From IMG/VR virus record IMGVR_UViG_3300031454_000017, positions 1-26,856 of that record: a DNA stretch of 26,856 nucleotides; one strand, written 5' to 3'. How positions within the stretch are numbered: position 1 is the first letter of the stretch; each line of letters starts with the position of its first letter. The notes below the pieces were generated by a model. It saw only the letters and a program-made list of their open reading frames with translations. It searched no databases and was not told where the DNA came from. Below, in pieces: positions 1 through 26,856 of this stretch. This DNA comes from a virus. Taxonomy: Duplodnaviria > Caudoviricetes. The position numbers and the translations under genes were made by a program.

Positions 1-30
1 ACGTCCGTTAATGCCGGTAATGGGGGGCAT
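1..30 (-). CDS. 5' end of next late gene, probably major tail tube protein (partial, runs off the left edge)
   Basis: ATG at 30 (MPPITGINGR...) with GGAG upstream; sits after the neck and tail-terminator genes. Confidence 0.4.
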   Translation of the reverse strand, partial: MPPITGINGR

Positions 31-89
31 AGATTAAAGCTCCAAAGGTGGGCTAAAGCGCCAAGCTTTAGAGTAGTCGGCTTCAGGGT

Positions 90-527
90 TTAACGAATTA
101 AAGGTATCCAGCAAGTTAACGTTTCTACCACTTCGCCAAATGCAGGCACGAAACGAGGGGGCTTTCCCAACCGGGTTGTCATCAAAGCAAACTCAGTTAG
201 TAGAGCCTCATAAGCTTGCGTAGTTGAACCAGTTCCCCAATTTTTGAGGACAACTTCGTGATACACCGCGCCCTTCATACCCCGGTCGGTCATCTCGTAC
301 GAAGCCTGAAAGATGGGGCTCGGATACGTGGCGAAGACTGCCTCGAGACCTTGTGGGACAATCGCCGGGTCCAGACCTTCGGAGACGAGTGCAGATGAGG
401 CGTGAACAGCCAGCCACGCCTTACGCAGCACCACACCGTCCTTCGTATAGCTACCCAGAAAAGGCTCGAGGGTAGCCTTGACCTGACGTGCAAGGGCAGC
501 GTCGGGGGTTATGGGGAGCGTGGTCAT
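90..527 (-). CDS. Putative tail terminator / tail completion protein
   Basis: Likely start ATG 527 (MTTLPIT...) overlaps the upstream stop as ATGA; size and position in the neck cluster. Confidence 0.55.
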   Translation of the reverse strand: MTTLPITPDAALARQVKATLEPFLGSYTKDGVVLRKAWLAVHASSALVSEGLDPAIVPQGLEAVFATYPSPIFQASYEMTDRGMKGAVYHEVVLKNWGTGSTTQAYEALLTEFALMTTRLGKPPRFVPAFGEVVETLTCWIPLIR

Positions 528-928
528 GGTAGCGCGCGGAAACGGCGGGCGAACATTCCCGGTAAAGCCTCTACCGGGCGATCTGTCCAAGGCCTCGGAA
601 TGATGACCGCTCCTGAGCGTAGGGCAGCACCATCGTGGTTTGCAGCGGCGTAAGGAACGCGCCAAGCGTGAAGGTACTGCGTCTTATCAGTGCGCTGCCG
701 GTCGTAGCTGTCCAGCAGATCGCCGCTGTCGATGATATTCCTAGGCGAGCCAGCCACGACCCCCTTTGAGCGTACCGTTTCACCAGGCCAGTTCCACACG
801 GGACTTGCTATCTCGAAATTAAAGGCTTCCTCGAGGTCAATTTCGTTAACTTCCTGGAAAGCCCGCTCCATTTTCTGTAGCAGAGCTTTGCGAGGGGCGG
901 CCATCGTGATCTTGAAATTTTTAGCCAT
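524..928 (-). CDS. HK97 gp10-like neck / tail completion protein
   Basis: RNIIDSGDLLDS, PYAAANHDGA and PRPW motifs typical of gp10-like proteins; synteny. Confidence 0.65.
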   Translation of the reverse strand: MAKNFKITMAAPRKALLQKMERAFQEVNEIDLEEAFNFEIASPVWNWPGETVRSKGVVAGSPRNIIDSGDLLDSYDRQRTDKTQYLHAWRVPYAAANHDGAALRSGAVIIPRPWTDRPVEALPGMFARRFRALP

Positions 929-930
929 TC

Positions 931-1296
931 CTACCCCCTCGCGGCGATATTAATTCGCCTGCCCAACTCTTCGTCCAACCCGGGTATAGGCGACGGTGCC
1001 AGCACCACGAGCGCGCCGGTCTGTGTACGCCCGTCCATTTCAAATGAGACGACCGTGCCCGTGACGAGATTCGTGGGCGGCACGCTCGGTTCGGTCAGGC
1101 GGCCCTCATAGGCCACGAGCACCACGTCAGCGCCGACAAGTGCCTGCCGCTGAGTCTTAGGCGACTTTAGGTAAGCCTTAACGGTGGCGTCGGTGTTCCC
1201 CTGAACGACGTTGCCAAACTCGTCTTCGGTAGCAACGCCACCTGTGACTTTATAGCGCAAAATGATCTCGGTGAATGAACCTGAGAAGGCGGTCAC
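931..1296 (-). CDS. Head-closure / head-tail connector protein
   Basis: EDEFGN motif near the N-terminus; beta-rich 121 aa; synteny. Confidence 0.6.
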   Translation of the reverse strand: MTAFSGSFTEIILRYKVTGGVATEDEFGNVVQGNTDATVKAYLKSPKTQRQALVGADVVLVAYEGRLTEPSVPPTNLVTGTVVSFEMDGRTQTGALVVLAPSPIPGLDEELGRRINIAARG

Positions 1297-1346
1297 GTCA
1301 GCAGTTCCTTTCTACGGGCGAAGGGTTGAAGATAAAGACCACCTCC

Positions 1347-1727
1347 TTAAAAAATAACCACCGTCGGGACTGAGCCGCTAAAAGCCCGAGTTTGCCTGCC
1401 CAGGGACGGCAACGCAAGGTTAGGCGGCACAATAAGCCCGAGCGTGGCATCTTGTGACGCCTGATCTTCGGCCAGAGCAGCCAGGGCATGGTCAAGGTCG
1501 CGGAACTTTGCGCCTTCCCCGGACTCGAGCCAGCGCGGATTAGCTTTAAGCGCCCGCATAGCTGCAAAGTAGGGACGGTAATACCACTTACCTACACCGT
1601 CGGCGCACTGCGTTTCATACAGCCGACGGGTAAGCGCATCATCCCCACCCTTTGTGACGTACTCTCGGATGACCTCGAGGGCAATACCCTCGTCACTGTA
1701 ATCAGGGAAATCCGGTGGCAATGGCAT
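1347..1727 (-). CDS. Putative head-tail adaptor protein
   Basis: GGAGG RBS; 126 aa; position downstream of the capsid gene. Confidence 0.5.
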   Translation of the reverse strand: MPLPPDFPDYSDEGIALEVIREYVTKGGDDALTRRLYETQCADGVGKWYYRPYFAAMRALKANPRWLESGEGAKFRDLDHALAALAEDQASQDATLGLIVPPNLALPSLGRQTRAFSGSVPTVVIF

Positions 1728-1737
1728 TTAGCCCTCC

Positions 1738-1962
1738 CTAGAGCGCCAGGATGTCGGTCGCAGTGACCTTGCCGATCTCCGGCAGCTTCATAAGACCCTC
1801 TAGCCCGAGTGCTTTGGCCTCTGCCGGGTTAGTAATGCCCGCGTCTTTAAGCGACTTCTGCACGGGCTCGGCGAGGGAGGCGAAGGGGCCGGAGGGTTCA
1901 CCGACGGGGTTGCCGTTAGGATCCACAAGTTCACCGTTAACCATAAAAACAACTTGACTCAT
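1738..1962 (-). CDS. Small helix-hairpin-helix domain virion-cluster protein
   Basis: LMKLPEIGKVTA HhH motif; ATGA coupling to the capsid stop. Confidence 0.6.
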   Translation of the reverse strand: MSQVVFMVNGELVDPNGNPVGEPSGPFASLAEPVQKSLKDAGITNPAEAKALGLEGLMKLPEIGKVTATDILAL

Positions 1963-3050
1963 AGACTGCCCTCATCATCGTCATACTCGCGGAAAGTAGG
2001 CGCAGTGTAGACGCTACCACCCGTGTAAAGAATCGCGGCGGCGTAGCGCTCCGAAGCGCCGAAACCGAAGTAGGATTGAAACGCCGATGCTTGCAAAGGC
2101 GCGGCTACGTTCTCGTTAGCTAGGAACAACCCGCGTAAGCCAGCCATCCTATGAAGTCGCCTCTTCAGTGGCCTAGGCGCGTTCAGGTTGATAGCAATCG
2201 CGTACTTAAACGGTATCCAGGGCTTCGTATGGACAACTGCGCCATTGGGCAGCACACCGATAGGACGGTCATCCGTTTGTGAAATGTCAAGCGAGCCAAC
2301 ACCGATAGGCCCGGTTTGTAACGGAATAATGTTACCCGGCAGATACGGCGCGAATCCCGGCAGGGACTTCCACGCCGCCTCGTCATCGGTGCTGATGTAG
2401 ACGACGACACGGTTACCTTCGTAGTGCTCCGTGACAGTACGGACCACTTCGGTAGCTTCAGTAATACTTAGGGCCGCAGCAGCCAAGTAGTGATTATGTG
2501 AGCCCGAAAAGCGTTTGCCGGTGCTCGTCGTCGGCGGCACCTCACCATCACCATTAGCCATCGCCTTAACGTCTACAGGCATCTTGTCGGGTGTGACGTA
2601 ATCGTAAAAGGTGAAGTTAGTCGGCTTGAAAAACGCCTTCATAATGCCTTCGCGCAAAGCACCTATGTAAGCGCCACGGGCGTCCAGAGTAGTCCGCGCA
2701 ACATCCGCAGGTGTCGCCATACGAAGATACATGGCTGTCCAACCTACGGCGTGCTCAAGTGCCTCGAGCGGGAAGCCGCGCTTAGCAGCTGCCCTAGGCG
2801 TCTGCTGAGTGCGTGACCGTGCATAGTCGGGATCGATTCGTACCATGCGGCCAACGCCGCCTGTAGGCGCACCCTCTTCGCGTTCAATTGTGTCAACCGC
2901 AAACAAGGCGGTGGCTTCATTCACAACCGCGTTGACCGCATTTAGTTCGGTAGTGATGACCTGCGCTAAACGGTCGTAACCAAAGATCTCGGCAGGCTGA
3001 TCGTCAATCCCGAGCAGATCATTAAGATCATAGGTTCCTGTCTGCGCCAT
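1959..3050 (-). CDS. Major capsid protein (HK97 fold inferred)
   Basis: 363 aa; follows scaffold and decoration genes; C-terminal YFGFG...AAILY pattern. Confidence 0.75.
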   Translation of the reverse strand: MAQTGTYDLNDLLGIDDQPAEIFGYDRLAQVITTELNAVNAVVNEATALFAVDTIEREEGAPTGGVGRMVRIDPDYARSRTQQTPRAAAKRGFPLEALEHAVGWTAMYLRMATPADVARTTLDARGAYIGALREGIMKAFFKPTNFTFYDYVTPDKMPVDVKAMANGDGEVPPTTSTGKRFSGSHNHYLAAAALSITEATEVVRTVTEHYEGNRVVVYISTDDEAAWKSLPGFAPYLPGNIIPLQTGPIGVGSLDISQTDDRPIGVLPNGAVVHTKPWIPFKYAIAINLNAPRPLKRRLHRMAGLRGLFLANENVAAPLQASAFQSYFGFGASERYAAAILYTGGSVYTAPTFREYDDDEGSL

Positions 3051-3433
3051 TAGCCCACCGTCCCGACGCGGATGATCTCAAGGTCATGACGGCTCACGGC
3101 CCGCGCAATAGGCTGACCCGTGCCGGTATCAGCGAAAAGGCCCGGTGTAGCACTCGCGTAGTAAGACTTCGTTGGGTCTAATTCAGCGTCGGTCACATGA
3201 AACCGGCAGTGCTCACCGAACGCTGTGCATGGTTGACCTGCGCGCATCTTCTTAGGCGCAATGCCGTCGAAACGGCCCGTCGCACCCGATCTGTAAAGCT
3301 TCCATCCTGTACCGATACGCAGAGCCATTCCAGCCTCCACGTCCTCAGCGAGAATGAGCCCCGTAATCTGCTGCGCGTACATTGTCGTACGCGCATCTAC
3401 CGAGGCGGTAGGGCTTAAAACTACATCTGGCAT
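3050..3433 (-). CDS. Head decoration / capsid cement protein
   Basis: 127 aa between scaffold and capsid; AEDVEAGMALRI pattern; AGGAG RBS. Confidence 0.6.
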   Translation of the reverse strand: MPDVVLSPTASVDARTTMYAQQITGLILAEDVEAGMALRIGTGWKLYRSGATGRFDGIAPKKMRAGQPCTAFGEHCRFHVTDAELDPTKSYYASATPGLFADTGTGQPIARAVSRHDLEIIRVGTVG

Positions 3434-3441
3434 AATTCTCC

Positions 3442-4065
3442 TTAGATTGAAACCTCTCTACGAAGTTCCTCTTTGCGTTGCTCTTCTGTCTTGACCGGAG
3501 CCGGTGGGCGCTTACCTGCTTGCGGCATTGCAGCAGGGCGGGTATTCGGGTCGAGCCTCGCTACATTCACGAGGTCGCTGATACCCTCCGCCTCTGCCCA
3601 CTCGTCAAGCGCTATATCTTTGTCGTCAACGGTGATGCTGACTTTAAGATTGTCGCCCTCACCCTCGACCTTGAGCGCGTTGCTACCAATAAGCCGCCCT
3701 AGTTTCTTGGGGTCGTACTTGGCTTTGCGTATGTTCGTCTCACGGTCCGCCTGAGCTTTCTCCGTCTCAAGGGTGCTAACCCGCTCCAAAGCAGCCTTAA
3801 CCTCGTCTACCTTGCCTAGCGCGGTATAAGCCTGCCACCGTTCAGCGTCGGCCTTAGTGAGCGTCACGCTCTCATTCGCCGGGACTTTTGTCCTGAGGTC
3901 GTCACGTTCGGTCTCGGCTTCACCAGCGCGCGTCTTAGCTTTGGATAAGTCGGTCTCGAGCCGCTCTTTATGACCGCGTAGGGTGTTCACTTCAGCCTCG
4001 AGCGGGCCTACTTTGCCTTTAAGGGTACCGAGCTGTTCAAGGGCTTCTTCAATTGATATAGGCAT
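3442..4065 (-). CDS. Capsid scaffolding protein
   Basis: Charged coiled-coil sequence with Pro-rich C-terminus; start ATG 4065 with AAGGAG RBS at 4071-4076. Confidence 0.7.
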   Translation of the reverse strand: MPISIEEALEQLGTLKGKVGPLEAEVNTLRGHKERLETDLSKAKTRAGEAETERDDLRTKVPANESVTLTKADAERWQAYTALGKVDEVKAALERVSTLETEKAQADRETNIRKAKYDPKKLGRLIGSNALKVEGEGDNLKVSITVDDKDIALDEWAEAEGISDLVNVARLDPNTRPAAMPQAGKRPPAPVKTEEQRKEELRREVSI

Positions 4066-4076
4066 GTCATCTCCTT

Positions 4077-4151
4077 GCGTCACAGACGCCGTGCTCATCC
4101 CACAGGGATTAGGGTTTAGGGTTAAGTCGACTTACACCGTTCACAGAACGG
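4077..4151 (-). promoter_or_regulatory. Structured 5' leader of the scaffold gene (three C-UGU-G hairpins, one palindrome, AACCCT-like tandem repeats)
   Basis: Perfect inverted repeats at 4077-4089, 4097-4109 and 4137-4151; palindrome TAAGTCGACTTA at 4123-4134. Confidence 0.6.
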
Positions 4152-4166
4152 ATGCGATACAACACG

Positions 4167-4192
4167 AAAAAAGCCGCCTGGTTAGGGCGGCT
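4167..4192 (-). terminator. Rho-independent terminator after the portal-associated genes
   Basis: Minus strand GCCGCC-ctaacca-GGCGGC followed by T6. Confidence 0.75.
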
Positions 4193-4218
4193 AGGTAAAG
4201 CTAGGTTTTACTTCATAC

Positions 4219-4437
4219 TTAGGCGTCCTCCCACCCCTCAGTAAACTCTTGCGCTAAAACCATCAGCGCGTCATAAGCTTCAGGAGAAATAGCCTTTAGG
4301 TCTATCAACAGGTCAACGACCACGAGGTCCAGATACTTTTCGTCATCGCGCACGACGGCGGCAAAACTTTCATCCGGTTCACCCTCGTCATGGCCTACGC
4401 TAATCTGAAAACGATTTGCAAAACCTTCATCGCTCAC
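4219..4437 (-). CDS. Small acidic hypothetical protein
   Basis: 72 aa, D/E-rich; GTGA coupling to the upstream gene. Confidence 0.6.
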   Translation of the reverse strand: MSDEGFANRFQISVGHDEGEPDESFAAVVRDDEKYLDLVVVDLLIDLKAISPEAYDALMVLAQEFTEGWEDA

Positions 4438-4883
4438 GGTGTCGTCACCTTCTTTTTCACGGGCTTCAGGTCGCTCACAAGTTTTAGGCTTTCTCTTGGC
4501 AGGTTGACGAGCAGACGCTCGACGTTGACTAGGGTCTGCTCACAGGCGAAAGCCCACAAGCGGTTCTCTTGCCCCGCTTCAGGCGTGTCGTTAACGATGT
4601 GCTGTGTCATCGCGTCTCGGTAGAGGTCAAATGGCGTCAGATGCAGGTGTAGCAACTCATGGCGTAAGCTTTTTAGCACTTCGCGTTCATCGTCGTGCAT
4701 CTCAGGGTCAATAATTATAGAGGCCACGAAATAGTCGCCGCCTGAGCGGTCACACATCGCAATCCAGTTGTCCCTGCCCGTTTTTGTGTAGTTAATTCCA
4801 ATACGCCAATGAGCTAGGCAAAGCGCGTCTACCATAGGCCTGATGTTCGCCTCTACAATGGCTTTCACTTCGTTTGAGTCCAT
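4434..4883 (-). CDS. HExxH zinc metallopeptidase-like protein
   Basis: SLRHELLHLH motif with a downstream Glu (ACEQ); TAATG coupling to the portal stop. Confidence 0.6.
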   Translation of the reverse strand: MDSNEVKAIVEANIRPMVDALCLAHWRIGINYTKTGRDNWIAMCDRSGGDYFVASIIIDPEMHDDEREVLKSLRHELLHLHLTPFDLYRDAMTQHIVNDTPEAGQENRLWAFACEQTLVNVERLLVNLPRESLKLVSDLKPVKKKVTTP

Positions 4884-6478
4884 TAAGTCGCCACCACCTC
4901 AACGATCTCTTGCGGTTGCCTGAGTGCAAATAGCTTCTGCTGTCTCTTAAACTTCGCCTCGGCCTCAGCCTGCACAAGCACAAGCGCAGCCGCAGTGTCT
5001 TGTATCCCGACTCGCCTCATGGCTTCCTCTTGAGTAAGCAGACCAGCTTCATGAAGCTCTATGCTCATCTGCTGCTCGTCAGGTGTCGGGTCAGCAGCCC
5101 ATAGCGTTACCTTCGCGTCGACCTCGGTAGCGGCGTAGGCGGCGTTACTGCCGTCAAGATGAGCCGCCAGCATCAGGGCCGTCTTGAGAAGCCACGCTAC
5201 CGCGAGCTTTACCTGCGTCTCGGTGGGTGTCAAGCTCGCTACGAAGTCCTGTACCGCTTGCTTGCGACTCACACCGCTACTCGTGGCGTCGCCCAGGATA
5301 AGGCGGTGCTGCTGATTCGTCAGCTCGAGGATAGCCTCACGATGAGCTTTAATGTTTGCCAGCAGAGGCTCGGTGCTGCTCAGTTCACGAAACTGAATGC
5401 TCGGGTTTGTATAGGTGCCGTCCGGTAACGGAATGCCGCCGATGTAACCCGTCTGCCCAGCTCCAGTGACGTAGGGCGCGCGAACGTAAACCTGCTTAAC
5501 GCCCTCTTTCGTCGTGCGCTCTCGTAGTCCTTCAGTATCCGGGTGTGAAGCGGCATCGACCCACGCACCAGGCGGCATCCCGTTGAGAATGACGCGCTCT
5601 AAGAATGCACTCGCCGATGAATGGCGGTTAAGGTACGTCCACTGCGTATTTAGGCCGTCCTGCTGGCTAATAACGTCCTCGGTGATGAGCGGCCTACGTG
5701 AGCACTCGAATATCGTGAGGTTGCCGTCAAGCGGGTACGAGACTTCGGAGATGATGGTGTTGTGGTCGTGCCCGCCACGAATCTGTATGACGGTCTCACC
5801 CGTAGCCGTCTGCACGCCATCTTCGCGCTCCCACTCCTGAGCGGAAAAGGTCGTGTCGAGGGCGACTAGCTCCAGTCTCGCTTCCTCTTGCTTCGTATCC
5901 GGGTTCAAGACGCTGTAGGCGTACCAGCCCGCAATCTGCTCACCGTCGTCGTCACGTATCATGCCTGCCGTACCGGGCTTCGGATGGTAGAGGCGCACGG
6001 CGTCTTCTAAGACCGGCCCGAGCCCATTCACTAGCGTCTGTCCGCGCTCGTTGAGAGCCTTTGCGGGCACACTAAAGCGTAGTATCGAGGCTGTCTCGTC
6101 ATCCTCACGAGTAGCCCACAGAAGCGTCCTGCAAGCGTCCTGTAAGGTCTCTTGCACGCGCAGCCGGTAGTACCAATCGGTTAGGGCTTGTGACGCTTCG
6201 GTGTTCTCAGGCTTGAGCTGCCAATCTATTTCACGGCCTACCACAGCGTTCACATGGGTTGTCAGTACCGACGCCAGCAGGTTATGCACAAGATAGTTTT
6301 GCTTGATGCGCTCAAGACTATTCGTGTAATCCGGATCGGCAGTATCAAGGCGCGGTCCGGTCCAGTGTTCAGCATCCTCACCAAACATCCCGACTTTCGT
6401 GCCTAAGAAGTAAAGATGTAGTGCTCGGAGGCGCACCTCGTCGGTGGTGCGCTTAGTTAAGTAGTCGGTAAGTTTCAA
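4883..6478 (-). CDS. Portal protein
   Basis: About 531 aa directly after terL; SSGVS motif; C-terminal GLLTQEEAMRRVG; likely TTG start at 6478 after AGGAGG. Confidence 0.8.
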   Translation of the reverse strand: MKLTDYLTKRTTDEVRLRALHLYFLGTKVGMFGEDAEHWTGPRLDTADPDYTNSLERIKQNYLVHNLLASVLTTHVNAVVGREIDWQLKPENTEASQALTDWYYRLRVQETLQDACRTLLWATREDDETASILRFSVPAKALNERGQTLVNGLGPVLEDAVRLYHPKPGTAGMIRDDDGEQIAGWYAYSVLNPDTKQEEARLELVALDTTFSAQEWEREDGVQTATGETVIQIRGGHDHNTIISEVSYPLDGNLTIFECSRRPLITEDVISQQDGLNTQWTYLNRHSSASAFLERVILNGMPPGAWVDAASHPDTEGLRERTTKEGVKQVYVRAPYVTGAGQTGYIGGIPLPDGTYTNPSIQFRELSSTEPLLANIKAHREAILELTNQQHRLILGDATSSGVSRKQAVQDFVASLTPTETQVKLAVAWLLKTALMLAAHLDGSNAAYAATEVDAKVTLWAADPTPDEQQMSIELHEAGLLTQEEAMRRVGIQDTAAALVLVQAEAEAKFKRQQKLFALRQPQEIVEVVAT

Positions 6479-6487
6479 GCGCACCTC

Positions 6488-7780
6488 CTAAAAATTACTA
6501 AACGAGAAGCTCATGGGTTCAGACTCTTGAAGTTCAGGCTCGAGCATCAGCTCAGCCCACAGCCCAGTTGCGGCGTCCACAATGTCATCGTGCGGATCAC
6601 CTAGGCCAGTAAAGCCAAGCACCTCAGCAAGTACAGGCTCGAGCCACGGTTTATCTTTAGGTAGCAACACCCGCCCGGTATTCCAGCCTGCCGCAAAGGG
6701 TTGAGCGCGGGTGAACTTGTCGCCCGTCGCATTAAGCCGGTTGACTGTGACGCCTTCGCGGGCTAGAAACTGCTCGATGGCCTTTTCGGTGCCGGACATG
6801 TAAGAGGTGACGCGGCTGACACCCTTTGACTTGAGCAGCGCCAGAAACGCCGGGACTTCAGCCTGTACCCTGATAACGTCGGTGATATAAAGTTTGTCAC
6901 CGTAAGCACGGCCTTGAACAGCCACGGAGTAGTCAGCGTAACTTTTACTCGTGTACGCCCAGTCAACGCCCCACGCCTCACGGTAGCCGCCCTCGGGCAG
7001 GGCGTCGTAGTAGTAAGCATCAGAAAATACCGCGCCGCCGCGAGGACGTGGCTGACCCTGATACATCGCGGCGAAATCGTACTCACCTACCCGCGCTTTC
7101 TGCTCGAGCAGCCATTCAAGCGGCCTCGCCTCGGGCCAGAGCGCCTCGTCAGCGTCATTTATGGCGGGTAGGTTGATATTGTCCCAACCTTGCTTGATGA
7201 GACGACCCGATAAGTCCTCCGGATGCCAACGGGTAGCCACTACGATTACAGACGCGCCCGGATGCACGCGGGTCAGGGCCCCAGACGTAAACCACTCCCA
7301 GGTACGCTCCCGCCATAGCGCGCTCTCAGCCTCTTGTCTATTTTTTACCGGGTCGTCCACAACCATGAGCCCGTCCACGGCCGAACCTGTGAGCGGACCA
7401 CCAACGCCCGTAAACATGAGGCCGCCACCCTCAGAGGTGCGCCACCTGTCCAGAGACTCGGCCTCAAGCGTTAAGCCGGTGCGCTCGGCGGCAGCACGGG
7501 CAATATAGCTTTGGTCGCGGGCGAACTGTTGCGCGTAAGTGATGTAAGCGTGGCGTTTAGTAGGGTCGGCTAAAAGCAGCCACACGAGGGCGGCTAAAAG
7601 CGATCTGCTTTTGCCGTGCTGTGGCGGGGTACTCAGGACAGCCCGGATGCTCTCTGTCTTGGTGCGCTCAAGTAGCTCGAGGAGCGGCGCTAGGTGCTCG
7701 GGGCGGGCGAAACCAGGATAAGCGGCAGGAATAAAGTCGAGTAGAATTTGCTGAAACTCAGTTAAGCTCTCTACCCTCAC
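6488..7780 (-). CDS. terL: Terminase large subunit
   Basis: Walker A PPQHGKS, Walker B VVDDPVKN, ATRWH motif, nuclease GVDWA...DYS and HDDIVDA; start uncertain (GTG 7780 chosen, frame open to 7873). Confidence 0.92.
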   Translation of the reverse strand: MRVESLTEFQQILLDFIPAAYPGFARPEHLAPLLELLERTKTESIRAVLSTPPQHGKSRSLLAALVWLLLADPTKRHAYITYAQQFARDQSYIARAAAERTGLTLEAESLDRWRTSEGGGLMFTGVGGPLTGSAVDGLMVVDDPVKNRQEAESALWRERTWEWFTSGALTRVHPGASVIVVATRWHPEDLSGRLIKQGWDNINLPAINDADEALWPEARPLEWLLEQKARVGEYDFAAMYQGQPRPRGGAVFSDAYYYDALPEGGYREAWGVDWAYTSKSYADYSVAVQGRAYGDKLYITDVIRVQAEVPAFLALLKSKGVSRVTSYMSGTEKAIEQFLAREGVTVNRLNATGDKFTRAQPFAAGWNTGRVLLPKDKPWLEPVLAEVLGFTGLGDPHDDIVDAATGLWAELMLEPELQESEPMSFSFSNF

Positions 7781-8348
7781 CGCTTTCGTTAATGCGCTCT
7801 GCCACAAACCTTTCGACTTCTGCAAGCGCGGAGGGGCTAAGCGCGCCCCTAAGCTCTGTGAATAGTTGCTCAAGTTGCGCTTGCACCTCCATCTCTACTT
7901 TGAGTGTGTCGCGTTTGCCATACTCCAAAGGCATCCGGCGCTCGAGCCACCATGCCGCCGCCGTCCAGTTTGGAGGCGCTAAAGTAGTGGTGACTTTCTT
8001 TTCGACAAGCTCACCGGTTTTGGCAAACTTCTCGACAACCTGCGTCTCCACAGTCTGGCCGCCCATTCCGGCATCGTGGACAACTTTCACCTTATCTATT
8101 TCAGCCGTTGCCAGAGCTGTTTTTATAGCGTGAAAATACTGAACGTAGTCCCCTTCAGTTACTTTGGGTTTAGCATTAGGCTTTTGCTCGAGCCGCTCAG
8201 CTTCTAGCTCCCCACGCGTATACCAATTGCGGTGCGTTCGGTAGGTGATGCTGACAGAATCGCAGGCGGGGTCAAGCCTGTTCCCTGCCTCTATCAACTT
8301 GACTAGAGCGTCCCTCCTATCGTCAGTTAGCTTGCTAGGCTTTCCCAT
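7758..8348 (-). CDS. terS: Terminase small subunit
   Basis: GKPSKLT N-terminal HTH region, WTAAAWWLERR..EYG motif; immediately upstream of terL. Confidence 0.8.
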   Translation of the reverse strand: MGKPSKLTDDRRDALVKLIEAGNRLDPACDSVSITYRTHRNWYTRGELEAERLEQKPNAKPKVTEGDYVQYFHAIKTALATAEIDKVKVVHDAGMGGQTVETQVVEKFAKTGELVEKKVTTTLAPPNWTAAAWWLERRMPLEYGKRDTLKVEMEVQAQLEQLFTELRGALSPSALAEVERFVAERINESGEGRELN

Positions 8349-8365
8349 CTATCCCCCAAGACCAT

Positions 8366-8388
8366 AAAAAATGCGCCCCCATCGGCGC
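8366..8388 (-). terminator. Intrinsic terminator between the late promoter and terS (tR'-like)
   Basis: Minus strand GCGCC-gatggg-GGCGC-A-T6. Confidence 0.65.
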
Positions 8389-8425
8389 GGTTAGGTAAGT
8401 TGAGACATTAGTGTCGGATAAATCC

Positions 8426-8454
8426 ACTATAAAAGTACAGCGCGCGGTTGTCAA
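8426..8454 (-). promoter_or_regulatory. Sigma70-type late promoter (pR'-like)
   Basis: TTGACA (8454-8449), 17 bp spacer, TATAGT (8431-8426). Confidence 0.75.
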
Positions 8455-9029
8455 TTCACGCTGAACACATCGCTCACCTCAGTCACCTTGCACGCCCGAT
8501 ACAACTCCATAGCAACATCCGCTTGGTTCTCTGTAACTTGCCTGGAGTTGCGTCGCCATCCGCCAGGTTGGCTGACGAACGGTGCGTACTCGTGATGTAG
8601 CAGCTCGCACATAGGGCAAGCCTTTTGTCGGAGAGGACGCTCTACCTTGCGGGTCAGGTAAAAATGCTCGAGACCGCACGCTAGGCTTTTGAGTATCAAC
8701 CTGTCTCGTAACCTCTCAAAGTCGTGCTCTGCCAGAATGAGGTTATAGACAGTCGGCTCACCTACGCCCCAAAAGGTACTGACAACCAAAGCAGCGTACC
8801 CTGACATGCCCCACATGCTGCCTCGGTGCGCCCCCATGATGCGGAATGTCGCGCCGGAGGTTGGCTTATCGTCAGCCTCCTCTACTGTCTTTTCGTCGGC
8901 AGCGTTGTAAACCATTTGGTAAGGGTGACGGCCCCTTAGAGCCTCAACTATCTCATTAGCAAAATGCCTCGACTTGTCACGCTCTTGTTTTAGTTCAGCG
9001 TTCCGGGTAAGAGTCAAAGTTACTTCCAA
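8451..9029 (-). CDS. Hypothetical protein in the late-regulator (Q) position
   Basis: 192 aa; last early gene before the late promoter; CGLEH and CPMC motifs; start codon uncertain. Confidence 0.55.
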   Translation of the reverse strand: MEVTLTLTRNAELKQERDKSRHFANEIVEALRGRHPYQMVYNAADEKTVEEADDKPTSGATFRIMGAHRGSMWGMSGYAALVVSTFWGVGEPTVYNLILAEHDFERLRDRLILKSLACGLEHFYLTRKVERPLRQKACPMCELLHHEYAPFVSQPGGWRRNSRQVTENQADVAMELYRACKVTEVSDVFSVN

Positions 9030-9102
9030 ACCGTGCCGCTATACTAAACGTAGTGCCGCAGCGCCCTGCTCCCGCCAGAGTCGGGGCGCTGATCTAAATC
9101 CG

Positions 9103-9369
9103 CTAGACCTTGACGACCACGCCGTTAGCAAGCCGTTTGAACTGCACGAGGCCATAGCCGGGTAGGTAACGAGCGAACTGCACACCAGGGTGTTTTAGGT
9201 GCTTCCGCCTTGCTTCGTTGCCGCCCCCAAGTAGGTCTAGCTCGGTTATTGATCTATCCCAAATCGTTACTGCCGTGCTTGCTCCCTTGACGCTTTGTTC
9301 AAAAAACAAGAAAGCGTGGGTCACTTTTAGCAGATTTGATAGGGCTTCGCTAAAGTCTGACTGACTCAC
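9103..9369 (-). CDS. Hypothetical protein
   Basis: GTGA coupling to the upstream gene; GGAGG RBS. Confidence 0.55.
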   Translation of the reverse strand: MSQSDFSEALSNLLKVTHAFLFFEQSVKGASTAVTIWDRSITELDLLGGGNEARRKHLKHPGVQFARYLPGYGLVQFKRLANGVVVKV

Positions 9370-9563
9370 AATCCTCCCTCCCCAAACTCTTCAGAAACAA
9401 TATCCGCAGCTCTCTCCTCGCCCTTAAATCTCAGGATGTCGACGATGGCCCTGACGAGAGCTATGCGGGCGCGTGGGCTGTACGGCTTTGGTGGGCAGCC
9501 GTCGGTGATCTGTGGGTGGTCAGGACGGTCTCTGCGGTCTTTAAAAATGGTCGGTATGCTCAC
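9366..9563 (-). CDS. Hypothetical protein
   Basis: Coupled at both ends. Confidence 0.55.
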   Translation of the reverse strand: MSIPTIFKDRRDRPDHPQITDGCPPKPYSPRARIALVRAIVDILRFKGEERAADIVSEEFGEGGL

Positions 9564-9961
9564 GGCAACACCTCAATCGTCACAACCACGGCTGGGCCAC
9601 CAATCATCTTGTGCCAGCCTTGCTTAAACACAGGCTCTAGGTAGGGCGGTGAATCATCTTTTAGCCAGCCGAGATGCACAAACGAATCGATCAGCTCTAT
9701 AGCTGAACCGGCTATGAGGTTTTGTTCGTCAAAATCTCTCTCGCGCGGACCCATGAGCCGCATCACGGTCATTCGCTGCTTATAGTCGGGTGTCGAATGC
9801 TTGCGAGGGTACTTGAGCAAAATGATGCCCTGATAGGACTTACGGAGGTGGTTACGCTGCCGAAAATGCAATTTATCTCTACCATTTTTACTTAAGAGTT
9901 GAATAGGCAAAACGAGCGTCTTAACCCGCGTCTCAAGTAGCGCCTCGCCGGGGCTTCTCAC
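9560..9961 (-). CDS. RusA-like Holliday junction resolvase
   Basis: RERDFDEQNL...IDSFVHLGWLKDDSP acidic pattern of the RusA family. Confidence 0.65.
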   Translation of the reverse strand: MRSPGEALLETRVKTLVLPIQLLSKNGRDKLHFRQRNHLRKSYQGIILLKYPRKHSTPDYKQRMTVMRLMGPRERDFDEQNLIAGSAIELIDSFVHLGWLKDDSPPYLEPVFKQGWHKMIGGPAVVVTIEVLP

Positions 9962-10173
9962 GAATCGTAGCCTTCTTTCGTGGAAGGTTCAAAATCGCGT
10001 AGGAAGGTCCGCTCAGTCTCTAAGTCGGGCACAGAGCCCTTGTGCCGGTAAACTACCCAGCCCTCAACAACGGCCATGACCCGCACCGTGTATCTTGTTG
10101 GCTTAAGCCTGAAGTATCCTTTGCCGTTAGACAGCATCGCCGCTGCTGCTGCTCTTTTGAGACCTTCACCCAT
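9958..10173 (-). CDS. Hypothetical small beta-rich phage protein
   Basis: VRVMAVVEGWVVYR...FLRDFEP pattern common in phage early genes; coupled. Confidence 0.55.
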   Translation of the reverse strand: MGEGLKRAAAAAMLSNGKGYFRLKPTRYTVRVMAVVEGWVVYRHKGSVPDLETERTFLRDFEPSTKEGYDS

Positions 10174-10657
10174 TTTCGCCCTCCTTATCTCCTACCGGCT
10201 CCGGTTTGACAGCGGGATCGTCGGGCGCTCCGTAGCTATCACCGGCTGCCGTAGTCTCACCTGTAGGCGGGTCGTCTGAGGTGTCGGGTGTGGTGAACTG
10301 ATCGTGGGGTAGGGCTAGACAGGCTTGCAGGAGGGAAGTTAGCTCATCGTCACGCCAGCCGCCCGGATATTTGACGTAAATCTCCTGTGTGGAGCCAATA
10401 ATCATGACCTGACACAAACCAAAACCGAAATGTTGATAAACCTCTCGCCTCAGCCCGCACGCCACGAGCTGTGCAACGAGCCAGCCCGCCAGCACATCCT
10501 CTTCAACAACATGAAGCTCTCCAGGTTGGTCAAGGTGAATAACTTGCAACAATCCGTCAGAGTAATTAATAAGGGCAGCGCCCTCACTGCCAACCTCTAC
10601 CGGCCATCCTCTACGCTCGAGCTCTCGCAAACCCTCCGCTAGCTTCTCGTTTTTCAT
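10166..10657 (-). CDS. Hypothetical protein
   Basis: ATG 10657 with GGAGG RBS (frame open to 10693); low-complexity acidic tail. Confidence 0.5.
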   Translation of the reverse strand: MKNEKLAEGLRELERRGWPVEVGSEGAALINYSDGLLQVIHLDQPGELHVVEEDVLAGWLVAQLVACGLRREVYQHFGFGLCQVMIIGSTQEIYVKYPGGWRDDELTSLLQACLALPHDQFTTPDTSDDPPTGETTAAGDSYGAPDDPAVKPEPVGDKEGENG

Positions 10658-10689
10658 TTCTGCCTCCCCCCTGCTACCGTGGTCCCTAC

Positions 10690-10896
10690 TCACAGCACCA
10701 CCCCAAAGTTCGGGTGCCTAGCGTCACACGCGCTGCACCCCAAGTAGCTAAAGTCATATCGGTCCTTACCGCAAAGCTTGCAGTAGTCGCTGTCGGGTTT
10801 CTCTTGGTCACAGTAGCCGCAGGCGCAGCGCTCCCACGTGTACTCGCACCGGGGGCAAAGGTCGTAGCCACCGACGTGATCGGCCTGATCACTCAT
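10690..10896 (-). CDS. Cys-rich putative zinc-binding protein
   Basis: Four CxxC pairs in 68 aa. Confidence 0.5.
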   Translation of the reverse strand: MSDQADHVGGYDLCPRCEYTWERCACGYCDQEKPDSDYCKLCGKDRYDFSYLGCSACDARHPNFGVVL

Positions 10897-11242
10897 CGCT
10901 GGGCTCCGGGTGGGGCTCGGCTAAGTCCTCAAGAGCTGCCCTGCACATAAGCGCTCCACTTGCCTCAATATGGCCGTTGGATACTCCAAACCCAAACTCT
11001 TCATAATGAGCATCTAGCTTGACTGCCACTCGCTGGCAAGCCGCTATTGCCTCCTCTAGTGCAGTGGCTCGCGCGCTCTCGCTCTTGGCGATGAGCGCTT
11101 CGAGGTGCTCGGCCCGAACATATTTGATAGCGGAGCGGTCCTCATGGTCGGGGTCAGGCATGTCGCACCACGCCCACTCGTCGCCCATGTCAAGCAGGTA
11201 TATGGTTTCAGGTAGCCCCGCGCTTTCAGGTTCGGTTGCCAT
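10889..11242 (-). CDS. Hypothetical phage protein
   Basis: PETIYL...IKYVRA and ALEEAIAAC patterns seen in phage early genes; AGGGG RBS. Confidence 0.6.
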   Translation of the reverse strand: MATEPESAGLPETIYLLDMGDEWAWCDMPDPDHEDRSAIKYVRAEHLEALIAKSESARATALEEAIAACQRVAVKLDAHYEEFGFGVSNGHIEASGALMCRAALEDLAEPHPEPSDE

Positions 11243-11311
11243 GTTTCCCCTTTCGGTAAAACTCGATAAGTCCTTGCCGGACGATCTGTAGATACATCTC
11301 CCAGGTAACGG

Positions 11312-11944
11312 TCACACCACCACTTCTCCCACCACCGGTTCCCGAACCTCTTGGCCCTTCAGCATCGCTGCAAACTCCGGGTGAGACCTGCCCACACGCC
11401 GCAGGGTGCGCCAGAGCTGCGCTTTCGTCACGGGCTCGCGCGCCACACCTGACGCCCGTTCAGCCTCCAACAGGCTCGGCAGCCGCCGCATGTTGCTCTC
11501 GTTGCGCGGGTTGTCGGTCAGCGGCTGACGGGAGCGCGGGTCGGGTAACTTGGCGCTCACGGGCGCTGTAGTGGCTTCTACGGGCTTAAGCGGGACGGCG
11601 GGCGTCGTCTTCGTGGTTGGTTTAGCTTGGGGCGGCGCTAAGGGCGCTATACGAACCCTGTGGGCATTCTCGGTACATACAACGCAGCGCGTCCGGCGTC
11701 CGAAGTCTCGGGGGGGTTCAAGGCGGCCACTCGAGTTCCTTTTACGGACAAGCAAAGCCCCACACTCGCAGTGACGAACCTTGCCATCTGCATCCACCTT
11801 GCGGGCGGCGTGAGCGCAGGCGTTGTCACAGTAAAGCCGCGCTTGCCACGTGCCCAAATTTTCGAGTTTGCCGCTCGCCGAACGTTTACGTTTAAGGGGT
11901 TTGCGGCACGCCTTGAGTTTGCAACGGCGGGTCAGAACCGTCAT
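11312..11944 (-). CDS. Basic protein with two repeated Cys-rich (zinc-ribbon-like) modules
   Basis: CRKPLKRKRSASGKLE...YCDNAC repeated as CGALLVRKRNSSGRLE...RCVVC. Confidence 0.6.
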   Translation of the reverse strand: MTVLTRRCKLKACRKPLKRKRSASGKLENLGTWQARLYCDNACAHAARKVDADGKVRHCECGALLVRKRNSSGRLEPPRDFGRRTRCVVCTENAHRVRIAPLAPPQAKPTTKTTPAVPLKPVEATTAPVSAKLPDPRSRQPLTDNPRNESNMRRLPSLLEAERASGVAREPVTKAQLWRTLRRVGRSHPEFAAMLKGQEVREPVVGEVVV

Positions 11945-12210
11945 GTACCGTCCGTTGCCAGCTCCCCCATAAGGGCGCTGTAGCCTACGGCGTCAATGCT
12001 GTTATCTTCATAAGTAGGGTTTGACCGGAAACGAGCGATCTTGAAAATAACCATTAATGCCGCCACGTCGTGGGCCTCTACCTTGACGCCTAGGTAGGCA
12101 CTCCACATCTGCGCCATGAGTGCAAAACTGTTTTCGGCATTGCCGTGAGTGGCGGCCCGGTCCTTAGTGATGTAGTCGCGGGCGGTGTCAATAACTTCGG
12201 TACGCTTCAT
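11941..12210 (-). CDS. DUF6378-like phage protein
   Basis: DRAATHGNAENSF..MAQMWSAYLG...KIAR...DNSIDAVGYSAL signature. Confidence 0.75.
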   Translation of the reverse strand: MKRTEVIDTARDYITKDRAATHGNAENSFALMAQMWSAYLGVKVEAHDVAALMVIFKIARFRSNPTYEDNSIDAVGYSALMGELATDGT

Positions 12211-12275
12211 AGCGAACTCCTCTCGAGCGTCTCAAGCCACGTGTGCGCGTCAGCTAACACCAGCTCATAGTTCAT
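12207..12275 (-). CDS. Micro-ORF, 22 aa (MNYELVLADAHTWLETLERSSL)
   Basis: ATGA overlaps at both ends; GGAGAGG RBS. Confidence 0.45.
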   Translation of the reverse strand: MNYELVLADAHTWLETLERSSL

Positions 12276-12346
12276 ATCAGCCTCTCCTGCTCACTCACAG
12301 CCCCGCTAACAGCCTCGGCGGTATCGCGTGCGGAATTGTCGGTCAT
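12272..12346 (-). CDS. Micro-ORF, 24 aa (MTDNSARDTAEAVSGAVSEQERLI)
   Basis: ATGA overlaps at both ends. Confidence 0.4.
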   Translation of the reverse strand: MTDNSARDTAEAVSGAVSEQERLI

Positions 12347-13251
12347 GCTGCATACCGGCCTTGCCTTAGCAACAATTCGTTAAGCCAATCCGAATTAGGT
12401 AGGGGGGCGACTTTTACACTCACGGTTCTCCCTTCGGAGCTGAGGCTGGCGGCTAGGGTGTAACTTGCCCGCTGCCCGACGAAATTCAGGTCGTGGTCGG
12501 CGGCAATCACAACGGTTTTAATGCTGTCGGGCAAAACGACTGTTTCTAAGCCATGCGCTGAGATGCACGCCCAGCCAGGGAGTCCGAACAGGCTCGAGGC
12601 GGCAATCGCGGTTTCTATCCCCTCTGCTAAGACGACCTCGGTAGTAGCAGGCCAGAGGCGGGCAGCGCTGCCGGTGATCGTCGTGATCGGGGGCATAATC
12701 CGTTTCGGGTTGTCGACCGGGGCTTTAGCGTTGCCCTCGAGGTAGGTGCGGTGTATCGACACGGCCTTACCGGTCACGTCGTAGAGGAGCGCGAGCATGG
12801 TGCAGTAGGTGCGGCCCTGAAGGTGCAAGCCGGGGTGGAAGCGCAGCGCCGGGGGCAATAGGGACAGGCCCCTTGCTTGCAAGTAAGTCTCTACCGGGTC
12901 GCCCTTTTGTACCGGACGTGAGCCGCTGTAAACCGCTCGCAAAGCGCGGGCCGGGTCGGGGCGGGAGGCAAACTTGACCCGCTCGGGCACACCTAAGACA
13001 CGCTCTACCTCTTGAGCAGCTTTCTTTAAGTCCCAGCCGTTAAGACTTTTGAGCAAATCCAAGCCGTCGCCAGGACCGCACCCTCGGCAGAAATACTTCC
13101 CGGAATCATCTTTATTCGTGAAAGAAAAGCGGTCTGTTCCTCCGCAGATCGGGCAGGGCTTGTTTATCCCGAGCACCTTGGCGTCTATCCCTAACTGAGT
13201 CAGAATGTGAACCCAGTGGCCGCGAGCCTTGTCTTTAACGGCGTCAATCAT
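12343..13251 (-). CDS. Primase: P4 alpha-type zinc finger plus TOPRIM domain
   Basis: PCPICGGTDRF...FCRGCGPGDG; AEGIETA; IAADHD. Confidence 0.88.
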   Translation of the reverse strand: MIDAVKDKARGHWVHILTQLGIDAKVLGINKPCPICGGTDRFSFTNKDDSGKYFCRGCGPGDGLDLLKSLNGWDLKKAAQEVERVLGVPERVKFASRPDPARALRAVYSGSRPVQKGDPVETYLQARGLSLLPPALRFHPGLHLQGRTYCTMLALLYDVTGKAVSIHRTYLEGNAKAPVDNPKRIMPPITTITGSAARLWPATTEVVLAEGIETAIAASSLFGLPGWACISAHGLETVVLPDSIKTVVIAADHDLNFVGQRASYTLAASLSSEGRTVSVKVAPLPNSDWLNELLLRQGRYAA

Positions 13252-14765
13252 GCCGCGTCCTTAAACAGCGGGCCAGCCTGACGCGGTTGCGACTTGGCAA
13301 ATCGAATCGCCTTGTGTTTAACGAACCGCTCTGCCTCTATCGACGGGTAGATGGGCTCGACGTTATCCATGCCTTTAGGCCATGATCCGAACTTGTCTTT
13401 ATAGCTGTGCGCCGTCCAACCCGGCTGACGGCCTTTCTCGAGTTGAATGTGCTTGAGCATGGCGTACCAGATGCGCTTCTCATCCGGCGTGTATTCCTTG
13501 CGGGTTGGGCTGCGATCTGTACCGACCTCACCAAGCGTCCCCTCTACCTGCTGAACACCACGCCCGAACTTGTCCGGCATGTGGCCGCAGCTAGGGCACA
13601 TATGCTGCTTTTCATAAATCGTGTAGCACTTCTCGCACGTGATCGGACTCGGCTGGCTCTGCTTGCGTTTAGCCTCCCGGTCACCCACCTTGCCTTCGGT
13701 ATCTAGCAGCCATTCAAAAGGCTCGTGAAGGAAACCGTGCTGATAGACCGCGCCGCTATGGTCTATCAGATAGGTATCGCTTTTGTCAGGTGCGGGCCTC
13801 AGGACTCGACCAGCCATTTGCAAGTACAACCCCAACGACTTCGTAGGGCGCGCCAGGACGCAGCATGAAATATCCGGCTGGTCCCAACCTTCACAAAGCA
13901 CCATGCAATTTGTGATGACTTGTAAACGCCCACTGTTCACGTCGGCGAGCATCCCCTCACGCTCATCCAGGGGTGTCTCGCCGTCCAAGTGAGCTGCATT
14001 TATACCGATTGCCTGAAACTGCTCTGCCAGGTGGATTGAGTGCTTTACCGATGTTGCGAAGACGACCGTTTTTCTATCACTACAAATGTCCGCCCAGTTT
14101 GCTACCACGTCGCCGACCAGCTTGGGTTTATCCATCCGCTCGTCAAGCTGCAACTGGTTATAGTCGCCCGCTACCAGCTTGACACCGTGCAGATCGGGCA
14201 TAGATGGCGCAAAGTATTTGACCGGGACGAGAAAACCCTGCTCGGTAAGAAATGGAATACTTGGCCCTAACACCATGTCACTAAACAGGTGTCCGAGTCC
14301 TTTGCCGTCACCCCGTACCGGAGTTGCCGTTAAGCCTAAAAGTGCAGCGTTCGGGTACATCTCGGCGAGAGTGGTATAGCCTTTTGCCAGCGCCCGGTGA
14401 GCCTCGTCAATAATCACAACTTCAGCCGGTGGTAACTCGAGAGTGCCCCGCCGAAAAGCCCGTGCCTGTAGGGTCTGTATAGACGCAACCTGTACCGGCT
14501 CTTCGACACTTGCCCGCTCACCCGCCAGAATCTTCCCGTGCGGTATCCCAGCGTCCCTGAGTTTGTTAGCGGCCTGATGGATCAGCTCCCGACGATGCGC
14601 CACGAACAAAACCCGGTTGCCCTTAGCGACCGCACCTCGGATGATCTCGGCAGCTATGACCGTCTTACCCCCGCCGGTAGGAAGTTGAAGCAGGATGCGC
14701 TTGTGCTTCTGACGCCACGACTCCCTTAAGTCCTCAACCGCGTCCACCTGGTACGCCCTCAGCAT
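13248..14765 (-). CDS. SF2 DEAD/DEAH helicase with C-terminal zinc finger
   Basis: LPTGGGKT, IIDEAH, LTATP, EGWDQP, QMAGRVLR; CEKC and CPSC. Confidence 0.92.
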   Translation of the reverse strand: MLRAYQVDAVEDLRESWRQKHKRILLQLPTGGGKTVIAAEIIRGAVAKGNRVLFVAHRRELIHQAANKLRDAGIPHGKILAGERASVEEPVQVASIQTLQARAFRRGTLELPPAEVVIIDEAHRALAKGYTTLAEMYPNAALLGLTATPVRGDGKGLGHLFSDMVLGPSIPFLTEQGFLVPVKYFAPSMPDLHGVKLVAGDYNQLQLDERMDKPKLVGDVVANWADICSDRKTVVFATSVKHSIHLAEQFQAIGINAAHLDGETPLDEREGMLADVNSGRLQVITNCMVLCEGWDQPDISCCVLARPTKSLGLYLQMAGRVLRPAPDKSDTYLIDHSGAVYQHGFLHEPFEWLLDTEGKVGDREAKRKQSQPSPITCEKCYTIYEKQHMCPSCGHMPDKFGRGVQQVEGTLGEVGTDRSPTRKEYTPDEKRIWYAMLKHIQLEKGRQPGWTAHSYKDKFGSWPKGMDNVEPIYPSIEAERFVKHKAIRFAKSQPRQAGPLFKDAA

Positions 14766-14821
14766 GACGAAACCTTGCTCTTCCTTACCGGCGCTTTTTG
14801 CTTTTTAGAAGGCAACCCGAC

Positions 14822-14910
14822 CCGTATATATATAAAGGGGTCCGTAAACCGGACATAGTCCATGTCTAAAAAAACGGACATGGTGCCGTGTCCGTAAACC
14901 GGACATGGTG
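14822..14910. repeat. Putative replication origin: three iterons at 25 bp period plus an AT-rich tract
   Basis: CGGACAT at 14850, 14875 and 14900 within TCCGTAAACCGGACAT-type quasi-palindromes; TATATATATAAA at 14825-14836. Confidence 0.7.
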
Positions 14911-14915
14911 AGCCT

Positions 14916-15263
14916 TTAGTAAATGGCATGTTCTACCTCTAAACCCTCGAGAGCCTTCTCTTCTTGCTGTTTAGCTTTGATAAACCGGAACATCTTGCTA
15001 AAGCCGACGTAGTAAGTGTTGACAGCACGCCGCCCGTTCTGACGGTAGTGGGCTTGTCGCATCACAAGCCCGTCGTCTATAAGAGCGTTCAGGTGCAAAA
15101 TCAACACGCTACGGGTGATGCCTGTAGCTTTCGAGAGCCGCGCTTGACTCGCCGTTAACTCACCCGAATCGTTTGCCATCTCGCACAAGCACAACAACAG
15201 CAGTTTTCTAGAGGGTGGGCTGACCGATGTTTTCCAGGCCCATTTCGTACCGACCCGACTCAT
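14916..15263 (-). CDS. Short winged-HTH replication initiator-like protein
   Basis: WAW...KLLLLCLCEMAN...SQARLSKATGITRS..LIDDGLV..N.Y, the N-terminal HTH pattern of phage replisome organisers; start ATG 15263 in ATGA overlap. Confidence 0.75.
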   Translation of the reverse strand: MSRVGTKWAWKTSVSPPSRKLLLLCLCEMANDSGELTASQARLSKATGITRSVLILHLNALIDDGLVMRQAHYRQNGRRAVNTYYVGFSKMFRFIKAKQQEEKALEGLEVEHAIY

Positions 15264-15562
15264 GCCAACGTCTCCGCTATAGACCTTGCTACGTACCCAT
15301 GAACCCAACCTTGTGGTTTACCCAACGCCTCTATAAACGCCTGTTCGCCTACAGCGTGAATAGAGTCAGCGGCGGTGCGGTGGCACGCTTCGCACAGCGG
15401 TATTGCTCCGAAAGCTGCTATGCCTTGGCGTCGTGGTAGAAAGCCTGTTGACTTAACCGAAGGCATGATGCGAATGTGGGCGACCTCCACACCGTAGCTG
15501 CCACACCGTAAACAAGGATGCTTAGCCAAAAGGTTATAGAACTTTTTGAGAGAAGCGGTCAC
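15260..15562 (-). CDS. Ref/DUF968-like HNH-type zinc nuclease
   Basis: PCLRCG...AHIR...IPLCEACHR...IH..G...F signature. Confidence 0.7.
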   Translation of the reverse strand: MTASLKKFYNLLAKHPCLRCGSYGVEVAHIRIMPSVKSTGFLPRRQGIAAFGAIPLCEACHRTAADSIHAVGEQAFIEALGKPQGWVHGYVARSIAETLA

Positions 15563-16635
15563 AGCGCCTCGCCAAACAGCTCTTGAAACTCGGCTTTGTC
15601 CTCATCGGTAGCGCGAAGTCGGGCCGTGGTCTCAAAAAACTCGGCTTTGTTTTTGTACTTAGGTTTTGACTTTGGTCTCGACGACTTATAGCTGGCTTCC
15701 TGTTTCCTACTGAAAAGTTCATACAGCACCGCGCGCTTTTGCTCAAGTTCAAGGTCGGTCCAGTCGTCACGTTCTTCAGCCAAGCGCCTAATGTCGGCTG
15801 CAACCTTCAGCAGCGTTTCGTCCCCGCCGTGACCGCTCGTAATATCCCTTGCGGCGTCTCGAGCTAAACTCTGGTCTTCGTCGTTGAGGTCGTCAAGTGG
15901 GTTTGTAGGTTTGCGTTCCGACTGCCGGATTTTATGCACGTCAAAGACGCTTTTCGCCTCGCCGCTTTCAACGCACTCGACCAAAACCGCCGTCTGTTCA
16001 TCGGTCTGACCTTTCGTGGCTTGCTCTAGCAAATGCTTAAGCTGTGGTTCCGACCGTCTCACTTTGGTGTCGGCGTGCTGCTGTTCCCAAAGTAGTCTGT
16101 AGGTCAGCGGCCCGCACTCGGTTTTAACCTTACCGATCAAAACGGCTAAGTCTGTGCTCAGCTCGTGTGCTTCCCATGACCGTAAAAGCTTGGGGTCGCC
16201 AAACTGCTTTATAAGTCCGCTAGGGGGAGGGAGGATTTCTAGTTCGTCTTCAGGCTCTTCTATTTCCGGTAACTGTTTGGATTCGTCAACCTGTTCAGGC
16301 TCTCGCGTTTCGGTGAGAAGTTCCAAGGCTTTGCGAACGCTCAAATGTTTCACGCGTGAAACATTTGCTATCTCGTCCCACTTCTCCGCGATCCGCATGT
16401 AGCGCCACGCCTTGAGGCGATTCCCCTTAAAATTTGCCTCTAGCCAAGAAAGCCAGCCACCATGCTGGTAAAGGCTCTTTGCCTCTATCAGTCTTTCGCC
16501 CGCCACCCGCGCAAACTCCAAGGCGCTTTGGGCCATTGCTTCAGCGCCTTCGTGCGCTTCATTGGCCTCAATAGCCAACGTCTCGAGCCGCAGATCGCGG
16601 TCTAGTTCTGCATCTACCGTCTTAGCTACGGTCAT
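15559..16635 (-). CDS. DUF3102 domain protein
   Basis: GERLIEAK...HGGWLSWLEANF...AWRYMRIA N-terminal domain. Confidence 0.75.
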   Translation of the reverse strand: MTVAKTVDAELDRDLRLETLAIEANEAHEGAEAMAQSALEFARVAGERLIEAKSLYQHGGWLSWLEANFKGNRLKAWRYMRIAEKWDEIANVSRVKHLSVRKALELLTETREPEQVDESKQLPEIEEPEDELEILPPPSGLIKQFGDPKLLRSWEAHELSTDLAVLIGKVKTECGPLTYRLLWEQQHADTKVRRSEPQLKHLLEQATKGQTDEQTAVLVECVESGEAKSVFDVHKIRQSERKPTNPLDDLNDEDQSLARDAARDITSGHGGDETLLKVAADIRRLAEERDDWTDLELEQKRAVLYELFSRKQEASYKSSRPKSKPKYKNKAEFFETTARLRATDEDKAEFQELFGEAL

Positions 16636-16874
16636 GCCTGCCCTCTCATGAGGACACCCTGAATTGTATTTAGAAGAAGGCTCGCGCTATAATTGCTCGT
16701 TAGCGGCGATAGTTCCCCTAGACCGGGTATCGCTGCGGACCCCGCCGAGGTGTTGATAGCACCTATGACGCGGGGTCTTTTAGCTGTCCGCATTCTAGCA
16801 CGTATTTTTCCCGTCTGCAACGCATTATCTACGCTTTTCAGCGTTTCCTCTGAAAAATTATCGTCTACACTCAA
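16632..16874 (-). CDS. Hypothetical protein
   Basis: TTG start with AGGAG RBS; ATGA coupling to the next gene. Confidence 0.55.
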   Translation of the reverse strand: MSVDDNFSEETLKSVDNALQTGKIRARMRTAKRPRVIGAINTSAGSAAIPGLGELSPLTSNYSASLLLNTIQGVLMRGQA

Positions 16875-16953
16875 GGCGCAACTCCTAATGCTCTGGTAAG
16901 GGTTTTTGGTGTTGCAAAGCCCTCCGGGGCTTGGACTCCCTGGAGGGCACTCT

Positions 16954-18117
16954 TTACGCGGCTTTTCTCTCCTCGGCTATCCGCTCGTCTATAACCCGCT
17001 GCCACTCTTCGTAGAAGCCGGACAGGTCACCGCCGTTTTCTTTACCTACTCGATCTTTCGTCTGATCCCAGAGCAACATGACGAGGTGCCCACCGCCCGA
17101 AAAGGTGCCCGACTGCGAGCCGTAAGCTATGGCGTCGTTATCGTCCTGCCACTTCTGCCACGCGGGTTTAGCGTCCTCTGCCGCTTTGCGTTTAAGCCGC
17201 TGCCAGAGGATGACCGCCTCGCCGTCGGTAAGGTCGGTAAAACGCTCTAGCTCACTCAGCCCGAAAGCCGTCTCGATAACCTGCGCTTCGTTACTCGTGT
17301 CGATACCGAGCTTTTGCAGCTCTGCCCGAAGCCCATCAACGCGTTTCTCAGAGATGGTCACAGGCTCGCGCACGGCCTCTACCGGCTCTGCTGCTGTCTC
17401 AGGTCGCGGGGTTGGCTGTGCTGTGGGCGTTGTGGGCGCTGACGAGAGCCACGCTTTAATGTCCCTGCCTACCTGCTCATCCGGGCGCTCGAGTATCCGG
17501 CCTTGAAACTTACCGGTACGGTCCTTGATGAAACTTGCGTAGTTATCTGGCGACAACTCCATGAGCATGTCGAATTCGTACTCGATGCCCTTACCCTGCT
17601 CTGGCGCTAAACCTACCCGGACGGGCTTTGTTTTACCGCTACGCTCATCCTTTTCGGTTGTCCACTCGGTCTTACTTCGCATGGTCGCAATGACGTGACC
17701 GGGGTAGCGCAAAATGGCGTCCACTAACCGCCTTTGCCTAGGTGTGCCGTCACTCCACGCCTGCCAAGAGTTGCCTTTGTATTTCGTTTTGGTGAGCTTA
17801 TCGACCTCATCTAAAAGCTCTTGCCAAGCGTGAGAGAGCGAGTCGATAATGATGACCTCGTACCCGGCTTTGCCCGCGTCCTCGAGCGTTTTGACGTAGG
17901 CGTCAATGCTCTTGTCAGCTTCCAGCTCAGCCACATCAAAGGGGTGCAGATCGGCGTACTTGCTCGCGCTACCCCGCTCGGTGTCGATCACGGCGACCTT
18001 GCCGCCGAGACCCGCGGCTATCTTGAGGCTGCTCATCGTCTTACCCGACCCGGACGGCCCGAAAACGGCCATCCTGAGTTTCAAGTTTTCTTTAACCGCA
18101 GGCTTAAAGACTGTCAT
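16954..18117 (-). CDS. Sak4-like AAA ATPase / phage recombination protein
   Basis: GPSGSGKT, IDTERGS, IIIDSLSHAW, EYEFD. Confidence 0.82.
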   Translation of the reverse strand: MTVFKPAVKENLKLRMAVFGPSGSGKTMSSLKIAAGLGGKVAVIDTERGSASKYADLHPFDVAELEADKSIDAYVKTLEDAGKAGYEVIIIDSLSHAWQELLDEVDKLTKTKYKGNSWQAWSDGTPRQRRLVDAILRYPGHVIATMRSKTEWTTEKDERSGKTKPVRVGLAPEQGKGIEYEFDMLMELSPDNYASFIKDRTGKFQGRILERPDEQVGRDIKAWLSSAPTTPTAQPTPRPETAAEPVEAVREPVTISEKRVDGLRAELQKLGIDTSNEAQVIETAFGLSELERFTDLTDGEAVILWQRLKRKAAEDAKPAWQKWQDDNDAIAYGSQSGTFSGGGHLVMLLWDQTKDRVGKENGGDLSGFYEEWQRVIDERIAEERKAA

Positions 18118-18214
18118 CTCTCAAAATCCTTTCGTTATCCATCCTCACCAATAGCGCCACAACACTCAGCGCGACGAAAAAGCCCGCACCTATGAGGGTC
18201 ACAAGGTCAGCCAT
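18104..18214 (-). CDS. Small membrane peptide, 36 aa
   Basis: MADLVTLIGAGFFVALSVVALLV hydrophobic helix; GAGG RBS. Confidence 0.5.
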   Translation of the reverse strand: MADLVTLIGAGFFVALSVVALLVRMDNERILRDDSL

Positions 18215-18371
18215 TTCGCCTCGTGTACGTCCTCTTAAGCGCGTCCCGCCACTCGACCGGCAGCTCGGCCCGTTCCCTGTGTTTCGCGGCAAAGTAGTCA
18301 ACGAGGCCGTCTACCGCTAGAGCAAGCACGTGGGCCAGGAGCCAGAGGGCGAGGGTGGTTAGCGCGGTTAT
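18207..18371 (-). CDS. Small membrane protein, 54 codons, with ATA start or a lost start codon
   Basis: ITALTTLALWLLAHVLALAVDG...; begins at an ATAA overlap with the upstream stop. Confidence 0.35.
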   Translation of the reverse strand: MTALTTLALWLLAHVLALAVDGLVDYFAAKHRERAELPVEWRDALKRTYTRRNG

Positions 18372-18577
18372 GGCAGCACCTCAATAACGATGTAGACGAT
18401 GGCCTCTTGGTCGATATTGAATGCGCGCGGGTCGGTCTCACTGACACTCAACTGTGTCCTGGTCTTCGCACCCAGATTGATGTTATAAAGAAAATTTGCC
18501 CGCCTTTCGGGAATCTCAGGTAGCACAATCGGCTCTAGGCCATGCTTCAGAAAGATGGTGGCTTTGTACAGACTCAC
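18368..18577 (-). CDS. Hypothetical protein
   Basis: GTGA coupling; 69 aa. Confidence 0.55.
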   Translation of the reverse strand: MSLYKATIFLKHGLEPIVLPEIPERRANFLYNINLGAKTRTQLSVSETDPRAFNIDQEAIVYIVIEVLP

Positions 18578-18726
18578 GTCACCGCCCCGAAGTCTTTAAG
18601 CTCCGCCAGCGCCTCGGCAGCAGCTTGTGGGTTTAACTGCCACTCGGGATACTGCTCCTGCAGAAAACCGAGAAGTTCTGTATCCTCACGGGCAAGAGAA
18701 AGTAAAATCTTTTGCGCCTCGCTCAC
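18574..18726 (-). CDS. Hypothetical protein, 50 aa (MSEAQKILLSLAREDTELLGFLQEQYPEW...)
   Basis: Manual translation; GAGGAGG RBS; GTGA overlaps at both ends. Confidence 0.55.
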   Translation of the reverse strand: MSEAQKILLSLAREDTELLGFLQEQYPEWQLNPQAAAEALAELKDFGAVT

Positions 18727-18878
18727 CGGAACCTCCTCAGTCTTGCAATCGGATCGCCTTTAGGTGCGGGCTGCTCGACGCGAATATCGGCTTGTGTCAG
18801 GAGCCAGGGCCTCTCGAGGCGGGCTTGGTATCTGCGGATGGCCGCATAGTCGTTTTGTTCTCGGCGGGTGCGGGTCAC
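18723..18878 (-). CDS. Hypothetical protein, 51 aa (MTRTRREQNDYAAIRRYQARLERPW...)
   Basis: Manual translation; GGAGG RBS; GTGA overlaps at both ends. Confidence 0.5.
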   Translation of the reverse strand: MTRTRREQNDYAAIRRYQARLERPWLLTQADIRVEQPAPKGDPIARLRRFR

Positions 18879-19114
18879 TCACCAACCTCCGTTGCAATCC
18901 GAATAGCCTCTAGGTAGTCGCCAGCAGCAAAGGCAAGGCGCGCACGAGCGTAGAGCTTGCTAAGCGCCTCGGCTTTTTCTACTACCGGAAGTGTTGGTAC
19001 GCTGCCCACGAGCCCTCCGAGTCCACTCACGCCCACCCAGCTCGAGCCGATCTCGCGGCTTAGCTCTTTAAGCGCTTGGTTTGCCAGGTGCATTCTCATG
19101 TTGTGTTCGCTCAT
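18875..19114 (-). CDS. Hypothetical protein
   Basis: Start ATG 19114 (MSEHNMR...) with GAGG RBS and ATGA overlap. Confidence 0.55.
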   Translation of the reverse strand: MSEHNMRMHLANQALKELSREIGSSWVGVSGLGGLVGSVPTLPVVEKAEALSKLYARARLAFAAGDYLEAIRIATEVGE

Positions 19115-19260
19115 CCCGTCACCTCGAGCAGCAGCGCATACCGCGTCTTGACGCTCGCCCACGCACCGTGTCGGCTGTTGGCAAGGCCGGTTTAGCCCCA
19201 GCGTTTGTAATGGACGTGCCAGCGGTAGAGCTGACCGTCGGGGTGGATGATGACTCTCAC
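19111..19260 (-). pseudogene. 50-codon gene with an internal TAA at 19192-19194
   Basis: MRVIIHPDGQLYRWHVHYKRWG*TGLANSRHGAWASVKTRYALLLEVTG*; start/stop overlaps at both ends in the same frame. Confidence 0.5.
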
Positions 19261-19457
19261 AGCTCGCTCCTGTTTCGCCTTCGAGCATCGCGCGCACGTC
19301 TGCCAGCAGCCCTCGCCGTGTGCTTTTTGTAGTTCGGTTTGGTGGGGCGCTTAGCTGAGGTATTACGCGCAGGAGGACGCTGCTCACTGTCTTTTGCCGT
19401 TCGTACCACCGCCTCAATTTCAGCGATGGTCGGGTGCGTAAAGTCGTTACGGTTCAT
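19257..19457 (-). CDS. Basic hypothetical protein (MNRNDFTHPT...)
   Basis: GGAGG RBS; ATGA overlap at 19454-19457. Confidence 0.55.
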   Translation of the reverse strand: MNRNDFTHPTIAEIEAVVRTAKDSEQRPPARNTSAKRPTKPNYKKHTARAAGRRARDARRRNRSEL

Positions 19458-19555
19458 GCTGCTAACCTCCCCTGTTCCCGCCGCAGCACCGCCACCGCAG
19501 CCCGCTCGCAGCACCCATAACCCGCAGCGCCATTTGTGCAGCTAAAAAGTTTCAC
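19454..19555 (-). pseudogene. Displaced 3' end of the 20228-20590 gene, now a 33 aa mini-ORF
   Basis: [33 protein letters not shown] aligns with ...[25 protein letters not shown]. Confidence 0.7.
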
Positions 19556-20181
19556 AGTTTGACCGCCCGCTCGAGAGCCTGTTCAATCGGTAACTTCAAT
19601 TTTCGGTAGTAGTAGTACAACGAATATTCCTTTACCCGATTAGCTTCAGCTAAGGATCGAAATGTGTTGTACTTAATGCCTTCACAAACAAGCTGGACGC
19701 TTGATCGCCTGTTAATAGCTTGTTCTTTGGCAGTAGCCCATCGGCAATTTTCCGGACTGTATGGGCCATCGTTATCTATTCGGTCAACAGAGCAGGCCCT
19801 GCCTTTACCCGGAGCCGGACCCATATGCTCAAAAAAGGCGCTGAAGTCGTCCACCCAACGGTCACAGACTGTGATACCGCGTCCGCCATAAAGCTCCCAG
19901 CCTTTGTCATTAGGGTTGAAGCAACGCCCTTTGATATGCGTCCATGCTCGATATTCCTTCGTTCGTATCTGCCCATGGGTTGTGAACTGCCTCTTGTTTT
20001 TTTCTTTGTTATAGCAGCCACAACTAATCGTCGAACCTGCTCGCAGAGCATCCATATTAATTTCTTTTTCAGCACCGCAATCACAGCGGCATAGCCACTT
20101 AGTGTGCCTGTCTCGTTTAGGTGCCCTTGATATAACGACAAGCCGACCGTAACGCCTACCTGTATAGTCAATCAGCGTCAT
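19552..20181 (-). CDS. Free-standing HNH homing-endonuclease-like protein
   Basis: [56 protein letters not shown]; start ATG 20181; AT-richer than flanks. Confidence 0.88.
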
Positions 20182-20227
20182 GGGCTCACTACCAGAAGAA
20201 AATGCTTGAGGTCCAACAGTTTTGTAA

Positions 20228-20590
20228 TCACGCCACCCACCTACTTTTTCCTTGCAAGATCGCCACTGCTGCCTTTTCATCGCAAGAAAAACCCGCTGCG
20301 CCGTGGTGGTCATTCAGGCGCGCTCGCTCGATAGGCAGGTCGATAAGCGACTTCCCGTTAAAGTGCACGCCCAGCCCAGCGAAAAAGACCAGCCCGCCGG
20401 TAAGCGTCCGACCGTTCTCAAAGGTGATAGCCAGTTTGACGAAAGCTTTAGCGATGACCTCCGTGTCCTCGAAAGTGCAAACGCCTCTCCCGAGTTTTTG
20501 GGCGGTGCAAAAGCGGCGCAGAAACAGCAGCGGTGTGGTCGGCAGATCGGCGTGCGTAGGTAGGCTGGGTGTTTCGGCAAGGGTGGTCAC
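20228..20590 (-). CDS. Hypothetical protein (putative HNH target gene)
   Basis: GTG 20590 overlaps the upstream stop (GTGA); 120 aa. Confidence 0.55.
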
Positions 20591-20805
20591 GGCGTCAACT
20601 CGGAAGCTCTGTTGAGAAAGAACCGCGCTGTGTGTTCGTAACCGAACGCTACAGCCCGCTCTGCCTGGCAAAGGGTATCCGCCACTTTCAATGCCTGCCT
20701 GTAGTTTCCGACGTGCAAATAGTGCTCGGCCCGTTGTCTAGCAAGTTGCTCGAGGTGATGCAGGCTCGAGAGGTGCGTTGGCTGCGTTTGCGGTGAAAGG
20801 CTCAT
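20587..20805 (-). CDS. Hypothetical helical protein
   Basis: GAGGAGG RBS; coupled at both ends. Confidence 0.55.
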   Translation of the reverse strand: MSLSPQTQPTHLSSLHHLEQLARQRAEHYLHVGNYRQALKVADTLCQAERAVAFGYEHTARFFLNRASELTP

Positions 20806-20981
20806 ACGTCCTCCTCGTGCTCACAATCAAGTGTTTGGGGATCGGCGCGTACATAAATGCCGCTAGTCGTCAACGCGCCGCAAAAGCAACATTTTTCAGT
20901 TTCGGGATTAGGTATTCTTACCGGCCTACCTCTGTATCGTTTATTCCAACAGCCGAGGCAGATGCTATGTGTCCAGCTCAT
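20802..20981 (-). CDS. Small Cys-rich protein (MSWTHSICLGCW...)
   Basis: CLGC and CCFC motifs; ATGA overlaps. Confidence 0.55.
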   Translation of the reverse strand: MSWTHSICLGCWNKRYRGRPVRIPNPETEKCCFCGALTTSGIYVRADPQTLDCEHEEDV

Positions 20982-21061
20982 TGGCTGAGCCAATCGCCGT
21001 CAGCATCATCCACCAAAACTGCCAAACCACTTTCGGGGTAAACCAAAATTGTGCCTACCAT
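20978..21061 (-). pseudogene. 27 aa mini-ORF resembling the N-terminus of HNH-AP2 endonucleases
   Basis: [27 protein letters not shown]; compare the recalled G..ALVDDED..WLSQ pattern. Confidence 0.35.
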
Positions 21062-21654
21062 GTTTCTGCCTCTTCTCGAGACAGCCAAAAATGAATACCG
21101 TGTGTGCAGTCAACCCGTATGTCATCGTCGTAAGAGTCAGGTCGTGTGGGCTTGCCGACCTCGTAAATGGTGCTATGGCTGTGCCTGCCCACAGCCCGTG
21201 TTGCCTCTACGTCTGCTGTGAGGTAGACAGCTAAGGTTTCAACCCACTCAGCGCGGCATTTGCGGTTGATGAGGCAGCCTGTGCGTCTTGCCTCGGGCGG
21301 TATACGCAGCTTGGCGATACCCCCTTGCACGGCCTTCCAGACGATAAGCTCACCTTCTTGCGGTATTTGAAAAGCCAAGCCTTCAGCGCCTCTCAGGACA
21401 GCGCCACTCAGGTCAGCGCCTCTCAGGTCAGCGTCACTCAGGTCAGCGTCACTCAGGTCAGCGCCTCTCAGGTCAGCGCGGCTCAGGACAGCGCGGCTCA
21501 GGTCAGCGTCACTCAGGACAGCGCCTCTCAGGTCAGCGCGGCTCAGGTCAGCGTCACTCAGGACAGCGCCTCTCAGGTCAGCGCGGCTCCCACCATCGCT
21601 ATTTAGCCATTTGACGTGATCTGCCAAAACCTCTTTTAGCTTTTGTTTATCCAT
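21055..21654 (-). CDS. Pentapeptide-repeat protein with DUF5758-like C-terminal domain
   Basis: About 13 A(D/V)L(S/R)x repeats; C-terminal KCRAE...[14 protein letters not shown]. Confidence 0.88.
21385..21587. repeat. 15 bp tandem coding repeats of the pentapeptide array
   Basis: Units such as CTCAGGTCAGCGTCA and CTCAGGACAGCGCCT. Confidence 0.9.
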
Positions 21655-21655
21655 T

Positions 21656-21841
21656 TCAGCTTTCCTCCCCAGGGCGCTCGTCCGCCAACTGCTCGTCCAT
21701 GCGCGCCTTGAAATAGGCTGCGTCAGCTCCGGTCATTTTTATGACGACTGTGACCGTTGGATGCCACGTGCGGGGCGCGCCGCCACGCTTGGGGCGGTAG
21801 TCGGTGGGCGGGGTGGGCTTGGGACGGGGTGAGGGGATCAC
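21656..21841 (-). CDS. Hypothetical protein
   Basis: Coupled to upstream gene; GAGG RBS. Confidence 0.5.
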   Translation of the reverse strand: MIPSPRPKPTPPTDYRPKRGGAPRTWHPTVTVVIKMTGADAAYFKARMDEQLADERPGEES

Positions 21842-22032
21842 GGCATCACCTCTTCGGCCAGCACGTCGCGTACCGCCGCGCGCAGTTCGGCGTTTGTCTT
21901 GAGTTCTTTGATCAGCTCGTTTCGAGACAGAGGCATCTTGCCCTGACGTTTCCGCTCGGCATATTCAGCATTGATACGGTCAAACGTTTGGTTAGCAGCT
22001 GTCAAGAAGTCGGCTTGTTCTTTTGCGTTCAT
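21838..22032 (-). CDS. Hypothetical protein
   Basis: ATGA overlap; helical 64 aa. Confidence 0.6.
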   Translation of the reverse strand: MNAKEQADFLTAANQTFDRINAEYAERKRQGKMPLSRNELIKELKTNAELRAAVRDVLAEEVMP

Positions 22033-22058
22033 CGGCAGCCGCCACGGTAAAGTGGATT

Positions 22059-22340
22059 ATGGATACCAACAACCTTCAAGAAGCAATCAAGAAGCTTGTG
22101 CTGCATAACATGACGCTCGAGTACCGTCTCTGCATCAGCGCCAACTTTAGTGACAACGAGGCGCGCAAGTTTGCTATTTCTAAGAGCTTGCACACCCTCA
22201 GAGCCCTTTATGGGCGTGCTCCCGATGATCACGCTGCGTTTATCAAAAAGCTGTCGGATGATCTCGATAAGGCTATGGAAATCTATGAGAACCCTGCGTT
22301 TCTCGACATGCCCGACTTTGACGGCGGCGCTGAGGCCTGA
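22059..22340 (+). CDS. Counter-oriented, probably leaderless hypothetical protein, 93 aa
   Basis: TAAAGT -10 at 22048-22053, 5 nt before ATG 22059; amphipathic helical sequence. Confidence 0.6.
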   Translation: MDTNNLQEAIKKLVLHNMTLEYRLCISANFSDNEARKFAISKSLHTLRALYGRAPDDHAAFIKKLSDDLDKAMEIYENPAFLDMPDFDGGAEA

Positions 22341-22492
22341 GCTCCGGCTCGAGCCGCACAGCCATCTCTTTAAGCGATCCCGTGGTGCCGAACATGCTCT
22401 CTGAGTCCCACTTTGGTGAGGCGGGTTTTCGGCGGGGGCGGAGAAACGATTTGATAAATCTGTACATGGGGTATCCCTTCTTGGGTGGGGGG

Positions 22493-23251
22493 TCATATTT
22501 CTTGGGTAAGCACGCCGCCGTGAGGTATCTGGCGCGGGCCTAACCACTTTTTACGGAGTGCCGCAACGTCGCTTGAAACCTCACGAGCAATGTCAATAAC
22601 CGCGCCGTCGCCCCTAGCGTCCTGTCTGCCGATGGCGCTCACCTCGAGCGTTTGCGCGGTATCGACTAGACTCAGCTCGGTACGGCTGTAGAGGTCTCGT
22701 GTAGTACGACCACCTCGGTACCTCTGGATTTCCTTAGCCGTGAGGCCCGTCACGGCGACGTTATTGAGGTCATGCACTTTCGGGAAGGTCAGCTCGCTAC
22801 ATCCCGCCGCTGCTATGGCTTGGTTCAGCCCTAATGCCGACTCTCGAGCTTTGGCCCGATCTGCAATCCAGCGCAGGTCCGCAGGCTTTTGTGTCCGGTC
22901 TATCAGGTCGGCGGTTAGGGTGGGGTCGGCTTGACGCACCCGCTGTATAAGGTCACTCGCCCATTCTCGGAACTGCGCCGCCTTGGGGCCACCTGCGACC
23001 ATTGCCAGTTTGTAGACGCCTTTTTCGCTAAGCGTTTCGGGTGGTCTACCTTTGCCGAAGGAATAAGTAGAAGAACCCTCCACTAATTCCGGGTACTGCT
23101 TTTTCAGGTGCCTCCAAGAGTTTCTAGGGTCTTTCAGCCCTAAGGCCACCAAAACGTCTACGGCGACCATTTGCCCCTCTGGGGTTGTCCGTATATCGAC
23201 ACCCTCAAAGGTCTTTGCTAAGCTGTGTTTAGAGCTGGGTTGCATCTTCAT
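22493..23251 (-). CDS. BRO-N family antirepressor with a DinD-like C-terminal region
   Basis: IRTTPEG.MVAVDVL, LSEKGVYKL...PKAAQFREW; TGLTAKEI..RG..TRD....EL; directly after cro. Confidence 0.72.
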   Translation of the reverse strand: MKMQPSSKHSLAKTFEGVDIRTTPEGQMVAVDVLVALGLKDPRNSWRHLKKQYPELVEGSSTYSFGKGRPPETLSEKGVYKLAMVAGGPKAAQFREWASDLIQRVRQADPTLTADLIDRTQKPADLRWIADRAKARESALGLNQAIAAAGCSELTFPKVHDLNNVAVTGLTAKEIQRYRGGRTTRDLYSRTELSLVDTAQTLEVSAIGRQDARGDGAVIDIAREVSSDVAALRKKWLGPRQIPHGGVLTQEI

Positions 23252-23257
23252 TCCCCT

Positions 23258-23518
23258 CTAGGCCGCTGTTACCGCAGCGGTCGTTTTCTGTGCGTCTTTT
23301 GTATCAGTGTTGGATTTGTACCAGTCAACCCCCAGAAAAAGGCAGAGCTGAATGATCGTGGCGTCCCGCATAACTCCCTTCCCGTGTAAGAACTTTGCCA
23401 CAGTGACATGGCTTATTCCCGTCTCACGCATGATTTGCCGCCCCGAGATGCTTTTAGCCGCCATAACCTCAAGTGCGTTTTTCCGCAACACGTCCATGTC
23501 TTGCATCTCTAATGGCAT
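23258..23518 (-). CDS. Cro-like XRE HTH regulator
   Basis: ISGRQIMRETGISHVTVAKFLHG HTH; divergent from the repressor. Confidence 0.8.
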   Translation of the reverse strand: MPLEMQDMDVLRKNALEVMAAKSISGRQIMRETGISHVTVAKFLHGKGVMRDATIIQLCLFLGVDWYKSNTDTKDAQKTTAAVTAA

Positions 23519-23524
23519 GGTACT

Positions 23525-23553
23525 AGCGTAGCACTGACACAGTGTTGTGTCAA
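23525..23553 (-). promoter_or_regulatory. Lytic promoter giving a leaderless cro mRNA
   Basis: TTGACA (23553-23548), 17 bp spacer, TACGCT (23530-23525), 6 nt, then ATG. Confidence 0.75.
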
Positions 23554-23575
23554 TATAAGACTAGGTGCTAAGTCT
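23535..23575. promoter_or_regulatory. Two 18 bp palindromic operators
   Basis: TGACACAGTGTTGTGTCA (23535-23552) and AGACTAGGTGCTAAGTCT (23558-23575); consensus WGACW-N8-WGTCW. Confidence 0.6.
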
Positions 23576-23648
23576 AAGTGTTAAATAAGTCTAATATCAA
23601 GGGTAGGCTCTGTACTATTTTGCTACAGTTTGCTACAGTAATGAGCCA

Positions 23649-24443
23649 ATGGTTAGAGCCCCTACATTTTCCACCCTTGACCCGCCATATATCGGGTATG
23701 CCTACATGCCGTCCGAAGTAGAAACCGACGTCGAGACAAAGCGCGCGAAGATGCTCGGGGAGCTTGTCACCGAGTGGCGGCGCGCTAAAGGCTTTTCACG
23801 CCCCGAGCTTTTAACAGAACTGAGTAAGCACGGTACTGAGCTCTCTTATAGCCACCTTCAAAAGATGGAAAAAGGAGAACGGTCGCTGGCAAGCGCAGGT
23901 ATAGACATTCGTGAAGGGTTACGAAAAGCGTTTGGTGTTACACGTAGCGAATGGACAACAAAGACAGGACTCTATACGCCTGACCCTAGCGTGTTCGATG
24001 ATCAGGTTGTAATTCAAAATCCGAACTTGCGTCATGGCACGCGAAGCATTCCGAAATACGACTTTGTGGGTATGGGGCCGGGGGGTCGGGACGGTCGTGT
24101 TATCGGCTATGTAGACATTCCAGACACATGGAGCGGCGAATACGTCGCTTTCGACGCGATGGGCGACAGCATGGGGCCGCAGATACCGGACGGCACGACT
24201 TTAATCATCCGGCTGCAAGACCAATCTGACTTTAACGAAGTTATTGTGTGCTGGACCGATGAGGACGGAATGCTATGCAAGCTTCTGAAAGATGTTCTAA
24301 ATGACGGCACGCACGTACTCACATCGTTCAATCCCGCTTACCCGCCGATCTGGGCTCGAAACGTCAAGATTTACGGTATCCTTTGGGAAACGCGAAGCTC
24401 ATGGCGCAAGAATGGTAAAAAGACAAACGGTAACTACAGCTAG
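23649..24443 (+). CDS. cI: CI-like repressor (XRE HTH plus S24 autopeptidase)
   Basis: HTH LSYSHLQKMEKGER; catalytic GDSM and CK; SFNPAYPPI; true start may be ATG 23706. Confidence 0.9.
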   Translation: MVRAPTFSTLDPPYIGYAYMPSEVETDVETKRAKMLGELVTEWRRAKGFSRPELLTELSKHGTELSYSHLQKMEKGERSLASAGIDIREGLRKAFGVTRSEWTTKTGLYTPDPSVFDDQVVIQNPNLRHGTRSIPKYDFVGMGPGGRDGRVIGYVDIPDTWSGEYVAFDAMGDSMGPQIPDGTTLIIRLQDQSDFNEVIVCWTDEDGMLCKLLKDVLNDGTHVLTSFNPAYPPIWARNVKIYGILWETRSSWRKNGKKTNGNYS

Positions 24444-24456
24444 TTTAGGAGGCATA

Positions 24457-25248
24457 ATGCAATCGGCCCGCACTTTCTTAGCTGCAATATCTCTTATCTT
24501 GTTTACCCTGAGCTGGGCGCAAGACAATCCTGTTCAGGTTTCCATTAGAGCCTTTATTGTGGCGGCAGATGGCACGCTTGCCGAGTCAACTACTGCCGAA
24601 GCAGGCGACCTTATTGAGTATCAAGTTAAAGCAACGAATATAGGCGAGACCACACTGCCCCCTGAATCCGTGAGCGTAGTTGGTCCTGTCCCCGAATCTT
24701 CGACTTTTGTAAGCGGCTCCACTGTCCAAGATGAAAATGTGACATTGGAGTACAGCGAAGACGGTAGCACCTTTGACGTTACAGAACCAACCGAGGTTAG
24801 AGCTGTCCATTGGACACTTAATTACCCCTTTGAACCGGACCAAGAGGTTGATTTGGTTTATCGAGTAACCATAAATGGAGAGACCTCCGATAGCAATTCG
24901 TCCCCCTCTGGAACAGGTAGTGCAGAGGCTTTTACGCAGTCCATGTTTGGGCATCTTGGCGTAATTGAGGTTGCTTGTCCTACGGCGCTCGCTGACAGAG
25001 CAACGGGTAGTGCGGTATTAGCCTGTGGTCAAGTTGAGTCTAACTTTAGTCTTTTTCGTCAAGGCTGGGATTTATACGCCGATTATGAAAGCGAGGTGCC
25101 GGTTATCCCTGTACCTACAAGCGCATGGCGGTCTGATAACAGCGGTGTTTATAGTCGAGATTATAACCTTAATGGTGCGCCCTATTTTGTCAATTTTAAT
25201 GAGCTTACTGAAGGCCAAGGCCTTGTGACAATCATGCACGGTCAATAA
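24457..25248 (+). CDS. Secreted DUF11 (Ig-like) domain protein, moron
   Basis: AGGAGG RBS; signal peptide ending SWA-Q; AGDLIEYQVKATNIG...FVSGS...YSEDGSTF. Confidence 0.7.
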   Translation: MQSARTFLAAISLILFTLSWAQDNPVQVSIRAFIVAADGTLAESTTAEAGDLIEYQVKATNIGETTLPPESVSVVGPVPESSTFVSGSTVQDENVTLEYSEDGSTFDVTEPTEVRAVHWTLNYPFEPDQEVDLVYRVTINGETSDSNSSPSGTGSAEAFTQSMFGHLGVIEVACPTALADRATGSAVLACGQVESNFSLFRQGWDLYADYESEVPVIPVPTSAWRSDNSGVYSRDYNLNGAPYFVNFNELTEGQGLVTIMHGQ

Positions 25249-25254
25249 TTCATG

Positions 25255-25290
25255 GTTATCCACAGCCTTATTCACACACCCTCTCGAGCG
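25255..25290 (+). repeat. Paired DnaA-box repeat, copy 1
   Basis: G-TTATCCACA-GCC-TTATTCACA-CACCCTCTCGAGCG. Confidence 0.8.
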
Positions 25291-25293
25291 ACC

Positions 25294-25377
25294 CACCCGC
25301 CGCTGATAGCCCAGAACAACGATGATTTTGAGATTATCGGCAAAGTAGTATGGCGTGGCGGCCCATACCGCGCTTAG
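25294..25377 (+). pseudogene. Stranded 3' end of a second S24 repressor allele
   Basis: HPPLIAQNNDDFEIIGKVVWRGGPYRA*, followed by a TAGTTT..AGGAGGCA..ATG junction like the one after the intact cI. Confidence 0.7.
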
Positions 25378-25392
25378 TTTTTAGGAGGCAGC

Positions 25393-26460
25393 ATGAAACA
25401 AGCCATAATGCTCGGTTTGGCGTTTACGTTCATCTTCGGAGGGTTAGCTGCGTGCGACTCGACGTCTAGCAGCTCACCCTCCGAATCAGACGACCCCTCG
25501 ACTAACCCGCCCTCTACACCCGGCACGCCACCTGCGCCGACCCCACCTGAAGATACGGACATTTCGGTAAGCGTCAGCCCGAGCGCGAGTGAAGGCGTCG
25601 CGCCTCTACAAGTCATTTTTACTGCCACCGTTTCGGGCACCGTTTCGGACAGCTCTTGGTACATCAACGACCGCGAGATACAGACTAATGGCCCTCGCCT
25701 GACTTTCACGTTTAGGAATGCGGGCGAGTATTTGGTGACCTATTCGGTAACGAACGCGCAAGGGCAGGTTGTTAACGATGCCGTCACAGTGCTGGTCTCG
25801 GCACCCGCAGAACCAACGCCGCCCGGACAACCCACGCCCCCAGGAAACCCTAACCCGCCTGTGCCGGACCCACCCGAAGACCCCAACCCGCCCGTAGGAG
25901 GTGACGCCCCACAGATTACAAGTTTCATCGCAGACCCTCCGACGATTACAGCAGCAGGGCAGCCTGTCACGCTTACGTGGTCTGTTACCGGCACGACTTC
26001 GCTTAGCATAGACAAGGGCGTTGGCGCTGTGGCGGGCACTAGCACTACGGTCTACCCAGCAGCTACTACGACCTACACGTTGACCGCTTCTAACGCCGAC
26101 GGCACCGATGACGAAACCGCTACGGTCACACTAAATACGGGTGAGCCTAGCCAGAACCAAAAACCGACTGTTACCATTACTGGCGAAAAAGGACGGTCGA
26201 CAACCGTCGGCACAGAAGAAAATCTGGCGGCCACCGCCGCCGATCCCGACGGTGACACCCTAGCCTTCAAGTGGACCGTAACCAGCGGGACTGCTGCAAA
26301 CGTCGAGTTTAGTGATGACGCAGTTAAAGATACGACGGCGAAGTTTCTAGCAACGGGCGAGTATCAGTTAACTCTTACGGTAAGCGACGGTAAGGGCGAA
26401 ACAGCTACTGCCACCGTTACTTTCAACGTTATTACGTCCGTTGGTAGCGGAGGTGCATAA
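25393..26460 (+). CDS. Lipoprotein with PKD/Ig-like domains and Pro-rich linkers, moron
   Basis: Lipobox LAA-C; GVAPLQVIFTA...TF..AGEY.VT; APQITSF.A...VTLTWS; DPDGDTL.F.W...LTVSDGKG. Confidence 0.82.
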   Translation: MKQAIMLGLAFTFIFGGLAACDSTSSSSPSESDDPSTNPPSTPGTPPAPTPPEDTDISVSVSPSASEGVAPLQVIFTATVSGTVSDSSWYINDREIQTNGPRLTFTFRNAGEYLVTYSVTNAQGQVVNDAVTVLVSAPAEPTPPGQPTPPGNPNPPVPDPPEDPNPPVGGDAPQITSFIADPPTITAAGQPVTLTWSVTGTTSLSIDKGVGAVAGTSTTVYPAATTTYTLTASNADGTDDETATVTLNTGEPSQNQKPTVTITGEKGRSTTVGTEENLAATAADPDGDTLAFKWTVTSGTAANVEFSDDAVKDTTAKFLATGEYQLTLTVSDGKGETATATVTFNVITSVGSGGA

Positions 26461-26469
26461 TTTTAGCCA

Positions 26470-26697
26470 ATGGCAGACCCCGAAGTAGCCGAGCGCTGGA
26501 CATGTACTAACCCGAGTTGCCCGCAAGCTAACCCGCAACCCCTGGGCGAGTTTCTTTACCGTCCCTTGACCGGGACGCGCTACAAAGAGTGCTCAACGTG
26601 TAGGAAAGCGAGGTTGCGGGCGAATCAAAAGCGGAGCGTAGAAGCGCGTATCGTCTATCAAAAAGCACATTTGCTCAAGGTGAAGGATAAAGAGTAA
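26470..26697 (+). CDS. Small zinc-finger-like basic protein
   Basis: CTNPSC...PLGEF...ECSTC followed by a basic helix. Confidence 0.5.
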   Translation: MADPEVAERWTCTNPSCPQANPQPLGEFLYRPLTGTRYKECSTCRKARLRANQKRSVEARIVYQKAHLLKVKDKE

Positions 26698-26701
26698 ATC
26701 C

Positions 26702-26736
26702 GTTATCCACAGCCTTATCCACACCCTCACCTAGCG
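26702..26736 (+). repeat. Paired DnaA-box repeat, copy 2
   Basis: G-TTATCCACA-GCC-TTATCCACA-CCCTCACCTAGCG. Confidence 0.8.
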
Positions 26737-26752
26737 CCTCTGGGCGCTCTTT
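26733..26752 (+). terminator. Weak hairpin, possible terminator
   Basis: AGCGCC-tctg-GGCGCT followed by CTTT. Confidence 0.35.
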
Positions 26753-26787
26753 AACTAAGAGGAGATTTTGTAAAACGAACTGGCGCG

Positions 26788-26856
26788 ATGTGGCTTGGAA
26801 TGCTTTGGGATTCATTTCTAGGCACGTTTGTAGCTTTCGGCATCCTGGCTTTCATC
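26788..26856 (+). CDS. Partial membrane protein (MWLGMLWDSFLGTFVAFGILAFI...)
   Basis: Open hydrophobic frame running to the window edge. Confidence 0.35.
   Translation, partial: MWLGMLWDSFLGTFVAFGILAFI

Follow-up and report, generated by a model that had tools for sequence, protein, structure and literature searches.

A phage HNH endonuclease gene between a chimeric host gene and the stranded original end of that gene

How can an endonuclease gene lie within the last codons of another gene and leave that gene whole, and why should a second version of the gene's end stand behind it? Both questions are raised by a locus in the window, as we call the whole 26,856-nt stretch of DNA analyzed here, a phage contig by the terminase, helicase, primase, repressor and antirepressor domains encoded around the locus. 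On the minus strand, an insertion within the last 24 codons of a small host gene leaves the gene whole, with a foreign end before the insert and the original end stranded behind it (Table 1). From comparison of the sequences, what was inserted at codons 97–100 of the 120-codon gene reads as a 771-bp cassette of foreign tail plus HNH gene, matching the 771 bp that separate the two tail copies. We regard the arrangement as a real feature and as a phage HNH version of a homing-element layout already published outside phages.

Table 1. Features of the cassette locus in the window, of the second cassette in the related contig L081, and of other loci of the HNH family with duplicated gene starts.
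Feature	Coordinates	Strand	Remarks
Host gene, 120 aa, chimeric (resident body plus foreign tail)	20228..20590	-	identity to L081 falls after codon 100
Replacement 3' end, codons 97–120 plus stop	20228..20302	-	diverges clearly from relatives starting at codon 101 (20290)
Left junction zone, codons GAAG(F)	20288..20302	-	13/15 nt common to the start of the stranded copy
Spacer, 46 nt, host stop to HNH start	20182..20227	-	without strong Shine-Dalgarno or notable fold
Free-standing HNH-family endonuclease gene, 209 aa, open	19552..20181	-	phrog_374 HNH endonuclease, E 2e-63
33-codon ORF, from the GTG overlapping the HNH stop to the end of the stranded tail	19454..19555	-	weak GGCGG 7 nt upstream of GTG
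Stranded original 3' end	19454..19531	-	extra CGG codon; W118 to L; holds the next gene's GGAGG and ATGA overlap
Next gene, 66 aa, no family match	19257..19457	-	start signals inside the stranded tail
Small neighbor gene, empty allele for L081's second, unrelated HNH cassette	19111..19260	-	in-frame TAA 19194–19192
L081 cassette, 52-codon gene	8323–8481		followed by the HNH gene
L081 cassette, stranded copy of gene end	8967–9059		behind the HNH gene
Stub, HNH gene, intact gene	L002:666-3133		
Stub, HNH gene, intact gene	L033:862-2346		
Stub, HNH gene, intact gene	L036:1905-3206		
Stub, HNH gene, intact gene	L040:2100-3133		
25-codon stub, HNH gene, intact 229-aa gene	L083:1864-3358		cultured Hymenobacter cavernae strain; possibly laboratory-accessible

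Both tails lie where the original prediction had placed them, and over a 16-codon core they agree in 11/16 residues and 32/48 nt, with different codons for 5 of the 11 shared residues, as claimed. The stranded copy (19531–19454) translates as GAAGYGCCERAAVAVLRREQGRLAA followed by a stop. The next best 16-residue match in a six-frame translation of the window reaches only 7/16 (3 windows), so a match of 11/16 right behind the HNH gene is not due to chance. Likewise present are the next gene's GGAGG (19470–19466) and ATGA overlap, as well as a GTG (19555) that shares bases with the HNH stop. As to composition, the direction of the proposed contrast holds (GC/GC3 of 0.55/0.48 in the upstream tail, 0.71/0.65 in the stranded tail, 0.48/0.48 in the HNH gene and 0.59/0.70 in the gene body, the tail contrast being one of about 25 codons), but the upstream tail is not AT-rich, since its GC content, 0.55, is also the mean of the window.

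In run X1, an independently assembled contig spans 19123–20874 with 0 differences. The run may be the window's own sample, so that the contig argues against misassembly without being independent support. No Rfam match up to E 1 was found in 18500–21500, and the HNH gene has no more than 46 and 20 non-coding bases on its two sides; for these reasons we take the arrangement to be neither a misassembly nor an intron. Promoter-like sites were absent from 19300–20700, where terminator-like sites occur at chance level only, and there is no notable hairpin at the HNH start (z 1.12) or at the GTG (z 0.60). Upstream of its start, the HNH frame stays open as far as an ATG within the host gene (20313). 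We rejected this candidate start because it directly follows a stop and because two homologues start near the position of 20181, which is taken as the start here.

Which tail is native was judged from relatives of the host gene. The host protein has no match in Pfam or PHROG searches, and its AlphaFold model (from 3 sequences) has a mean pLDDT of 36.9. Two of its homologues are close (P0002, 70%; P0003, 67%) and four are distant, at 32–40% (P0005–P0008). Both close homologues are 120 aa long and have a C-terminus of the stranded type, GWGCCERAAVAVLREQ plus KAWAA or GRWAA. The gene for P0002 lies on a related phage contig, L081, where it is contiguous (7270–7632) and has no HNH gene behind it; P0003 was seen as a protein alone. 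An HNH-less relative had been predicted to end in the stranded type of tail, as the gene of L081 does; the protein P0003 ends in the same way. DNA of host-gene relatives was found in neither viral_contigs nor genome_contigs, and in metagenome_contigs the only contigs were L081 and the window's own, L082; the polarity of the insertion is thus read against one empty allele with DNA context, that of L081, whose downstream gene differs from the window's.

At the nucleotide level, identity to L081 drops from 198/240 nt over codons 21–100 to 37/63 over codons 101–121 (Fisher p 1.4e-4 for gene body versus tail), in agreement with the predicted history of insertion. Over codons 97–121, with the extra CGG of the stranded copy gapped, identity to L081 is 57/75 nt for the stranded copy versus 46/75 for the expressed copy; the residue is the same as in L081 at 19/25 codon positions of the former and 12/25 of the latter, and blastn aligns the stranded tail to L081 with 48/58 nt. 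Where the two copies are discordant, L081 agrees with the stranded copy 17 to 2 in codons 97–115 (p 7e-4) and with the expressed copy 5 to 1 in codons 116–121, a split picked after the data had been seen; codons 97–121 as a whole give 18 to 7 for the stranded copy. Because the stranded copy starts at codon 96–97 and the expressed copy is foreign from codon 101, both junctions fall in the GAAG codons; for an insertion at a single point, one expects the stranded copy to start where the expressed copy turns foreign, as it does.

The expressed tail keeps the 120-aa length and the W118 of P0002 and P0003, and its D104 is common to 4/4 distant homologues (P0005–P0008). The original prediction had described this tail as recoded. 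That description does not quite fit a protein sequence that differs from L081 at 13/25 positions and keeps an Asp found in 4/4 distant homologues; on these two grounds the expressed tail is most likely the diverged tail of another allele of the same gene family, and not the product of recoding in place.

A second cassette lies in L081. Its HNH enzyme (gene at 8468–8965) matches Pfam HNH_3 (E 1.2e-11), has no similarity to the window's enzyme, and is encoded between a small gene and a stranded copy of that gene's end. The window carries this small gene without the HNH gene, and window 19202–19111 matches the stranded tail of L081 (8968–9059) at 87/92 nt, versus 51/81 nt for the expressed tail of L081. 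In this cassette the GGAGG and ATG of the HNH gene lie inside the replacement tail, and an in-frame ATG again overlaps the HNH end. Occupancy is thus reciprocal, each cassette having its empty allele in the other phage. An assembly prefix is common to the two contigs. Run X1 contains not only the occupied allele but also a contig, likely of the L081 type, that matches the gene body with 35 differences and skips 19259–20311. Relatives of the L081 enzyme were found at four loci, 0/4 of them with a flanking duplication. About ten bases into the matching stretch, the window's small gene reads TAA where the stranded copy of L081 has TAC, possibly an escape mutation and possibly plain decay. This TAA, also some ten bases from the presumed junction of the L081 cassette, is present in the X1 contig as well. 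Two further observations concern the surroundings: the region is strongly mosaic between the window and L081, and upstream in L081 a T5orf172/MUG113 (GIY-YIG-like) protein is encoded (L081:5442-6248), a third nuclease-type gene in this early region.

The window's HNH gene has an open frame and keeps every residue that is invariant across 81 aligned sequences, R133, Y140 and N144 (numbered from the residue after Met) being invariant in 81/81 aligned homologues. An Arg occupies the usual position of the HNH catalytic His, and a conserved Tyr follows seven residues on, a spacing that we take to resemble that of PacI. PacI itself has no catalytic His and uses a loop Tyr instead (PMC5714182, PMC3384342); the PacI-type His-Me finger nucleases (group 20, PMC5714182) are described as having the His absent and a loop Tyr as its proposed substitute, where the window's enzyme has Arg plus Tyr. 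One PacI-like HNH enzyme of a lactococcal phage was reported to give no marker exclusion when tested, as were four of six I-HmuI-like enzymes (PMC12724721). A search of PDB chains by sequence, up to E 1, returned no match to the window's enzyme. The family has 1110 matches at E 1e-40 or better and no Pfam match, and seems worth testing for activity. Among the best 120 of the 1110 matches (8000 candidates scored) there is no second copy of the cassette and no second occupied allele, the top relatives being 57% identical. Since no relative above 57% is among the matches listed, the cassette is known from one genome and its spread is a proposal only.

Other loci of this HNH family were surveyed for same-strand protein-level repeats between the two 300-base flanks of the homologous HNH gene. 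The masked, ungapped, two-strand test used here replaced an earlier gapped plus-strand alignment that was swamped by low-complexity frames. The viral set held 80 loci plus the window's own contig, 75 of them with both flanks and 63 distinct. The window scored 61; four of the 62 others scored 57–186 (L002, L033, L036, L040) and the rest at most 42, against a maximum of 45 in a null of 250 mismatched pairs and 0/154 non-HNH ORFs of the viral loci reaching 50. In genome_contigs, where one of 31 loci was skipped for a short flank, one of 30 testable loci scored 102 (L083, Hymenobacter cavernae). Gene-start duplications therefore occur at 5/92 other HNH loci versus 0/154 control ORFs (Fisher p 0.007, with the cut-off of 50 set after the null had been seen and the control ORFs being mechanical calls, some of them surely not genes), and about 95% of the family's loci are without such a duplication.

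All five other cases have a short gene-start stub on one side of the HNH gene and the intact gene on the other, with the HNH gene on the opposite strand in three. The duplicated starts belong to genes for a HerA-like ATPase, a family 2 glycosyltransferase, a DUF7338 protein, a protein without assignment and, in L083, a product that by reading of its sequence is a probable endolysin. In L040 the duplicated start is identical in 12/12 residues and 27/36 nt. By GC content, the intact start would be the foreign one in L033, L036 and L040, with no difference in L002; in L083 the closest relatives (63%) are split between stub and intact start, at 50 versus 47 and 41 versus 43 of 75 nt. A search for an empty site of L036 returned only L036 itself. 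Five duplication-bearing enzymes, the window's included, are 42–52% identical and scattered in the 81-sequence tree; a single founding lineage for them was considered and dropped, as their common ancestor is the root of the tree.

We consider it probable, at roughly 0.65 and on the strength of these comparisons, that the locus holds an active homing cassette that works without splicing. In a co-infection, alleles without the HNH gene would be nicked or cut by the enzyme close to the GAAG codons (97–101). In the repair that follows, the gene body would provide the left homology arm and the stranded tail the right one, and the cassette would be copied, while the diverged foreign tail would destroy the target site in the occupied allele. 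The junction zone would accordingly be both the crossover and the predicted target region, by analogy with the yeast WHO elements, whose fragments start at the cut site. The stranded tail would likely persist as a homology arm and because it contains the ribosome-binding site and start of the next gene; this GGAGG and ATGA start are by themselves reason enough for it to be kept. The GTG that overlaps the HNH stop had been taken to relay ribosomes onward. A translational relay onto the next gene is possible, but it cannot be told apart here because that gene has a strong GGAGG of its own, and by a rough estimate an in-frame start overlapping a TGA arises by chance about once in four or five cases, because the base before a TGA is mostly A, G or T.

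One rival is a one-off recombination scar. Such a scar, made by a homologous crossover in the gene plus illegitimate rejoining, would carry the HNH gene as a passenger and involve no targeted cutting and no immunity. The strong mosaicism of the window/L081 region fits it, as do the lack of a second occupied allele among the best 120 of 1110 HNH matches and a target gene of no known function; yet it gives no account of a right junction on the same codons as the left crossover, of end duplications at 5/92 HNH loci versus 0/154 other ORFs, or of the second cassette in L081, and we consider it unlikely. Still less probable is that a nuclease made the structure and homing was then lost, through one past mis-homing cut repaired from a diverged donor, with the enzyme now inactive or directed at another target and the tail kept for the next gene's start signals. 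The stranded tail does show decay (the extra codon and W118 to L), WHO10 elements are known to make one-off 3'-duplicating insertions at new loci (PMC7282813), and free-standing endonucleases of the T4 type cut hundreds to thousands of bases from their own gene (PMC2988022), all of which this account would accommodate. Against it, the open HNH frame, with all residues invariant in 81/81 kept, suggests recent activity.

Two further histories are very improbable. A local duplication of the gene end, with divergence in place and the HNH gene arriving between the copies later, would suit two copies in one genome, 771 bp apart. But selection should conserve the expressed copy, and yet it is this copy that departs from the relatives and the unexpressed one that matches them; the expressed copy also has the HNH-like GC3 and the Asp common to distant homologues. 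Least probable of all is a self-splicing intron or an assembly chimera: HNH genes are often found in group I introns (PMC2988022) and the window is a metagenome contig, but a group I intron is expected to have a structured ribozyme core, for which 46 and 20 non-coding bases are all that is available in a locus with no Rfam match; moreover, the upstream gene is already full-length at its end, and the X1 contig runs across the whole cassette.

Returning to the active homing cassette as the favored reading, we asked how its layout compares with described systems. The original prediction had presented the layout as a precedent-free inference; published examples exist in the WHO elements of yeasts and in the mORFs of fungal mitochondria. 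WHO elements occupy FBA1 in Torulaspora and Lachancea yeasts, and allele-specific cleavage has been demonstrated for them (PMC7282813; bioRxiv 10.64898/2026.08.13.744650). Like the window's cassette, they have on one side of the endonuclease gene a chimeric host gene, intact but with its 3' end replaced, and on the other a stranded 3' fragment, without splicing; the fragment acts as second homology arm, and resistance through allelic sequence difference was established in that system. WHO enzymes are LAGLIDADG, intein-related and zinc-finger proteins, whereas the window's enzyme matches HNH PHROG families, and the WHO host is an essential nuclear gene, with fragments of ~400 bp and with tandem clusters, compared with a 120-aa phage gene and a 78-bp fragment here. 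Members of the window's HNH family also duplicate gene starts, unlike WHO elements.

In the mORF hybrids, reported for atp6 of Allomyces macrogynus and for atp6, atp9, cox2 and nad3 of Glomus (PMC3630166), with Phlebia atp6/cox2 and Ophiostoma rps3 hybrids discussed in PMC4019555, a foreign C-terminal segment likewise arrives with an endonuclease, and the native C-terminus is stranded and matches the element-less relative. The mORF enzymes are LAGLIDADG or GIY-YIG, mitochondrial and sometimes fused in frame to the host gene; the window has a separate phage HNH ORF. Because enzyme class and host differ, the window's element belongs to neither family, for all that its layout is like both.

The free-standing homing endonucleases of phages (T4 seg and mob, PMC2988022; Skunavirus HNHEs, PMC12724721) share with it the phage setting, the HNH fold, the lack of an intron and, as proposed for the window's cassette, protection by a diverged target allele. 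They are described as lying hundreds to thousands of bases from their cut site, or as splitting a gene in two (Aeh1 nrdA), and the accessible text describes no stranded duplicate end. The window's HNH ORF lies outside any intron or intein and is patchily present among related phages, and its insertion is inside a gene, not between genes. Homing elements usually target conserved essential genes, whereas this host gene is small and rare. The nearest phage precedent that we met is a GIY-YIG gene between the spanin genes of the T5-like phages Shivani and phiR201, with a changed i-spanin C-terminus and o-spanin N-terminus, both genes being whole (PMC6139136). The available text of that paper reads the case as a change of spanin gene architecture, leaves insertion versus deletion open and describes no homing element. 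An explicit phage description of the replacement-end layout was absent from the full texts searched, few of them subscription papers, and no replacement-end case appears in the accessible parts of PMC10448857, PMC3653736 and PMC4177764. In the accessible text of the 2026 preprint (bioRxiv 10.64898/2026.08.13.744650), the word phage occurs only within 'bacteriophages', in the introduction.

That preprint presents WHO elements as a rare third category of homing element, unique in restoring the host gene through replacement of its 3' half. If cassettes like the window's do home, this category would be common in phages, HNH-based and at work on either gene end, and endonucleases would directly give rise to chimeric gene ends, as well as to short orphan stubs overlooked in annotation. 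More tentatively, one could imagine that a class of homing cassettes that need no splicing, as yet without a name, is common in phages as a counterpart of WHO, that spans at least two unrelated HNH families and acts on either end of almost any gene (at ~1 in 20 loci of this family), with two co-occurring phages each targeting the other's empty allele ~1 kb apart and the TAA as an escape mutation from the duel; we think this whole scenario doubtful, if possible. The layout itself narrows the predicted cut site to a few codons, a prediction otherwise difficult to make for free-standing endonucleases, and for two unrelated enzymes the locus offers naturally occurring alleles, both empty and occupied. 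What it adds is this reciprocal empty/occupied pair and a first estimate of the rate of duplication within one HNH family. Replacement of a gene end is also brought about by elements of the integrase type, such as e14 at icd.

Elsewhere in the window, the early region encodes a pentapeptide-repeat protein fused to DUF5758 (21055–21654). Behind the repressor, two plus-strand genes (24301–26460) look like lysogenic-conversion or host surface genes; one of the encoded proteins has a PKD domain, proline-rich linkers and a start like that of a lipoprotein.
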